64,000 nucleotides of DNA. It comes from Bacillales bacterium UBA4278. Its GTDB lineage: Bacteria; Bacillota_I; Bacilli_A; RFN20; CAG-826. Below, piece by piece: positions 1-64,000 of the stretch (within the stretch, counting starts at the first letter, position 1; every line of letters begins with the position of its first letter). The notes beneath the pieces are model-generated. The model searched no databases. It was not told the origin of the DNA and worked only from the letters and a program-made list of their open reading frames with translations. The translations under genes were made by a program, and so were the position numbers. The stretch is from contig DGVS01000005.1 of assembly GCA_002395065.1 (NCBI GenBank), forward strand, positions 394 through 64,393. The letters run 5' to 3'.

Positions 1-200
1 TCTCATACAAAAAAATGTGGGTTCTTCTTATTGAAAAAGGGATATCTCCTGTCGATTTAAGAAAAGACCTTAATATCGCTACAGGTACAATGACTAAATT
101 AAGAAGAAATGAAGAAGTTGCATTATCGGTATTGCTTCGAATTTGCGAATACCTTGATTGCAACATCGGTGATGTTTGTGATTTTGTTAAAAAAGACTAG
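1..200 (+). CDS. XRE/Cro-C1-type helix-turn-helix regulator, possibly 5'-truncated by the window edge
   Basis: ORF 15..200, with the frame open back to base 3. GISPVDLRKDLNIATGTMTKLRRNE...LLRICEYLDCNIGDVCDF fits the short XRE/HTH_26 pattern. Only 3 residues precede the first helix if the M at 15 is used as the start. Confidence 0.7.
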   Translation, partial: SYKKMWVLLIEKGISPVDLRKDLNIATGTMTKLRRNEEVALSVLLRICEYLDCNIGDVCDFVKKD

Positions 201-216
201 TAAAGGAGATTAAATT

Positions 217-1062
217 ATGTACTGTCCAAACTGCGGAAAAAAGTTAGATGATGACGCTTTGTTTTGCGATGAATGTGGAACAAAAATCGAAAGACAAACA
301 CCATCTGCCGAACCTACACAAAAAGTTCAAGAAACTCCTGTGGTTGAAGAAGAACCAGCAAAAGAAGTAATTAGAACTGAGCCTGTGGAAAAAAATCAAC
401 CTGAGCAAAGGAAAGCAAACCTAAAAGAAGGACGCTTACATAAATGTCCCAATTGTGGGGAACTAATAAGCTTTGACGATGTTAAATGTCCTTCTTGCGG
501 ATATGAAATTAGAGATAGAGAAGTTAACGCTTCTGTTCAAAGTCTATTTGATAAAGTTTTAGCTACAGATGATTTAGATAAAAAAATAGAGTTAATCAAA
601 ACTTTCCCGATTCCTAATACTAGAGAAGATATTCTTGAGTTCATGCTATTAGCAAAGTCCAATTTTGACGCTAAATACTATGCAACCAACAAAAATGTTG
701 ATAGCGTCTCTAGTGCTTGGTTATCAAAAATCGATCAATGCTATGCAAAAGCAAAAATTTTGCTCCGTGATAAAAGAGATTTAGACACCATAGAAGATAT
801 ATACTCGGGAATTCATAAAGAAACTAAGAACATTCAAAGAAGCAAACTTCTTATGATTATTGGTGGCTTTGTCGCAATCATCGCTTCTGTTATTTGTATC
901 GTTACATTTAATGTAGAAGGCAACACCCTTTTATCGCTGCTGTTTATCGCGTTGCTTGCTGCCGGTATTGTTTTGCTCGTATTTGGTTTCAAGAAGAAAA
1001 AAACTAATAAGCAATTAGAAGAAGAACGCGCTGCTAAAGCCGAAAAAAAGAATAGGAGATAA
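217..1062 (+). CDS. Double zinc-ribbon membrane protein (YdjG-like context)
   Basis: Two CxxC-x(10-13)-CxxC zinc ribbons (CPNCG..CDECG and CPNCG..CPSCG). Two C-terminal hydrophobic helices (LLMIIGGFVAIIASVICIVTF and LLSLLFIALLAAGIVLLVFGF). An AGGAG lies upstream of the ATG at 217. Confidence 0.6.
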   Translation: MYCPNCGKKLDDDALFCDECGTKIERQTPSAEPTQKVQETPVVEEEPAKEVIRTEPVEKNQPEQRKANLKEGRLHKCPNCGELISFDDVKCPSCGYEIRDREVNASVQSLFDKVLATDDLDKKIELIKTFPIPNTREDILEFMLLAKSNFDAKYYATNKNVDSVSSAWLSKIDQCYAKAKILLRDKRDLDTIEDIYSGIHKETKNIQRSKLLMIIGGFVAIIASVICIVTFNVEGNTLLSLLFIALLAAGIVLLVFGFKKKKTNKQLEEERAAKAEKKNRR

Positions 1063-1067
1063 TGTTT

Positions 1068-2381
1068 ATGAGTATTTTCGCTAAGAAAAACAAAACTGGC
1101 GGTTTAGCTGATGTAATCCGCTGTGACCAAGAGGATTATCTTATTTGGAAGTGGCATCCAAAAGGTGCTGCAGAAGGTGACCTCAAAAGAGATACTGCAA
1201 TTAGAACTAATTCGGTATTAAGGGTTAAGGATGGTGAAGTAGCTGTCTTTGTTTATAAACAAAAAGATGGTCATAACCAAGATTTCATCGTCGGTCCACA
1301 TGACGAAACAATAAAAACTAAAAACTTCCCAGTTTTGTCATCTATTATCGGCTTGTGGTACGAAAAGGACACACCATTTCAAGCTGAAGTTTTCTTTATT
1401 AACTTAGGACGTGCATTACAGGTTAAATTTGGTGTTCCGTATTTTGATATCGCTGATCCTAGATTCCCTGATTTTGAAGCACCAGTCGCTGTGCGCGGCA
1501 CACTTACTTTCAAAATTGAAGATTACGAAGCTTTCGTTAAGCATTATCAACTTGCAACGTTTGAGATGGATGACTTTAAGAAAAAAGTCACAGACGCAAT
1601 TGCTAGGTATGTAAAAGACTCAGTTGCTAAAGCGCCAGCTGAAAACGATATTCCGTTAATTCAAATCGAGTCAAAAATAGATCTTATCAATGATAAGGCT
1701 GAATTGAACGTCAAAGAGAGACTATACGAAACATTTGGCGTTACAGTCACTGGTTTTGATATTAGCGCAATTGAAATAGATAAAGAATCAGAAGGATATC
1801 AAGAGCTCAGAAACATTAGCAAAGGCATGGCTGGTAGAAAAGCTGAAATGGATATACAACATTACGAAGAATCCCTCCGCATTCAAAGAGAAGAAGGGCA
1901 ATATGCCATGCACATGGGCACTAAACAAACAAATCTTGGTGCTTATGAGACTGAGGTTAAAGGAGATGTTGGCGTTGAAAGCGCAAAAGCTCTTGGGAAA
2001 ATGGGTGAAAATGGCGCAGGCCGTATAGATATTGGCGGCGATGGTGGCCAAGGAGGAGGCGCTGGTTTTAATCCTGTCTCTTTGATGGCTGGCTTAGCTG
2101 TTGGTGGCGCTGTCGCCAAAAACATTGGTGGCACTTTAGATCAGACTATGAATGCATCTGGAAATGTGCCTCCTGCAATTCCTACTGTTACTTTCCATGT
2201 TGCAATTGATGGCAAAGCGGTTGGACCATTTGAAACTGCAAAAGTCATCGAGATGATTAATAGTGGTCAAGTTTTGAAAGATACACTAATTTGGAAACAA
2301 GGTACTCCAAACTGGGTAAAAGCTGGAGAATTGAAGGAATTTAGCGATTCGTTCCCACCAGATTTACCACCAACTAAATAG
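1068..2381 (+). CDS. SPFH/Band-7 superfamily protein of the YdjI (COG4260, 'virion core protein-like') type with a Gly-rich linker and a C-terminal GYF_2-like domain
   Basis: The N-terminus ADVIRCDQEDYLIWKWHP...VLRVKDGEVAVFVYK is typical of YdjI-type SPFH proteins. It is followed by a Gly-rich linker (GGDGGQGGGAGF). The C-terminus DGKAVGPFETAKVIEMINSGQVLKDTLIWKQGTPNWVKAGELKEF resembles GYF_2/DUF4339. The ORF opens at 1062, but the ATG at 1068 has better spacing to the AGGAG at 1054-1058. Confidence 0.65.
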   Translation: MSIFAKKNKTGGLADVIRCDQEDYLIWKWHPKGAAEGDLKRDTAIRTNSVLRVKDGEVAVFVYKQKDGHNQDFIVGPHDETIKTKNFPVLSSIIGLWYEKDTPFQAEVFFINLGRALQVKFGVPYFDIADPRFPDFEAPVAVRGTLTFKIEDYEAFVKHYQLATFEMDDFKKKVTDAIARYVKDSVAKAPAENDIPLIQIESKIDLINDKAELNVKERLYETFGVTVTGFDISAIEIDKESEGYQELRNISKGMAGRKAEMDIQHYEESLRIQREEGQYAMHMGTKQTNLGAYETEVKGDVGVESAKALGKMGENGAGRIDIGGDGGQGGGAGFNPVSLMAGLAVGGAVAKNIGGTLDQTMNASGNVPPAIPTVTFHVAIDGKAVGPFETAKVIEMINSGQVLKDTLIWKQGTPNWVKAGELKEFSDSFPPDLPPTK

Positions 2382-2397
2382 TCTTTGGAGATTAAAT

Positions 2398-2772
2398 ATG
2401 AAAAACAAAATGGTTTTTATAGGAATAAATGCACTTCTCGTTGTTACTACTGGATTAATTGTTGGATTAGTTTTTGCAGACACTATTTTTCAAGCACCAG
2501 CTGGGATCACTGCTTTTGCTTTCCTACTTACAGCCCTTGCAATCCCAAGTTTGATTTATGTTTTTAATTCAAAATTAAATACAGGTGGACGAATCATTTC
2601 ATCATTTTTCGTTATCGCAGAAGTCATATTGAATATCGTTTTTCTATGCATTCCAAAAGCAGACATTAAAATATATGCAATCATTCAATTGGCAATGATT
2701 GTGATAACGCTTGCGGCATTCCTAATAATAATAGGACTTTTTAAAGATAATAATGCAAAGGAGAGTAATTGA
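2398..2772 (+). CDS. Small ~4-TM membrane protein
   Basis: 124 aa, almost entirely hydrophobic helices. A GGAG lies 8 nt upstream. It sits 16 nt after the SPFH gene and overlaps the next gene. Confidence 0.55.
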   Translation: MKNKMVFIGINALLVVTTGLIVGLVFADTIFQAPAGITAFAFLLTALAIPSLIYVFNSKLNTGGRIISSFFVIAEVILNIVFLCIPKADIKIYAIIQLAMIVITLAAFLIIIGLFKDNNAKESN

Positions 2773-2773
2773 T

Positions 2774-3679
2774 ATGGGATTATTTGGTAAGTTTCTTGGT
2801 GCGACAAAAAACGATGCAAAAGTGGCTAAATATGAATATAAAAAGGCCAAATTAGAAACCAAAGAAAGAAAAAAAGAAGCTGCACGCAATGAAAAGCAAG
2901 GTCAAATTAAGGACATACAAGAAGGAGCTCAGCTTTCTTTAAATTATGCTAAAAATAACTATGAAAGCATGTGTGAAAAAGTTAGTTCTCTCTATAATGA
3001 AACATCAGAATTAATCACAGTAATTAATGATCTAAAATCACGTAAGCTTTCTAGAGATGAGAAGAAACAACTAGTAGAATCGCAAGAAGAAGCAACAGAA
3101 AATTTGGAATATCTTTATTTATCGAAAGATTATTTTATTTTCTTGACTAGACTAGCCAATGGAATGGCTCTTAAAAATGAGCAAATGCTACTCTTAGTAA
3201 AATTTTGTGCGTTTTTTGATGGCGTTGATGTTCTGTCGGACGAAGACGATGAAGATGTGGATGATTCTCTTTTGGCTGATTTCAAAGAAATAGGTAGAGA
3301 TTTTAAAGAGATGTTTGTATCTTCTAAGAAACAATTATCTGATTTTAATCTTCGTGATTATGTGGAAGAAAAGTATTGCGATGAAATCAATGATTTGAAA
3401 TTGCCAGAAATAGAAACTGCTCTAGATTCCTTTGAAAAACTAGCAAATAAAGAAAATACAAGCAAAGTAGAAGAACCAATTAGTGGCTCTCATCAAGAAA
3501 GTGGAAAAACTGTAGAATGCCCTAATTGTCACTGTTCCTTACCAGAGACTGCAAAGTTCTGCCCAAAATGCGGAACTAAAATAGAACCACAAGGTCCCGC
3601 CTTTTGTATGGAGTGCGGGAGTTCGTTACGTCCTGGAGCTAAGTTCTGCCCAAAATGTGGCGCAAAAATTAATAAATAG
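2774..3679 (+). CDS. Coiled-coil / acidic-block protein with two C-terminal zinc ribbons (possible PspA/ESCRT-III-like helical protein)
   Basis: The ORF opens at 2753, but AAGGAGAG at 2758-2765 favours the ATG at 2774 (MGLFGKF...). The sequence runs from a K/E-rich helical N-terminal half, through the acidic block SDEDDEDVDDSLLADF, to CPNCHC..CPKCG and CMECG..CPKCG zinc ribbons. Confidence 0.6.
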   Translation: MGLFGKFLGATKNDAKVAKYEYKKAKLETKERKKEAARNEKQGQIKDIQEGAQLSLNYAKNNYESMCEKVSSLYNETSELITVINDLKSRKLSRDEKKQLVESQEEATENLEYLYLSKDYFIFLTRLANGMALKNEQMLLLVKFCAFFDGVDVLSDEDDEDVDDSLLADFKEIGRDFKEMFVSSKKQLSDFNLRDYVEEKYCDEINDLKLPEIETALDSFEKLANKENTSKVEEPISGSHQESGKTVECPNCHCSLPETAKFCPKCGTKIEPQGPAFCMECGSSLRPGAKFCPKCGAKINK

Positions 3680-3795
3680 CTTAAGAGAAAATTCTAGATC
3701 GTTCTAATAGAAAGCTTTATTTAATTGTTGCATTGTTCATAATTTTGCGTAAAAATTGAAGTGCGAGTTCAATATTTACGAAAGGATACCTATTT

Positions 3796-5031
3796 ATGAT
3801 TGAAAGGACAATAAAAGAATCAATTCTTAAATCAATCAAAAATAAGCCAATTACTTTGATTACAGGAGCAAGGCAAGTTGGTAAGTCTACTTTATGTGGA
3901 GAAATAAAAAGAGAATTAAATTATGGATATGTGTCGCTTGATAATTTAAGAGAAAGGGAAACTGCAATTAAGGATCCTGAACTATTTCTTGCACTACATA
4001 AGGCGCCGCTTATTATTGATGAAGTGCAATATGCTCCGAAATTGTTAGATGTCATTGAATCAATTGTTAACAAAGTGAAATTTGAAGGCGGAAACAATAA
4101 AGGAATGTACATTTTAACCGGCTCTCAAATATATAGCCTAATGGAAAATGTCTCTGAATCACTTGCTGGTCGTGTTTCAATCATAGAAATGTCTCCTCTG
4201 TCACTAAGAGAAATAAGAGGATTAAAAGAAACACCTTTTGTTATTGATCCTGTTATTAATAAGGAAAGAAACGAAGAGAACCCAGTCAGTATTGATGAAC
4301 TATTTGATTATGTAGTAAGGGGTTTTTATCCAGAACTATACGATAACAAAGATTTAGATACAGATAATTTTTATTCTGATTACGTTAAAACATATATTGA
4401 AAGAGATGTTTCGCAAATTATAAACTTGAATGAAAAGCTAAAGTTCCAAAGATTTATGGAAGTTCTCGCTTCGCTGACAGGTGAAGAATTTGTCGCCAAT
4501 AATCTCGCTAAGAGTATAGGGGTTTCTTTGCATACAATAGACTCTTGGCTAAGTGTTTTGGTTGCTGGCAATATTGTCTATTTATTAGAACCATATAATG
4601 AGAATTCAACACTAAAAAGAGTTGTAAAACGTCCAAAAATCTATTTTTACGATACTGGACTAGCAGCTTATTTGGCTAGACTAAGTAATAAAGAAGTTTT
4701 AAAAAATAGTATCTTCTCTGGAAGATTTATTGAGACATTCATCATTAATGAAATAATTAAATCATATAAAAATCATAATAAGAGAACTAATTTCTATTAT
4801 TATCGTGATATTGATCAAAAGGAAATCGATTTAATTATTCTTGATGGTGGGATTCTTCATTTTATTGAATGTAAAAGCGGTATTTCATATTCAAAAAAGG
4901 ATGTTTCTGCATTTAAAACATTGGAATTAAAATCGAAATATAAAGTTGGTCCTTCAAGCATTGTTTGTTTAACGGATGTCGTTTATTCTATTGATGAGAA
5001 TATTTATGCTGTTCCTATTGGCGCTATTTGA
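3796..5031 (+). CDS. AAA+ ATPase of the AAA_14/DUF4143 family (COG1373-like)
   Basis: Walker A motif TGARQVGKST and Walker B-like LIIDEVQ. The C-terminal half has the typical DUF4143 architecture (..FYFYDTGL..). Confidence 0.8.
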   Translation: MIERTIKESILKSIKNKPITLITGARQVGKSTLCGEIKRELNYGYVSLDNLRERETAIKDPELFLALHKAPLIIDEVQYAPKLLDVIESIVNKVKFEGGNNKGMYILTGSQIYSLMENVSESLAGRVSIIEMSPLSLREIRGLKETPFVIDPVINKERNEENPVSIDELFDYVVRGFYPELYDNKDLDTDNFYSDYVKTYIERDVSQIINLNEKLKFQRFMEVLASLTGEEFVANNLAKSIGVSLHTIDSWLSVLVAGNIVYLLEPYNENSTLKRVVKRPKIYFYDTGLAAYLARLSNKEVLKNSIFSGRFIETFIINEIIKSYKNHNKRTNFYYYRDIDQKEIDLIILDGGILHFIECKSGISYSKKDVSAFKTLELKSKYKVGPSSIVCLTDVVYSIDENIYAVPIGAI

Positions 5032-5109
5032 CGATGACAAACAGTAATGTCGTTTCACTTGAAGCACTTTACTATTAACGTCATTACATTAAGGCAGAAA
5101 TCAAAAATT

Positions 5110-5130
5110 CCAGTTAAAAGCTGGTTTTTT
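5110..5130 (+). terminator. Weak rho-independent terminator candidate after the ATPase gene
   Basis: CCAG-ttaaaag-CTGG followed by TTTTTT. The stem is short. Confidence 0.35.
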
Positions 5131-5214
5131 ATGAAATAGCGCTTGAAAACCTTCTCCGAGCACTTTTTGTTTTAATTTTTAACAGACTCTTGACATAAAG
5201 TCAGATCTTCCAAA

Positions 5215-5297
5215 GTGAACAGTTTGACCGTGTTTAGTAAAACTGTTCACTGATACTGAACACTTTGATTGACTTTGGTAAAACTGTTCAGTATAAA
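5215..5297 (+). promoter_or_regulatory. Promoter (TTGACT-17-TATAAA) embedded in four copies of a TGAACAGTTT / AAACTGTTCA motif in alternating orientation
   Basis: Motif copies: GTGAACAGTTT at 5215-5225; GTAAAACTGTTCA at 5237-5249 and again at 5278-5290; ACTGAACA at 5255-5262, with its complement TGTTCAGT at 5285-5292. The -35 TTGACT is at 5269-5274 and the -10 TATAAA at 5292-5297. Confidence 0.5.
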
Positions 5298-5318
5298 AAA
5301 TGACAAAGGTGACTAACT

Positions 5319-5393
5319 ATGATTAAAAGAGAAAAATATTTACAACAAATTCGCAGATTTTACGAAACCAACATTAGCACTCTTACAGTGTAA
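5319..5393 (+). pseudogene. 24-codon remnant resembling the N-terminus of a DUF4143/AAA_14 ATPase
   Basis: MIKREKYLQQIRRFYETNISTLTV* begins like this ATPase family (MI.R.KYL..I..F) but stops before any Walker A motif. Confidence 0.4.
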
Positions 5394-5397
5394 GTGC

Positions 5398-5425
5398 TTG
5401 ACTCTCTCTCTCTCTCTATTAAAAT
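5398..5425 (+). promoter_or_regulatory. Sigma-70-like promoter TTGACT-16-TAAAAT for the downstream lipoprotein gene
   Basis: TTGACT at 5398-5403 and TAAAAT at 5420-5425. The ATG is at 5444. Confidence 0.5.
5402..5417. repeat. (CT)8 dinucleotide microsatellite
   Basis: Read directly as ctctctctctctctct. It occupies most of the spacer of the putative promoter. Confidence 0.95.
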
Positions 5426-5443
5426 ACAAGTGGAAATTTTATT

Positions 5444-6031
5444 ATGAAAAAGCCACTTCTGTTTTATCTATCTGTTTTATCTAATTGTATTTTTTTGTTA
5501 TGTGGATGTGTTTCAAAAAAGAGTACCAAACAAAGCGTAACGTTCTTTGATGGCATTTATCGATTCCAATCAATCTCGTTGAAATATGAAGACCTTCAAG
5601 AAAGAGAACAAAGACGCATTTGGTATGAAGAAGAAAGACAAATGTGGCCTGAAGATTATCCTCAAACCTTTGATGAGGCATATCCAATTCAATTATATCT
5701 TCGTGCCGGTCAGACATACAAAGTTGAAGGTAATACAACATATATTCCTGAAAACTTTATTGAATGCACGATTTCGGAAAGCGTTTTTAATTTAAACGTT
5801 CGAGCAGATTTGTTTGATCCGAATAGCAAAGCAAAATCATATCAAGGAACATTTATTTCTGATAAATCAAATTTTACTATCGAATTAACGGATTGGGTCG
5901 AATCAATATCAAATAAATTTAAATTACTTTCTGGTAGTGGGTACGTTCAAAACGGAAATCAATTTTTAAAAGCAAAGGTATACCAAGGAGTTGGATATTC
6001 TGAAGAATATGTTTTTAAAAGAGTTTCTTAA
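5444..6031 (+). CDS. Lipoprotein, unknown function
   Basis: Signal peptide MKKPLLFYLSVLSNCIFLLCGC with a lipobox-like L-C-G-C. Confidence 0.7.
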   Translation: MKKPLLFYLSVLSNCIFLLCGCVSKKSTKQSVTFFDGIYRFQSISLKYEDLQEREQRRIWYEEERQMWPEDYPQTFDEAYPIQLYLRAGQTYKVEGNTTYIPENFIECTISESVFNLNVRADLFDPNSKAKSYQGTFISDKSNFTIELTDWVESISNKFKLLSGSGYVQNGNQFLKAKVYQGVGYSEEYVFKRVS

Positions 6032-6159
6032 TTTCAAAAGAGAAAGCAAGATCAATTTGCTCAAGCTGTTAGAAGAAAATGCATTTTAGCCAAGAACCAA
6101 TCCTAAGCCAACGATCTATTAGAAAAGTACATTAAAACTTATTAAATCCAAATAAAATT

Positions 6160-6185
6160 AAGGTCATTAATTAAGGACCTTTTTA
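6160..6185. terminator. Hairpin between convergent genes, a possible bidirectional terminator
   Basis: AAGGTC (6160-6165) pairs with GACCTT (6176-6181). T-rich sequence flanks it on both strands. The hairpin straddles the stop codon of the minus-strand gene. Confidence 0.4.
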
Positions 6186-6616
6186 TTAAGAATATCTTTT
6201 ATACAAATTTGCAATTGTTCTAAAACAATATCATATTCTCCTGTGTACCAAGGATCATCAATTTCTTTGACAGAAGGAGAATATTTGCTAATTGGATAAA
6301 TATTTTTCTTGTGGTTATCCAAAAGATAGGAAAGATAGTTTAAGTTATTCTGATCCATGTAATAGATTTCATCTGCCCATTCATAATCCTCTTGAGTGAT
6401 TTGTTTAGCCTTATGAGGTGAGAATTCGATTCCGTGACGAAGCAAAGCCTTCTTCATTGGTGGATAAATATCATTGCCAATTTCTTCACGTGATGTTGCG
6501 CGAGAAATAACCGTAATTTGCTGGTTATTTTTCTCTTTTAACAGTTGTTTTGCAATGAATTCAGCCGCAACAGATCGGCAAATATTTCCATGACAAACAA
6601 AAATAATTTTTCGCAT
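6167..6616 (-). CDS. Low-molecular-weight protein-tyrosine phosphatase
   Basis: N-terminal P-loop IIFVCHGNICRS (the CX5R(S/T) motif), and a DP acid loop (IDDPWY) near the C-terminus. Confidence 0.9.
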   Translation of the reverse strand: MRKIIFVCHGNICRSVAAEFIAKQLLKEKNNQQITVISRATSREEIGNDIYPPMKKALLRHGIEFSPHKAKQITQEDYEWADEIYYMDQNNLNYLSYLLDNHKKNIYPISKYSPSVKEIDDPWYTGEYDIVLEQLQICIKDILNKKVLN

Positions 6617-6776
6617 ATTCTACATTAAATAGAATAATCAAAGTTTTATCAAGAATAACCAGCAAATTTCGGTTAAATTTACATTTATGTAATTGTCTCT
6701 ATTTTGTTAAATAAAATAAATAGATATTCACTTCTAAAATATTTGCTATAATACTTGCGAAAGGAAAAGGTACTAA

Positions 6777-7244
6777 ATGAAAAAATATTTGGTTAGCTGC
6801 ATTGCCGTTTTAACATTCGGCTTAATGTTTGCCTGGTTAGCTCTTGCTTTCTCCGTTGTTAATTTTGGTTTGGGTGAGAGTGTAACAACAGGTTACGACA
6901 TTCTTAAAGTAGGAACCGCTGAAAGTGCTCAATCTGCATATAACGCTCGTTACGTTTTTATGCTCCTTAGCTTAATCTTTGGTGGTTTATCTGTTTTAGG
7001 CGCTTGCGGTGCTGCTTTACAAGCTGCTGGCAAATTAAAAGTCAAATTCAACCTCAATATTTGTGTTGTTTGCTTACTCTGCTTAACAGCTTTAATGGCC
7101 GTTGTTGCTACAATCTGTGGTTTCTGCATTACAGTCCCAGAAGAAGTTAAAGACCTTGTGAAGATCGGCGCTGGTGTGATTATCTTCCCAGTTTGGACCG
7201 TTCTTGGCGCTGTTGCAGCATTCTTATTCAGAAAAGCTAAATAA
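6777..7244 (+). CDS. Hypothetical 4-TM membrane protein
   Basis: 155 aa with four hydrophobic helices. An AAAGG lies upstream and a terminator follows. Confidence 0.6.
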   Translation: MKKYLVSCIAVLTFGLMFAWLALAFSVVNFGLGESVTTGYDILKVGTAESAQSAYNARYVFMLLSLIFGGLSVLGACGAALQAAGKLKVKFNLNICVVCLLCLTALMAVVATICGFCITVPEEVKDLVKIGAGVIIFPVWTVLGAVAAFLFRKAK

Positions 7245-7261
7245 TTTAGTTTATCTAACCC

Positions 7262-7290
7262 GGGAGGCTCACATTTGTGGGCCTTTTTCT
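7262..7290 (+). terminator. Rho-independent terminator
   Basis: GAGGCTCAC-attt-GTGGGCCT followed by TTTTT. Confidence 0.6.
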
Positions 7291-7343
7291 TTTAAATATT
7301 CAAATAAAACAAAAATATTATTTTGTATATAATATGGTTGAAC

Positions 7344-7865
7344 ATGGAACGCCTACAGTTTTTACTTACTAAACTGCAAAATCATGAACTAGATTATTTT
7401 GATGAGTTTTATGATTTAACCCACCGAAAAGTCTACTTTATGGCCTATTCTCTTCTAAGAGATGAAGCTAGCAGTGAAGACATCACCCAAGAGGTTTATA
7501 TGAAAGTTTTGGAAAAACCAAAACGCATTAAACCTGATGGAAACATCATGTCTTATCTGATTGAGATGAGTAAAAACATTACTCTTAACTATCTAAAGAA
7601 AGAGCAACGTAGTAGCGTCGAGTACATTGAAGAAATCAGTGGAGAGGATGATCCTGATATCACCAATCTAAAAGATACTGAGGTCTTCCAACTCATGAAG
7701 AAGAAGCTCAGTGATAAAGAATTCACGATCGTTATTCTTCATGTCGTCAATGATCTTAAACATGACGAAATCTCTAAATTACTAAAAATACCTTTAGGTA
7801 CTGTTACATGGACCTATAATAACGCGATTAAAAAACTATCGAAAGGAGGAAGTAAAAATGAATGA
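7344..7865 (+). CDS. ECF-type RNA polymerase sigma-70 family factor
   Basis: Region 2-like DITQEVYMKVL and a region 4 HTH (DEISKLLKIPLGTVTWTYNNAIKKL). The track ORF starts at a TTG at 7323, but the ATG at 7344 (MERLQF) is more plausible. There is no SD. TATAAT at 7328-7333 sits only ~11 nt upstream. Confidence 0.85.
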   Translation: MERLQFLLTKLQNHELDYFDEFYDLTHRKVYFMAYSLLRDEASSEDITQEVYMKVLEKPKRIKPDGNIMSYLIEMSKNITLNYLKKEQRSSVEYIEEISGEDDPDITNLKDTEVFQLMKKKLSDKEFTIVILHVVNDLKHDEISKLLKIPLGTVTWTYNNAIKKLSKGGSKNE

Positions 7866-8832
7866 TGTTGAAAAGAAAATTCTTGAAGCAGGAAGGCTTC
7901 AAACAATTTCTAAATCTAGCGAACAAATCCTAGAAAGTTTTGAAGTGAAACATAAACGCCGCATTCAAAAGAGATTTTTCTTCATCCCTACGATTACAAC
8001 CCTCCTTGCTTCAGCAACTGCTGTTGCCGTAATTTTTGCCTTATCGCCACGTCCAATTCATATTCAAGGACAAACCAAGGGTTTTAACGATGGTTCAACT
8101 GTCTTAACTTCTGTTGTCGGTAATCTTTCCTTACATTACTACACCCAAGACGTTAGTAATGAGCAAAACCGTATTTTTGCCGCTCCAATCGTTCAAGAAG
8201 AATTTAACCAAGTCGCGATGGATGTGGATGCGGTTTATAATCCATACTCATATTACTATGTTCATACTAAAGGACTTAATTACACCTTTGATTCATCTGC
8301 CTTTAGTTATGATGATGTGAATTACCGATATGAATTATCGGTCAATAACACAACAGTTTATTTAAAAGATAATCTCTCGGAAATCAAATCTAAAGGTGTC
8401 TACGAAGGGTTGATTCGTGTCAGCGATACTTGCTATCCATGTGAGATTAATGCCCAAGTATCTCATAACGTCGTTTCAACTACGTTTACTTATCGTGTCT
8501 CTTCCTATATTCATTCTTTGACAACAAAGACAACCGATGAAGTCACAACGATTAGTCACCAAATCAAGATCAATGATGACATTTCTGAAATTAAGAGTGT
8601 TAATCTCCTTAATAAAGGAAAAAGTTTCTCCGCATCGTTTAAAAACGATAATCGATTATCTGAAGTAACAAAAGAACGTTCCTTCTCCTATACAAGTGGT
8701 GAAGATTTCATTAGTGTTGACTACCGCAAAAACGAAACCACATATTCTGGGATCAAACTTCGTGTCGATACAAGCACACGCGCTAGAAAACACGTCTACT
8801 CCTTTGAAGGAGTTACAGATGTTATTCTTTAA
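7858..8832 (+). CDS. Putative anti-sigma factor: single-pass membrane protein with a large extracytoplasmic domain
   Basis: 8-nt overlap with the sigma gene (ATGAATGA). A short cytoplasmic N-terminus precedes one TM (FFFIPTITTLLASATAVAVIFAL) and ~260 aa of Ser/Thr/Tyr-rich external domain. No recognisable zinc anti-sigma motif. Confidence 0.5.
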   Translation: MNDVEKKILEAGRLQTISKSSEQILESFEVKHKRRIQKRFFFIPTITTLLASATAVAVIFALSPRPIHIQGQTKGFNDGSTVLTSVVGNLSLHYYTQDVSNEQNRIFAAPIVQEEFNQVAMDVDAVYNPYSYYYVHTKGLNYTFDSSAFSYDDVNYRYELSVNNTTVYLKDNLSEIKSKGVYEGLIRVSDTCYPCEINAQVSHNVVSTTFTYRVSSYIHSLTTKTTDEVTTISHQIKINDDISEIKSVNLLNKGKSFSASFKNDNRLSEVTKERSFSYTSGEDFISVDYRKNETTYSGIKLRVDTSTRARKHVYSFEGVTDVIL

Positions 8833-8888
8833 TCCAATAAAAGTTAAAAACTAATTGTATATATAACGAAACCCGAACAGTTTCTTAA

Positions 8889-8931
8889 AAGGACCGCCAA
8901 ATCATCATGTTCAACCAAGCGGTCCTTTTTT
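8889..8931 (+). terminator. Rho-independent terminator with a long loop
   Basis: GGACCGC (8891-8897) pairs with GCGGTCC (8919-8925), followed by TTTTTT. Confidence 0.5.
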
Positions 8932-8968
8932 ATTGCTTTTCTAACTAAAAAAGCAAAGAATATTACAC

Positions 8969-10138
8969 ATGGAAGAGAATAAACCAAGTTTTTCTAAACA
9001 AGTTAAAGAACTTTTTATTACTACGCTTAACGGAATGGCCTATGGCCTTTTTGCCACATTAATCATTGGCACAATCTTTGCCACAATCGGTGGATTCTTT
9101 AAAGATGCTAGTGAAGGTACATTCGGAGCATTTATGTTTCATTGTCTAGGAAATGGCATGGCCGCGAAGAATGGTATTTCCTATGTTTTACAAGTTCTTA
9201 CTGGTGCCGGAATTGGTGTTGGCATGGCTTTAGCCATGAAACTTACTCCTCTTCAAACAGTGGTTCTTGGTGTAGTTGGTCAAATCGCGGGTTATTTCTC
9301 TTTAACAACGTTCTTTGTTACAAAAGCCTCTCATCCAGTTAGTGACACATTCCAAATCGGTGACCCTTTAACAATCTACTTTGTTTGTTTAGGTGTTGTC
9401 TTATTGTTTAAATATGTCTTAAAGAAGAAAACCAGTGCAGACATTATTATTGTTCCATTATGCGGTGTTATTGCCGGCTTACTTCTTTCATTAGGACTTC
9501 GTTATCCTTTAATTTACGTCACTTATGCTATGCAATGGTTAATTAACAGTGGAACTAACGCTGCTCCATTCTTTATGGGAATTATTGTAGCGGTGTTAAT
9601 GGGTATGGCTTTAACCGCTCCAATTTCATCTGCTGCTATTGCAGCAATGATTTTCCTTATTCCGGAGGGAATGAGTGTTGCAGCAGCTCTAGCTGATCCA
9701 CAGTATGCTGGTCTAGTTATCGCTAGTGGAGCTGCCGTTGTTGGTTGTTCCACACAAATGGTTGGCTTTGCCATCCAATCTAGAAGAGATAATAAGTTAA
9801 GCATGGTGTTTTCCATTGGCATTGGAACAAGCATGCTCCAGTTTAAAAATATTGTTCGTAAACCAATTGTTTGGCTTCCAACAATAATTGCTTCTGCCAT
9901 TCTTGGACCGATTGCTACTTGTGCATTAAAGATGTGCTGTTTAGGCAGTGCTGCCGGTATGGGAACTGCTGGATTAGTTGGCCAAATTGGTACCATCGCT
10001 TCTATGGGTGTTGGTGCCTGGCAAACATGGGTGGGAATCTTTGTTTTAGAGATTGCAGCGCCAATTGCTTTAGTTTTTGCTTTCGATCTTTTATTCCGCA
10101 AATTAGGATGGATAAAAGATGGAGATTTAAAGGTATAA
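8969..10138 (+). CDS. PTS_EIIC_2 / PfoR-like polytopic membrane protein
   Basis: 389 aa with about 10 TM helices. The N-terminus ..KELFITTLNGMAYGLFATLIIGTIFATIGGFF resembles the COG3641 (PfoR) family. The assignment is from memory of that family. Confidence 0.5.
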   Translation: MEENKPSFSKQVKELFITTLNGMAYGLFATLIIGTIFATIGGFFKDASEGTFGAFMFHCLGNGMAAKNGISYVLQVLTGAGIGVGMALAMKLTPLQTVVLGVVGQIAGYFSLTTFFVTKASHPVSDTFQIGDPLTIYFVCLGVVLLFKYVLKKKTSADIIIVPLCGVIAGLLLSLGLRYPLIYVTYAMQWLINSGTNAAPFFMGIIVAVLMGMALTAPISSAAIAAMIFLIPEGMSVAAALADPQYAGLVIASGAAVVGCSTQMVGFAIQSRRDNKLSMVFSIGIGTSMLQFKNIVRKPIVWLPTIIASAILGPIATCALKMCCLGSAAGMGTAGLVGQIGTIASMGVGAWQTWVGIFVLEIAAPIALVFAFDLLFRKLGWIKDGDLKV

Positions 10139-10160
10139 AAAAAGTCCGCAATTTACGGAC
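10137..10160 (-). terminator. Terminator for the minus-strand lipoprotein gene
   Basis: On the minus strand: GTCCG-taaattg-CGGAC followed by TTTTTTT. Confidence 0.6.
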
Positions 10161-10173
10161 AGTTTTTGAAATT

Positions 10174-10197
10174 ATCCAGGAATTGCTGGATTTTTTT
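10174..10197 (+). terminator. Terminator for the PfoR-like gene
   Basis: ATCCAG-gaattg-CTGGAT followed by TTTTTTT. Confidence 0.6.
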
Positions 10198-11128
10198 ATG
10201 CTCTTTCCCAAGAGTTAACATTTATTTCTCCGATACCAAAATTGTATGCTTGGCTGTTCTTGGATGGAAGGGCGACAAGTCTAAATTCAAAGTAGGCAAC
10301 GTTTTCTGTTCCTGAACCTGTGCAGTAGAAATGAACTTGCGTTGTGTTCGCGGTAATTTGCCCACGAGATACTTCATGAGTTAAGTTTTCGAGATAGTTA
10401 GCATCTTTGTCATAGAACAAGAAGAAACCAATTGGCAGCGAATCTTCAGGCTTATCTGTATTGTTGTTTACTTGAGAAATGACCATATTAATTTCAAGTT
10501 TTGCTCCGGTGTGATGGAATAATGGAGTTTGGATTCCCTTCCATTTTTGATCCATCCTTAAACCACCAGGCTTACCTTGATCAACGGAATAAAATGATGG
10601 ACTTACCTTATCATCTCCGAAATCTCCTCGGCTATTCTTGTTTCCATAAATGAATGTCCAATCAGTACTTGGCATATCGTCTCTTAGATCGTTTTCCCAC
10701 CAATGGTGTTCACTTAAATGAGTAATTAATTCGATAGGCTCATTAGTCGGAGCTAAAAATTTCCTCAAGGAAATAGAAGGATAATCTTTAAATCTAATGT
10801 ATTCATCTCCGGCTGGTGTCGAAGATGATGTTGGTTTTGACGAAGTAGATGAACTACTTGGTTTACTTGTCGTTGATGTTCCAGCAGATGTTGGTGCAAC
10901 GCTAATGTGACTTGTTCCAGCAGATGTTGGTGCAACACTAGTGTGACTCGTTCCAGTACTCGTTTTACTTTGACTAGTTGGTTCAATATTTGAGGTAACT
11001 GAATCTATTGAACTGATAATTTGAGAACTTCCTTCATCAAAAGATGAAGAACGTCTTGGCTTCTTATTTGTTGTCGTACATCCAGAGATTAATAGAAGCG
11101 CAACAAGAAATGGTAGAATCTTTTTCAT
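10196..11128 (-). CDS. Lipoprotein with a Ser/Thr-rich repeat linker and an unknown C-terminal domain
   Basis: Signal/lipobox MKKILPFLVALLLISGCTT. It has a low-complexity S/T/P linker containing the tandem TSH(T/I)SVAPTSAG. Confidence 0.75.
   Translation of the reverse strand: MKKILPFLVALLLISGCTTTNKKPRRSSSFDEGSSQIISSIDSVTSNIEPTSQSKTSTGTSHTSVAPTSAGTSHISVAPTSAGTSTTSKPSSSSTSSKPTSSSTPAGDEYIRFKDYPSISLRKFLAPTNEPIELITHLSEHHWWENDLRDDMPSTDWTFIYGNKNSRGDFGDDKVSPSFYSVDQGKPGGLRMDQKWKGIQTPLFHHTGAKLEINMVISQVNNNTDKPEDSLPIGFFLFYDKDANYLENLTHEVSRGQITANTTQVHFYCTGSGTENVAYFEFRLVALPSKNSQAYNFGIGEINVNSWERA
10881..10952. repeat. Two tandem copies of a 36-bp unit inside the lipoprotein gene
   Basis: ccagcagatgttggtgcaacgctaatgtgacttgtt is followed by ccagcagatgttggtgcaacactagtgtgactcgtt (3 mismatches). 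Each copy encodes 12 aa. Confidence 0.9.
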
Positions 11129-11204
11129 AACATCAATTATACTTCACTATATTAATTAATAAAGTGAATTGATAAAATAAGATACCTGCTTTACAATAAA
11201 ATCT

Positions 11205-12350
11205 ATGGAAGAAACACAAAAGAAAAAAAGAAACAAGTTTCATTTATTTAAGCATCATCTTCATGACGAGAATAACGACATTGAATTTCGTGGTCCTCTT
11301 TCATACCGACATCTGCGCATTATAGCGTGGGTTTTTATGATGTTTATGGCTATGTCCGTTGTTTTTAGCGTCTTCGTTAAATTCCCGTTATTTAGTAAAC
11401 CAGATGACGTTAAAAACGCTTATCGAATAACTTCAGATGTTTTCTCTTGGATTGGTACTCTGGCTTTGCCAGTCTTCTTGATTGCGAACTTCTCTGTCAT
11501 TATGAGAAGCCATAAGAATTATAAGAAGATTCTAATGTTACACGGCTTTACAGCTCTTGGTTTAATGGCCGTCGCCTATCTTATAGTTTTCCGTTACTAC
11601 TTTACTTTATCCATGAGATTTGTTGGATTAGAGTATGTTGATAGTAAGGATGTAATTGAAACATTACTGAATATTAATCCTTCCAAGTTTGTTTATTTAA
11701 ATGTTTTTATCGATTTATTCCTTTGCTCTTTGACCTATACATTCTTAACCTATGAACCAAAGAAATATTTCCAAGGTAAAAAGATTGTTTTTTTCCGTCT
11801 TTTGGTTTTAATTCCAATCCTTTATGAACTTGGCTCAATTTATATTAAATTGCACGCCTTATCAACCCCAGAGTTTATGATTCCTTGGTATGTCTTCCCA
11901 TTATTAACAACCAAGCCTCCATTACTCTTATTAGCATTCTTCTTACTCGCGCTTATTTCTGCATTACGCAAAAAACGATACTTAATGAACGGTCATACAG
12001 AAGATGAATATGATCGTTATTTAAAGACTAACGCGAATTCATTATCGTTCTCTATCATTACTTGTATCGTTTTATTTATTGCGATTATTCTTGATATCAT
12101 TATTGCCTCGATCTGTAGCGTCTCAATTGCAACAAAGATGGGTATTGATGTTGAAGCTGGAGTTGATATCGTGATGAAATCGGGACTTGGAAAAACAATC
12201 ACGGTAATTTTTATCTTCCCATTAATTATTCTCTTCTCTTATTCAAGAGATTATCAAGATAATTTAATTGATAAGATAATTCCACTGGTTGGAATTGGTG
12301 TTTGTGTCTATTCTGTCGTTGAAACGTTTGTTCAACTATTGGCGGCATAA
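11205..12350 (+). CDS. Hypothetical polytopic membrane protein (~9-10 TM)
   Basis: 381 aa with many hydrophobic helices and no motif I recognise. Confidence 0.6.
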   Translation: MEETQKKKRNKFHLFKHHLHDENNDIEFRGPLSYRHLRIIAWVFMMFMAMSVVFSVFVKFPLFSKPDDVKNAYRITSDVFSWIGTLALPVFLIANFSVIMRSHKNYKKILMLHGFTALGLMAVAYLIVFRYYFTLSMRFVGLEYVDSKDVIETLLNINPSKFVYLNVFIDLFLCSLTYTFLTYEPKKYFQGKKIVFFRLLVLIPILYELGSIYIKLHALSTPEFMIPWYVFPLLTTKPPLLLLAFFLLALISALRKKRYLMNGHTEDEYDRYLKTNANSLSFSIITCIVLFIAIILDIIIASICSVSIATKMGIDVEAGVDIVMKSGLGKTITVIFIFPLIILFSYSRDYQDNLIDKIIPLVGIGVCVYSVVETFVQLLAA

Positions 12351-12361
12351 GGAGAGAAAAG

Positions 12362-13081
12362 ATGTCTTTTGGTGGAAACAACTTCGAAGATATGTGGTTT
12401 ATTGCCTCAGTCTGGGCCGATAGTGAGCGTGCAAGACGCCGCTATGAAGAAGAATGGGAAGAAGAGCAAAAAGAAAAGGCTAGGCAAGTAAGACCACAAA
12501 TTTCTGAAACAAATCGTGCCCGCATAAGAGAAATTTCTCGCGATGTTGAAAATAACCTTCGTGGAATTGAAGCTGAAGAAAAGATTCATTCATATCTTAA
12601 TCCAGGTCCTTTTGCCCGAGTTCCTCATTATGAATTAAAGAATGTTTATCTTGTGGATGCTAATGGAATGTCTCATGAGATTGATTTCATAGAAATCAGA
12701 GAAACTGGAATCTTCTGCATTGAAGTTAAAAACTGGGCTGGAGACATCCGTGGAGGAAGACAAGACAAATACTGGTCTTCAAACGGAAACAGTCGTCGTA
12801 ACCCATGTTTCCAGAACGATACACACATTCGCGCTATTCACGATATTATCGGTAAAAAGCCTCATATTACTTCAGTAATAGTGATGGCGCAGAATAACGC
12901 GCGTCCTCTTGGAATTGATGGGGTAATTAACCTTAACGACTTCCGTTCATACATGTCCTCATTTACAGAGAAGGTCATCTCTTCAGAAGAGATGCATCGC
13001 ATCTATTCCTTGTTAGAACAATCTAGAGTCAAAATGAGTCGACAAGAACATGTCGAAAACATTAAGAAATATGGAAAGTAA
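12362..13081 (+). CDS. NERD (nuclease-related domain) protein
   Basis: HEIDFIEIRETGIFCIEVKNWAGDIRG...YW fits the NERD core (EIDhhhh...GhhhhE.K). An RBS AAGGAGAG lies upstream. The gene starts 11 nt after the preceding membrane-protein gene. Confidence 0.75.
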   Translation: MSFGGNNFEDMWFIASVWADSERARRRYEEEWEEEQKEKARQVRPQISETNRARIREISRDVENNLRGIEAEEKIHSYLNPGPFARVPHYELKNVYLVDANGMSHEIDFIEIRETGIFCIEVKNWAGDIRGGRQDKYWSSNGNSRRNPCFQNDTHIRAIHDIIGKKPHITSVIVMAQNNARPLGIDGVINLNDFRSYMSSFTEKVISSEEMHRIYSLLEQSRVKMSRQEHVENIKKYGK

Positions 13082-13102
13082 AAAGAACCTATGGTTCTTT
13101 TT

Positions 13103-13687
13103 TTAATGTTTCATTTTGCCATACAAGATAATGGTTATTTGCATCGGGATTCCAAGTAGGAATATTGTCCAGACACGGTCGCTTAAGAACTGTAAAAAAC
13201 TTGCGACAAGAATGGACCAAAGGAACGCTGATGTAAACCCATAGTAGAGCGCTTTTCGATGGAAATAGCGGTGGTTTGCAACGCCAAGCATAATGAATGA
13301 AACTGGTGCTGACCAAACAAAGACAATCCACCAACTGGCATTAAATCTAATTAATGCCCAAACATAGATAATTGTTGCAATCATCCATACAACGGAGACA
13401 AGTAAAGAAGTGATGATAACTTTGTTATATCGATCAAGCGCGTTTTGCTTTGTATATTTCTTTTTATTTTCAGGCGTAGCTTCGTGTGTAAGGTAGTCTA
13501 AAGAGACTCCATAAAACTCACAAAGTTCATTTAAAGTAACGATATCTGGGATGGTTTCACCCTTCTCCCATTTCGATATAGATTTGTCTGAATAATTGAA
13601 TTTTTCAGCCAGTTCAAGCTGTGTTAATTTGGCATTTTTTCTTAGTTCAGCAAGGTTCTCGCCAATAATTTCTCGAATGTTTTTCAT
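13103..13687 (-). CDS. Membrane-tethered XRE-family HTH regulator
   Basis: The N-terminus LRKNAKLTQLELAEKFNYSDKSISKWEKGETIPDIVTLNELCEFYGVSLDYL is a classic HTH_3 domain. The C-terminal half has 3-4 TM helices. Confidence 0.8.
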   Translation of the reverse strand: MKNIREIIGENLAELRKNAKLTQLELAEKFNYSDKSISKWEKGETIPDIVTLNELCEFYGVSLDYLTHEATPENKKKYTKQNALDRYNKVIITSLLVSVVWMIATIIYVWALIRFNASWWIVFVWSAPVSFIMLGVANHRYFHRKALYYGFTSAFLWSILVASFLQFLSDRVWTIFLLGIPMQITIILYGKMKH

Positions 13688-13710
13688 GAACTAATAATAG
13701 AACTGTTGTG

Positions 13711-13740
13711 TAGAATTTGCAACAAGAATTAAAAATTCTA
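13711..13740. promoter_or_regulatory. Operator-like inverted repeat in the divergent intergenic region
   Basis: TAGAATTT (13711-13718) - N14 - AAATTCTA (13733-13740). Nearby are AATAGAAC (13697-13704) / GTTCTATT (13787-13794) and a direct repeat GAGAACTT at 13748-13755 and 13777-13784. Confidence 0.35.
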
Positions 13741-13845
13741 ATTTTAAGAGAACTTGAAAAATCGCTCTATTTTTGTGAGAACTTAGTTCTATTTATATGG
13801 TACGCACACAATAGGGTTACCTTTACATTGACATAATTTAATATT

Positions 13846-14802
13846 ATGGTCGGAAGTTTTGGAGGAAAAGCGCTAAATAGTTTGAGAATTATGAAAAAAC
13901 TACTGCTCACTTACATCCTAACAATCGGGATTTGTGCTGTGGCTGGTGTCTCAACAGGCATCATCCTTAAAAAGACAATTGGCCCGATTGATGAAATGTA
14001 TCCTCCAGGCTTCGATCCAAAAGAATTCTCTCCAGACGTTGATGCCATTTGGAAAAAGTATGAAGCCTTATCCGATAAATCCATCAACGGAGTGAAGAGC
14101 TTCTCTGATGCTGATGTCATGAACGTTGCATTTGAAAAGTTCAGACGAATGCCGAATTGCTACTTCTACTCGATTGGAGATGCGAAGACAATCGTTACTC
14201 AAACCGTTCGAAATGCATTCATTAAAAATGGAGATGAGTATTACGAAGATCAAATTTCGTTCTCCTCAATGGTCGCTTTGGCGAAACGATCTTACCAACA
14301 CGGTAAAGATGGTCCAATAATCGTCCATGATGGAACTCCAAGCGGTTCCGAGCACGCCACGTATCCTCAAACACCTACAAAAACATTTGAAAAAGAGGAA
14401 TACAAGGAATATCTCGGTAAAACTCTTGATGAAATGTTTATCTACGTTATCTCTGATAAAACAACGATAGACAGTTCACGAACAACACGCGGAGATGATG
14501 TTGTCATTAAGATGAATCTTAATCCAAATCTCAGCACCTTCTATTACAAGACGCAGATGCTGAACCTCTCTGGATTAAGTAATCTCCCACCATTTGAAGA
14601 GGTGAAACTAACTTATACGTTGAGCAAAGATCTAGTTCTTAAACACCTCTCCATTGATGAAACGTTTACTGCGACAAAGGAAGGAATTCCTGTCCCAGCA
14701 AAAACAAATAACCTTCTCGAATACTACTACCATGTTGGGGAAATGAAAATCCCTTCATGGAATGAAGAATTCGACTTCTCAATTAAAAATAAGGAGGCTT
14801 AA
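13846..14802 (+). CDS. N-terminally anchored extracytoplasmic protein, unknown function
   Basis: TM/signal-anchor MKKLLLTYILTIGICAVAGVSTGIIL. The start is ambiguous (ATG at 13846, or ATG at 13891 giving MKKLLL) and neither has a well-placed SD. Confidence 0.6.
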   Translation: MVGSFGGKALNSLRIMKKLLLTYILTIGICAVAGVSTGIILKKTIGPIDEMYPPGFDPKEFSPDVDAIWKKYEALSDKSINGVKSFSDADVMNVAFEKFRRMPNCYFYSIGDAKTIVTQTVRNAFIKNGDEYYEDQISFSSMVALAKRSYQHGKDGPIIVHDGTPSGSEHATYPQTPTKTFEKEEYKEYLGKTLDEMFIYVISDKTTIDSSRTTRGDDVVIKMNLNPNLSTFYYKTQMLNLSGLSNLPPFEEVKLTYTLSKDLVLKHLSIDETFTATKEGIPVPAKTNNLLEYYYHVGEMKIPSWNEEFDFSIKNKEA

Positions 14803-14804
14803 GA

Positions 14805-17800
14805 ATGAAACCAAAAATGAAAAAAGCCCTTAAACGTGCAGCCATCATTTCTACCGGCGTATTAGCATTTGCTGGTACATTCATTGGTGGTTACATGGTT
14901 ACCCCAAACCGTACAAAGTACATTGATGTTTCAGTCGACACACCTGAACCAACAGCCTTTGGTCAATTTGTCACAAGAATTACCAAAGACATCGGTTTAG
15001 ACGAAGATGATACTGCACCAAAGTATTTACACGCAGAATTCGATGATTTTGAAATGACATACAAAATGTCAAGCGATGCCACCTTCACAAACCATATTGG
15101 TTTGAATGGTAACATTGACTTTAGAATGTCCGCTCTTTCAATTAGCGGAGTCGAATTCAACGTTGATGCTGTGGCTGACTATAACGGCAAACAACTTCCG
15201 TTAACTTTAGGTCGTTTCCATGATGATCTTTATTTTGGATTAAAAGACATGAAGTTAAAAATGACCGATTTCAAAGGCGACAAGATTGTTGATGAATATT
15301 GGTACGCTTTTGCTGTTTACGCCAATATGGATTTACCAAAATTCATGCGTGGAATTGGTAACTTTGTTGAAAATCAAGTCACCCCATTAATTGATGGTTT
15401 AATTAACGGATCAGCTGCTGAAGAAGAACCATCTAATGCCAAAGGCATTGAAGATGTTGATGCTGGTGGTTTTGACTTCTCCTCACTTTTAAGTAGTGGA
15501 CCAAAAGAAGAACATATCGGAAACGAATGGCGCTTCACTTTAGGAGAAGAAGGCGGAGATTTCTGCATCAAGATTACCACCGATGAAGACTTTGTCTTAA
15601 AGTATGTTGATTTAGGAACTATCGCGTTTGGCGATATCACAATCAGCGGTGGAATCAGTATTGATTTAGAAAACTACGAAGACTTTGTTTCCCCAGCAAG
15701 CGGAAACGATTATGTTGAAGTCTTTAACTACACCGGTATCACAAACAAACTCTTCTCCATTTTAAGAGAAGATGGCAAACATCAACGTTTTGGATTTGAA
15801 TTTGCTCTAGATCTCGACGGAAAAGACGCTAAGAAACACGACATTGATATTGCTAAGATTGAAGGTTCAGTCAACGTTGACTTTGATAAGTTGCTTGATT
15901 TAAGTCAATACATTATCGACTCTGAACCTCAAGAAGACCCACAAGTTTTAAAACTTGACGATGCTCTTAATGACGTTGGATTCAATTTGCAGGTTGATCT
16001 TATCGGTCAAAACGATATCGAATATGCTAACTTTGACCTCGGCTTTGCCGAAGGAAGTGGTTATGTTCGTTTTAACGAAGATCCAGTCAAAGAGAAAGCT
16101 GTCATGAAGTTAAAAATGGACACTGAAACCACAAATCGAATCGTGGAGATGATTCCAGATATGATTGAATCAACTAGTGGTGAAGAAAGCACCGATTCTC
16201 TTGAAACTTTAAAGAGTTTCTTAACTGATGAACTCGTTGAATGTGTTGATAAAGGTGATTTCTCCTTTGTTTTAGATATTCTTGAAACACTTGAAAATGA
16301 CGATGAAGGAATTCGCGTCGGTTTAAATCTTAATAAGTTAGGTATTGGTGAAAACGCCCGTGTTGATATCAATATTAAAAACGATTCAAATATTGCTGAT
16401 ATTGAGGATGTTTTTGGAACCTCGCCAACATTAGAAGAAGTCGAGGCAATCCTTAATGATGATCAATCTTTAATTAACATTAGTGAATTCTCCATTGATG
16501 CTTCAAATATCTCCTTTGGAGATTACACCGCCAATGTGAGTGCTAATACCGCTCCATTTAGCGAACTCAGTCTTGGAAACAAGGCTGAATATCAATCTGT
16601 GAAATTTATTCCAGATGTTATTGACCAAGTCAGTGACTTTATCCAAACCAAGAAAACCGGATTTAGTGTCACTGGTTCCATGAAAGATAGTGCTGGTTTA
16701 GGCACCGAATTCCGTGGTGAAGGTCAATTAGACAATAACGATGAAGTTAAACGTGGTTATGGAACAATGCACATTGATGAATATAAATATCACTCAAATA
16801 AAGTTTGGGCTACCCATGACATGGCGGTTGATATTGCTAACGTTGCAAGTAATATTGTTCCAGCATATGAACAAAACGGCGTTACTTATAAACGTCAAAA
16901 CAACAACCAAGCCTTATTTGTCTATGGTGATCCAAATGCCGCAAATATTAAAGGTAAATTACGTTTACAAACATTTAGCGATATTTTGGACATCGTTAAA
17001 ACATTTGTAAATGACTATGGTAATCAACCAAAATTCACCAAGTTCCTTGGACCAATTATGGAACTAATGGGCTTTGGTACAATCGGTGACATTATTAATA
17101 GTAAAGACTATGTTAGATTAGCAAGTAATGAACTTCTTAAAGAAGTTTCCGTTATTGATAATGGTGCCAAATTACACATTGTTATTTCCAAAGTCATGCT
17201 TGGTTTGCCAAGCGATATTACAATCGAAGTTGCCTTTAATGGCAATAATGATTCTGGAAATCAAACATTAAAATCTTTAGATGTTGTTAATTTTGCTATG
17301 GGTAGTGGAGATGATGCTAAATTACTCAACTTCCATTTCCAACTTGAAGATTATGATGAAAATTATCAATCCGTCATTAATCGTGCCAATGTTGCTAATG
17401 AAAAATATATGAACCTTGACGGTATCAAAGTCTTATTGGACTTAGGTATCAACACAACTAAACCAAACTACTGGCACTTAAAAGCAAGCGCCAATGTTAA
17501 TGCTTTAAAAAAGGTCTTGAATATTGATTTAACAGATATTGATTTCTACATCTATGTTGATGGCGAAAAAGCCAAAGTTTATGGTAAATTCGGTTCAGTC
17601 CCAGTCAGTGGTCTTTACACTGAAGACGTGCTCGTTTCTGGTGACAAGATTATGTCATCTGAAATGACATTTGAAACATTTAACGATGAAAACCATAACG
17701 GTGTCAGTGGAATGTTTAATATTCAAAGAACATTAAAAGACCCAAAATACAGAACAACTTGGTCTGGTGGCTTAAAACGTTACTATTATTACGATAACAC

Positions 17801-18395
17801 AACCTATCATTATCGTTCAGAAAGTAAGAACTTCCTTGATGATATTGCCACATATCTTTTAGGTGGTGTGATAGGCATTAAATCAAGTTATCTTGAATCC
17901 AAATTACTTGGAAGCGCAACTTCAAGTAGTTCTGAAAAAGAAGCTGGAGACTTTACGAACACCTTTACATCCACAGGTTTTAACTGCGGACGTGAAAACT
18001 ATGACGGTGTCGAATCCACAGTCATCCGTTTAGGTCTTAACCTTAACGAATTAACTGGCATCTCTGCATTAAGAGAAGTTGAAGCAACAATCGTTTCTAA
18101 AGAAGTGACCTATACACATAACGGCGAAGAAAAGACCATGGATATCCTTGGTAAATTAGTTGCTTCACTCCGTGTCCACTTCATTGCTGATATTAATGTT
18201 TCATTTACAGCAACAGTAAATGATGCTGAACTTGATGAGGATAAAGCACTTGAAAAGTGGAATACAAACGGACAATCCCGTTTGACGGCGTTAAGTGGTA
18301 ACATTAATGGCAAAGCCATTAGTGCATCACAAAATAGCAGCTACTTCAATAACGCTAAAAATCCATACACTTATAGTTGGGAAGAACCACGCTAA
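14805..18395 (+). CDS. Giant (1196 aa) N-terminally anchored extracytoplasmic protein, unknown function
   Basis: Uninterrupted ORF with an RBS AAGGAGG upstream and a 2-nt gap to the preceding gene. One N-terminal TM (AAIISTGVLAFAGTFIGGYMV). The remainder is acidic, Asn/Gly-rich and dominated by beta-strand-like alternating patterns. No catalytic motif recognised. Confidence 0.7.
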   Translation: MKPKMKKALKRAAIISTGVLAFAGTFIGGYMVTPNRTKYIDVSVDTPEPTAFGQFVTRITKDIGLDEDDTAPKYLHAEFDDFEMTYKMSSDATFTNHIGLNGNIDFRMSALSISGVEFNVDAVADYNGKQLPLTLGRFHDDLYFGLKDMKLKMTDFKGDKIVDEYWYAFAVYANMDLPKFMRGIGNFVENQVTPLIDGLINGSAAEEEPSNAKGIEDVDAGGFDFSSLLSSGPKEEHIGNEWRFTLGEEGGDFCIKITTDEDFVLKYVDLGTIAFGDITISGGISIDLENYEDFVSPASGNDYVEVFNYTGITNKLFSILREDGKHQRFGFEFALDLDGKDAKKHDIDIAKIEGSVNVDFDKLLDLSQYIIDSEPQEDPQVLKLDDALNDVGFNLQVDLIGQNDIEYANFDLGFAEGSGYVRFNEDPVKEKAVMKLKMDTETTNRIVEMIPDMIESTSGEESTDSLETLKSFLTDELVECVDKGDFSFVLDILETLENDDEGIRVGLNLNKLGIGENARVDINIKNDSNIADIEDVFGTSPTLEEVEAILNDDQSLINISEFSIDASNISFGDYTANVSANTAPFSELSLGNKAEYQSVKFIPDVIDQVSDFIQTKKTGFSVTGSMKDSAGLGTEFRGEGQLDNNDEVKRGYGTMHIDEYKYHSNKVWATHDMAVDIANVASNIVPAYEQNGVTYKRQNNNQALFVYGDPNAANIKGKLRLQTFSDILDIVKTFVNDYGNQPKFTKFLGPIMELMGFGTIGDIINSKDYVRLASNELLKEVSVIDNGAKLHIVISKVMLGLPSDITIEVAFNGNNDSGNQTLKSLDVVNFAMGSGDDAKLLNFHFQLEDYDENYQSVINRANVANEKYMNLDGIKVLLDLGINTTKPNYWHLKASANVNALKKVLNIDLTDIDFYIYVDGEKAKVYGKFGSVPVSGLYTEDVLVSGDKIMSSEMTFETFNDENHNGVSGMFNIQRTLKDPKYRTTWSGGLKRYYYYDNTTYHYRSESKNFLDDIATYLLGGVIGIKSSYLESKLLGSATSSSSEKEAGDFTNTFTSTGFNCGRENYDGVESTVIRLGLNLNELTGISALREVEATIVSKEVTYTHNGEEKTMDILGKLVASLRVHFIADINVSFTATVNDAELDEDKALEKWNTNGQSRLTALSGNINGKAISASQNSSYFNNAKNPYTYSWEEPR

Positions 18396-18402
18396 TTAGT
18401 TT

Positions 18403-19110
18403 ATGAGAAAACAAGTTTTCTTCTGGTTATCAGTTTCCTTCTTCGCTGTGTTTGTCCTATGGACAATCTTGGTGAAAGTCGTTGATGTGGAAACAATTTA
18501 TAACGGCACTAAGCTTGGCTTTTATCATCTCAATTATAAGTTTGGTGATTTGGTTACCGAATTTGGTAAATATGAATTCATGAGAGTCGTCTCCGACATT
18601 CTTCTTTATATATCATTAGGATACACATTGATCCTTGTCGTAGTCGCTCTCATCCAACTCATCAAATACAAATCGCTCAAGAAGGTGAATCCGATCTTCT
18701 ATTTCCTAGCTGGAGCGTATATTCTCATCGCAATACTTTATGTATTCTTTGAGCTTGTGCATATTAATTACTCTCCAGATAGTGTGGCTGGAAGCTTAAA
18801 AGCTTCCTACCCATCAACCCACGTTTTCGTGGGAGGATCACTCTTCTTACTGAACAGTTATGTTCTTCTGAAATTCTTATGGGTGAAAGATGATTTATTT
18901 AAAACATTAATTCATCTATCAACCGTTGTTCTCACCTGTTTAATTGTCCTGACCAGACTCTTAGCAGTGAAACATTGGCTAACCGATATTATCGGTGCAG
19001 TCATTCTAACTTGTAGCGTCTATTTCCTCTTTATTGGGATGTGCCGTTGGCTCATTCCAACAGAGGTCAAAGACGAGTACATTGAACTCAAAAATGAAGA
19101 CGAGGAATAA
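18403..19110 (+). CDS. PAP2-superfamily (type 2 phosphatidic acid / lipid phosphatase) membrane protein
   Basis: PSTH matches the PSGH motif. TRLLAVKHWLTD matches (S/T)R-x5-H-x3-D. About 6 TM helices. The gene starts 7 nt after the giant ORF. Confidence 0.7.
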   Translation: MRKQVFFWLSVSFFAVFVLWTILVKVVDVETIYNGTKLGFYHLNYKFGDLVTEFGKYEFMRVVSDILLYISLGYTLILVVVALIQLIKYKSLKKVNPIFYFLAGAYILIAILYVFFELVHINYSPDSVAGSLKASYPSTHVFVGGSLFLLNSYVLLKFLWVKDDLFKTLIHLSTVVLTCLIVLTRLLAVKHWLTDIIGAVILTCSVYFLFIGMCRWLIPTEVKDEYIELKNEDEE

Positions 19111-19130
19111 ATCCTTGTCTAAATCTCAAA

Positions 19131-19153
19131 GAGGCTCAATTTGAGCCTTTTTT
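19131..19153 (+). terminator. Rho-independent terminator of the giant-protein/PAP2 operon
   Basis: GGCTCA-att-TGAGCC followed by TTTTTT. Confidence 0.7.
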
Positions 19154-19224
19154 ATATGTTTTTATTGATATCAATCTTTGATTGCTTTAAAGTAATTACG
19201 CTTAAAATGAAAGGAAAGAAAGAA

Positions 19225-19734
19225 ATGAGTGAAAAGAATAAAACATTAGTCAGTGGAATCTTCTTCATTGTCATGGGTATCTTAATCGCTATCTTTGGTG
19301 GTCAAGCTGTCCTTGATGTTTACTTTGGAATCGTTTCACTAGTCGCTGGTCTTTGCTTAGTTGCTATGGGTATCTATGCAATGAGCAAGAAGCAACCTCT
19401 TCCAGGATCAACCTTAGTCTTAGGATGTGTCCTTTTAGCCGTTGGCGTCACCTTATTTACCGACTTCTTATCCGTTGGAGTTTTAATTAACTTCCTCGTT
19501 GTCGTTGTCTTAGGCGCCGGTGCAGGAATCTTAACTTATGGAATCTATCTTTTAGTTAAGAAACAAACCGTTCCAGGTTTAATGAATTTAGTCCTCGGAT
19601 TAGTCGCGATTGTTGTTTCTGTTCTTTACATTGCTGTCCCAGATTTCCGTAGTATTTTCTGGATCATTGTCGGTGTTTTAATCGCCGTTTATGGTCTTGT
19701 TGAATTTATCTACGGAATTAAAGAAGGCAAGTAA
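19225..19734 (+). CDS. Hypothetical membrane protein (DUF308/HdeD-like repeated TM pattern)
   Basis: The track ORF starts at a TTG at 19141, but that stretch contains the upstream terminator. The ATG at 19225 follows AAAGGAAAG (an alternative ATG lies at 19207). About 6 TM helices. Confidence 0.55.
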   Translation: MSEKNKTLVSGIFFIVMGILIAIFGGQAVLDVYFGIVSLVAGLCLVAMGIYAMSKKQPLPGSTLVLGCVLLAVGVTLFTDFLSVGVLINFLVVVVLGAGAGILTYGIYLLVKKQTVPGLMNLVLGLVAIVVSVLYIAVPDFRSIFWIIVGVLIAVYGLVEFIYGIKEGK

Positions 19735-19760
19735 TTAGAATATTAATTAACAAAGAAAAC

Positions 19761-19790
19761 AGTCGGGCGTGTAAATCGCTCGACTTTTTC
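19761..19790 (+). terminator. Rho-independent terminator
   Basis: GTCGGGCG-tgtaaat-CGCTCGAC (one G-T wobble pair) followed by TTTTT. Confidence 0.6.
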
Positions 19791-19860
19791 TTATCTAAAA
19801 TATTAGGGTTTTGCAATGGATTTACCAGCAATTCCTGGTTAATTTGGAATCTTAGGCAAC

Positions 19861-19896
19861 AAAAAAACGCATCGCCATTGATGCGTTATTTTTTTC
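19861..19896. terminator. Bidirectional terminator
   Basis: AACGCATC-gccatt-GATGCGTT flanked by an A7 run on the 5' side and a T-rich run on the 3' side. It lies just downstream of the minus-strand gene ending at 19907. Confidence 0.65.
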
Positions 19897-19906
19897 AATT
19901 TGTTTC

Positions 19907-20338
19907 TTATTTGGATTCCTTTTTACCAAGGAAGGAGAGGACTGTCATTAAGCAAAGGACAGCACCTGCAACGATCACAAGGACAGAAGTTGCAGTCATT
20001 GAACCAGTGACGGTTAACACGGCAACATCTTGAGCATGTTTTGGAGCAAGAATCATGAACACTCCAGAGGCGATCAGTAATACCGATCCGACTGGAAGAA
20101 CGAACTTGCGGAACTTGGTTGGAATTAAGCAGAAGACCAAGACAACTGAGCCAACAACAAGAAGAATGAAACTTAATAAAGCAAAGACATTGCTTCCACG
20201 TTCGAAGACTAATTGATAATAGTTACCAAAATTCGAACCATCAACACGAGTTGCAGCTGTTTGAGCAGCAATGCCAAACGCGATTGCAACTAGAATCACA
20301 CTAACAAGAGAGAGAATTGGTAATAAAATTTTGCGCAT
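19907..20338 (-). CDS. Hypothetical 4-TM membrane protein
   Basis: 143 aa with four hydrophobic helices. Confidence 0.6.
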   Translation of the reverse strand: MRKILLPILSLVSVILVAIAFGIAAQTAATRVDGSNFGNYYQLVFERGSNVFALLSFILLVVGSVVLVFCLIPTKFRKFVLPVGSVLLIASGVFMILAPKHAQDVAVLTVTGSMTATSVLVIVAGAVLCLMTVLSFLGKKESK

Positions 20339-20469
20339 AATTTTAATTATCCTTTCTTAGAAAGCACGTAAATTATATGTAAAAGTCGCATTCTTTGCAA
20401 CATATTTACAATATATTAGTAAATTATTCAGTTTTGTCTTACAATAGGTAGCATTGAGGTAAATAAAGT

Positions 20470-21372
20470 ATGCAACTAGTTATTCTTGCTGCCGGAATGG
20501 GTTCCCGTTTCGGCGGATTAAAACAAATGGAAAAAATGGATGAAGCGGGTAACTTTTTACTCGATTACTCCGTTCATGACGCTAAATTAGCTGGTTTCAC
20601 ATCAGTTATTTTCGTGATTAAGAAAGCCTTTTATCAAGCTTTTAAAGACACAATTGGCAAAAGAGTCGAAAAGATTATTGAAACTCACTACGCCTTCCAA
20701 GAAATGGATGATCTTCCAAAAGGATATAAATTTCCAGAAGGAAGAGAAAAACCATGGGGAACCGCCCACGCGATTTATGCTGCTCGTGATTTAATTAAAG
20801 AAGATTTTATTATTATCAATGGTGACGACTACTATGGACAACAAACCTACCAAGTCGCTGCTAATTATCTAAGAGGATTAAAATCTAATAAAGAAGGACA
20901 ATACGTTAACGTTGCTTTTAAAGTCGCTAACACGATGACTGAAAACGGATCCGTTAAACGCGGTGTCTGCTTCTATGATAAAGATTTATATCTAACGAAG
21001 ATGATTGAATCATCTGTGGAAAGAAACGCTAAAGGTGAAGTCGAATGCACACCTCTTGATGGAGGAGACTCCTTCATTGTCCCAGATGATCAATTAGTTT
21101 CGATGAATCTTTTTGCTTTTAGCAAAGACATCATCAAACGTTTAGAGGAACGCTTCCCAGCTTGGCTTGATAAACATGGTCAAACTCTTAAAGATGAATG
21201 GCTCATCCCATCCGTTGTTTCTGAACTTGTTGAAGAAGGTAAAGCATCGTTAAAACTCTTATCCACACCAGACGTTTGGTTTGGTGTCACTTATAAAGAA
21301 GATAAGGATTTTGTTGTTGCTTCTTTAAAGAAACTTGTGGAGAAAGGTTTATACAAAAAAGGCCTCTATTAA
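20470..21372 (+). CDS. Sugar-phosphate nucleotidyltransferase family protein
   Basis: N-terminal LVILAAGMGSRFGG.K (the NTP_transferase G-loop), ..PWGTAHA.., and ..INGDDYYG. Confidence 0.75.
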   Translation: MQLVILAAGMGSRFGGLKQMEKMDEAGNFLLDYSVHDAKLAGFTSVIFVIKKAFYQAFKDTIGKRVEKIIETHYAFQEMDDLPKGYKFPEGREKPWGTAHAIYAARDLIKEDFIIINGDDYYGQQTYQVAANYLRGLKSNKEGQYVNVAFKVANTMTENGSVKRGVCFYDKDLYLTKMIESSVERNAKGEVECTPLDGGDSFIVPDDQLVSMNLFAFSKDIIKRLEERFPAWLDKHGQTLKDEWLIPSVVSELVEEGKASLKLLSTPDVWFGVTYKEDKDFVVASLKKLVEKGLYKKGLY

Positions 21373-21413
21373 TAAATAATAGTTGCAACTTCGTTTGTAT
21401 TTGATATTATTAT

Positions 21414-21470
21414 GTTGCTCACTTAGGTGAGTAACTCTTGTTGTTAAGAGTGCCGATTGGCACTCTTTAA
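21414..21470 (+). promoter_or_regulatory. Structured leader of the rimP-nusA operon containing a weak terminator-like hairpin
   Basis: Promoter TTGCAA (21383-21388)-16-TATTAT. Hairpin GTTGCTCAC..GTGAGTAAC at 21414-21435. Hairpin AAGAGTGCC-gatt-GGCACTCTT at 21446-21467 is followed by an interrupted T tract (taatttatt). ACTCTT (21434-21439) can alternatively pair with AAGAGT (21446-21451). Confidence 0.4.
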
Positions 21471-21489
21471 TTTATTAAAGGGGTTAGCA

Positions 21490-21951
21490 ATGACTATTGA
21501 AAAACGTGTTTTAGAACTAATCAAGGGGCCAATTCTTGCCTTAGGTTATAGCGATGTAGCTGTCACTTATAAGAAAGAAATGGGAACGTTTTATTTACGC
21601 GTGATGATTGATAAGGAAGAAGTGATCTCCCTAGAAGAAATCATCGCCGTAAACGATCTAGTTAGTCCACTTCTAGACAAAGCCGATTTAATCCAAAACG
21701 AATATGTTTTAGATGTCACTTCGTTTGGAGCAGAAAAACCAATTAAGGTTGAATGCTTAGAAAAATACGTTGGAAAGTATGTTCATTTGCATCTTTCTCA
21801 CCCTTGTAAGGGTGAAAACATTCTTGAAGGAGATCTCGATGAAGTTAACTCTGATATCGTTAAACTCTCCTTCAGAGTGAAAACTCGTCTGGTTAAAGTC
21901 GAAATCCCACGAAAGGATATCGACGATGCTAGACTAGCAATTAAATTTTAA
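21490..21951 (+). CDS. rimP: Ribosome maturation factor RimP
   Basis: Position upstream of nusA and typical size. The ATG at 21490 is preceded by AAAGGGG. The track ORF start at 21457 overlaps the leader hairpin. Confidence 0.85.
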   Translation: MTIEKRVLELIKGPILALGYSDVAVTYKKEMGTFYLRVMIDKEEVISLEEIIAVNDLVSPLLDKADLIQNEYVLDVTSFGAEKPIKVECLEKYVGKYVHLHLSHPCKGENILEGDLDEVNSDIVKLSFRVKTRLVKVEIPRKDIDDARLAIKF

Positions 21952-21983
21952 TTTAATGCATTTGTTATAAAGGAGAATAAACA

Positions 21984-23594
21984 ATGGATGCAACAAAATT
22001 CTTAGAAGCTCTCGATGAACTCGAAGCCCAAAAGGGAATCTCGAAACAATCAATTATTGATGCCCTTAAAGAATCACTCCGTAAAGCCTATGCCAAACAA
22101 TTAGGTGGTGGAGATGATGCGGATATTCGTGTTGAAATTACCGAAGATCCAGCCGCAATCAAAATGGAACTTGTCAAGAAAGTCGTCAAAGAAGTCGAAG
22201 ATGACTACCTTGAAATTTCCGAAGAAGATGCGAAGAAATTAAATAAGAAACTAAAAGCAGGTGATGAATATCACGAAGAAGTAAACGTCGATGATTTAAA
22301 ACGTTTAACTGCTTTAATCGTCAAATCTGTCTTAAGACAGAAACTTGCCGAAGCTGAAAAACTTGCTTTATATGAATCACATAAAGATAAAGTCGGTGAA
22401 ATGATTACTGGTATTGTTGAAAAATGTGATGATCGCGGAGCGATTGTTAACATTGGTCGTACCTCAATGTATCTTTCCCGCCGTGAACTCATTGGTGATG
22501 AAATGTTCAATATTGGCGATCCAATTCGCTTATATGTGAGCCAAGTTTCAACATCCGAAAAAGGACCAATGGTTCGTGTCTCACGTAGTGATGCTGGCTA
22601 TTTACGTCGTCTTTTTGAAGAAGAAGTTAGTGAAATCTATAACGGAACAGTTATTATCAAAAACCTTGTTCGTGAAGCCGGAATCCGTGCTAAAGTTGCT
22701 GTTTACAGCAACGACCCAAATGTTGACTGTGTTGGTGCCTGTATTGGCGTCAATGGTTCAGCTATTCAAAAAATTGTCGCTCAACTCGGCAATAGCCGCG
22801 ATAAAGAAAAGATCGACATCATTTCTTATTCTCCAAATGATGCCCTCTTCATTATCGACGCTCTTCGCCCAGCAAGCGTGACATACGTTTATTTAAATGA
22901 AGAAGAAAAACAAGCTATTGCAATTGTCCCGCAAGGACAACTCTCTTTAGCCATTGGCCGTAAAGGTGCCAATGCTCGTTTAGCTTGTAAACTTACTGGC
23001 TGGAACATTGATATTAAAGAAGAACACGAAATGGCTGATCTTGGAGTTGAATTTAAATCACTCGAGAAGATTAACGAAGAAGAAAAAGTTCGTTCTCAAA
23101 AAGAAAAATACGAGAAGTATCTCGCCCAAGTCAAAGCTGCTCGTCAACAAGAAGCTTCTCTTGAAGCTGGCGAAGAAAAAGCCAAACCAAGACAAATTCT
23201 TGATGAAGAAGTCGCTACAGAAAAACCAGTTGAACAACCAAAGGTTGTTGAACCTGTTGAAGAAACACCTATTGTTAAAGAAACAGTGGTTCGTACCACA
23301 ACCACTCTTGAATCCTTAGAAGCCGAGCTTGATAAGGAGCAAAAGAAAGAGGCTTTCAAAGCTACTCAAAAGACATCTAAACGTCCACGTAAGATTACTG
23401 AAGACGAAGTCGAACATGAGAAGGCTGAAGAAGTTAAACCAGTGGAAAAGAAACCACAAATGTCTATTTATACCGAAGAGGAATTGGCTCGTATGGAGGA
23501 AGAAGATGAATTCTTTGAAGACGATTATGTCGACGACGAAGAAGAAATCGATTACGACGAATACGACCAATACTATGACGACGACGATAAATAA
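21984..23594 (+). CDS. nusA: Transcription termination/antitermination factor NusA with a long low-complexity C-terminal extension
   Basis: N-terminal domain, S1 (GEMITGIVEKCDDRGAIVNIG) and two KH domains (..GACIGVNGSAIQ.. and ..AIGRKGANARLA..). These are followed by ~185 aa of K/E-rich then D/E/Y-rich tail. Confidence 0.95.
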   Translation: MDATKFLEALDELEAQKGISKQSIIDALKESLRKAYAKQLGGGDDADIRVEITEDPAAIKMELVKKVVKEVEDDYLEISEEDAKKLNKKLKAGDEYHEEVNVDDLKRLTALIVKSVLRQKLAEAEKLALYESHKDKVGEMITGIVEKCDDRGAIVNIGRTSMYLSRRELIGDEMFNIGDPIRLYVSQVSTSEKGPMVRVSRSDAGYLRRLFEEEVSEIYNGTVIIKNLVREAGIRAKVAVYSNDPNVDCVGACIGVNGSAIQKIVAQLGNSRDKEKIDIISYSPNDALFIIDALRPASVTYVYLNEEEKQAIAIVPQGQLSLAIGRKGANARLACKLTGWNIDIKEEHEMADLGVEFKSLEKINEEEKVRSQKEKYEKYLAQVKAARQQEASLEAGEEKAKPRQILDEEVATEKPVEQPKVVEPVEETPIVKETVVRTTTTLESLEAELDKEQKKEAFKATQKTSKRPRKITEDEVEHEKAEEVKPVEKKPQMSIYTEEELARMEEEDEFFEDDYVDDEEEIDYDEYDQYYDDDDK

Positions 23595-23631
23595 TATCGT
23601 GTAGTCACATTCGGAAAGGAGGAAGTTAGAT

Positions 23632-25461
23632 ATGGCGAAAAAAGATCATCGACAAAGCAATATCCCAACATCCCAAAACCAAAAAGAACAAACCAACCGT
23701 GTGAATAACGGTGTGTTTGTTTTCACTCGTTCAATGAACGTTGCTGAGCTTGCCAAAGAACTTGGCATTAACGTGAACGATATCATTAAATTTCTTTTCT
23801 TGGAAAAGAAAATGATGGTGACAATTAACCAAAATTTAGATGACGAAACAATTGGATTAATCTGTCTTCAATTTGGTTTCGACTTCAAGAAAGAAAAGAT
23901 TGTTTCTGAAGAACAATTTGAAGAAGTTGAAATCATCGATAAACCAGAAGACCTTCTCCCACGTCCAGCAGTCGTCACCATTATGGGTCACGTCGACCAT
24001 GGTAAAACAACATTAATTGACGCGATTCGTTCTTCCCACTTAGTTGATAGTGAAGTTGGAGGTATTTCCCAAGCCATTGGTGCCTACCAAAAAGAAATAA
24101 ATGGACAAAAGATTACCTTCCTTGACACTCCAGGACACGAAGCGTTTACTGCGATGAGAAGTCGTGGTGCAGCTGTAACAGACATTGTTGTTCTTGTCGT
24201 TGCTGCTGATGACGGTGTCATGCCGCAAACAATTGAGGCGATTGACCATGCTAAAGCTGCTGGTGTTCCAATCATTGTTGCAATCAATAAGATTGATAAG
24301 GAAGGAGCCGATCCAAGCCGAATTAAAACTGAATTAATGTCTTATGACATTATTGCCGAAGAGTATGGTGGAAGTAACATCTGCTGTGAAATTTCCGCAA
24401 AAAAGAATATTGGTATTAAGGAACTCCTTGAATCAATTCTTTTGGTTGCGGAAATGCAAGAACTAAAAGCCAACCCAAATCGTTATGCGATTGGTACTGT
24501 TATTGAGGCTAAACTTGATAAAGGCGAAGGTCCAAAAGCAACTCTTCTTGTTCAAAATGGCACATTATCTTTCCAAGACTATGTTGTCGTTGGTACAGCA
24601 TATGGAAAAATTCGTCGTATGACGAATGAACATAAGAAAATTCTTAAAGAAGCCAAACCATCTACACCTGTTGTGGTTATTGGTTTAAGTGAAGTACCAA
24701 ACGCTGGCGATAAGTTCATGGCGTTTCCAACCGAAAAACAAGCTCGCGAAATCGCGGAAAAGCGTGCTTTAATTAAGAAACAAAATGAACAAGGTGCTCA
24801 AGCCGCAGCCACATTAGAAAAACTTTACAGCAAAATTACTGAAAGTAATGGCGAAGTTCAAGAAGTAAACATTGTTCTTAAAGCTGATACCACAGGTTCT
24901 GCTGAAGCTGTGAAAGCATCCTTAGATAAATTAAGCAATGATCAAGTTCATATTAACGTTATTCATAGTAGTGCTGGCGCAATTACCAATAACGACATTA
25001 TGCTTGCTAGTGCATCAAATGCGATTATCTATGGCTTTAATGTTCGTCCTACCGCAATGGTCCAAGCCAAAGCCGAAGAAGAAGGCGTTGAAATTCGATT
25101 ACATCGAATCATTTATGCTCTAACTGAGGAAATGGAAGCTGCCATTAAGGGTATGTATAAGAAAGAACAAGTGGAAAAAGTCATTGGACAAGCCGAAGTT
25201 CGTTCTTTAATTAAGATTTCTAAAGTCGGTACTGTTGCTGGTTCATACGTCACTAGTGGCGTGATTAAAGCCGGTTGTAGTGTCCGTGTTCTTCGTGATG
25301 GTGTGATTGTCTATGAAGGTAAGTTAAATTCTCTTAAGAGATTTAAAGATGACGCTCGTGAAGTTAAAGAAGGATTCGAATGTGGTATGACCATTGAAAA
25401 CTTTAACGATATTAAAGAAAACGATGTCATCGAAGCATACGAAATGGTGGAGAAAGAATAA
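23632..25461 (+). CDS. infB: Translation initiation factor IF-2
   Basis: G domain [17 protein letters not shown] and NKID, with IF-2-specific C-terminal domains. Confidence 0.97.
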
Positions 25462-25817
25462 TGGCTGATCGTACGCAACGTATCCAGTCAATTATTGGAA
25501 AGAATATTTCTGAGATCATCCAGTTTGAACTAAAGAACCCAAGAATTGGTTTTTGTACTGTTAGTGAAGTCTGGGTGAGTAGCGATTTTTCTTACGCTAG
25601 AGTCTATGTGACTTTCTTAGGAGCAAAATATCCTAAACAAAACCTCGAAGAATTAAATAAAACTCGTGGTTATGTTCGTTCTTCCTTAGCTAAGAAAATC
25701 GACATTCGTAAAACTCCAGAAATTACCTTCTATCTAGATGAAACATATGAAAAAATAAACCATCTTGACGAGGTATTAAAAAAGGAGTCTGAACAACTCC
25801 AAAAAATGAAGAAATAA
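25461..25817 (+). CDS. rbfA: Ribosome-binding factor A
   Basis: Size, position after infB (1-nt overlap TAATG) and typical RbfA sequence. Confidence 0.92.
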   Translation: MADRTQRIQSIIGKNISEIIQFELKNPRIGFCTVSEVWVSSDFSYARVYVTFLGAKYPKQNLEELNKTRGYVRSSLAKKIDIRKTPEITFYLDETYEKINHLDEVLKKESEQLQKMKK

Positions 25818-25822
25818 TTCTT

Positions 25823-26941
25823 CTATTTGAGATACTTAATAAGCTCGCCTCGGCGGGCTTTTTTATAACCTAAATTTTTGTAGAATTCGGTGTGACTAGA
25901 TTTCTCTAAAATAACTGCTTCAGCAAGATCAAAATGTTCAATTGTTGTTTCTAAGTAATGAATGATATTTTGACGATTTTTCTTTGATTCACGAATGAAC
26001 TCTAAATCGCAAATTAACCGAGAATTGCTGGTTGTTTTCATCGACAAAACCCCAATAGGCTTGTTAATTTTATAAATAATAAAACGCTGTCTATTATCAT
26101 CAAAATTATTGATTTTTAGTTTGCTTCGAAGTCGTTGTTCGAGTAAAGCGTCTTTAGCTGAAATGACTGGATGAAGAGACAAATCTTTTCGTTCAATTTT
26201 GAAGAAATAATCTTGGTAATAAAGAACTTCTTTTTCGTGGTTTTCTAACATAGAGAAAAAGTTCTTTTTTGCCATTGGATACTTAGCATAAATTTCTTTC
26301 AGCATTTGCTTCATTTCAGCACGCATTGTATTGCCATCATTTGGACAATGAGATGGGTAGGCTGGAATACCTTCTTCTTTGGCACATCTAATAATCTGAT
26401 CTTCATGGCAAAGAATCAGTGGCCGAATAAACTCAATTCCGCTTCTTTCTAGGAACATTTTTGGTTGGAATGTTGCAAATCGACCACCAAAAATCTCGTT
26501 CATCATTAAAGTTTCAACGGCATCATCACCATGGTGGGCAAAAGCAACTTTGTTACAACCTAATTCATGAGCAGTCCTATTGATTGCTGCTTTTTTCATT
26601 CTTGAACAGATTGAACATGGTAGATGTGGTGCATCTTTTTGCTGAACTTTGAGGATTTGATAAACCTCTTTTGAATCAACAACATGAAGTTTAAGACCTA
26701 AAGAAGCAACATATTTCTCCATTTCTGAAGAGTCAAAACCAGGAAAACCTAAATCAAGAATTGCTGGAACAATCTCAAAATTGGCGCATTTAAACTGTTT
26801 GTATTGATTTAAGGCATACAAAAGAACCATCGAATCTTTTCCGCCTGAAACACCAATCATAATGCGATCTTTTTCATCGAAAAAAGAGAACTTTTGATCG
26901 GCTTTTCTGATTTGACCTAAAATGGTTCGTATGGTTTTCAT
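25823..26941 (-). CDS. ttcA: TtcA-family PP-loop tRNA thiolation enzyme fused to a C-terminal GNAT-like domain
   Basis: PP-loop SGGKDS, CSICSRMKK and HCPNDG cysteines. The C-terminal ~120 aa end in ..FYKNLGYKK, typical of GNAT folds. Confidence 0.75.
   Translation of the reverse strand: MKTIRTILGQIRKADQKFSFFDEKDRIMIGVSGGKDSMVLLYALNQYKQFKCANFEIVPAILDLGFPGFDSSEMEKYVASLGLKLHVVDSKEVYQILKVQQKDAPHLPCSICSRMKKAAINRTAHELGCNKVAFAHHGDDAVETLMMNEIFGGRFATFQPKMFLERSGIEFIRPLILCHEDQIIRCAKEEGIPAYPSHCPNDGNTMRAEMKQMLKEIYAKYPMAKKNFFSMLENHEKEVLYYQDYFFKIERKDLSLHPVISAKDALLEQRLRSKLKINNFDDNRQRFIIYKINKPIGVLSMKTTSNSRLICDLEFIRESKKNRQNIIHYLETTIEHFDLAEAVILEKSSHTEFYKNLGYKKARRGELIKYLK
25841..25865 (+). terminator. Terminator of the nusA-infB-rbfA operon, embedded in the 3' end of the convergent gene
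   Basis: AGCTCGCC-tcg-GCGGGCTT followed by TTTT. It lies inside codons for the C-terminus of the minus-strand CDS. Confidence 0.65.
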
Positions 26942-26976
26942 GCTAAATATAATATAATATTTACATTATTTTGAAA

Positions 26977-27828
26977 ATGATTACGGGCGCGTTATTAATT
27001 AATAAGGAAAAAGGAAGAACTTCTCGTCAAGAAGTTAACACAGTCTCAAAACTTCTTCATGAAAAGAAGATGGGGCACATTGGAACTCTTGATCCTTTTG
27101 CCGAAGGTTTATTAATTGTTTTAGCTGGTCGAGCTACTAAAATTGCTCCTTTTATTGAACAACTTGATAAAACCTATTTATCTAAGCTAAAACTTGGACA
27201 AAAAACCGATACTGGCGATAAAGATGGAGCGGTGATTGAAGAAGCTAAAGTTCCTACTTTGGATCTTAAAAAAATTAATGAAATTCTCCAGCAATTTTTG
27301 GGTAAATCTTTACAAACCCCACCAAAATACTCCGCTTTAAAAGTAAATGGCGAAAGAGCTTATGCTCTTGCTCGAAAGAATGTTGATTTTGAATTGAAAC
27401 AACGCGAAATTGAAGTTTTTGAAATTAAATTAGTTAATTTTAATGGAACTGATGAAATTACCTTTATTTGTCGTGTTTCCAAAGGAACATATGTTCGAAC
27501 TTTAGCTGAAGATATCGCAGTAAAACTCGGTTGTCTTGGTCATTTAGTTGAGTTAACAAGAGTAAAAATTGGTAAGTATTCTTTGGAGAATTCTGTCAAA
27601 GCTAGCGACGCAAAAGAAGAAGATTTAATCAGTGTGGATGAAATGCTCAAGGATTTCCCAACTGAATTTGTAAGTGGTGAAGATGCTAAAAAAGCTAAAA
27701 ATGGTGTGTCGCTTTGCTTTAATAAGCAAAAAGATAAACTTGTGGTGGTCAAAGATGAAGAAGGACCAATCGCAATGTATGAATTACAAAGCGGTAAGGT
27801 ATATCATTGTTTAAGAGGTTTAAGATGA
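26977..27828 (+). CDS. truB: tRNA pseudouridine(55) synthase TruB
   Basis: ..[27 protein letters not shown].. contains the catalytic Asp motif. An alternative TTG start lies at 26971. Confidence 0.92.
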
Positions 27829-28718
27829 AACTTGTACGATTTGATCAATATCATCTGCCAGAAAACAAGGAACCAATCTCGATTATTTTAGGTTACTTTG
27901 ATGGAATTCATCTTGGACACCAATTTTTAATTGAAACTGCACGTAAAACCGCCAAATTTTCAACTGTTTTGATGACTTTTTCCAAACCTGTTAGTACTTT
28001 TTTAAATAAAGAAAAATCACCAGCAATTCTGACATCTTTAGATGACCGGTTCCGAATCGTATCAAAAATGGGAATTGATCAATTCTATGTTTTAGATATT
28101 GATGAAGATTTCCTTAATTTATCTCCAAATGCATTTATCGATTTATTAAAGAAAATGAATGTTCAGGAAGTCTTCTGCGGATCAGATTTTTGCTTTGGAA
28201 AGGATCGACTTGGAAAAGCTGAATTATTGAAGAAATTTTTCACAACAAAAATTGTTGATCTAATCATCGACCACGACTCAAAAGTTAGTTCGAGAGATAT
28301 AAAATATCTCATTACTCAAGGAAACATTCCGGAAGCGAATCGTTTACTTGGTCATAATTTCACAATGTCTGGCTCTGTCATTCATGGTCTTGGAATTGGC
28401 CGAAGAATCGGCATTCGAACAATGAATCTAAAACCATCTGATTCCTATGTCATTCCTCGATTTGGCGTTTATAAAACAATCGCCTATATCGACGGGATTC
28501 CACATCGTGCAATTACTAACGTTGGCGTCAAACCAACGATCGATGATTCTCAAGTTGTCACGATTGAAATCCATGTCATGAATTACACGAAAGAAAACTA
28601 TTCTGAATCAATCCAACTCGAATTCCTCGAATTTATCCGTGATGAGAAAAAGTTTTCTTCTTTAGAAGAACTTAAGAAACAAATTGAATCTGATATTAAG
28701 TTTGTTTTTGGTGTTTAA
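27825..28718 (+). CDS. ribF: Bifunctional riboflavin kinase / FMN adenylyltransferase
   Basis: GYFDGIHLGH motif and a C-terminal riboflavin kinase domain. It has an ATGA overlap with the truB stop. The track ORF start at 27807 is less likely. Confidence 0.9.
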   Translation: MKLVRFDQYHLPENKEPISIILGYFDGIHLGHQFLIETARKTAKFSTVLMTFSKPVSTFLNKEKSPAILTSLDDRFRIVSKMGIDQFYVLDIDEDFLNLSPNAFIDLLKKMNVQEVFCGSDFCFGKDRLGKAELLKKFFTTKIVDLIIDHDSKVSSRDIKYLITQGNIPEANRLLGHNFTMSGSVIHGLGIGRRIGIRTMNLKPSDSYVIPRFGVYKTIAYIDGIPHRAITNVGVKPTIDDSQVVTIEIHVMNYTKENYSESIQLEFLEFIRDEKKFSSLEELKKQIESDIKFVFGV

Positions 28719-28838
28719 ATTAGTATTGAAATCATCTTGATTTCTTATATAATAGTTATCGCAACTTCTTCTAAGATTAGCGAGCACTCCGACGCTATTC
28801 CTGGATTAAGTCAAGTCTAATTAAAGGAGGGATGCAAC

Positions 28839-29105
28839 ATGTTATCCAAAGAAAAAGTCGCCGAAATCGTTAAGAAGTACGGCAAGAACGAAAAGGACAC
28901 CGGCTCTGTCGAAGTCCAAATCGCTCTTCTTACAGAACAAATTAACGAACTCACAAAGCACCTTAAGAAAAACAAAAAAGATGCTTCCGGTAGACGTGGA
29001 TTATTCGTGCTTGTTGGAAAACGTCGTGGTTTACTCGATTACTTAAATCGTACTGACCGTGATGCTTACGCCAAGCTCTTAGCTGAATTATCCATTCGTA
29101 AATAA
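28839..29105 (+). CDS. rpsO: 30S ribosomal protein S15
   Basis: 88 aa with typical S15 sequence (..[27 protein letters not shown]). A strong RBS AAAGGAGGG lies upstream. Confidence 0.97.
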
Positions 29106-29125
29106 GTTAAAACTTATTAAAAGTT

Positions 29126-29157
29126 ACACCATACTTAGTATGGTGTTTTCTTTTTTA
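29126..29157 (+). terminator. Rho-independent terminator after rpsO
   Basis: ACACCATAC-tta-GTATGGTGT followed by a T-rich run. Confidence 0.8.
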
Positions 29158-29228
29158 AATTTCTTGTATTATTCAACTAACATTTATGTTAAAATTTTAA
29201 TAGTTTTCAAAAAGGAGAAAAGAAATTA

Positions 29229-31388
29229 ATGAAAAAGACATTCGAATTAGAATTCGATGGCCGCAAACTCGTTGTTGAAGCCGGTGAAATCGGTAAACAA
29301 ACACGTGGTTGCGTTTTGGTGCGTTATGGTGACACTGTCGTTACTTCAAACGTGACAATGTCCAAACACACTGTTGACTGGGATTTCTTCCCACTCAGTG
29401 TTGAGTACCAAGAAAGAATGTATGCTGCCGGAAAAATTCCTGGTGGATTCCTTCGTAGAGAAGGTCGCCCAAGTTCTCACGCTATCTTAGCAAGTCGTAT
29501 TACCGATCGAACAATGCGTCCACTCTTCCCAGAAGGCTTCCGTAATGAAGTCCAAGTCGTCTCCCAAGTTATGGCTGTCGACTACGATAATTCCCCAGAA
29601 ATTACCGCAATGTTTGGCTCTTCCCTTTGCGTTTGCATCTCAGATGTTCCATTTAATGGTCCGATCGCTGGTGTCTATGTTGGTCGTGTTGATGGAAAAT
29701 TAGTCATCAACCCAACAGTTGAACAACGTAAAGTGTCTGACATCGACCTCTGTGTCGCTGGTACAGAAGAAGCCATTAACATGGTTGAAGCAGGTGCTAA
29801 CGAAGTTAGCGAAGAAGATATGCTTGACGCTTTAATGTTTGGTCATGAAGCTGTCAAGAAACTCTGCCGTTTCCAAAAGGAAATTATCAAGAAGATTGGT
29901 GTTGAAAAGAATAAAGATATCCAATTCAAAGTTATTCCAGAGGAATTACGTGCAGAAGTCACTGCTAAAGTTGACAAAGAATTACGTAAAGCTGTCTCCA
30001 CAAAAGACAAACTTGAACGTGAAGAAAAAATTGAAGCAATTGAAAAGGCTACTGAAGCTGAATACACGGAAAACGGTGCTGATCCAAAGACTGTTCAACA
30101 AGTCCACGAGATCCAAGAAGACATCGTTCACCAAGAAGTTCGCCGCTTAATTGCCGAAGATAAGATTAGACCAGACGGTCGTAAACCAGACGAACTTCGT
30201 CCACTTGATGCCCAAGTCGACATCCTCGGACGTAGAGTTCACGGTTCTGCCATGTTTACCCGTGGTCAAACCCAAGTTATTTCCACAACTACACTTGGAC
30301 CTTTAAGTGATAAACAAATCATTGATGATTTAACACCAGAAGAATCTAAGAGATTCATGCATCACTATAACTTCCCACAATGGTGTGTTGGTGGAACAGG
30401 TAAGATTGGTGTTCTTGCTCGTCGTGAAATCGGCCATGGTGCCTTAGGCGAAAGAGCTCTCTCTTACGTTATTCCTTCTGAAGAAGAATTCCCATACACA
30501 ATTCGTGTTGTTAGTGAAGTTTATGAATCAAATGGTTCATCTTCCCAAGCTAGTATCTGTGCTGGATGTATGTCCTTAATGGCCGCTGGTGTCCCAATCC
30601 GTCGTATGGTCTCTGGTATCGCTATGGGCTTAATTTCAACTGGCTCACTCGATACAAATCCATACACCATTCTCACTGATATTCAAGGTCTTGAAGACCA
30701 CTTCGGTGATATGGACTTTAAGGTTGCTGGTACAGAAGTCGGTATTACCGCTCTGCAAATGGACATTAAGATTGCTGGTGTTACACGTGAAGTTCTACGC
30801 GAAGCGTTAGCTCAAGCCCACAAGGCCCGTGCGGAAATCCGCGCTGTCATGAGTAAAGCCATTGCTGCTCCACGTCCAGATGTCAGCGAATTTGCTCCAA
30901 AACTCGACAAGATGCAAATTGATGTCGATAAGATTCGTGATGTTATCGGAACTGGTGGTAAGGTCATTAATGAAATTATTGCTGAGTGCGATAATGTCCA
31001 AATCGATATCGATGATAATGGCTTAATCGTCATCTATCACATGAACCGTGAAATGATTAACAAAGCCAAGAAGATGATTGAAGATATCGTTAGAGAAGCC
31101 AAAGTTGGCGAAGTCTACGAAGGCGAAGTCACCCGTGTTGAAGAATACGGAGCATTTGTGAAATTATTCGGAACAACCGAAGGTTTATGCCACGTCTCTC
31201 GCTTAGACTGGGGCTATGTTGCTAAAGCTAGCGACAAAGTCAAAGTCGGAGATATCTTAAAAGTCAGAGTCTGCGAAATTGATGACCACGGTAAAGTGAA
31301 AGTTTCACATCGTGAATTCATTGAAAAACCAGCTGGATATGTTGAAAAACCAGCTCCAGTTGGTAAAAAACCACATAAACATCATTAG
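29229..31388 (+). CDS. pnp: Polyribonucleotide nucleotidyltransferase (PNPase)
   Basis: Two RNase PH domains, a KH domain and an S1 domain (GEVYEGEVTRVEEYGAFVKL). Confidence 0.97.
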   Translation: MKKTFELEFDGRKLVVEAGEIGKQTRGCVLVRYGDTVVTSNVTMSKHTVDWDFFPLSVEYQERMYAAGKIPGGFLRREGRPSSHAILASRITDRTMRPLFPEGFRNEVQVVSQVMAVDYDNSPEITAMFGSSLCVCISDVPFNGPIAGVYVGRVDGKLVINPTVEQRKVSDIDLCVAGTEEAINMVEAGANEVSEEDMLDALMFGHEAVKKLCRFQKEIIKKIGVEKNKDIQFKVIPEELRAEVTAKVDKELRKAVSTKDKLEREEKIEAIEKATEAEYTENGADPKTVQQVHEIQEDIVHQEVRRLIAEDKIRPDGRKPDELRPLDAQVDILGRRVHGSAMFTRGQTQVISTTTLGPLSDKQIIDDLTPEESKRFMHHYNFPQWCVGGTGKIGVLARREIGHGALGERALSYVIPSEEEFPYTIRVVSEVYESNGSSSQASICAGCMSLMAAGVPIRRMVSGIAMGLISTGSLDTNPYTILTDIQGLEDHFGDMDFKVAGTEVGITALQMDIKIAGVTREVLREALAQAHKARAEIRAVMSKAIAAPRPDVSEFAPKLDKMQIDVDKIRDVIGTGGKVINEIIAECDNVQIDIDDNGLIVIYHMNREMINKAKKMIEDIVREAKVGEVYEGEVTRVEEYGAFVKLFGTTEGLCHVSRLDWGYVAKASDKVKVGDILKVRVCEIDDHGKVKVSHREFIEKPAGYVEKPAPVGKKPHKHH

Positions 31389-31407
31389 TAATTAAAGGTT
31401 ACAAACT

Positions 31408-32847
31408 ATGTTTGATGTCATTGTTGTTGGTGCCGGATGTGTTGGCGCGCTTATTGCGCGTCAACTTTCCGCATACCGCCTCAATGTCCTCGTCTTAGAG
31501 AAGGAGAACGATGTCGGAAACGCTACAAGTATGGCTAATTCCGCCATCGTTCACTCTGGTTATGATCCTGTTCCAGGAACCTTGAAAGCAAAATTCAATG
31601 TCCTTGGAAACAAGATGTATCCAGAACTTTGTCAAGACCTCGACGTTCATTTTGAACAAATTGGTTCATTAACTGTTGCTCTTTATGATGAACAGCTTCC
31701 GATGCTTAAAGAGCTCTCTGAGCGTTCTAAACAAAATGGTGTAGAAGTAAAACTTCTAAGCAAAGAAGAAGTTCTTGCATTAGAACCAAACATCTCTCCA
31801 GAAGTCAAAGGCGCTTTACTTGCTCCAAGCGCAGGAATTGTTAATCCTTTCACGCTTGTTGTACACGCGATGGAAAACGCTGTTGATCAAGGAGTCGAAC
31901 TTCATTTAAATGAAGAAGTGAAAGATATTCACGAGAAAAATGGTGGTTTTGAAGTATTAACTTCAAGAGGATCTTACGAAACTAAGGTTGTGATTAACTG
32001 CGCGGGCATTTATGGAGATAAAATCCATTCGCTTGTTGAACCAATTGATTACAACATTAAAGCTCGTAAAGGACAATATTTTGTCCTTGATCACTATGCT
32101 AAAGGACTTGTAAACCATGTCATCTTCCCTCTTCCAAGTGAAAAGGGTAAAGGTATTTTGGTTTCGCCGACAACAAGTGGAAACTATATTGTTGGTCCAT
32201 CTAGTGAATGGAGTGAGGATAAGGATGCTGTTTCTTGCGATAAGCCAACATTAGATAATGTTAAAGCTCAAGCACAAGCAATGGTTCCATCCATTCCATT
32301 CAACCAAGTCATTCGTATTTTTGCTGGTAATCGTCCAACTCCATCAACCCATGACTTTGTCATTGGTACGTCGAAGAAATATCCAAACTTTATTAATGCG
32401 AGTGGAATTGAGTCTCCAGGACTTGTTTCCTCTCCAGCGATTGCCGAAGCAATTGTGAATGATTATGTGTCTAAAGTTTTAACTTTAGTTAAAAAAGAAA
32501 ATTGGAGTGGTAAAGTTCGTCCACGAGTTCATTTAAATGAACTAAGTATAGATGAACGTAACGCTTTAATTAAAAAGGATGCCCATTATGGTCGCATCAT
32601 TTGTAACTGCGAAAAAGTAACATATGGAGAAATCCTTGATGAACTTTCTCGTAGTGTCCCGCCTCATAGTGTCAAAGCTCTCAAAAAAAGAACTCGTGCT
32701 GGATTTGGAAAATGTCAGGGTGGTTTCTGTCAACCTCTCGTGATTCAAATCTTAGCTGAACATTATGGCGTGAAGTTCTCTGATATTAATTACGATAAGC
32801 TTGGTAGCGAGATTTGCAAATATACCACTAAGGGGGAAGAAAAATGA
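31408..32847 (+). CDS. FAD-dependent oxidoreductase, GlpA-like glycerol-3-phosphate dehydrogenase with a BFD-like [2Fe-2S] domain
   Basis: N-terminal dinucleotide fold DVIVVGAGCVGA. The C-terminal ..ICNCEKVTYGEILDEL..C.GGFC is BFD-like. Confidence 0.8.
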   Translation: MFDVIVVGAGCVGALIARQLSAYRLNVLVLEKENDVGNATSMANSAIVHSGYDPVPGTLKAKFNVLGNKMYPELCQDLDVHFEQIGSLTVALYDEQLPMLKELSERSKQNGVEVKLLSKEEVLALEPNISPEVKGALLAPSAGIVNPFTLVVHAMENAVDQGVELHLNEEVKDIHEKNGGFEVLTSRGSYETKVVINCAGIYGDKIHSLVEPIDYNIKARKGQYFVLDHYAKGLVNHVIFPLPSEKGKGILVSPTTSGNYIVGPSSEWSEDKDAVSCDKPTLDNVKAQAQAMVPSIPFNQVIRIFAGNRPTPSTHDFVIGTSKKYPNFINASGIESPGLVSSPAIAEAIVNDYVSKVLTLVKKENWSGKVRPRVHLNELSIDERNALIKKDAHYGRIICNCEKVTYGEILDELSRSVPPHSVKALKKRTRAGFGKCQGGFCQPLVIQILAEHYGVKFSDINYDKLGSEICKYTTKGEEK

Positions 32848-34100
32848 TTCATCATCGCTTAGTGATTATTGGTGGCGGTTCTGCCGGTATGGCGGCCGCT
32901 GTAAAAGCCTACGAGCTTGGAGAAAAAGATATTCTTATTCTTGAAAAGAATAATTATCTTGGTGGAATTCTGAACCAATGTATTCACAATGGTTTTGGTC
33001 TCCACGAGTTTAAAGAAGAACTCACTGGTCCAGAATTCATGTCTCGTTTTTCCAAACAAGTCAATGAACTCGGAATCAAATATCGACTTAACGCAAATGT
33101 TCTTTCGATAACAAAAGACAAAGTGGTTACATATTCTAGTGAAGAAGATGGATTAGTTGAAGTAAAAGCTGATGCAATCATCTTAACAACTGGATGCTAC
33201 GAACGTAATGCTGGAGCAATTCAAATTGCTGGTGATCGACCAGTTGGTGTTTATACTGCTGGACAAGCCCAACTTTATTTAAATTGCTATGGTTACCTCG
33301 TAGGTAAAAAAGTCTTTATTCTTGGTAGTGGCGATATTGGCTTAATTATGGCTCGAAGAATGACACTTGAAGGAGCAAAAGTCCTTGGTGTTGCTGAACT
33401 AATGCCATATTCCGCCGGTTTAAACCGTAATATTGTCCAATGTCTACAAGACTTTAATATTCCGCTTTACTTATCACACACTGTTAAAGAAGTTCGTGGT
33501 AAGAACCGTGTCGAAAAAGTCATCATCGCTAAAGTTGATGAAAAAATGCAGTTTATTCCAGGCACTGAAATGGAATTTGACTGCGACACCCTTCTTCTCT
33601 CTGTTGGACTTATTCCAAATAACGACTTGTTCAATAACCTTGGAATTAAGTTCTCCAAAACAAGAGGAGCAGTGGTTAATCAAGATATGGAAACAGAAAT
33701 TCCAGGGATCTTCTCTGCTGGTAATGTCCTTCATGTTCATGACCTTGTTGACTATGTTGTTAGCGAAGCTAGAGAAGCTGCTGTTGGTGCTGTGAAATAT
33801 CTCAACAAAACAACAAAACATGCCGGTTTTGCCTATGAAATTAAACAAGGATTTGGTATTGGATACGTTGTCCCACAAGTTCTCAATATTAATGACGCTA
33901 GTGATAAAGTATCCTTCAAATTCCGTGTGGCAAAACCATTTAAAGATATTGTGATTAACATTAAAGAAGGTCAGCGAGTGCTAAAGAAAATTATTAAACC
34001 AGCGATCGTTCCTTCTGAAATGGAAATTGTTTATCTATCAAAAGAACTTTTCCAAAAGGAAGATCATACAATCACAGTTAGCGTGGAGGAGAAGAAATGA
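32844..34100 (+). CDS. FAD/NAD(P)-binding pyridine nucleotide-disulfide oxidoreductase, partner subunit
   Basis: LVIIGGGSAGMAAA plus a second Rossmann motif ILGSGDIGL. It has a 4-nt overlap with the upstream gene. Confidence 0.75.
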   Translation: MIHHRLVIIGGGSAGMAAAVKAYELGEKDILILEKNNYLGGILNQCIHNGFGLHEFKEELTGPEFMSRFSKQVNELGIKYRLNANVLSITKDKVVTYSSEEDGLVEVKADAIILTTGCYERNAGAIQIAGDRPVGVYTAGQAQLYLNCYGYLVGKKVFILGSGDIGLIMARRMTLEGAKVLGVAELMPYSAGLNRNIVQCLQDFNIPLYLSHTVKEVRGKNRVEKVIIAKVDEKMQFIPGTEMEFDCDTLLLSVGLIPNNDLFNNLGIKFSKTRGAVVNQDMETEIPGIFSAGNVLHVHDLVDYVVSEAREAAVGAVKYLNKTTKHAGFAYEIKQGFGIGYVVPQVLNINDASDKVSFKFRVAKPFKDIVINIKEGQRVLKKIIKPAIVPSEMEIVYLSKELFQKEDHTITVSVEEKK

Positions 34101-34441
34101 GAGAATTAATTTGCATTAATTGTCCTCGTGGTTGTCGTTTAAAAATCGACGATGATTTTAATGTCACCGGTAACTTCTGCCCACGCGGCGTAATATACGC
34201 GAAAAACGAACTGACTCATCCAGTTCGTACATTAACTTCAACTGTCAAAGTACAAAGTACTTTAGAAAGACGTTTGCCAGTTAAATCAAGCGAACCTCTT
34301 CCAAAGGAAAAAGTTTTTGATGCGGTGAATGAACTGGATCAAGTCAGTGTAAAAACTCCTGTTCATATTGGTGATGTGATTATTGAAAACGTCGCCCAAA
34401 CAGGTGTGAACATTGTTGCCACAAAAAATATTGAAAAATAA
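34097..34441 (+). CDS. DUF1667 domain protein, third subunit of the cluster
   Basis: MRELICINCPRGCRL..FCPRG is the typical DUF1667 cysteine pattern. It has a 4-nt overlap with the upstream gene. Confidence 0.75.
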   Translation: MRELICINCPRGCRLKIDDDFNVTGNFCPRGVIYAKNELTHPVRTLTSTVKVQSTLERRLPVKSSEPLPKEKVFDAVNELDQVSVKTPVHIGDVIIENVAQTGVNIVATKNIEK

Positions 34442-34450
34442 GGAGTAGAT

Positions 34451-36124
34451 ATGTCGAATATCCGAATTGTCTTTCTTGGCGGACAAGATGAACGCTTTAA
34501 AAACATGATTGCGGTGGAAATTGACCGTGATATTTTCGTTGTTGAAGCTGGTTGTACCTTTCCTGACAAGAATAAACGTGGTATCGACTATATTATTCCG
34601 AAGTATGATTATTTGTTAACAAATAAAGATCGTGTTCGTGCTTACATTATAACTGAGGGAAACGATCCGATTTTCGGTGCGTTACCATTCATCATTGATA
34701 AGATTCCGGCACCAATTGTTTGTACAGATGTCACTCGTATTTTCCTATTTACATTCTGTGAACACAATAATATCAATCCATCTCATTATCAGTTCCAAAT
34801 CGTTGAACCAAGTGATGATATAACCATTGCTGGTCACTTAATTCGTCTTTTCTCAACGTGTTCGAATATGGCGAACTCCTATGGAGTTTGTTTCGACACT
34901 GACCAGGGAAATATCATTTTTGCGCTCAACTATGTCATTGATAACAATATGACTAAATCATTTGTGACTGATATTAAAAAGATGGGTGTGATTGCAGATA
35001 GCCCAACTCTTCTTTTACTAGCCGATTCAATTAATGCTGAACGTGCTGGATACTCGAATCCAATGTATAAACTTCGCACAGTGGTTCGAGAGTCAGTTAA
35101 AGACGTTAAGGGAAGAATTTTTGTCGGCCTTGAATCACCAGACGTTTATAACATCGTTGATATTATTCGTATTTGTTCTAAGTACCATCGTCGTATCGTT
35201 TTATACGATACAGCAACAAGCGATCTTGTTTATCGTTTGATTAAGGTTGGTGTGATTACTGTTCCAAAAGAAACATTTATTCCAGCGGAGGATATCAATC
35301 GATATCCAACGTCGGAAATTGTGGTATTGATTACCGGATTTAAGAACCGTTTACTCCATAAGATTTCGCTTTTAGCGAAAGGTTTACATGATAACAAGAT
35401 TATCAGCTTAAATAATACTGATACATTTGTTTTAGGAAACCATTTTACCAATGACGTTGAAATTGATTATTTTGATGCCATGGATGATTTATATCGCGCT
35501 GATGTCGATGTTGTTAGCATTCGTAAGAATGAATTTATCAAAATGCATCCATCAACTGAGGATATTAAGACAATGTTAACCATCTTTAGACCAAAATACT
35601 ATGTTCCAATTAGCGGTTATCTAGTTTGCTTACTTGCAAATGCAAATACAGCTGTGAACATGGGTATTGGTTTAAACCATCAGAATGTTTTACTTGTTGA
35701 TAACGGTATGGTTCTTAACTGCCAGAATTCAGTTTGCTCGTATTCGAGTGAAAAAGTTCTTTCTGGAAACGTAATGGTTGATGGTAAAGATGCATCTAAT
35801 TTCTCAGAGCAAATTGTTGAGGAACGTCGTCAGATCTCTGATGATGGTGTTGTTGTTTTAGGAACGGTTATCTCACAATCAAAACACGAAATTGTTGGAG
35901 GAGTAGATATTCAAACTCGTGGATTATTCTACGCGAAGAACTCCGATGCCTTGTTACGTGAGATGCAAACATTGTTTACAAAAATAGTTTCTGAAAAATT
36001 AAAAGAACCAGGAATTGTGGTGAAAACGATTGCTGATGAAGTAAAAAATTCGGTTTTGAGCTTAATTCGTCGTCAAACATTAAAAACCCCATTAATTCTC
36101 GTGTCAATTAAGGAAATAGACTAG
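34451..36124 (+). CDS. RNase J-like protein with substituted metallo-beta-lactamase metal ligands
   Basis: Collinear with RNase J over the full length (..IVFLGG..KNM..VE.D..I.V.EAG..FP....GIDYIIP.Y.YL..). The HGHEDH position reads EGNDPI (about 34652-34672). Confidence 0.8.
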   Translation: MSNIRIVFLGGQDERFKNMIAVEIDRDIFVVEAGCTFPDKNKRGIDYIIPKYDYLLTNKDRVRAYIITEGNDPIFGALPFIIDKIPAPIVCTDVTRIFLFTFCEHNNINPSHYQFQIVEPSDDITIAGHLIRLFSTCSNMANSYGVCFDTDQGNIIFALNYVIDNNMTKSFVTDIKKMGVIADSPTLLLLADSINAERAGYSNPMYKLRTVVRESVKDVKGRIFVGLESPDVYNIVDIIRICSKYHRRIVLYDTATSDLVYRLIKVGVITVPKETFIPAEDINRYPTSEIVVLITGFKNRLLHKISLLAKGLHDNKIISLNNTDTFVLGNHFTNDVEIDYFDAMDDLYRADVDVVSIRKNEFIKMHPSTEDIKTMLTIFRPKYYVPISGYLVCLLANANTAVNMGIGLNHQNVLLVDNGMVLNCQNSVCSYSSEKVLSGNVMVDGKDASNFSEQIVEERRQISDDGVVVLGTVISQSKHEIVGGVDIQTRGLFYAKNSDALLREMQTLFTKIVSEKLKEPGIVVKTIADEVKNSVLSLIRRQTLKTPLILVSIKEID

Positions 36125-36143
36125 TTTTGCAAGGGATTTTAAA

Positions 36144-38708
36144 ATGAAGAAGTTAAACATTAAAAGTTCAACTAACATCATTCTTGGTGGGCTAGCCCTC
36201 TCCCTTTTTGCGCTGGTTATTTTACTTTCGCACGGAACACCTTTTGAATTCTTAACAACGGCGATTTGTGCCGCTTTAGGATTCATTGGTTTCTGGATTT
36301 TAACTCCATTTCTTTTTGTTCTTGGTTTATACATTGTCTTCCGCAAAAAATTAGTTCAATTTAAACTGGAACTATCTTTATGGGGAATCTTTATTGTCGT
36401 TCTTTCTTTGCTTGTGATTACATCAAACTGGGGCAATACAGAAACCATTAATTTTACAAACTGCATTACTTTATTAAACCAACATCAGCCATTTGATCCA
36501 TTTACAAATACTGCCATTGGCGGTGGATTTATTGGCTATGTTTTAGCAGGAATTTTAAATAGCGCACTAACAATCATTGGAACATCCATTGTTTGTTGGA
36601 TTCTTTTTGTTGTAGGTGTTGTTTTAATCTTTAATAAGCAAGTTGTTTTACTCTTTAAAATGATTAAAAACCGAAAGAATAAAACTCCTAAACGAGAAGT
36701 TCGTTCGGAAGTAGCTGTGATCGAAGAAATTGAGACACCTGTTAATGAAGAATCTTCCGGAACTAACTTAGAAGATAAAAGTGATGAAGATCAAGCAGCA
36801 CTTCGCTCAATGGTGATGCATAGTTTTAACAATACACACGGATTCCAAAAAGCAACTTTTAACTTTGCTGAAGAAAAAGAGCTTGAAACCAAGTTTGAAC
36901 AACCTTCATTCCAAGCTAACCAATTCAATTCAGAACAACCTGCGGTTAATCAACAAGTTGAGGTCGAACAAGTTGTAAGCGAACCTGTTGAAAGTGAATC
37001 TACATTTTCTTTAGAAAATGAAGAACCACAAGTCAAAGAAGAAACTGTTGTTGAAAAGACACCTTTTGCTCCTGCTGAACCAGTGGAAGAAGTTGTGAGT
37101 GATCCATATCATCGTCCGCAACCAAAAGCGGTGATTCAAAAACCATATATTTACCCAGAAAAATCACTTTTAACTCCGCATGAATCAGCAGATGATATTT
37201 CGAAAAATGATGAATCGTGCGCTTCGCGTACTGATTTAATGAATCAAGTCTTTTCTGACCTAGGGATTGGCGCCAAAATCGTTGGACACACAATCGGACC
37301 TTCGGTCACTCGTTTTGATGTCGCAATGAATGCTAATGTTTCGGTTTCTACAATGCTAAGATATGTTGATGATATTTCCATTCGTCTTGGCGGTGTTCCA
37401 TGTCGTTTCGAGCGAATTGTTTTTGGTAAACCAACTTCTGGTTTAGAAATCCCAAATGCCGTTCGTACAAATGTCGGTTTATTCGAATCCATCAATGTTA
37501 TGGAAGAGAAGAAATGTAAACCAATGGAAATCATTTTTGGTAAGAATATTTCTGGCGAATTAATTACGGCTGATTTAACAAAATTCCCACACATGTTAGT
37601 CGCTGGTACAACCGGTTCTGGTAAATCAATCTTTATGCATGCAACGATTTTAACGTTGATTATGCGTAATTCTCCTGAACGTTTAAAGCTCATGCTTGTT
37701 GATCCAAAGAAGGTTGAAATGAGCTATTACAAAGAGATTCCACATCTACTTTGTCCAAATATTTCTGATCCACAAAAAGCCTATTTTGCTTTCAAAAAAC
37801 TCGTTATTGAAATGGAACGTCGTTATAACCTTTTTGAGGCTTCTGGCGTTCGTGATATTGGCGAGTTTAATGATTATGCTAAAGCAAACGGTATTCAACC
37901 ACTTCCATTTATTTGTGTCTTCATTGATGAATACGCAGATTTAAGTGAAGCCTGTAAGGATATTCGTACACCAGTCGTTCGTATCGCTCAAAAAGCACGA
38001 AGTGCTGGTATCCATTTAGTTATTGCAACCCAACGCCCAAGCGTAAATGTTATTGATGGCGTAATTAAGGCCAACGTGCCTGTTCACGTGGCATTAATGA
38101 CATCAAGTGCTACCGACTCGATAACAATTATTGGTGAAGGTGGCGCTGAACAACTTCTTGGAAACGGCGATATGCTCGTTGAATGTTCTCTGATTTCTCG
38201 TAGCAACAAGCCACGTGTCCAAGGTTGCTTTGTTTCTAGTAGCGAAATTCATAATGTTTGTAACTACATCCGTAGTGAAAATAAACCACAATATGATCCG
38301 TTCTTTATGGATCTTGAAAAAGATCCAGATGAACCAGTCGGTGGCATCTCTAAATCAAACGAACCAGAGGTGACAAAAGTTGATAAAAACCTTGAAGAAG
38401 AAAAGCTTTACGAAATCATTAAAGAAGATATTTCTTCTCGTGAATATTGTTCCATCTCGTTTTTAACGAGAAGTTATGGAATTGGTTTTCCAAAAGCCGG
38501 ACGTCTTTTCAATAAACTTGTTTGTGATGGTTATGTTGCTGACAAGGGTGATGCTCGTGGTTCAAAAGTCTTAATTCATACTGCTTCTCAACCACAACAA
38601 AACGGTTCAATTGAACAATCTGAATTTATTCCAAATGATCAACTTGAAGAATCTAGTGATGATTCAAGTTTTAGCCAAGATACTGATGTCAATCCAGTAG
38701 ATGAATAG
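36144..38708 (+). CDS. ftsK: DNA translocase FtsK/SpoIIIE
   Basis: N-terminal TM helices, an acidic/Gln-rich linker, a motor domain with Walker A GTTGSGKS and Walker B FIDEYADL, and a C-terminal gamma wHTH. Confidence 0.93.
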   Translation: MKKLNIKSSTNIILGGLALSLFALVILLSHGTPFEFLTTAICAALGFIGFWILTPFLFVLGLYIVFRKKLVQFKLELSLWGIFIVVLSLLVITSNWGNTETINFTNCITLLNQHQPFDPFTNTAIGGGFIGYVLAGILNSALTIIGTSIVCWILFVVGVVLIFNKQVVLLFKMIKNRKNKTPKREVRSEVAVIEEIETPVNEESSGTNLEDKSDEDQAALRSMVMHSFNNTHGFQKATFNFAEEKELETKFEQPSFQANQFNSEQPAVNQQVEVEQVVSEPVESESTFSLENEEPQVKEETVVEKTPFAPAEPVEEVVSDPYHRPQPKAVIQKPYIYPEKSLLTPHESADDISKNDESCASRTDLMNQVFSDLGIGAKIVGHTIGPSVTRFDVAMNANVSVSTMLRYVDDISIRLGGVPCRFERIVFGKPTSGLEIPNAVRTNVGLFESINVMEEKKCKPMEIIFGKNISGELITADLTKFPHMLVAGTTGSGKSIFMHATILTLIMRNSPERLKLMLVDPKKVEMSYYKEIPHLLCPNISDPQKAYFAFKKLVIEMERRYNLFEASGVRDIGEFNDYAKANGIQPLPFICVFIDEYADLSEACKDIRTPVVRIAQKARSAGIHLVIATQRPSVNVIDGVIKANVPVHVALMTSSATDSITIIGEGGAEQLLGNGDMLVECSLISRSNKPRVQGCFVSSSEIHNVCNYIRSENKPQYDPFFMDLEKDPDEPVGGISKSNEPEVTKVDKNLEEEKLYEIIKEDISSREYCSISFLTRSYGIGFPKAGRLFNKLVCDGYVADKGDARGSKVLIHTASQPQQNGSIEQSEFIPNDQLEESSDDSSFSQDTDVNPVDE

Positions 38709-40719
38709 TTATTTATCAAATTATCACGAAATATGCATTCCTAACCACATCCTCGGATTTGGTTTTTCTCTTTTCATCAATAACGAAGAAAGAGAATGTC
38801 AATTTGTCAGTAAAACTGACAAGGTTTCGTATTATTTCATTACTGGAAATGACGAAATTCTTGGTCAAGAAATCATTTTAAAATATGGTGATCAACAAGA
38901 GTTCGTTGATGTGACAAAACTAGCTCTTTTATTGGACTTTGATGATATCTACGCTACTGATATCGAACTTGGACCAATCTGTCATGATGATTTCACCATC
39001 TTTAGATTATGGGCTCCGTTTGCTTCAAGTGTTGTTTTATCTATAGATAACGCCTCATATAAACTTCATCGTTTAGAGTGTGGCGTATATGAAATTCGTG
39101 TTGATGGTGATTTAGATGGTCATCTTTATCAATATGAAGTAACCGTGAATGGTCAAAAAAACATCGTAACTGACCCATACGCGAAATCAAGTAATGCCAA
39201 CGGAAAAGAGTCTGCCATAATTAATATATCTCGCTTAATGCGTTCATTTAAGAATGTTGTCGTGGAAAAGACATATAGCAAACTTAAAAGCAGTGTCTAT
39301 GAATTGCATGTCCGTGACTTCACGATTCAACAAACAACCAACATTGTTCATAAAGGAAAATATTTAGGTTTAACCGAGGAAAATCGCGTTACAAAGCAGA
39401 ACCATCCTTGTGGTTTAGATTATTTAAAGTTCCTTCATGTGAGTCATGTTCAACTTCTTCCGGTGCTAGATTTTGAAACAGTGGATGAAATCAAAGGTGG
39501 TTATAACTGGGGTTATGACCCAGTATCTTTCTTTACTTTAGAAGGAAGCTATTCCACGGATCCAAATAATCCGTTTTCCAGAATGGTGGAGTTCCGTCAG
39601 CTTGTTGATTCATTACATAAATCGGGTTTAAGAGTTAATCTTGATGTGGTTTATAACCACATTTACAATGGGGCGAGACAAAATCTAAATGTTATTACTC
39701 CGCATTACTTCTTAAGAGAAGAAAACGAAAAACTTGCCAACCATTCCTGGTGCGGATGTGATTTTGCTAGTGAGAGAAAAATGGCTCGTCGGCTAATTAA
39801 AGAATCGATAGATTTTTTAATGAAAACTTATGATGTTGATGGATTCCGTTTTGATTTAATGGGTCTAATTGATTTAGAGACAATGAAAGAAGTGACAAAT
39901 CTCATTTTGTCCAACAAAAAAGAAGCTCTTGTTTACGGTGAAGGTTGGGATATGAACGCCATCACTTTTAAAGATGAAAAACTTGCCACAATCAAAAATA
40001 GCCACGAATTGCCTGACGTTTCGTTCTTTAATGACACATATCGTGACATCATGAGAGGCCATGGTGGGCACGCTAAACTCGATGATAACGGATTTCTTTT
40101 GGGCAACACATCGTATGTCGAAGGTTTTAAATTTGCTTACCTTGGATCATCAAAAAACTTAACATATCCAAAGCTTTTTGATCACCCAAGTCAATCAATT
40201 AACTATGTTGAATGCCATGATAACGCAACAATTTATGATGTAATAAATGAATCAACCGAAGACATTGATGTTTTAAGAATGGTGAAACTGTTTAATAAAG
40301 TTATCATGTGTTCGGTTGGTATCCCATTTATTCATATGGGACAAGAAATTGGTTTAACCAAACACAACCAAAGAAATACCTATAATTTAGGTGATTATTA
40401 TAATCAAATGGATTATGACATTTTGGATGAACGCTATGACATGGCACAGTCATTTAGACACTATAACCTCGCCCGTCAACATGCTGATTTTTTAGATAAT
40501 CTAGATTTAAACAATGTTAGTTTTATGTCTCCTAAAGAAGGTGTGCTAATCGCGACCTGGAATGGGGAAAGAAAATATAAATATTGTTTCAATGTAACAA
40601 AACAAGAATTTGCCTTGCCAAATAGTGAATGTTTCTATAATTATTCTAAGAATAATAATCGTGTAGAAGAAACAATTTATCTTCCACCTTTCCGTTGTAC
40701 TTATTTATTAAAGGATTAA
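38701..40719 (+). CDS. pulA: Type I pullulanase / debranching enzyme (GH13), no signal peptide
   Basis: YNWGYDP, DVVYNH, DGFRFDLMG, YGEGWD and YVECHDN motifs. It has an 8-nt overlap with ftsK. Confidence 0.88.
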   Translation: MNSYLSNYHEICIPNHILGFGFSLFINNEERECQFVSKTDKVSYYFITGNDEILGQEIILKYGDQQEFVDVTKLALLLDFDDIYATDIELGPICHDDFTIFRLWAPFASSVVLSIDNASYKLHRLECGVYEIRVDGDLDGHLYQYEVTVNGQKNIVTDPYAKSSNANGKESAIINISRLMRSFKNVVVEKTYSKLKSSVYELHVRDFTIQQTTNIVHKGKYLGLTEENRVTKQNHPCGLDYLKFLHVSHVQLLPVLDFETVDEIKGGYNWGYDPVSFFTLEGSYSTDPNNPFSRMVEFRQLVDSLHKSGLRVNLDVVYNHIYNGARQNLNVITPHYFLREENEKLANHSWCGCDFASERKMARRLIKESIDFLMKTYDVDGFRFDLMGLIDLETMKEVTNLILSNKKEALVYGEGWDMNAITFKDEKLATIKNSHELPDVSFFNDTYRDIMRGHGGHAKLDDNGFLLGNTSYVEGFKFAYLGSSKNLTYPKLFDHPSQSINYVECHDNATIYDVINESTEDIDVLRMVKLFNKVIMCSVGIPFIHMGQEIGLTKHNQRNTYNLGDYYNQMDYDILDERYDMAQSFRHYNLARQHADFLDNLDLNNVSFMSPKEGVLIATWNGERKYKYCFNVTKQEFALPNSECFYNYSKNNNRVEETIYLPPFRCTYLLKD

Positions 40720-40728
40720 AATGTTGTT

Positions 40729-41550
40729 ATGAGAAAATTCTTTATTTACTTAAAAGTTGTCTTCATGTGTGGCCCAGTCATTCTTTTTAATTTATTTCGT
40801 TATTTAAAATACACTCGTCATCCAGAGAAATATCCTTTTGAAAAAAGATATGCCATGGTGCGTAAGGAAATCCTCTTTGTTTTACGCCGCTTCCATATTG
40901 ATGTTCAAGCTCAAGGATACGAAACACTTAGCAATGCTAAAAAACCATGCTTAGTCATTTCAAACCACTATAGTTTAATGGACCCAGTCATGCTCATTGC
41001 GAGCAGTGAACGTCCAATTACTTTCTTATCAAAGAAAGAAAATTTAAAGATGCCATTTGTTGGTCAAATCTTAAAGATGCTCCAAGTGTTTACGATTGAC
41101 CGTAAAAACGTTCTTTCTCAAGTTCGTACATTGCAACAAATCGGCGAATATCTAAAAGATGAAACCAAACCACACGTTGTCATCTTTATTGAAGGTACCA
41201 GAAACAAAAAACCAGAAGGCGATCTTCTTGAATTCCATCCTGGAACATTAAAAATTGCCTATAAGGCAAATTGTAATATTGTTCCTGCAACAATGTATGG
41301 AACATTCCGTATCTTAAAGCTTAATTCGTATCTTAAAAAATATCCATTCTGGTGGAAGATTAATGATCCAATCACACCAGAGATGTTTGCTAATAAGAGC
41401 ACAATTGATTTAGCTGCTGAAATTAGACAAAAAATGACCGAACAAGTCGATCAATTGCGAGTTTTAGATAAGAAATATATCTACGAAGAGAAGGTTAGTG
41501 TCAAACGCAAAGCGTTAGAAACTGTCGTCGATCTTCGCGTTAATGCGTAA
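40729..41550 (+). CDS. plsC: 1-acyl-sn-glycerol-3-phosphate acyltransferase
   Basis: NHYSLMD (the H-x4-D motif) and FIEGTR motifs, plus an N-terminal TM helix. Confidence 0.8.
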   Translation: MRKFFIYLKVVFMCGPVILFNLFRYLKYTRHPEKYPFEKRYAMVRKEILFVLRRFHIDVQAQGYETLSNAKKPCLVISNHYSLMDPVMLIASSERPITFLSKKENLKMPFVGQILKMLQVFTIDRKNVLSQVRTLQQIGEYLKDETKPHVVIFIEGTRNKKPEGDLLEFHPGTLKIAYKANCNIVPATMYGTFRILKLNSYLKKYPFWWKINDPITPEMFANKSTIDLAAEIRQKMTEQVDQLRVLDKKYIYEEKVSVKRKALETVVDLRVNA

Positions 41551-42819
41551 TCCCTTAGGATATAAGTTCTTTAGAACTCCATTTACGGAATGAACGCATC
41601 CAAGATTCATTCCTAGATATGAAACGAAATAATAGCCCTCTGGGTTATTTTTTCTGATTTGATTTCCACTTAGGTATTGGACAACTTCCTCTCGAGTAAG
41701 TTCGATGCTATTTCTGGCTGAGACGGCATGAGAGAAGTGGTGAGAAGGAATCTCTTTGTTATTAATAATTGACTTTGTTAGTAATCCTGGACGAAGAGAC
41801 AATTCAATCAGTCGTTCATCAATCTTATTTTTTAAATGAAAAACTTGCGTTTCTTTGGAGTTTCCTTTGGTTTGAACAACACGTTTGATGTCAATTTCTT
41901 CGACCCGATTTTCACTTAAAATACCTGGTTTTGTAATTAAGGCAATGTAGTGTCCCTCCCCAGAAAACATGTTTGGAAAAAGATGCACGGTTTCTGGATA
42001 TTTTTTTGAGCGGAAATTGCCGGTGATTTCTGGAATTCGTTGAAGTTTTGCTGGTGTTTTTTGGAGGAGATATTCGACGACTTCTTCATCTTCTTCATAT
42101 GAATATGAGCAGGTGGAATAAACAAGAGTTCCACCTTCTTTTAACATGGAAAACGCCATCAAAATTAGTTCCTTTTGAATAGCGGAATATTTTAAGACTT
42201 TTTCATATGTCCAATCTTTTTTCATTTCCTCGTTTTTGCGGAACATTCCCGATCCGCTACAAGGAGCATCAAGGATAATTGCGTCAAAATAATTCAGGTA
42301 ATTCTGAGATATTTTTGAGAAGTCTAGTGATGTTACGACGACATTATCAAGACCCATTCTTTCAATATTTTGAAGAAGAGTTAATGCTCTTGGTTTTGAT
42401 AAATCGTTTGAAACTAGAATACCGTTTTGATTTAGTCTTAATGAAGCTTGAACAGTTTTTCCTCCTGGCGCAGCACAAAGATCAAGAATCCTTTCGTTTC
42501 CTTTTAAAGGAAGAAGGGAAGCAACAATAGCGGCGCTAGGATCTTGAATATAATAAGCACCTTGTTCGTGATAAATCATTTTTCCTAAGTCATACTCACT
42601 TTGGTCATACAAGAAGGCGTGTTCTACGAACGGATGCCTTCTAACACGAGGAAAAAGATTAATGAAAGCGTCATCGCTCATTTTCTTAAAGTTTAAATAA
42701 ACGCCTTTGTGTTCTTTTTCATCAAATGATGAAATAAGACTAGAAATCTCACTTTCTGTTAAATATTTTTTTAGGTGCTTAGCAAAATCCATATCTTTAT
42801 TATTAAATAAAACAAACAC
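41515..42819 (-). CDS. rsmF: RsmB/RsmF-family rRNA cytosine-C5 methyltransferase
   Basis: DLCAAPGGKT, ILDAPCSGSGMFRK and YSTCS motifs. Its 3' end overlaps the 3' end of plsC by 36 nt. Confidence 0.85.
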   Translation of the reverse strand: MFVLFNNKDMDFAKHLKKYLTESEISSLISSFDEKEHKGVYLNFKKMSDDAFINLFPRVRRHPFVEHAFLYDQSEYDLGKMIYHEQGAYYIQDPSAAIVASLLPLKGNERILDLCAAPGGKTVQASLRLNQNGILVSNDLSKPRALTLLQNIERMGLDNVVVTSLDFSKISQNYLNYFDAIILDAPCSGSGMFRKNEEMKKDWTYEKVLKYSAIQKELILMAFSMLKEGGTLVYSTCSYSYEEDEEVVEYLLQKTPAKLQRIPEITGNFRSKKYPETVHLFPNMFSGEGHYIALITKPGILSENRVEEIDIKRVVQTKGNSKETQVFHLKNKIDERLIELSLRPGLLTKSIINNKEIPSHHFSHAVSARNSIELTREEVVQYLSGNQIRKNNPEGYYFVSYLGMNLGCVHSVNGVLKNLYPKGLRINAKIDDSF

Positions 42820-42890
42820 AATTACGAGTTTTAAAAATTGTTATTATAATTCATACTAATTTGGTATGATTATAATGAGGTTTTATTTTT

Positions 42891-44192
42891 ATGAGAATGG
42901 TAGATATTATTACAAAAAAGCGTGATGGTAAGGAATTAACCGACCAAGAAATCACGTTCTTTGTTGACGGATATGTCGCTGGAAGAATTCCAGACTATCA
43001 AGTTTCCGCACTTTTAATGGCCATCGTCTTTAAAGGCATGACCAACCGTGAAATCGTCACTTTAACTGACCGTATGGAACATAGTGGCGATGTTATGGAT
43101 TTAAGTGATATTAAGGGAGTAAAAGTTGATAAACACTCCACAGGTGGTGTTGGTGATAAAACTACCTTGGCCCTTGGGCCAATGGTTGCCGCTTGCGGTG
43201 CTGTCTTAGCTAAAATGAGCGGTCGTGGTTTAGGTCACACCGGTGGAACACTTGATAAACTCGAATCAATTCCAGGTATGAATGTGTTTGTTTCTGATGA
43301 ACAATTTAGAAAACAAGTTGCTGAAATTGGATGCGCAGTTGTCGGACAGACCGGACAACTCGTTCCAGCTGATAAAAAGTTATACGCCCTTCGTGACGTT
43401 ACTGGCACAGTTGAGTCAATGCCTTTAATTGCTTCTTCGGTTATGTCAAAGAAGCTTGCTAGTGGATCAGACTGCATCTTACTCGATGTGAAGTTTGGTA
43501 ACGGCGCTTTCATGAAGAATATTGAAGCTGCTAAAGAACTTGCTATCGTGATGTGCAAGATTGGTAATGCACTAGGACGTGATACTCGCGCCGTCTTAAC
43601 TGATATGGAACAACCATTAGGCTTTGCCGTAGGCAATGCCTTAGAAGTTAAAGAAGCAATTGCTACCTTACATGGCCACGGTCCAAAAGATTTCACTGAA
43701 TTATGCTTACGTTCAGGCGCGATCATGCTTGAGCAAGCCAAGATTGCCAAATCAGAAGAAGAAGCCATGGAAATGCTCAAGAAAGTTATTGCTGATGGTT
43801 CTGCTTTTGAAAAATTCCGTCAAATGGTCATTGCCCAAGGTGGTGATGTTTCCTATATCGATCATCCAGAAAAATTCCCAGAATCCAAATATGTCGTTGA
43901 AGTCAAAGCGGCTAAAGATGGTTATATTAAGCGCATTGTGGCCCTTGAAATTGGCGAAAGCGCTATGCGCTTAGGCGCCGGTAGAGAAACATTTGATGAT
44001 GTCATCGATATGTCTGCTGGTATCGTCTTAAGTAAGAAGGTTGGAGACAAGGTCAAGAAGGGCGATGTGCTTTGCACAGTTCACACCAATGTTGAAGATC
44101 ATGCTCAAATCCTTAAGGATATTGAAGAAGCTTTCCATATTGTTGATGAATTTGTCGCTGTTCCTCCAACTGTTCACGATTACATTCATTAA
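42891..44192 (+). CDS. pdp: Pyrimidine-nucleoside phosphorylase
   Basis: ..DKHSTGGVGDKT.., SGRGLGHTGGTLDKLE. Confidence 0.92.
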   Translation: MRMVDIITKKRDGKELTDQEITFFVDGYVAGRIPDYQVSALLMAIVFKGMTNREIVTLTDRMEHSGDVMDLSDIKGVKVDKHSTGGVGDKTTLALGPMVAACGAVLAKMSGRGLGHTGGTLDKLESIPGMNVFVSDEQFRKQVAEIGCAVVGQTGQLVPADKKLYALRDVTGTVESMPLIASSVMSKKLASGSDCILLDVKFGNGAFMKNIEAAKELAIVMCKIGNALGRDTRAVLTDMEQPLGFAVGNALEVKEAIATLHGHGPKDFTELCLRSGAIMLEQAKIAKSEEEAMEMLKKVIADGSAFEKFRQMVIAQGGDVSYIDHPEKFPESKYVVEVKAAKDGYIKRIVALEIGESAMRLGAGRETFDDVIDMSAGIVLSKKVGDKVKKGDVLCTVHTNVEDHAQILKDIEEAFHIVDEFVAVPPTVHDYIH

Positions 44193-44194
44193 TA

Positions 44195-44644
44195 ATGAAA
44201 ATTGTCATTCAAAATGTAACAAGAGCCTCATGTGAGGTCGATAAAAAAATCGTGGGAAGTATTTCCCGCGGTTTTTGTCTATTTGTTGGTTTTACCAATG
44301 GAGACAATAAAAAGCTCGTTGAAAAAATGAGTAATAAACTTCTTTCGTTACGTTTGTTTGATGATAAAAATGGTAAAACAAATCTTTCTTTGAAAGATAT
44401 TAACGGAGAAATCCTCTCGATTTCGCAGTTTACTCTGTATGCATCGGTTAAAGATGGACGTCGTCCAAGCTTTGTTAATGCTCTTAATCCAAAGGAAGCT
44501 TGTGAATTATATGATTACTTTAATCAATGTCTAAAAGATGCTGGATATAAAGTAGAAACTGGTATTTTTGGTGCAATGATGAAAATTGATTTAGTCAATG
44601 ATGGCCCATTTACAACCATTCTTGATTCAAAGGAGCTTTTCTAA
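44195..44644 (+). CDS. dtd: D-aminoacyl-tRNA deacylase
   Basis: MKIVIQ.V..A.V.., SQFTLYA and GRRPSF motifs. Confidence 0.92.
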   Translation: MKIVIQNVTRASCEVDKKIVGSISRGFCLFVGFTNGDNKKLVEKMSNKLLSLRLFDDKNGKTNLSLKDINGEILSISQFTLYASVKDGRRPSFVNALNPKEACELYDYFNQCLKDAGYKVETGIFGAMMKIDLVNDGPFTTILDSKELF

Positions 44645-45771
44645 TGAAAGTCATGCTTGGCTTAAGTGGTGGTGTTGACTCTGCCGTCGCAGCATACCTT
44701 CTAAAGAAGGAAGGTTATGATGTTGTCTGTTGCTTTATGCGTAATTGGGACGCGATGGCAAATGGAGATTACCTTGGTAATCCAACTGTAAATGATGATC
44801 AATGTCCACAAGAAAAAGACTATCAAGATGCCCAAAAAGTTGCCGCTAAACTTGGTCTTCCACTCTTAAGAGTGGACTTTATTAAAGAATACTGGGATCA
44901 TGTTTTCTCATTCTTCATTGAAGAATATGAACACGGAAGAACACCGAACCCTGATATTTTGTGTAACAAATACATTAAGTTTGATGCCTTTTTAAAGCTT
45001 GCTAAAGAGCATGGCTGTGACATGATCGCGATGGGGCACTATGCATCTAGAGAAGAAAAAGATGGTCATTTCTATTTAAAGAAATGCGCCGATACAAACA
45101 AAGATCAAACATATTTCTTATCTCAGATTAATGAAGAACAAATTCGTTCATGTCTATTTCCATTAGGAAATATCGACAAAACTGAAGTCAGACGAATCGC
45201 TCATGAATTACAACTCGATTCAGTGATGGATAAAAAAGACTCTACTGGAGTTTGTTTTATCGGCGAAAGAAACTTCCGTGAATTCTTAAAGAACTATATT
45301 CCTGCACAAAGTGGCAATATCATAGATATTGATACAGGTAAAATTATTGGAACACATCGTGGTGTTTACTATTACACGATTGGTCAACATAAAGGACTAG
45401 GAATCGGTGGTATTTCAGGCGAAACAGCGACAGGATGGTTCATTGTTAAAAAGGATGCTAAGAAAAACATCCTTTATGTTACGCGTGGAGACGCACAACA
45501 ATATTTAATGTCTAATAAGTGTGTTGTTCGTAAGCTGAATATTATTAACCCGAATGAAAAGTTCCCTCAAAAAGTTGGAGTAAAATTCCGTTATCGTCAG
45601 CCAGATCATCCGGCAATAATCAATCTTGAAGAAGATGCGATTATTTGTACATACGACTGCTATAAAGCAGTCACCCCTGGACAAGAAGCTGTTTTCTATA
45701 ATAAAGACGGTCTTCTGATTGCTTCAGGAACAATTGACGAAGTTTATCTTGATGATAAACGAATCGATTAA
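44644..45771 (+). CDS. mnmA: tRNA 2-thiouridine(34) synthase MnmA
   Basis: PP-loop GLSGGVDSAVAA, ..NPDILCN.. and ..KDQTYFL.. Confidence 0.95.
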   Translation: MKVMLGLSGGVDSAVAAYLLKKEGYDVVCCFMRNWDAMANGDYLGNPTVNDDQCPQEKDYQDAQKVAAKLGLPLLRVDFIKEYWDHVFSFFIEEYEHGRTPNPDILCNKYIKFDAFLKLAKEHGCDMIAMGHYASREEKDGHFYLKKCADTNKDQTYFLSQINEEQIRSCLFPLGNIDKTEVRRIAHELQLDSVMDKKDSTGVCFIGERNFREFLKNYIPAQSGNIIDIDTGKIIGTHRGVYYYTIGQHKGLGIGGISGETATGWFIVKKDAKKNILYVTRGDAQQYLMSNKCVVRKLNIINPNEKFPQKVGVKFRYRQPDHPAIINLEEDAIICTYDCYKAVTPGQEAVFYNKDGLLIASGTIDEVYLDDKRID

Positions 45772-45776
45772 AGAAA

Positions 45777-45801
45777 ACACACCTTATAGGTGTGTCTTTT
45801 T
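45777..45801. terminator. Terminator between convergent mnmA and the ABC operon
   Basis: ACACACCT-tat-AGGTGTGT followed by CTTTTT. Confidence 0.75.
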
Positions 45802-45815
45802 ATAAAAGTCAATAA

Positions 45816-46841
45816 TTAACCAAGAATCGCTGAGTCTGAGAGAGTATCATTCTCACTTGATTTAGAGAACATATCCAACAGCTGAGTGATAGTTAATTTT
45901 TTCTTTTCATCTCCACTAACATCAACAGTGATCTTTCCCTTAGACATCATTATGAGACGGTTGCCATATTTAATGGCATCGTTCATGTTGTGGGTAATCA
46001 TAATTGTTGTTAAGTGTTGCTCACGAACAATGCGTTCAGTAATCTCGAGAACTTTTGAGGCAGTTTTTGGATCCAAAGCAGCGGTATGTTCGTCTAATAA
46101 AAGAACTGGTTTGGTGACGTCATATTCGCGTATTTTTGTATCGAAAGCATTATATGCTTCTTTGATTTTGTGAGACTTTTCTTGAACACTTAACCCATGA
46201 TCTTTGACAATTGATTTAACCTTAGCTTTATAAATTTCTTTCTGTTCGTGATAGACACGTTCAACTTCTTCTTTAGCTTCGTCACGACGAGCTGGATTGA
46301 ATTTGACATAGTCTTTACGAATTTGCTTAAAGCTTGGTTTTTGAGAAATGGTAGCCATTAACAAAGTAATTGCTTGTCTTTGTCCTCCGGACAATAAGCC
46401 GACCTTTTGATAGAGTCTTGATTCAAGCCCTAATCCTAAGGATTTTAATTGTTCTTCGTAGTAGGATTTATCTTTATTGGAAATAGACCAACGGAACATT
46501 GAATTACGTTTTCCGCGGTTTCTTGCTAAAGCAAGGTTTTCGATGACAGTCATGTCAGTCGCTGTACCTTTCATCGGGTCTTGGAAGACGTGTCCAAAGT
46601 AAGGCGCACGACGATGTTCGCTTAAATTAGCAACATTGGTTCCGTTAAGTAAAATGAAACCAGTATCCGCTTCAAGTGAACCAGAAATAATGTTAAGTAA
46701 TGTTGATTTACCAGCACCATTTGAACCGATGACGGTGATAAAGTCACCTTCATTTAGAACTAGGTTAAGGTTATCAATTGCTTTGTGTTCGTTGACCGTT
46801 CCAGGGTTAAATGTTTTAGTGATATTTTTTAGTTCAATCAT
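45816..46841 (-). CDS. ABC transporter ATP-binding protein (COG1101 type) with a ~80-aa insertion between the signature motif and Walker B
   Basis: Walker A GSNGAGKST, Q-loop, signature LSGGQRQ, Walker B LLLDEHTAALD and H-loop ITHN. About 80 extra K/E-rich residues (aa ~166-245) separate LSGGQRQAITLLMATI from LLLDE. Confidence 0.88.
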   Translation of the reverse strand: MIELKNITKTFNPGTVNEHKAIDNLNLVLNEGDFITVIGSNGAGKSTLLNIISGSLEADTGFILLNGTNVANLSEHRRAPYFGHVFQDPMKGTATDMTVIENLALARNRGKRNSMFRWSISNKDKSYYEEQLKSLGLGLESRLYQKVGLLSGGQRQAITLLMATISQKPSFKQIRKDYVKFNPARRDEAKEEVERVYHEQKEIYKAKVKSIVKDHGLSVQEKSHKIKEAYNAFDTKIREYDVTKPVLLLDEHTAALDPKTASKVLEITERIVREQHLTTIMITHNMNDAIKYGNRLIMMSKGKITVDVSGDEKKKLTITQLLDMFSKSSENDTLSDSAILG

Positions 46842-47767
46842 TTGGTATCTCCCCCTTTCACAATTTTCTTGTTTTGATAATGTTTCTTAATTCTCATACC
46901 ATAGGTATGTTGTAGGTAAGGAACACCAAGGAAAATAATGACGATCACGGCTGCAAGCATCTTCAACAAGTTGGTGTCTAGTCCAAGGAAAACAACAGTT
47001 TGGAAGATAATATAATAAATTAATCCGCCTACTGCGCATCCAAGTAAACGAACGAGGAAGTTTTGCGAAATCTTGCTCATAATCGCTGTACCGATAACAA
47101 CCGCGCAAAGTCCAATAACGATGGCGCCTTTGCCCATGTTGATATCCGCGAAGCCCTGGTACTGCGCTAAAAGCGCACCAGAAAGGGCCACTAGAGCATT
47201 GGAAATCATTAGACCGAGCACAATATTAAACTTTGTATTAATGCCTTGTGCACGGGCCATATCCTGGTTGTTACCAGTTGCACGAATCGAAGCGCCAAGT
47301 TGTGTACCAAAGAAAAGGTAGAGTATTACGACAATAAGACCAATAATCAGTGCCCCTTTCCAAAGAGCATCTCCAACAAGTCCTTGACTGAAAATAACAG
47401 TGTTTGAATAAACGGAAACAGCAACGTTACTCTTGCCAGCACTAATAATTAAGTTGATACTCCATAAAGCCATTTGCGTTAAAATACCAGCCAAAATTGC
47501 TGGGATACCTAATAAGGTATGGAGTAAACCGGTAATTAATCCGCATATTGCACCAGCGAGTGTTGCGATAACAAGAGCAAGAATAAAATGCATACCGCTT
47601 GTAATTAAGACGGCAGCAACGATTCCACCTGTCACAAAAGAGCCGTCGACAGTTAAGTCGGCGATATTAAGAACCTTATAAGTGATATAAACCCCGATGG
47701 CCATCACACTCCAAATTAAACCGAGTGATAATGCCCCAGGAAGAGTATTTAAGAAATCGAGCATCAT
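46838..47767 (-). CDS. ABC transporter permease (COG4120 type)
   Basis: 309 aa, polytopic, with a 4-nt overlap with the ATPase gene. Confidence 0.8.
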   Translation of the reverse strand: MMLDFLNTLPGALSLGLIWSVMAIGVYITYKVLNIADLTVDGSFVTGGIVAAVLITSGMHFILALVIATLAGAICGLITGLLHTLLGIPAILAGILTQMALWSINLIISAGKSNVAVSVYSNTVIFSQGLVGDALWKGALIIGLIVVILYLFFGTQLGASIRATGNNQDMARAQGINTKFNIVLGLMISNALVALSGALLAQYQGFADINMGKGAIVIGLCAVVIGTAIMSKISQNFLVRLLGCAVGGLIYYIIFQTVVFLGLDTNLLKMLAAVIVIIFLGVPYLQHTYGMRIKKHYQNKKIVKGGDTK

Positions 47768-47776
47768 TTTTCCTTA

Positions 47777-48793
47777 TTATTTTTTGAGGAAATCTTTAAA
47801 GATTTCAGTAAGCATTTTAGCTTGTTCGGTAAGTGGGGCAAGATCACTTGTTCCAGAAACGTTTGTTCCAACGACACCACTAAAGTTTGGAATGTTTAAA
47901 GCTACGCCGTATTCAGTAACGGAAGTTCCGAGAACTGGAATTGGTTTTTGAGCAGTTGCGTTAGCAGCAGCTTGCAAAGCTGGTGTTGCGTTAGCCATAA
48001 TTAAATCATAGTTATGTGAAACAAAGTTGTTAGCAATCACAGAGCATGTTGGAATGTCGCCTGAAGCATTCTTGACATCAAATGTAACGTGCGATTCTCC
48101 GAGACCTTGTATAACAGCATCTTTGAAGCCTTGAGTAGCGGCATCAAGAGCTGGATGTTGAATGAGTTGTGAAATACCAATCGTAAACGATTGATTGGAT
48201 GAATTTTGGAATGCAATTGGTGCTGGTGTTACTGCCGTAGCATTCGAATTGACTTCAACATAATCGGATGGGACAGTAATTCCCAGTTCATTACAAATTT
48301 CCGCGTTATATTTCTTCACTGGATTTTGATCGTAAGCAATTTCCATTGTCTTAATGTCGGCATGACCGAGTAAAACCTCAACGGCCATTTCTCCGGTCTT
48401 AAATCCAATATTGTAGTAGTTGATGGAGAGTGTGATTGCTCCACAGCCTTTGCAAATACCTTCTTCGCCAGCATAAACTGGTTTTTTGTTAGCACGAGCA
48501 ATATTGTTAATGATTTCAGTATTTGCTGCACAGGTATTGTCAGTTGGGATATAAATGCTGTCAATATCATTGATATTGCCATTTAAAACAGCAGAGATAT
48601 CGTTGGAATCGGAGAATGAGATGAGTTTAGCTGTGTAGCCTTTTTTCTCCAATTCTTCTTTTACAACGTTTACTTGATAAATTGAATTGGCTTCGGCTGA
48701 ACAATAAAGCAAACCAACATTAGCGTGTTGTTTACTACAACCTGCTAAGCAGGCTAGTGCAGTCGCTGCCATTAAGAAGAGACCTTTTTTCAT
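47777..48793 (-). CDS. ABC transporter substrate-binding lipoprotein (COG2984 / ABC_sub_bind type)
   Basis: Lipobox MKKGLFLMAATALACLAGCSK and the two-lobed periplasmic-binding-protein pattern typical of this family. Confidence 0.8.
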   Translation of the reverse strand: MKKGLFLMAATALACLAGCSKQHANVGLLYCSAEANSIYQVNVVKEELEKKGYTAKLISFSDSNDISAVLNGNINDIDSIYIPTDNTCAANTEIINNIARANKKPVYAGEEGICKGCGAITLSINYYNIGFKTGEMAVEVLLGHADIKTMEIAYDQNPVKKYNAEICNELGITVPSDYVEVNSNATAVTPAPIAFQNSSNQSFTIGISQLIQHPALDAATQGFKDAVIQGLGESHVTFDVKNASGDIPTCSVIANNFVSHNYDLIMANATPALQAAANATAQKPIPVLGTSVTEYGVALNIPNFSGVVGTNVSGTSDLAPLTEQAKMLTEIFKDFLKK

Positions 48794-49011
48794 AATTTTA
48801 CCTCTTAATCACTTTCTATTTATGTTTGATTCACCTAATTTGGTGAAAGTTTTCTAATAATTCATTAATTATCTGAAAATTTGAAATGTTGCTTAAATTC
48901 TACAAAATTTAACGCTTTTTGTATATAGAAATTTTTTGATGAGTTTTTGAATGTACTTGTTATTTTGCTATCGGTATTTTATAATTGTGCCGAAAGATGA
49001 GGAACGGAACA

Positions 49012-50412
49012 ATGTATATTTCAGTCAAAGAAGCAGCAGAAAAGTGGGGAATTAACGAACGTCGTGTTCGTCTTTTATGCCAGGAAAACCGCATCGAAGG
49101 TTTAAAGAAGAAAGGTAAAGCTTATCTTATTCCAGACAACGCACCAAAACCACTTGATCGAAGAGGCAAAACAAATCCTATTAAAATTAATAATAATAAA
49201 GAAATAAATTTCGCGACATATCGTAAAGAATATCCGACAAAAGACGGTTATTTTGGCGAATATGGTGGGTCTTATTTTGATGAAAAAACAAACAAGATTT
49301 TCCAAGAAATCTATAATGCCTACCTCACCATTTGTAAATCCTCGAAATTTATCAACGAATTACGTGAAATCCGCAAGAATTACCAAGGAAGACCAACACC
49401 AGTTTATCACTGTGAACGTCTCTCAAATTACCTTGGAAAAGTTCAAATTTATTTGAAAAGAGAAGATTTAAACCATAATGGTTCTCATAAACTAAATAAC
49501 TGCATGGGCCAAGCACTTTTAGCAAAATATCTTGGCAAAACTAAGTTAATTGCCGAAACTGGTGCTGGTTCTCATGGCTCAGCTGTGGCAACTGCAGCAG
49601 CTTATTTTGGTCTAAAATGTGACATTTATATGGGCGCTGTTGATATGGAAAAACAAGCACCAAATGTGAACCGCATGAAAATGCTTGGAGCACGAGTTAT
49701 TCCAGTTTATGAAGGAACTCAAACACTAAAAGAAGCTGTTGATGTTGCTTTTGTAAATTATTTAAAAGAATCTAAAGATGCTTTCTATCTTATGGGTTCA
49801 GCTGTCGGACCTCATCCTTATCCACTAATTGTGAGGGATTTCCAGGAAATTATTGGTCGAGAAGCACGTGAACAGTTCTTAGAAATGACTGGAGAATTAC
49901 CTGATATTGTTTGTGCGTGTGTCGGTGGCGGAAGTAACGCTATCGGTATGTTTGAAGTTTTCTTAAATGATCCAGTCCAAATTGTTGGTGTTGAGCCAAT
50001 GGGTACTGGAAAGGAAATTGGTAAAAATGCCGCATCGATGACTTTTGGTAAGCCTTATGTTCTCCATGGATTTAAAAACCGTGTCTTATTAAATAAAGAT
50101 GGTAGCGTGGCTAATGCTTACTCCATCGCTTCTGGTCTAGATTATCCAGGAGTTGGACCAGAACACTGTTTCCTTCATGATATTGGTCGAGTTGAATATG
50201 ATAGTGTGACTGATGAGGAAGCGTTAGAAGCTTTCAAGCTTCTTTCAAGACTTGAAGGTATTATTCCGGCAATCGAATCAGCACATGCACTAGCTTACGC
50301 CATTCGCATTGCTCGTACTCGTCATTCTGGTTCAATCCTTGTCAATTTAAGTGGACGAGGAGATAAAGATCTCGACTACATCATGAAAAAATACCCAGAA
50401 ATTCTTGAATAA
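49012..50412 (+). CDS. trpB: Tryptophan synthase beta chain (TrpB1-like) with an N-terminal MerR/excisionase-type HTH domain
   Basis: The N-terminus [41 protein letters not shown] resembles an HTH_17-like domain. The TrpB core follows: [10 protein letters not shown].., [22 protein letters not shown] (PLP lysine), [18 protein letters not shown] and [12 protein letters not shown]. The GAGGAA RBS favours the ATG at 49012 over the track start at 48985. Confidence 0.85.
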
Positions 50413-50434
50413 TTGTTTTAATTATTCGAATTTG

Positions 50435-50600
50435 TGATATATTTATTGTGCTCCGATAAAGGAACTTGCCACTCCTTTGGAGATGATGAAGAATCATCGT
50501 GTCTCTGCGTTAAAGAGAAAACTAATTAAGTGCAATACAAAGTATTGAAAGAGGATGGTACCGCGATAAGTTCGTTCCTCTGAGATACTTTTTTATTTTG
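50435..50600 (+). promoter_or_regulatory. T-box leader upstream of alaS, with atypically short Stem I architecture
   Basis: Extended -10 TGaTATATT at 50435-50443. T-box core AGAGGATGGTACCGCG at 50550-50565. An antiterminator can be drawn as AGAGGA / bulge TGGTACC / GCGA-taagt-TCGT / TCCTCT. Stem III-like hairpin CAATAC-aaa-GTATTG at 50533-50547. T tract at 50590-50595. Confidence 0.7.
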
Positions 50601-50616
50601 TTTAGGAGGTCAAGAT

Positions 50617-53223
50617 ATGAAATACATGACCGGTCAAGAAATTCGTGAAACATGGTTAAACTTTTTTAAATCCAAAGGACACCATGTTGAAAAAGGTGCT
50701 TCTTTAATTCCATACCAAGATCCAACTTTACTCTGGATTAATTCGGGTGTGGCCGCTTTAAAGAAATACATGGATGGTAGTGAAGTACCACCAAGCCGAA
50801 GAATCACCAATGTCCAGAAGTCAATTCGTACTAATGACATTGAAAATGTCGGTTTTACTGCTCGACATCATACATTCTTCGAAATGCTTGGTAACTTCTC
50901 CATAGGAGACTACTTTAAAAAGGAAGTTATTCCATATGCATTTGAAATTCTCACAAGTGAGAAATATTTTGGAATGCCAAAAGATAAGCTCTATTTCACA
51001 TATAACCCAATTGATGAAGAAACACATCAACTTTGGTTAAAAGAAGGTGTTGAAGAGTCACATCTCATCCCTTTAGAAGGAAACTATTGGGAAATTGGCG
51101 AAGGTCCAGCAGGGCCAAACACAGAAGTGTTTTTTGACCGTGGTGAAAAGTATGATCCTAAACATTTAGGCGTTCGTCTACTTCGTGAAGAAATTGAAAA
51201 CGACAGATACATTGAAATCTGGGGTATTGTTTTTTCACAATTTAACGCCGTTCCTGGCACACCAAGGAGTGAGTACAAGGAATTACCAAGCAAGAACATT
51301 GATACAGGCGCTGGACTAGAACGTATTGCTTGCGTATTACAAGGAACAGAAACGAACTTTGAAACAGACTTATTCCTACCAATTATTAAAAAGATTGAGC
51401 TTATAGCTCAACAACCATATAAAGTTCCATACCTTACCAATTACAGAGTTATTGCTGATCATATTAGAGCTGTGACATTTGCGATTGCTGATGGCGAAAT
51501 TTTCTCAAATGAAGGTCGCGGATATGTTTTACGTCGACTTGTCCGACGTGCAATGAGATTTGCAAAACAAATTGGCATTGAAAAACCATTTATGTACACA
51601 CTTGTTGATGTTGTTATCAACATCTATGCTAAGTTCTACCCAGAAAATGTTTCTAAAGGACCAAGTATTGCTAAGATGGTTAAAGCCGAAGAAGAAAAAT
51701 TCCTTGAGACATTGACTACTGGCGAAGCTATGCTTCGTGAAATGATTATTGGCAAAAATGAACTTTCTGGAATCGATGCTTTTAAACTCTATGACACATT
51801 CGGCTTCCCAATTGATTTAACAATTGAGATTTGTGCTGAAAAAGGTGTTAAAGTTGATCGAGATGGTTTTGAAAAAGAGATGGAAAAGCAAAAAGAACGT
51901 GCTCGTCAAGCTCGTTCAAATGCACAAAGCATGCATAAACAGTCAAAAGACCTACTCGAATTTGTCGCTCCATCTGAGTTTACTTATGAACCAGAACCGC
52001 TTATAGCGGTTGTTATCGGATGTTTCAAAGATGGAGTCCGAGTAAAAGAGATTTCTGACGAAGGCGAGATCATTTTGTCGAGAACAAATTTCTATGCCGA
52101 ATCTGGTGGCGAAGTTGCAGACACAGGTGAAATTTCCAATAATTCTACAACTCTAGAGGTGTTTAACGTAGTTAAAGCTCCAAATAAGCAACATCTTCAT
52201 GCTGTCAAAGTAAAACGCGGTGTTATTAGAGAAGGCGATGAAGTGCGAGCTGAAATTAATATCGAAGATCGTCGATTAATCGAAAGAAACCATACTGCAA
52301 CACACCTTTTACAAGCTGCTTTGGATAAAGTGCTGGGAAACCACATTAAACAAATGGGTTCTTACGTATGTAAGGATTATATGAGATTTGACTTCACTCA
52401 TTATAGTAAAATTACTAGCGAAGAATTAAAAGCTATTGAGTCTGAGGTCAATAAAATGATTGCTGAAGCTATTCCAGCAAACATCCAAATCATGTCTTTA
52501 GCCGATGCAAATAAGCTTGGTGCTAAAGCTTTCTTCTCTGAAAAATATGGTGATGAAGTTCGTGTTGTTGCTTATAGCAACAGGTCAATTGAATTTTGTG
52601 GTGGTTGCCACGTTAAGAACACTTCTGAAATTGGAGTGTTTGTTATTGAAAGCGAATCATCAATCGCATCTGGAGTGCGAAGAATTCAAGGTCGTTCATC
52701 TGTTGGTGCCTATGAATTAATAAAAGAACGACAAGACACTTTAAAACAAATTGTTGAGAGCGTTGGTGCTTATAGCACCAGTGATGCATTAAATAAGATT
52801 CATAATATGTTAGAGGAACTCAACAAAGTTAATCGTCGCTTATCGTCGCTGATGGATCGAATCTCTCACTCAAGCGCTAATGATGCCCTTGAACAGTTTA
52901 TCGATCTTAAAGGATATAAGGTTTTAGCGAAATATGTTAAAGGCGCTTCAATGGAAAATCTAAATTCCATGGGTGATGATCTTAAAGTCAAATTTAATGA
53001 TTATGCTATCCTCCTTATAGGAGGAGATGGTGATTCTCTGCCAATTTCAGTATTTATTGGTGGCTCAGCGTTACGAAAAAATATGGCTGGAAATCTTGTT
53101 CGAGAAGTCGCTAAACACCTCGGGGGTGGTGGCGGAGGACGCCCGAATATGGCAAACGGTTCTGGCCGCGATTCAACAAAGATAGAATCCGCTATTCAGT
53201 TATTCAAGGAGACTCTTCAATGA
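50617..53223 (+). CDS. alaS: Alanine--tRNA ligase
   Basis: ..RHHTFFEMLGNFS.. and ..WEIGEGPAGPNTE.. An editing-domain HxxxH motif (NHTATHLL) and a C-terminal DHHA1 domain (GGGGGGRPNMA). AGGAGG lies 7 nt upstream. Confidence 0.97.
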   Translation: MKYMTGQEIRETWLNFFKSKGHHVEKGASLIPYQDPTLLWINSGVAALKKYMDGSEVPPSRRITNVQKSIRTNDIENVGFTARHHTFFEMLGNFSIGDYFKKEVIPYAFEILTSEKYFGMPKDKLYFTYNPIDEETHQLWLKEGVEESHLIPLEGNYWEIGEGPAGPNTEVFFDRGEKYDPKHLGVRLLREEIENDRYIEIWGIVFSQFNAVPGTPRSEYKELPSKNIDTGAGLERIACVLQGTETNFETDLFLPIIKKIELIAQQPYKVPYLTNYRVIADHIRAVTFAIADGEIFSNEGRGYVLRRLVRRAMRFAKQIGIEKPFMYTLVDVVINIYAKFYPENVSKGPSIAKMVKAEEEKFLETLTTGEAMLREMIIGKNELSGIDAFKLYDTFGFPIDLTIEICAEKGVKVDRDGFEKEMEKQKERARQARSNAQSMHKQSKDLLEFVAPSEFTYEPEPLIAVVIGCFKDGVRVKEISDEGEIILSRTNFYAESGGEVADTGEISNNSTTLEVFNVVKAPNKQHLHAVKVKRGVIREGDEVRAEINIEDRRLIERNHTATHLLQAALDKVLGNHIKQMGSYVCKDYMRFDFTHYSKITSEELKAIESEVNKMIAEAIPANIQIMSLADANKLGAKAFFSEKYGDEVRVVAYSNRSIEFCGGCHVKNTSEIGVFVIESESSIASGVRRIQGRSSVGAYELIKERQDTLKQIVESVGAYSTSDALNKIHNMLEELNKVNRRLSSLMDRISHSSANDALEQFIDLKGYKVLAKYVKGASMENLNSMGDDLKVKFNDYAILLIGGDGDSLPISVFIGGSALRKNMAGNLVREVAKHLGGGGGGRPNMANGSGRDSTKIESAIQLFKETLQ

Positions 53224-53651
53224 GTAAAATCCTCGGACTTGATTTAGGAACTACAACACTTGGTATTGCTGTTACCGATGCTATAAGCATCGCAGTACAT
53301 CCAAGAGAAGTTTATCGGTTTGAAAAAGGAAACTTTAAAAAAGCGCGAGAGCATGTTTTAGAAATTTGTGAAAAAGAAAATATAAATGAATTAGTTATTG
53401 GGGTTCCATATTACGAATCAGGCGACCTATCTCCACATGCCAAAAGTTGCTTAAGATTTAAAAATGATTTGCTTATAGCAAATAGCGAATTAATTATTCA
53501 CGAAATTGATGAATCTTACTCAACGATTGATGCAGACGAAAAATTAAAAGAAATGAATTTGTCTTATGAAAAACGCAAAGCGCATGTAGATGAGTACGCA
53601 GCTGTCGTGATTCTAGAACGATATCTTAGAAAACTGGAGGAACAGAAATGA
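53220..53651 (+). CDS. ruvX: Putative pre-16S rRNA nuclease / Holliday junction resolvase-like RuvX (YqgF)
   Basis: ILGLDLGTTTLGIAV N-terminus and a 4-nt overlap with alaS. Confidence 0.9.
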   Translation: MSKILGLDLGTTTLGIAVTDAISIAVHPREVYRFEKGNFKKAREHVLEICEKENINELVIGVPYYESGDLSPHAKSCLRFKNDLLIANSELIIHEIDESYSTIDADEKLKEMNLSYEKRKAHVDEYAAVVILERYLRKLEEQK

Positions 53652-53920
53652 AAAACCCATTGTTGGAAGATGAAATTTTAATTACCGATGAAAACGGAGT
53701 CGAACAAGTGATGAAAATTCTCTTCACATACGAGAATGAAGAACGTCAAAAAATGTATGCCTTCTTGTATAAAGAAGGTGATGAAGATAATGTCGTTCCT
53801 GTTTCGATAAACGAAAAGGATTCTTCAATTGAGGTCATTGAAGACGAAAAAGAGCTTGAAGAAGTTGAAGAAGTTTTCAATTGCTTCCTTGATGACCCAA
53901 AAATGAAGGAAATTAAATAA
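53648..53920 (+). CDS. DUF1292 family protein (YrzB-like)
   Basis: ITDENGVEQVMKILFTYENEE..KMYAFL.. pattern, in the conserved position after ruvX. Confidence 0.75.
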   Translation: MKNPLLEDEILITDENGVEQVMKILFTYENEERQKMYAFLYKEGDEDNVVPVSINEKDSSIEVIEDEKELEEVEEVFNCFLDDPKMKEIK

Positions 53921-53985
53921 TTTGTTGTTTACAACATTAAATATGATTGGTAAACTCTTTATTGCGATTTAGGAGGCTTTAAAAG

Positions 53986-54465
53986 ATGGCCACAGAAAAA
54001 ATTGAATTAACAAAAGAAGGCGAAGCTAAGTTAACTAAAGAACTTCGTCACTTAATTGATATTGATCGTCCAGAAGTCTTGGATCAACTTGCTGCCGCTC
54101 GTGCACAAGGCGACTTGAGCGAAAACGCCGACTATGATGCAGCGCGTAATAAACAAGCTGAAGTTGAAGCTCGAATTAAAGAAATCGAAAATATTTTAGC
54201 AAATGCTAAAATTATCGAAGAAAAGAAACAAACAAGTAAGCTTGTTGCTCTTGGTTCAACAGTTGAAATCAAAGATCTTAGCGATAACACCAAGGCAACC
54301 TATACCATCGTTGGTACAGTTGAAGCTAACCCAACTAAAGGATTGATCTCCAATGTCTCTCCACTTGGAAAAGCCATTGTTGGTAAAAAAGTTGGTGACA
54401 TCTGTGTTGTGCGTGTTGCTCGCGAATACAAAGTCGAAATCTTAAAGCTTACAACTGGTAAATGA
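53986..54465 (+). CDS. greA: Transcription elongation factor GreA
   Basis: ..AAARAQGDLSENADYDAA.. coiled-coil tip with the acidic residues, and typical length. Confidence 0.95.
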   Translation: MATEKIELTKEGEAKLTKELRHLIDIDRPEVLDQLAAARAQGDLSENADYDAARNKQAEVEARIKEIENILANAKIIEEKKQTSKLVALGSTVEIKDLSDNTKATYTIVGTVEANPTKGLISNVSPLGKAIVGKKVGDICVVRVAREYKVEILKLTTGK

Positions 54466-54485
54466 GATTCCCACCTCAAAAAATT

Positions 54486-54508
54486 AAGGTACCTTTGGTA
54501 CCTTTTTT
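54486..54508 (+). terminator. Rho-independent terminator after greA
   Basis: AAGGTACC-ttt-GGTACCTT followed by TTTT. Confidence 0.85.
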
Positions 54509-54567
54509 AATTCGTGTGAAAAATTTGTCTTTATTTTACGCATATAGATAGTGAAAGGAGACAAATT

Positions 54568-54741
54568 ATGCGCAAATTAACTAGAGAAGAACTCGCCGAG
54601 ATTAAGACTGGCGAGCTCACATTAACAGCAGTATTAACTGTTCTGGCTGTTTCTTTGATGGCAGTAGTAATTTATAAATTATTCATGTCTAAAGAAGGCA
54701 GCTCAACTGTCCCTGGTGGTTGGAAATTTACTTGGAAATGA
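54568..54741 (+). CDS. Small (57 aa) hydrophobic peptide ORF, translationally coupled to radC
   Basis: Not in the supplied track because it is under 60 aa. AGGAG lies 10 nt upstream of the ATG at 54568. Product: MRKLTREELAEIKTGELTLTAVLTVLAVSLMAVVIYKLFMSKEGSSTVPGGWKFTWK. Its TGA overlaps the radC ATG (ATGA at 54738-54741). Confidence 0.5.
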   Translation: MRKLTREELAEIKTGELTLTAVLTVLAVSLMAVVIYKLFMSKEGSSTVPGGWKFTWK

Positions 54742-55412
54742 AAATTGCCGATTTACCAAAGGAGGCAAAGCCTCGTGAAAAAGCTTTTTGTTATGGCATT
54801 GGTGAATTAGACGACCAAGAACTACTCGCTTTAATCATCGGAAGTGGGGTGAGGGGGCATTCAGCGATTGAGATTGCAAGGTCCTTATTAGAGACCTTCA
54901 TCACGCTCCCTCACCTTTCTACAGCTTCATTAAGTGCGCTTATAGCGCAAAAAGGATTAAACCGAGTAAATGCGTTAAAATTAATCGCCGCATTTGAATT
55001 GCATAGACGCTTATCATCAACGAAATATGCCTTACCAGAGCAAATAACTAAGACAAATCAAATCGTCGATCGTTTTCGCTATCTTGAAAACTTTGATTAT
55101 GAGGTTGTTATTTTAGTCATGCTGAATCGGAAAAAAGAAATCATTCGCGAGGTCACTAAGTATAAAGGAACATATGATTCATGTTTCTTTAATTTCAAAG
55201 AAATTATGTCCGAATTATTGGATTCAAAATGCACGTCTTTCATTGTTGTGCACAATCATCCAGATGAATCACACTTACCTAGCGAGAACGATGTCATTTC
55301 AACTTCGATTCTTAAAGACAAAACAGAAGAATTTGGAATGAAGCTCTATGATCATGTTATCATCTTCAAAAATGGTTTCTATTCCTTCAAAGAAAAAGGC
55401 CACTTTCGCTAA
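54738..55412 (+). CDS. radC: RadC-family JAMM/MPN domain protein
   Basis: MKIADLPKEAKPREK.. N-terminus, HhH region, and HNHPDESHLPSENDV (JAMM-like HNHP...PS..D). The track start at 54720 is a TTG, and the ATG at 54738 fits family N-termini better. Confidence 0.85.
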   Translation: MKIADLPKEAKPREKAFCYGIGELDDQELLALIIGSGVRGHSAIEIARSLLETFITLPHLSTASLSALIAQKGLNRVNALKLIAAFELHRRLSSTKYALPEQITKTNQIVDRFRYLENFDYEVVILVMLNRKKEIIREVTKYKGTYDSCFFNFKEIMSELLDSKCTSFIVVHNHPDESHLPSENDVISTSILKDKTEEFGMKLYDHVIIFKNGFYSFKEKGHFR

Positions 55413-55469
55413 AATAAGGTTTACATTTGTAAAAAAATGTTTACAAACACTTTCATTAATAATATATTA

Positions 55470-55575
55470 ATAAGCGTTGTCGCCTCACAAGCTACAACCG
55501 CATAGAAAAGGTAACTAACTTATTACTTATAGTAATAGACCTTAATAGCGAGTCTTGAGTGAGAAAGTCGAGGTA
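55470..55575 (+). ncRNA. Candidate ribosomal protein L21 leader
   Basis: About 110 nt of structured 5' UTR upstream of rplU-prp-rpmA. CCTCACAAG (55489-55497) can pair with CTTGaGTGAG (55553-55562). Such a leader is known in Firmicutes, but the match was not verified by a covariance model. Confidence 0.4.
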
Positions 55576-55580
55576 TATTT

Positions 55581-55892
55581 ATGTACGCTATCATTGAAAC
55601 TGGTGGAAAACAAGTTCGCGTCGAAGTCGGACAAAAGGTTTTTGTTGAAAAACTCGATGTAGAAGAAAACAAAGCAGTGAGCTTTGAGAAGGTTCTTCTT
55701 GTCGCGGACAAAGAAGTTAAAGTCGGTACACCATATGTCGAAGGAGCGAAAGTAACCGCGAAAGTCGTGAAAAACGGACTTGGTAAAAAGATTCGCATCT
55801 ACAAATACAAAGCTAAACATAATTCCGCTCGTCGTATGATTGGTCATCGTCAACCATATACTTGCGTTGTTATTGAAAGCATCGTTGCTTAA
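55581..55892 (+). CDS. rplU: 50S ribosomal protein L21
   Basis: [15 protein letters not shown]... is the canonical L21 N-terminus. Confidence 0.97.
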
Positions 55893-55895
55893 TTT

Positions 55896-56207
55896 ATGAT
55901 CAAAGTTACTGTCATAAAAGCAGAACAAAAAATTAAAAGTATATTAGTCAAAGGCCATTCTAATTCTGCACCAAAAGGAGAAGACCTCATCTGTGCTGGA
56001 GTTAGCTCAATCATCATTGGTGGAGCAAACGCCATCGTTCATCCTGAATGTTATACATTCAAAACTGATGAAGGTTACTTCGAAATAACAGAATTAAAAA
56101 CGGCGAATGAGCACGATTACAATGTCTTAGAAACTGTGCTTACTCAATTAAAAACTATTGAGGAAACATATCCAAAATTCGTTCAAGTAATCGAGAAAGG
56201 AAATTAG
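55896..56207 (+). CDS. prp: Ribosomal-processing cysteine protease Prp (YsxB)
   Basis: [19 protein letters not shown] contains the catalytic His/Cys pattern. It lies between rplU and rpmA. Confidence 0.9.
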
Positions 56208-56209
56208 TT

Positions 56210-56491
56210 ATGTTATTTAGATTAAATATCCAACTCTTTGCTTCTAAAAAAGGTGTTGGTTCAACTAAAAACGGACGTGATAGCGAATCCAAACGTCTTG
56301 GTGCAAAAGTTTCTGATGGAGAATTTTGTACCGCAGGTTCAATTATTTACCGCCAAAGAGGAACAAAAATTCTTCCAGGTGTGAATACCAAACGTGGTGG
56401 AGATGATACCATCTTCGCAACCATCTCTGGTATTTGTAAATATGAACGTGTTGGACGTTCTAAAACACGCGTTAGCGTTTACGCCAAGTAA
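56210..56491 (+). CDS. rpmA: 50S ribosomal protein L27 with an N-terminal propeptide
   Basis: [25 protein letters not shown], a Prp cleavage-type extension typical of Firmicutes. Confidence 0.97.
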
Positions 56492-56504
56492 GTTGAAAAA
56501 TATT

Positions 56505-56530
56505 AGACCTCTGAAGAGGTCTTTTATTTT
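56505..56530 (+). terminator. Rho-independent terminator after rpmA
   Basis: AGACCTC-tgaa-GAGGTCT followed by TTTTATTTT. Confidence 0.8.
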
Positions 56531-56542
56531 ACTTAAACAATT

Positions 56543-56568
56543 AAGACCACAAAAAAGTGGTCTTTTGT
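56543..56568 (+). terminator. Second tandem hairpin/terminator
   Basis: AAGACCAC-aaaaaa-GTGGTCTT followed by TTG. Confidence 0.6.
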
Positions 56569-56593
56569 TATCTTACGTATATAATGTGAGTGT

Positions 56594-57865
56594 ATGTTTA
56601 TTGACCGAGTAGTAGTTGAAGTAAGATCCGGTAAAGGCGGAGATGGCATGATTGCCTTTCTCCACGAAAAGTACGTCGCTAAAGGCGGACCAAGTGGTGG
56701 AAATGGTGGTCGTGGTGCTTCGATTATTTTTCGTGCGAATAAATCAATTAACACATTGTTTAATTTCCGTCACTCTAAAGTCATCATTGGACAAGATGGT
56801 GGAAAAGGTTTAACCAAGAACAAATACGGACGCGGTGCAGATGATGTCTATGTCGATGTACCTTTAGGTACTGTTGTTTATTTAGAGAAGAATCACGAGT
56901 TCCTTTGCGACTTATCCCAAGATGGTCAAGAAGTTGTTGTAGCTAAAGGCGGTCGTGGTGGAAGAGGCAATGCTGCTTTTAAATCCGACAAGAACCGTGT
57001 TCCGCGTATTGCTGAAAACGGCTTACCAGGCGAAACCAAACGTCTGATCCTAGAGTTAAAACTTTTAGCTGATGTCGGATTGGTTGGACTTCCAAATGCT
57101 GGTAAATCAACACTTTTAAGTGTTGTAAGTAATGCAAATCCGGAAATTGCCGATTATCCATTTACGACTATTGCTCCAAATTTAGGAGTGGTAAACGTTT
57201 CCAAATACGAAACTTTTGTTATGGCTGATTTACCAGGATTAATCGCAGGTGCACACCTTGGTAAGGGTTTAGGCTTAACATTCTTAAGACATCTTGAAAG
57301 ATGTCGCGTTATTGTCCATCTTGTTTCAATGAGTGATGAAAATCCATATGAATCGTTTAAACAAATTCAAAACGAACTCAAAGAGTACGGCATGGGTCTA
57401 GAAAAACGTCCGTTAATTATTGTGGCAACTAAAATGGATGAGGATGGAGCAGAAGATAAACTCAAAGAGTTTAAGAAAAAAGTTAAAGCGGAAGTAATTC
57501 CAATCTCATCTTTAACACACGATGGAATTAATGAACTTGTTAAAAAATGTTATGAACTGGTTTCAAAAACTGATCCTTTCCCATTAATGGGAACTAAAGA
57601 CAAAGTCGAAACTAAAGTTTATAATGCTTATAAAGATCAAAAACCAATCTTTGAGGTTATTAAAGAAAGAGATCATGTCTATCGCCTTGTCGGAGAATCA
57701 ATTGAACGAACTTATTCATTGATCAATATTTCTACTGATGAAGGTTTGATGCGCCTGATAAACTATTTAAGGAAAATCGAAGTTGAGGAAGCACTAAAAG
57801 AAGCTGGAGCCGAAGATGGAGACAGTGTCTTCTTATGTGACTTTGAATTCGAATATTTAGAATAA
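56594..57865 (+). CDS. obg: GTPase Obg/CgtA
   Basis: MFIDRV.VEV..G.GGDG glycine-rich Obg fold. G domain GLPNAGKST, DLPGLI and TKMD. Confidence 0.96.
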   Translation: MFIDRVVVEVRSGKGGDGMIAFLHEKYVAKGGPSGGNGGRGASIIFRANKSINTLFNFRHSKVIIGQDGGKGLTKNKYGRGADDVYVDVPLGTVVYLEKNHEFLCDLSQDGQEVVVAKGGRGGRGNAAFKSDKNRVPRIAENGLPGETKRLILELKLLADVGLVGLPNAGKSTLLSVVSNANPEIADYPFTTIAPNLGVVNVSKYETFVMADLPGLIAGAHLGKGLGLTFLRHLERCRVIVHLVSMSDENPYESFKQIQNELKEYGMGLEKRPLIIVATKMDEDGAEDKLKEFKKKVKAEVIPISSLTHDGINELVKKCYELVSKTDPFPLMGTKDKVETKVYNAYKDQKPIFEVIKERDHVYRLVGESIERTYSLINISTDEGLMRLINYLRKIEVEEALKEAGAEDGDSVFLCDFEFEYLE

Positions 57866-58596
57866 TGAAGAATTTAGAAGCTTATTTATTAGAAATCCAA
57901 TCCTTTTTAAAGGATTATTTAGACAAATCTGGCTGCAAAGCCTATGTTTTAGGATTAAGCGGCGGAGTCGATTCTTCTTTAGTTGCAGCCTTAGCCCGTA
58001 AAGCTGTTGGAAAAGATAAACTTTATTGCTATTGTATTGACATTGAATCCAATCCAAAAGATATCGAAGATGCTAAAAAAGTTGCTGAGCAACTTGATGT
58101 TAACCTCGAAGTCATCTCTTTGACTGAGACTTATCATTCATATCTCAAGGATTTAAAAGGCAAAGACTTCTTACGTTTATCTAAATCTAATTTAAAAGTG
58201 CGTATGCGCATGTGTGCATTATTTGCATATGCTCAAGAACACTCCGGTCTTGTTTTAGGCACAGATAATTGGGACGAACGCTATGTCGGCTACTTCACAA
58301 AGTACGGTGATGGAGCCGCCGATATCCTGCCAATTGTGCATCTAACAAAACAAGAAGTGCGGGAATCATCAAAAATTTTGGGAATCTCTGAAGATTTATA
58401 TAATCGCGTTCCATCGGCAGGACTTTTCGAAGGTCAAACTGATGAAACAGAAATGGGAATCTCTTATGTTGACTTAGATAATTACCTTATAGGTAAAGAA
58501 GTCAATTTAGAAGCAAAAAAACGCATTGAACATCTCCATAAAATTAGTGAACATAAGCGTGTTGAAATCCCTTCTCCAAAGCCTCCAAAAAGATAA
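57865..58596 (+). CDS. nadE: NH3-dependent NAD+ synthetase
   Basis: LGLSGGVDSSLVAAL PP-loop, with typical length. Confidence 0.93.
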   Translation: MKNLEAYLLEIQSFLKDYLDKSGCKAYVLGLSGGVDSSLVAALARKAVGKDKLYCYCIDIESNPKDIEDAKKVAEQLDVNLEVISLTETYHSYLKDLKGKDFLRLSKSNLKVRMRMCALFAYAQEHSGLVLGTDNWDERYVGYFTKYGDGAADILPIVHLTKQEVRESSKILGISEDLYNRVPSAGLFEGQTDETEMGISYVDLDNYLIGKEVNLEAKKRIEHLHKISEHKRVEIPSPKPPKR

Positions 58597-58619
58597 CAAA
58601 ATAAAAAAATTTAAGAAAA

Positions 58620-58642
58620 GTGGCAAATTTGCCGCTTTTTTT
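58620..58642 (+). terminator. Rho-independent terminator after nadE
   Basis: GTGGCAAA/TTTGCCGC hairpin followed by TTTTTTT. Confidence 0.7.
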
Positions 58643-58684
58643 ACGATAAAGATATATATAAGGAATAACGAGGAAGGAGTCACT

Positions 58685-59254
58685 ATGTTTGACTATTTTA
58701 TTGGACGCATCACTCGTGTCCTACCTCACGCCATCGTGCTTGAAACAAACGCGATTGGTTATTACATTTTTGTTTCAAAACCAAAACTTTTTCAAATTGG
58801 TGATGAAACTAAAGTTTATGTCCAAGACCTATTAAAAGAAGATGGTTATTACTTGGTTGGTTTCCCATCTATCGAAGAAAGAGAAGTTTATTACGGACTT
58901 AACTCGGTTAATGGAATTGGTCCAAAAACAGCATTAAAAATTCTTGGTGAATGTAACTATCAAGACCTGAAGAAAGCAATTGAAAGCAATAATCTCTTCT
59001 TTTTAAGAAGTATTAAGTGGATTGGACAAAAAGCATCAGCCCAAATTCTTCTTGATCTTCGTGGTTTCTTCGACTTAAATCAAAACATCAATGTTAACCA
59101 GTATGAAGAAGTTCAATTTGCCTTAAAACGTCTTGGATATAAAAACCGAGATATTATTTCAACTTTGTCCGGCATCAACATACCAGATGCCTCAAATGAA
59201 GAAATTATCAAAGAGGCATTAAGGAGGTTAAGACCTTATGCGCAGCACAGTTGA
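58685..59254 (+). CDS. ruvA: Holliday junction DNA helicase subunit RuvA
   Basis: MFDYFIGRI.. is the canonical N-terminus, preceded by GGAAGGAG. HhH motifs (GIGPKTA). The track ORF start at 58526 overlaps nadE and the terminator. Confidence 0.92.
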   Translation: MFDYFIGRITRVLPHAIVLETNAIGYYIFVSKPKLFQIGDETKVYVQDLLKEDGYYLVGFPSIEEREVYYGLNSVNGIGPKTALKILGECNYQDLKKAIESNNLFFLRSIKWIGQKASAQILLDLRGFFDLNQNINVNQYEEVQFALKRLGYKNRDIISTLSGINIPDASNEEIIKEALRRLRPYAQHS

Positions 59255-60242
59255 AAGTAAAGAAGAAAAGCAGGTTGAAAACGCTCTTCGCCCTCATTCT
59301 TTTGATGAGTTTTTTGGGCAACGTTCTCTTATAGAGAACCTCCGTGTCTTTATTAGCGCAGCTAAGAAAAGAAACGAAGCTCTGGATCATGTTCTTGTTT
59401 ATGGCCCATCTGGACTAGGAAAAACAACGATAGCACACGTCATTGCAAATGAATTAGAACAAAAGCTCATTTCGATTAGCGGACCAACAATTGAAAAGAT
59501 TGGTGATATGGCTTCCATTCTTTCATCTTTAGAACCCGGACAAGTCCTTTTTATTGATGAAATTCATCGACTGCCAAAAGTGGTGGAGGAATTTCTTTAT
59601 GGAGCAATGGAAGATTACCAAATTTCTATCCTTATTCAACACGATAAAGATTCCCAAAATATTGTGATTGATCTGCCCCCATTTACCATTGTTGGAGCGA
59701 CAACAAAAGTTAGTTCATTATCGTGGCCTTTAAGGCAAAGATTTGGCATTAATTTTAAATTCGACTTCTACAAAGTAGAAGAAATTGAACAAATCATTAA
59801 ACGTTCGACTTTTGTTTTGGGCAACAAAATTGACCAAGAATCTTCACATGAAATTGCCATTCGTTCTCGAGGCACACCCCGTATTGCTAATCGTTTGTTA
59901 AGACGAGTACGTGATTTTGCAACTAATCAAGGCAAAAACACAATCACAATCGATATCACAAAAGATGCTTTGCAAAGAATTGGAGTTGACCAGATTGGAC
60001 TCGATGAGACGGACTTGATGTATCTAACACAACTTATTTCGAGGTTTAATGGCGGCCCGGTGGGTCTTGATACATTAGCTTCATCATTCGGGGAAGATCC
60101 ATCAACTCTGGAAGAGATTTGTGAACCATATTTGATTGGAATCGGTTTAATTAACCGAACACCTCGCGGAAGAGAAATCACTCTTGTTGGAAAAGAGTAT
60201 TTTTTAAAACATCATTCAGAGAGACTTTCTAAACAAATTTAG
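59238..60242 (+). CDS. ruvB: Holliday junction DNA helicase RuvB
   Basis: LRP..F.EF.GQ, Walker A GPSGLGKTT, Walker B FIDEIHR, and sensor RGTPRIANRLLRRVRD. Confidence 0.96.
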   Translation: MRSTVESKEEKQVENALRPHSFDEFFGQRSLIENLRVFISAAKKRNEALDHVLVYGPSGLGKTTIAHVIANELEQKLISISGPTIEKIGDMASILSSLEPGQVLFIDEIHRLPKVVEEFLYGAMEDYQISILIQHDKDSQNIVIDLPPFTIVGATTKVSSLSWPLRQRFGINFKFDFYKVEEIEQIIKRSTFVLGNKIDQESSHEIAIRSRGTPRIANRLLRRVRDFATNQGKNTITIDITKDALQRIGVDQIGLDETDLMYLTQLISRFNGGPVGLDTLASSFGEDPSTLEEICEPYLIGIGLINRTPRGREITLVGKEYFLKHHSERLSKQI

Positions 60243-60430
60243 TCGATTTTATCGATTATTTTCTATTTATTCTATATTATTGATTTTTCAATAATTTGAA
60301 ACAATCGATAATAGTTTTCCAATACGTTTCTGAAAACTTTCCTTGCTTAAGCAAAGGAGTAGTAGTATTCTTTAAAAGCAAACTTAATTTTTAATTAAGG
60401 TCTAGAAAATACAAGAAAGAGAACATAGTT

Positions 60431-63124
60431 ATGCGTCGTTTAATTGCTTATATCTCGATGGTCATCGCCATCTTAATCGGTGTTGGCGTATCTTTTGCTC
60501 CAACATTTACCAAAATGAAAGAAGGTCGTGAATTCGCTTCTGGTCGTGAAATTGTCTTTACCCTTAAGGATAAAGAAAATGAAGCTGATCCAGTAAAAGC
60601 AGATGCCGCAGAAAAAGTTGCCGATATCATGAAGGAACGTTTAGACCTCATGAATGTCGAAGACTATTCTGTTAAGATTGGCACAAACAAAGACGACCCA
60701 AGCCAAGTTTATGCAGATACGATTTCTGTTTCTTTCTCGACCCAAGACGACACCTTATTTAACTATGTTTCTCGTTTACTTGAATTCTCCGGCAAGGATT
60801 TCTCTTTAAGAGGAAACCTTGATGAAGCCTTTGCTGAAAACGTCTTTAAGGACGTTGAAGCTTATATTTATCGTGATTCAGGCACAATTCCTTATGTTAT
60901 TTTCCCTGTTTCCGATAGTGAAGCCGTCAAAACTTTCTTAAAAGTTGTTAGCGGTGAAGATGAAGAATCAGAAGATTCTGGAGAAAAAAGTCTCCTACTT
61001 CCAAAATTCGCTGATGTTGATGAAGGCGAAGGAGAAAGCGAAGAAGAAGGCGAACAAAAAAATCCTGATGTTTTCCTTTGTGGAAACTGGGGTGATGATG
61101 ACTCCATTGAAAAAGCATCTGAAAACCCATATTCAGCCGAAAAGGTTATTTGTTCTTGGAACCACGAGAACATTTGGAACCCAGATTCAAAAGAAGCCGA
61201 AACCGAATTACGTTTCCTCTGTGGATCTGCTAATGAATCCGGCGAATACGATTTAACCGCTTTAAAGAAAGCTAATCAACAAGCTTCATTCCTTTTAGGA
61301 ATGTTTAACGCGAAAGAATACGAAGTCGCTGTTGAAAACAAGTTTAAAGACGTCACCGTTGATGGTGGGATTAAATATAACTATCTCACTGTTGAAGCTT
61401 CTTATGAAAACCTCATTTCCTTTGAAGGAAATAGCACTAAGCTTGCTTGGTCAGCCACACTTAAAGCAACTTTAATTGGTGTTGTCATTGTTTCTTTGCT
61501 TTTAGCAATGTTCTTCCGTTTACAATCTTTGGCCGCGATTGCAACAAGCTTATTAAGCTTGTTCTTCACGTATTTACTATTCTTCGCCATGACTCCAACA
61601 TTCAATGTTGCAGCCATTGTTGGAGGTATTGTTGTTGCTCTACTTTCGATTTTTGGTGAAATTGTTTATATGCATCGCTTCCGTGATGAAGTTTATAAAG
61701 GACGTAGTTTAAAGAAAGCTAATACGGAAGCATTTAGACGTTCAAACTTAATTGTTCTTGATGGAACAGTTTTAGTTGGTGCAAGTGGATTACTCTTCTA
61801 CCTCCTTGGAGGCGAAGCTTTAAAATCTTTCGGAGTTATCGCTTTCTTTGGTGCAATTATTTCCTTTGTTTTATTCCACATTGTCTATCGTATTTTGAAT
61901 TGGCTTTTAGCCAATACAACAAATATTCAAACTAAATATAGTTTGTTTAATATTGATGAAAGCAAAGTTCCAAACATTGCACTTGATGAAAAACCAAACT
62001 TTGAAAGTCCATATGAGAAAACTGACTTTACTAAAAAACGCAAAGCGTTAGGTATTGTTGGTGGTGTCTTATTGATTGCTTCCTTAGCTGGTATCATCAC
62101 CTTTGGTGTATTAAATGGTTCTCCAATTAACACCAAGAAAGCGTCAGATGATCACTCAGTCATCTATACATCAATTCAAGCTGATGATGACAGATTAAAT
62201 TCCACACTCTTTAGTGATGAAATCTTAGCCAAGATTGTTATCGACGGCAAAGCCGTTGATGTGAAAAATGTTTCTGTCGAATTTAAGGAAACAAAGAGTT
62301 ACGATCTTGATGAAAAACTCGAAAAGACAACATATCAATATGTTGCTAAATTTGATAATGTGCTCTCCAACGATAAAGTCCAATACAAGGATGGAGAAGA
62401 TTTAAAAGATGCGGAGAATTTACAAGATGCGGTGGTTAGCCTTGTTGAAAAATATGAAATTATTGAAAGTGGTGTCACCGCCGATGTTCGTGTCACTGGT
62501 GAAACCGTTTCAACTCCAAATCAAGGCGAAATTGCTTTAGCAACAGGTATTACTTTAGCAGCCGCATTTGTCTACTGCGCTTTCCGTTATCGTTTATCCC
62601 GTGCTTGTAGTTTACTTGTTGTGAGCACTGGTGTGACAACCGTTACATACGGATTATTGACACTTACACGTCTAGCCACATCATCCGTGAGTGCAATTTT
62701 GCTTCCAATCGTTGCCATCTCATCATTATTAACTGCTCTCTTCTACCTAAGTAGAGAGAAAGAACTTGATAAAGAAGAAAAGGCTTATGACGCGACAAAG
62801 AGAAGCGCACTTGTTGCTCGCGCTGCTTCACTTAGCGCATTACCAGTCTTCACCTTTACATTAATTGGTGGATACCTGGCGATTAACTTCTTTGGTTTCG
62901 GACCAGTTGAATTAACAATCCTCTTTGGTGCAGTGATTGTCGGAACAGTGTTAACTGTTCTTGCAGTGCTCTCACTTATGGGTCCACTTGCTAGTGTCTT
63001 TGATCGCTTATTCAGCAAGGTTCGCTTACCAAAATTACGCCGCCATAAAGAAAACAAACAACATTCACTTAAACCAAAAACAAGTGAACCACAAGAAACA
63101 ATCTTTATCGGTATTAACGACTAA
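60431..63124 (+). CDS. secDF: Fused protein-export membrane protein SecDF
   Basis: N-terminal TM plus a large external domain. Two 6-TM-like SecD/SecF blocks follow, e.g. ..ALLSIFGEIVYMHRFRDEVYKGRSLKKANTEAFRRSNLIVLDGTVLVGASGLLF.. and a second block at aa ~700-870. The assignment rests on pattern similarity only. Confidence 0.7.
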   Translation: MRRLIAYISMVIAILIGVGVSFAPTFTKMKEGREFASGREIVFTLKDKENEADPVKADAAEKVADIMKERLDLMNVEDYSVKIGTNKDDPSQVYADTISVSFSTQDDTLFNYVSRLLEFSGKDFSLRGNLDEAFAENVFKDVEAYIYRDSGTIPYVIFPVSDSEAVKTFLKVVSGEDEESEDSGEKSLLLPKFADVDEGEGESEEEGEQKNPDVFLCGNWGDDDSIEKASENPYSAEKVICSWNHENIWNPDSKEAETELRFLCGSANESGEYDLTALKKANQQASFLLGMFNAKEYEVAVENKFKDVTVDGGIKYNYLTVEASYENLISFEGNSTKLAWSATLKATLIGVVIVSLLLAMFFRLQSLAAIATSLLSLFFTYLLFFAMTPTFNVAAIVGGIVVALLSIFGEIVYMHRFRDEVYKGRSLKKANTEAFRRSNLIVLDGTVLVGASGLLFYLLGGEALKSFGVIAFFGAIISFVLFHIVYRILNWLLANTTNIQTKYSLFNIDESKVPNIALDEKPNFESPYEKTDFTKKRKALGIVGGVLLIASLAGIITFGVLNGSPINTKKASDDHSVIYTSIQADDDRLNSTLFSDEILAKIVIDGKAVDVKNVSVEFKETKSYDLDEKLEKTTYQYVAKFDNVLSNDKVQYKDGEDLKDAENLQDAVVSLVEKYEIIESGVTADVRVTGETVSTPNQGEIALATGITLAAAFVYCAFRYRLSRACSLLVVSTGVTTVTYGLLTLTRLATSSVSAILLPIVAISSLLTALFYLSREKELDKEEKAYDATKRSALVARAASLSALPVFTFTLIGGYLAINFFGFGPVELTILFGAVIVGTVLTVLAVLSLMGPLASVFDRLFSKVRLPKLRRHKENKQHSLKPKTSEPQETIFIGIND

Positions 63125-63131
63125 TTTTAAT

Positions 63132-63158
63132 AGGGCTATTTAAATAGCCCTTTAATTT
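63132..63158 (+). terminator. Hairpin/terminator after secDF
   Basis: AGGGCTATTT/AAATAGCCCT palindrome followed by TTAATTT. Confidence 0.55.
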
Positions 63159-63166
63159 ACTTAAAT

Positions 63167-64000
63167 ATGGACCGTTTATATCTCGAACTTCTAAATTACT
63201 ATCACCTTTCTGAAGATGAGTTTTTAAAGATGTCATGTCCCTTAGATGAGATTCATCTAATTGAACCTACTTCGATTAAAGGAATGAATCGAGTTAAGTC
63301 ACGTATTTTTGAATCAATCAAAAACAACGAAAAGATCATTATCTATGGTGATTATGATTGTGATGGAATCAGCGCCACATCAATTATGTATCGCACATTC
63401 CAAATCCTCAATTACCATGTTTCTTATTACATTCCATCACGTTATTTAGACGGATATGGACTTAATGTCCAAAACGTTGAAAAGATCGCTTTAGCCGGCT
63501 ACAAACTAATTATTTGTGTCGATAACGGCATCTCTCAACATGAAGCGATTCATCGTGCCAAAGAACTTGGTATTGATGTCATCGTCATTGACCATCATGA
63601 AGTTCCTGAAGTAAGAACTGAAGCGTACGAAATTATTCATCCAACTGTTTCCGAAATTTCAGAGATTATTGGTTCGGGCGGATTTATGGCGTTATATGTT
63701 TCAGCTGCACTCCTTGGTTCATACGATGATTATTTAGTGACGATTGCTGGTTTAAGTGTCATTTCCGACATGATGGAATTAAAAGGTCAAAATCGTGACC
63801 TTGTTCGACTTGCTGTGAACAATTTTGAGAAGAATAAATACCTTCCTCTCCGCTTATTAGCGGAATCTCCAATCATTTCCGAGAAATCATTCTCGATGGA
63901 AATCGCCCCAAAAATTAACGCGATTGGACGTTTGATGGAGAAAAACGAGGCCAATCTTCTCGTGAAATATTTCACAACTGATAATGACCAGGATGTTTAT
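63167..64000 (+). CDS. recJ: Single-stranded-DNA-specific exonuclease RecJ (3'-truncated by the window end)
   Basis: The open frame from the ATG at 63167 runs to the window end, so it is absent from the track. DHH family motifs are present: IIIYGDYDCDGISA, CVDNG and VIDHHE. Confidence 0.85.
   Translation, partial: MDRLYLELLNYYHLSEDEFLKMSCPLDEIHLIEPTSIKGMNRVKSRIFESIKNNEKIIIYGDYDCDGISATSIMYRTFQILNYHVSYYIPSRYLDGYGLNVQNVEKIALAGYKLIICVDNGISQHEAIHRAKELGIDVIVIDHHEVPEVRTEAYEIIHPTVSEISEIIGSGGFMALYVSAALLGSYDDYLVTIAGLSVISDMMELKGQNRDLVRLAVNNFEKNKYLPLRLLAESPIISEKSFSMEIAPKINAIGRLMEKNEANLLVKYFTTDNDQDVY

Follow-up and report, generated by a model that had tools for sequence, protein, structure and literature searches.

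The window analysed here (the whole stretch of DNA, 64,000 nucleotides in length) comes from an uncultured gut bacterium and opens with five genes on the + strand, the last of which is the gene under study (the target):

15..200, + strand: Cro/C1-type HTH regulator of 61 aa, first gene of the cluster (Pfam HTH_26, E 1.8e-18)
217..1062, + strand: zinc-ribbon (ZnR) membrane protein of 281 aa (Pfam Zn_ribbon_3, E 1.4e-16; DZR, E 3.8e-9)
1062..2381, + strand: cytosolic SPFH protein of 439 aa with a Gly-rich linker and a C-terminal GYF_2 domain (Pfam Band_7_1, E 4.4e-19; GYF_2, E 8.9e-14)
2398..2772, + strand: small membrane protein of 124 aa with four hydrophobic spans (read from the sequence)
2760..2765, + strand: Shine-Dalgarno sequence GGAGAG for ATG 2774 (read from the sequence)
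2774..3679, + strand: target gene, 301 aa, a helical domain of no known family followed by a double zinc ribbon

The target is a real and conserved gene. Its reading frame on the + strand (2753/2774..3679) has two possible starts, and we take ATG 2774 to be the true one because a strong Shine-Dalgarno sequence lies 8-13 nt 5' of it, because MGLFGK forms the first residues of most homologues, and because the stop codon of the upstream neighbor (2770-2772) is only one base ahead. ATG 2753 was set aside: the Shine-Dalgarno sequence falls within that longer reading, and most homologues begin at MGLF.

Among the neighboring products, the 281-aa membrane protein begins with two zinc ribbons (aa 1-25 and 75-98); then come a linker rich in P and E and a helical region, and two membrane spans (read from the sequence) lie at the C-terminus. 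Its ribbons are of the same type as the C-terminal double ribbon of the target, and the first ribbons of the two proteins are 57% identical over 28 aa. The SPFH protein carries no hydrophobic span. The 124-aa four-span protein matches nothing in Pfam (E <= 1), NCBIfam or PADLOC, and thus no LiaI/LiaF-type model. A role of the operon in anti-phage defence was considered and set aside: PADLOC and PHROG gave no support, and no defence-system model matched.

Domain anatomy of the target protein

The protein is built of four parts: an N-terminal peptide MG(L/I)(F/L)xK, a basic K/E-rich helix, an all-helical core (a hairpin plus three further helices, with an acidic disordered linker between) and a C-terminal double zinc ribbon. 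These correspond to the following features:

2774..2806, + strand: aa 1-11, MGLFGKFLGAT, conserved hydrophobic N-terminal peptide, a putative membrane-docking element
2807..2923, + strand: aa 12-50, basic K/E-rich helix with the motif KNDAKVAKYEYKKAKLE (net charge +5; modelled as a helix)
2924..3235, + strand: aa 51-154, helical core, a hairpin (51-88 / 94-128) plus a third helix (135-149) (pLDDT 92-98)
3236..3289, + strand: aa 155-172, acidic linker SDEDDEDVDDSLLADFKE (net charge -9; pLDDT 53-68)
3350..3460, + strand: aa 193-229, two conserved helices that complete the domain (pLDDT 95-98)
3509..3676, + strand: aa 246-301, double zinc ribbon with four CxxC knuckles (Pfam DZR and Zn_Ribbon_1)

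An AlphaFold2 model of aa 1-244 (pLDDT 87.3, pTM 0.79) shows five to six helices, the acidic linker being of low confidence; the helices lie at aa 12-61, 63-88, 94-128, 135-149, 193-206 and 213-229. Structure prediction thus also gives a long, helical N-terminal part with a hairpin (helix-turn-helix), which the initial annotation had proposed from the letters of the sequence. The elements quoted in that annotation are likewise present in the protein: the start MGLFGKF, QIKDIQEG (aa 44-51), the hydrophobic segment YLYLSKDYFIFLTRLANGMALKNEQMLLLVKFCAFF (aa 113-148) and the acidic block SDEDDEDVDDSLLADF (aa 155-170). A transmembrane span at the hydrophobic segment was considered and rejected, the segment having K, D, R, N, E or Q every few residues and the model placing it across the end of one core helix and the helix that follows. 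Charge runs from basic to acidic as had been described, with a net +6 over aa 1-50, -9 over aa 155-172 and -6 over aa 193-229, the linker at -9 being more acidic than the family median of -5. The zinc-ribbon tail, of which the earlier description made no mention, is basic again (+4).

Only the zinc ribbons are recognised by Pfam in this protein family, and in the target both matches lie well above the curated cut-offs (DZR, PF12773: E 6.1e-11, 42.7 bits, cut-off 27.3; Zn_Ribbon_1, PF13240: E 2.7e-14, 52.9 bits, cut-off 25), which confirms the two ribbons proposed at the outset. The four CxxC pairs are C249/252, C263/266, C278/281 and C292/295, and all eight cysteines are near-invariant among 55 family sequences. 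The helical core (aa 51-154) has no match in Pfam or PDB. Conservation within it centers on two motifs, LxYLYLsKDYF and KFxPFFDGxxVL, with Y113, L114, Y115, L116, F144, F148 and G150 near-invariant in the family alignment; the two helices at aa 193-229 follow the pattern FxFxxYLxxYxxxIxxxxxPDIxxxxxxF, and F191, Y196, Y201, P211 and F220 are conserved.

The N-terminal peptide is a family trait: 34 of 43 representatives begin MG[LIF][FLIV], and the remainder have MS or MN and then a pair of hydrophobic residues. Since the motif is conserved across the family it is under selection rather than a product of chance. Its hydrophobic moment is only moderate (0.26-0.37), and in both structure models the peptide is coil with low pLDDT. 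The initial annotation had pointed to an identity with eukaryotic CHMP3, allowing that it might be coincidental. The first six residues, MGLFGK, are indeed those of human CHMP3 (the sequence used matches Pfam Snf7 over its full length as well as the PDB CHMP3 chains, with PDB 3FRV matched from query residue 1). Similar starts are found in E. coli PspA (MGIFSRF, from a sequence verified at 100% identity) and in Vipp1 (MGLFDRL). Judged as a sequence match, six residues are too short to serve as evidence of homology with CHMP3.

Family distribution and genomic context

Homologues of the target fall into 40 clusters at 41-93% identity. A profile search of 1.84 billion proteins returned only 77 clusters (at 50% identity), all sharing the architecture of the target, and drew in no PspA-like protein; a further profile search with the most divergent family members found only five proteins and no new relatives. 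The hosts are uncultured, genome-reduced Bacilli of gut, rumen and manure related to Erysipelotrichaceae, Ca. Enteromonas and Acholeplasma. The helical domain is best read as a previously undescribed family restricted to gut Bacilli.

Genomic context was taken from 12 single loci and one genome scan. The order HTH_26 regulator / ZnR membrane protein / Band_7_1+GYF_2 protein / (four-span protein) / target recurs in the window and at L001, L003, L005, L010 and L019, with target identity down to 45% and with different genes further downstream. The Band_7_1 protein is found at all six of these operon-type loci. The HTH_26 gene also stands first at L001, L003, L005 and L019, and the four-span protein is encoded directly 5' of the target at L001, L003, L005 and L010. 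It is missing at L019, where in addition a 497-aa DZR+DUF6591 protein replaces the 281-aa membrane protein. At L016 an HTH gene lies just downstream of the family member. About half of the family has no SPFH gene beside the target homologue: the core function of the protein cannot therefore depend on SPFH.

Roughly 24 of 55 representatives carry the motif KNDVKxAKxExxKxK in the N-terminal helix. At 11 loci, which are not phylogenetically independent, the motif tracks the operon: it occurs together with the SPFH operon in 6/6 cases and is absent from all five stand-alone loci (L013, L014, L018, L021 and L023).

Comparison with PspA, Vipp1 and ESCRT-III

The proposal of the initial annotation – that the protein belongs to the ESCRT-III/PspA superfamily – was examined by sequence, profile and structure. 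In Pfam the target matches neither PspA_IM30 (PF04012) nor Snf7 (PF03357) at E<=1, and neither LemA nor TelA at E<=1-10. All four are likewise absent among the 25 families listed of the 49 matched by 55 full-length members, and among the 25 listed of the 76 matched by 43 N-terminal-only members; among the families listed, each non-ribbon family was matched by at most three members. One of these, DUF6664 (E 0.003), was dropped, having been seen in only 1 of 43 members.

For profile comparisons, five PspA/Vipp1/LiaH and six ESCRT-III sequences were used, each confirmed as a full-length Pfam match. This set was preferred because a search with E. coli PspA gave too narrow a profile: among the 120 matches listed were only enterobacterial sequences of at least 86% identity, useless for the purpose. 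HMMs built from the 5 PspA and 6 ESCRT-III sequences matched none of the 217 ORFs in the 64-kb window. In hhalign the family profile (43 sequences) aligned with PspA at P 0.17 and with ESCRT-III at P 0.18, that is, at the level of reversed decoys (0.21 and 0.32), with a sensitivity limited by the small size of the reference profiles (5-6 sequences); the positive control, PspA against ESCRT-III, gave P 0.0047 with equally small profiles.

Structure comparison led to the same result. Foldseek found nothing significant for the target model in PDB (E>0.04, TM<=0.35). The best ESCRT-III match, the closed form of CdvB (9s9j), was the best natural-protein match in both runs (probability 0.38-0.57) and had E 0.35, TM 0.24/0.32 and an rmsd of 14 Å, scoring no better than designed bundles, HEPN or syntaxin, which ranked beside it; PspA and Vipp1 had no entry in the top 50. 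A HEPN-like fold (TM 0.34) was dropped since the family has no conserved Arg/His motif. Against viral structures there was nothing, a phage PspA/IM30 protein at rank 16 (E 0.92, TM 0.21) being noise, and sequence searches of PDB with family profiles returned noise only (E>=0.035: GRK5, CagA, GpsB and ATPase inhibitor IF1).

Superfamily membership is thus unsupported by Pfam, profile search, hhalign and Foldseek. The hairpin was predicted all the same, and no confident match to an unrelated family was obtained. The resemblance that is left is coarse. It consists of a hydrophobic N-terminus (MG(L/I)F in PspA/Vipp1 (IM30)/ESCRT-III as in the target), an all-helical domain of ~200-250 aa, a helical hairpin, and a basic N-terminal half followed by an acidic C-terminal half. 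Homology to ESCRT-III/PspA is not supported; a PspA-like role is possible by analogy only.

A candidate SPFH module

SPFH/flotillin-like proteins and PspA-type effectors have a central place in how bacteria maintain their membranes, and B. subtilis YdjI presumably falls in the same Pfam family (Band_7_1) as the SPFH protein of the window. In B. subtilis the soluble SPFH protein YdjI, recruited by YdjG/YdjH, is needed for PspA membrane foci (PMC8581546; bioRxiv 10.64898/2026.02.06.704340); two zinc ribbons are found in YdjG, and the operon's band-7 protein has a C-terminal one (PMC11237479). As in the pspA-ydjGHI (pspA-samGHI) operon, the genes here encode a soluble Band-7/SPFH protein, a membrane protein with two N-terminal ribbons, a second membrane protein and a soluble helical protein, and two of the components carry zinc ribbons (PMC8581546, PMC11237479); in Firmicutes pspA is likewise linked in an operon to genes for zinc-ribbon membrane proteins and for a soluble SPFH protein. 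The pair typical of SamGHI-type systems, soluble Band_7_1 plus two-ribbon membrane protein, is kept in six loci, the window included.

The two operons differ in several respects. The SPFH protein here ends in GYF_2 where its counterpart has a zinc ribbon, and it is the helical protein that bears the ribbon; as second membrane protein there is the 124-aa four-span protein rather than the TPM-domain protein YdjH (PMC11237479); the ZnR membrane protein lacks the NTF2-like domain of its ydjGHI counterpart; an HTH_26 regulator heads the operon in place of sigma-W control; and none of the five operon proteins matches PspA_IM30 or TPM in Pfam. The operon with a YdjI-type partner, which the initial annotation implied, is found in the window, where Band_7_1 SPFH and zinc-ribbon membrane proteins are both present, and in only part of the family. 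Its view that the gene occupies the position expected of a PspA partner is a loose one: the helical protein is last here, whereas pspA is first in B. subtilis (PMC8581546).

A second comparison is with LiaI-LiaH of B. subtilis, a small membrane anchor and a PspA homologue. There, too, a small polytopic membrane protein is encoded directly before a soluble helical protein, the pair here being probably translationally coupled; unlike in LiaI-LiaH, no PspA homology is detectable in the soluble partner, and the 124-aa protein is dispensable at L019.

Our leading reading, which we hold tentatively, is that the target is a cytoplasmic, membrane-peripheral adaptor or scaffold of a small undescribed family, working in an SPFH module analogous in role to PspA-YdjGHI. 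The N-terminal peptide and basic helix would keep it at the inner face of the membrane, and the zinc ribbons (presumably zinc-binding) and helical core would act as protein-docking or oligomerisation modules. The extra KNDVKxAKxExxKxK helix of the target's subfamily may couple it, by direct contact, to the cytosolic SPFH(Band_7_1)-GYF protein, which would itself be recruited by the zinc-ribbon membrane protein and, usually, by the small four-span protein. With the small HTH_26 regulator controlling the whole set, the five genes would form a membrane-stress or membrane-organisation module working like B. subtilis PspA-YdjGHI (SamGHI), in which an SPFH protein brought in by membrane proteins keeps an effector at the membrane; the target would take the effector/adaptor place. 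The likeness is best read as an analogy of role, homology to PspA not being demonstrable. So understood, the locus would be a compact conserved variant in which the helical partner is no recognisable PspA and has taken over the zinc ribbon from the SPFH protein; the helical domain would define a new domain family, and the short helix motif that tracks SPFH linkage would be a concrete candidate for an SPFH-client interface. Should no SPFH link be found, the protein would simply join the conserved hypothetical proteins, and its annotation should not inherit an ESCRT-III label.

We think it unlikely that the target is instead a signalling or regulatory component that senses the state of the membrane or of the SPFH complex and controls the HTH_26 repressor at the head of the operon, by a logic like that of PspA holding PspF, or of anti-sigma factors. 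The HTH_26 gene heading operon-type loci, the HTH gene beside the L016 member and the global effect of the B. subtilis SamGHI complex on transcription (bioRxiv 10.64898/2026.02.06.704340) are consistent with such a role, and an acidic disordered linker with zinc ribbons would, we infer, be common in regulator-binding proteins; against it, the stand-alone members (L013, L014, L018, L021, L023) have no adjacent regulator and the target sequence does not resemble known anti-repressors.

That the protein is a true but extremely divergent ESCRT-III/PspA/Vipp1 member, polymerising on membranes and having gained a zinc-ribbon tail, we regard as improbable. The ESCRT-III core consists of five helices, H1 and H2/H3 forming a characteristic hairpin (PMC7619361), and on such a reading MGLFGKF would be H0, aa 51-128 the H1-H2 hairpin and aa 135-149 H3, with H4/H5 after the acidic linker. 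A hairpin and three to four further helices are modelled with high confidence. Domain size (~245 aa), helix number and hairpin fit this canonical description (PMC7619361), and the MGLFGK start, the polarity of charge, the CdvB match and the operon link to an SPFH protein – as for PspA in B. subtilis – all point the same way. However, in addition to the decoy- and noise-level comparisons above, helix length runs counter to H1 < H2/H3, with 77 aa in the first helix and 35 aa in the second; neither YLYLsKDYF nor KFxPFFDG has an equivalent in the reference sequences of PspA and ESCRT-III; and the family, with its C-terminal double zinc ribbon, is very narrow. The combined proposal – a divergent bacterial ESCRT-III/PspA branch fused to a double zinc ribbon, recruited by SPFH-GYF through the N-terminal helix and replacing canonical PspA in genome-reduced gut Bacilli – strikes us as slightly less probable still.

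Least likely is a nucleic-acid- or transcription/translation-associated zinc-ribbon protein, as suggested by the JGI name of one homologue ('RNA polymerase subunit RPABC4 / Spt4') and by similar ribbons in RNA polymerase subunits and ribosomal proteins (weak NCBIfam and Pfam matches), for that name derives only from a generic ribbon match, conservation specific to the family lies in the helical domain, the gene shares its operon with genes for membrane and SPFH proteins, and the operon's membrane protein bears the same type of ribbon. The C-terminal 56 residues of the target are, as in generic DZR/Zn_Ribbon_1 proteins, a standard DZR with four CxxC knuckles; unlike in those proteins the ribbon is C-terminal on a soluble helical domain, the commoner arrangement being N-terminal on a membrane protein, as in the 281-aa protein of the same operon.

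A conserved SPFH operon ending in a helical zinc-ribbon protein

The 301-aa target is encoded by a single long forward-strand ORF that ends at 3679 and has two candidate starts in the ORF list, 2753 and 2774. In the start region (AAAGGAGAGTAATTGATATGGGA, read from the window) a Shine-Dalgarno motif, GGAGAG, lies 8-13 nt 5' of the ATG at 2774; the TGA stop of the upstream gene has its last base at 2772. The position of this motif, together with the MGLFGK N-terminus of most homologues, shows that the coordinates and start (2774) given in the initial annotation are correct, and all the peptides quoted there are found in the protein. The two zinc ribbons it described occupy the C-terminal 56 residues, with scores above Pfam curated cut-offs (DZR, 42.7 bits; Zn_Ribbon_1, 52.9 bits). 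Residues 1-245 gave no match in Pfam, NCBIfam, PHROGs or PADLOC. A basic region followed by acidic ones is likewise present (aa 1-50, +6; aa 155-172, -9; aa 193-229, -6), and the zinc-ribbon tail carries a net charge of +4. The target is the fifth and final gene of a tightly packed forward-strand cluster:

Genes of the cluster (window positions, strand)
15-200 (+), gene 1: HTH_26 regulator
217-1062 (+), gene 2: 281-aa protein, two zinc ribbons at the N-terminus and two membrane spans at the C-terminus
1062-2381 (+), gene 3: 439-aa Band_7_1 SPFH (flotillin-like) protein with GYF_2 at its C-terminus
2398-2772 (+), gene 4: 124-aa membrane protein with four spans
2774-3679 (+), gene 5: the target

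The same set of five genes is found at four loci of target relatives (L001, L003, L005 and L010), where the target is 50-56% identical and the genes farther downstream vary. L019 (target 45% identical) has no small membrane protein and carries another ribbon protein in place of gene 2 (DZR+DUF6591, 497 aa); HTH_26, Band_7_1+GYF_2 and target are still neighbors. Five more distant members (L013, L014, L018, L021 and L023) stand alone amid unrelated genes. At L010, a Candidatus Enteromonas MAG, a frameshift or stop codons break the target homologue (4039-4952) after ~45 codons, with the remaining operon genes intact; this reflects either a faulty assembly or a pseudogene. Directly 3' of the target, at 3796-5031 (+), is an AAA_14 + DUF4143 ATPase gene with a full-length match to the PADLOC candidate defence model PDC-S01 (E 2e-102). 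Such a gene follows the operon at L003 and is missing there at L001 and L019; it is therefore outside the conserved cluster.

A small family from gut-associated Bacilli

A word-indexed search with target residues 1-245 returned 40 clusters (41-93% identity), all metagenomic, unnamed and ribbon-bearing. When 1.84 billion representative proteins were searched exhaustively with HMMER, a profile from aligned N-terminal parts alone returned 77 clusters, mostly 240-325 aa in length, the others being fragments and one 804-aa protein. Although PspA and Snf7 are families of very large membership, no PspA-like or Snf7-like protein was recruited by this search. The 55 aligned near-full-length members have one architecture:

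Family architecture, from N- to C-terminus (alignment of 55 members)
1. MG(L/I/F)(F/L/I) N-terminus
2. K/E-rich helix of varying length
3. Conserved core: LxYLYLsKDYF, KFxPFFDGxxVL
4. Acidic stretch
5. FxFxxYLxxYxxxIxxxxxPDI
6. Linker, then two zinc ribbons

A genome scan placed relatives in MAGs labelled uncultured Firmicutes, Erysipelotrichaceae, Bacilli, Candidatus Enteromonas and Acholeplasma. The helical domain constitutes a small, undescribed family that lacks a Pfam model and whose members are restricted to gut-associated Bacilli. Rfam matched the window once, at 55486-55565 (+), with a ribosomal protein L21 leader (44.2 bits); this element is typical of Firmicutes and consistent with the labels of the related MAGs.

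Window DNA is present in gut metagenomes: among public runs, these contain contigs near-identical to positions 1-3700. Many runs from bovine gut, manure, wastewater, landfill and freshwater share roughly one quarter of the sampled words of this segment; the contigs compared from three such runs (X4, X6 and X9) are relatives, 95-99% identical, that cover parts of the operon. This group of organisms occurs widely in animal-associated and waste habitats.

Within the K/E-rich helix, at approximately residues 11-30, the motif (S/T)KNDVKxAK(L/Y)E(L/Y)xKxK correlates with operon linkage: it is present in all six operon-linked members (in shortened form in that of L001) and in none of the five stand-alone members, a small and phylogenetically non-independent sample. 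Overall, ~24 of the 55 representatives carry it.

Comparison with ESCRT-III and PspA

The initial annotation had proposed possible membership of the ESCRT-III/PspA superfamily and noted an N-terminal identity with CHMP3 that might be coincidental. Human CHMP3 does begin MGLFGK: the sequence used gave a full-length Snf7 match in Pfam and matches PDB CHMP3 chains, the 3FRV alignment beginning at query residue 1. E. coli PspA begins MGIFSRF (sequence verified, 100% identity). A helical hairpin is also predicted, so that the first ground for refutation named in the initial annotation, lack of such a hairpin, does not apply. Modelled from 43 aligned sequences, the N-terminal domain (pLDDT 87.3, pTM 0.79; full-length target, pLDDT 75.7) has helices at 12-61, 63-88, 94-128, 135-149, 193-206 and 213-229, together with an acidic linker of low confidence. 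However, the hairpin lengths are the reverse of the ESCRT-III/PspA pattern, in which H1 is shorter than H2/H3 (PMC7619361): in the target, helix 1 (77 aa including the N-terminal extension) exceeds helix 2 (35 aa).

Foldseek against the PDB gave nothing below E 0.04 and TM never above 0.35, the list being a mix of designed helical bundles, translin, HEPN toxins, syntaxins and archaeal CdvB/CdvB2. The top ESCRT-III entry was closed CdvB (9s9j; E 0.35, probability 0.57, TM 0.24/0.32, rmsd 14 A), PspA and Vipp1 entries were absent from the best 50 PDB matches, and the viral structure library yielded nothing. Pfam scans of individual members gave consistent matches only to zinc-ribbon families for the 55 full-length sequences; for the 43 N-terminal parts the top-supported family was ZapG-like, in only three members, the others being scattered coiled-coil noise. 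PspA_IM30, Snf7, LemA and TelA were absent among the families listed in either scan. Profile searches of PDB sequences gave no match below E 0.035, and PspA and ESCRT-III HMMs matched no ORF within the 64-kb window. Profile-profile comparison, with PspA and ESCRT-III – accepted remote homologues – as the positive control, likewise gave no support for membership:

Profile-profile comparisons (P)
Family vs PspA/Vipp1/LiaH (5 sequences): 0.17
Family vs ESCRT-III (6 sequences): 0.18
Family vs reversed PspA (decoy): 0.21
Family vs reversed ESCRT-III (decoy): 0.32
PspA vs ESCRT-III (positive control): 0.0047

The control was separated from the decoys whereas the family was not; the test, small profiles notwithstanding, therefore detects such relatedness, and detects none here. 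Pfam, PDB-sequence, profile-profile and Foldseek results are all at noise level, and neither PspA nor ESCRT-III has an equivalent of the strongest family motifs. The likeness is one of general organization only: true homology to ESCRT-III is quite improbable, and the evidence does not justify the label, which is unsuitable for annotation.

Possible role in the SPFH module and neighboring features

In B. subtilis the soluble SPFH protein YdjI is recruited by the membrane proteins YdjG and YdjH and is required for membrane retention of PspA (PMC8581546); under its new name SamGHI, the system also senses stress (bioRxiv 10.64898/2026.02.06.704340). In that operon, YdjG carries a pair of N-terminal zinc ribbons and the band-7 protein a single one at its C-terminus (PMC11237479). 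The window operon follows the same logic with different parts. Both have a ribbon-bearing membrane protein, but here the SPFH protein ends in GYF where the YdjGHI band-7 protein has a ribbon, there is a small membrane protein, and ribbons are found on the soluble helical protein. The operon represents a novel form of the YdjGHI-type SPFH module, not a new type of system.

Given this shared logic, we tentatively assign the target a role as adaptor or effector of the SPFH module, located peripherally at the membrane. Docking would involve the N-terminal hydrophobic peptide and the basic helix; the KNDVK helix, as its sequence distribution suggests, may tie the family to the SPFH-GYF protein, and ribbon-mediated contacts could join the target to the membrane component. 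The acidic linker might conceivably fold back onto the basic helix. With the target, the module would serve in stress response, and by analogy a PspA-like function is plausible. A regulatory role is unlikely, and one linked to nucleic acids far less likely still. Outside the SPFH operon, too, there may be a small membrane partner: at L014 a 59-aa ORF (3758-3937) with one hydrophobic span lies 30 nt 5' of the stand-alone member.

Beyond the operon, the 26-nt AAGTGCTTGACTCTCTCTCTCTCTCT at 5392-5417, promoter-like (TTGACT-(CT)8-TAAAAT), lies 5' of a lipoprotein-like gene at 5444 and, in public contigs (runs X1, X6 and X9), also ~33 nt before window position 1, ahead of the HTH_26 gene. A 5.4-kb block is therefore flanked by copies of the same promoter, its spacer a dinucleotide repeat; this could reflect shared regulation or phase variation via the (CT)n spacer, or the two copies could mark where a block was inserted. 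Farther downstream (7323-8832, +), overlapping ORFs at 7323-7865 and 7858-8832 read by eye as a candidate ECF-type sigma factor followed by a putative membrane-anchored partner.
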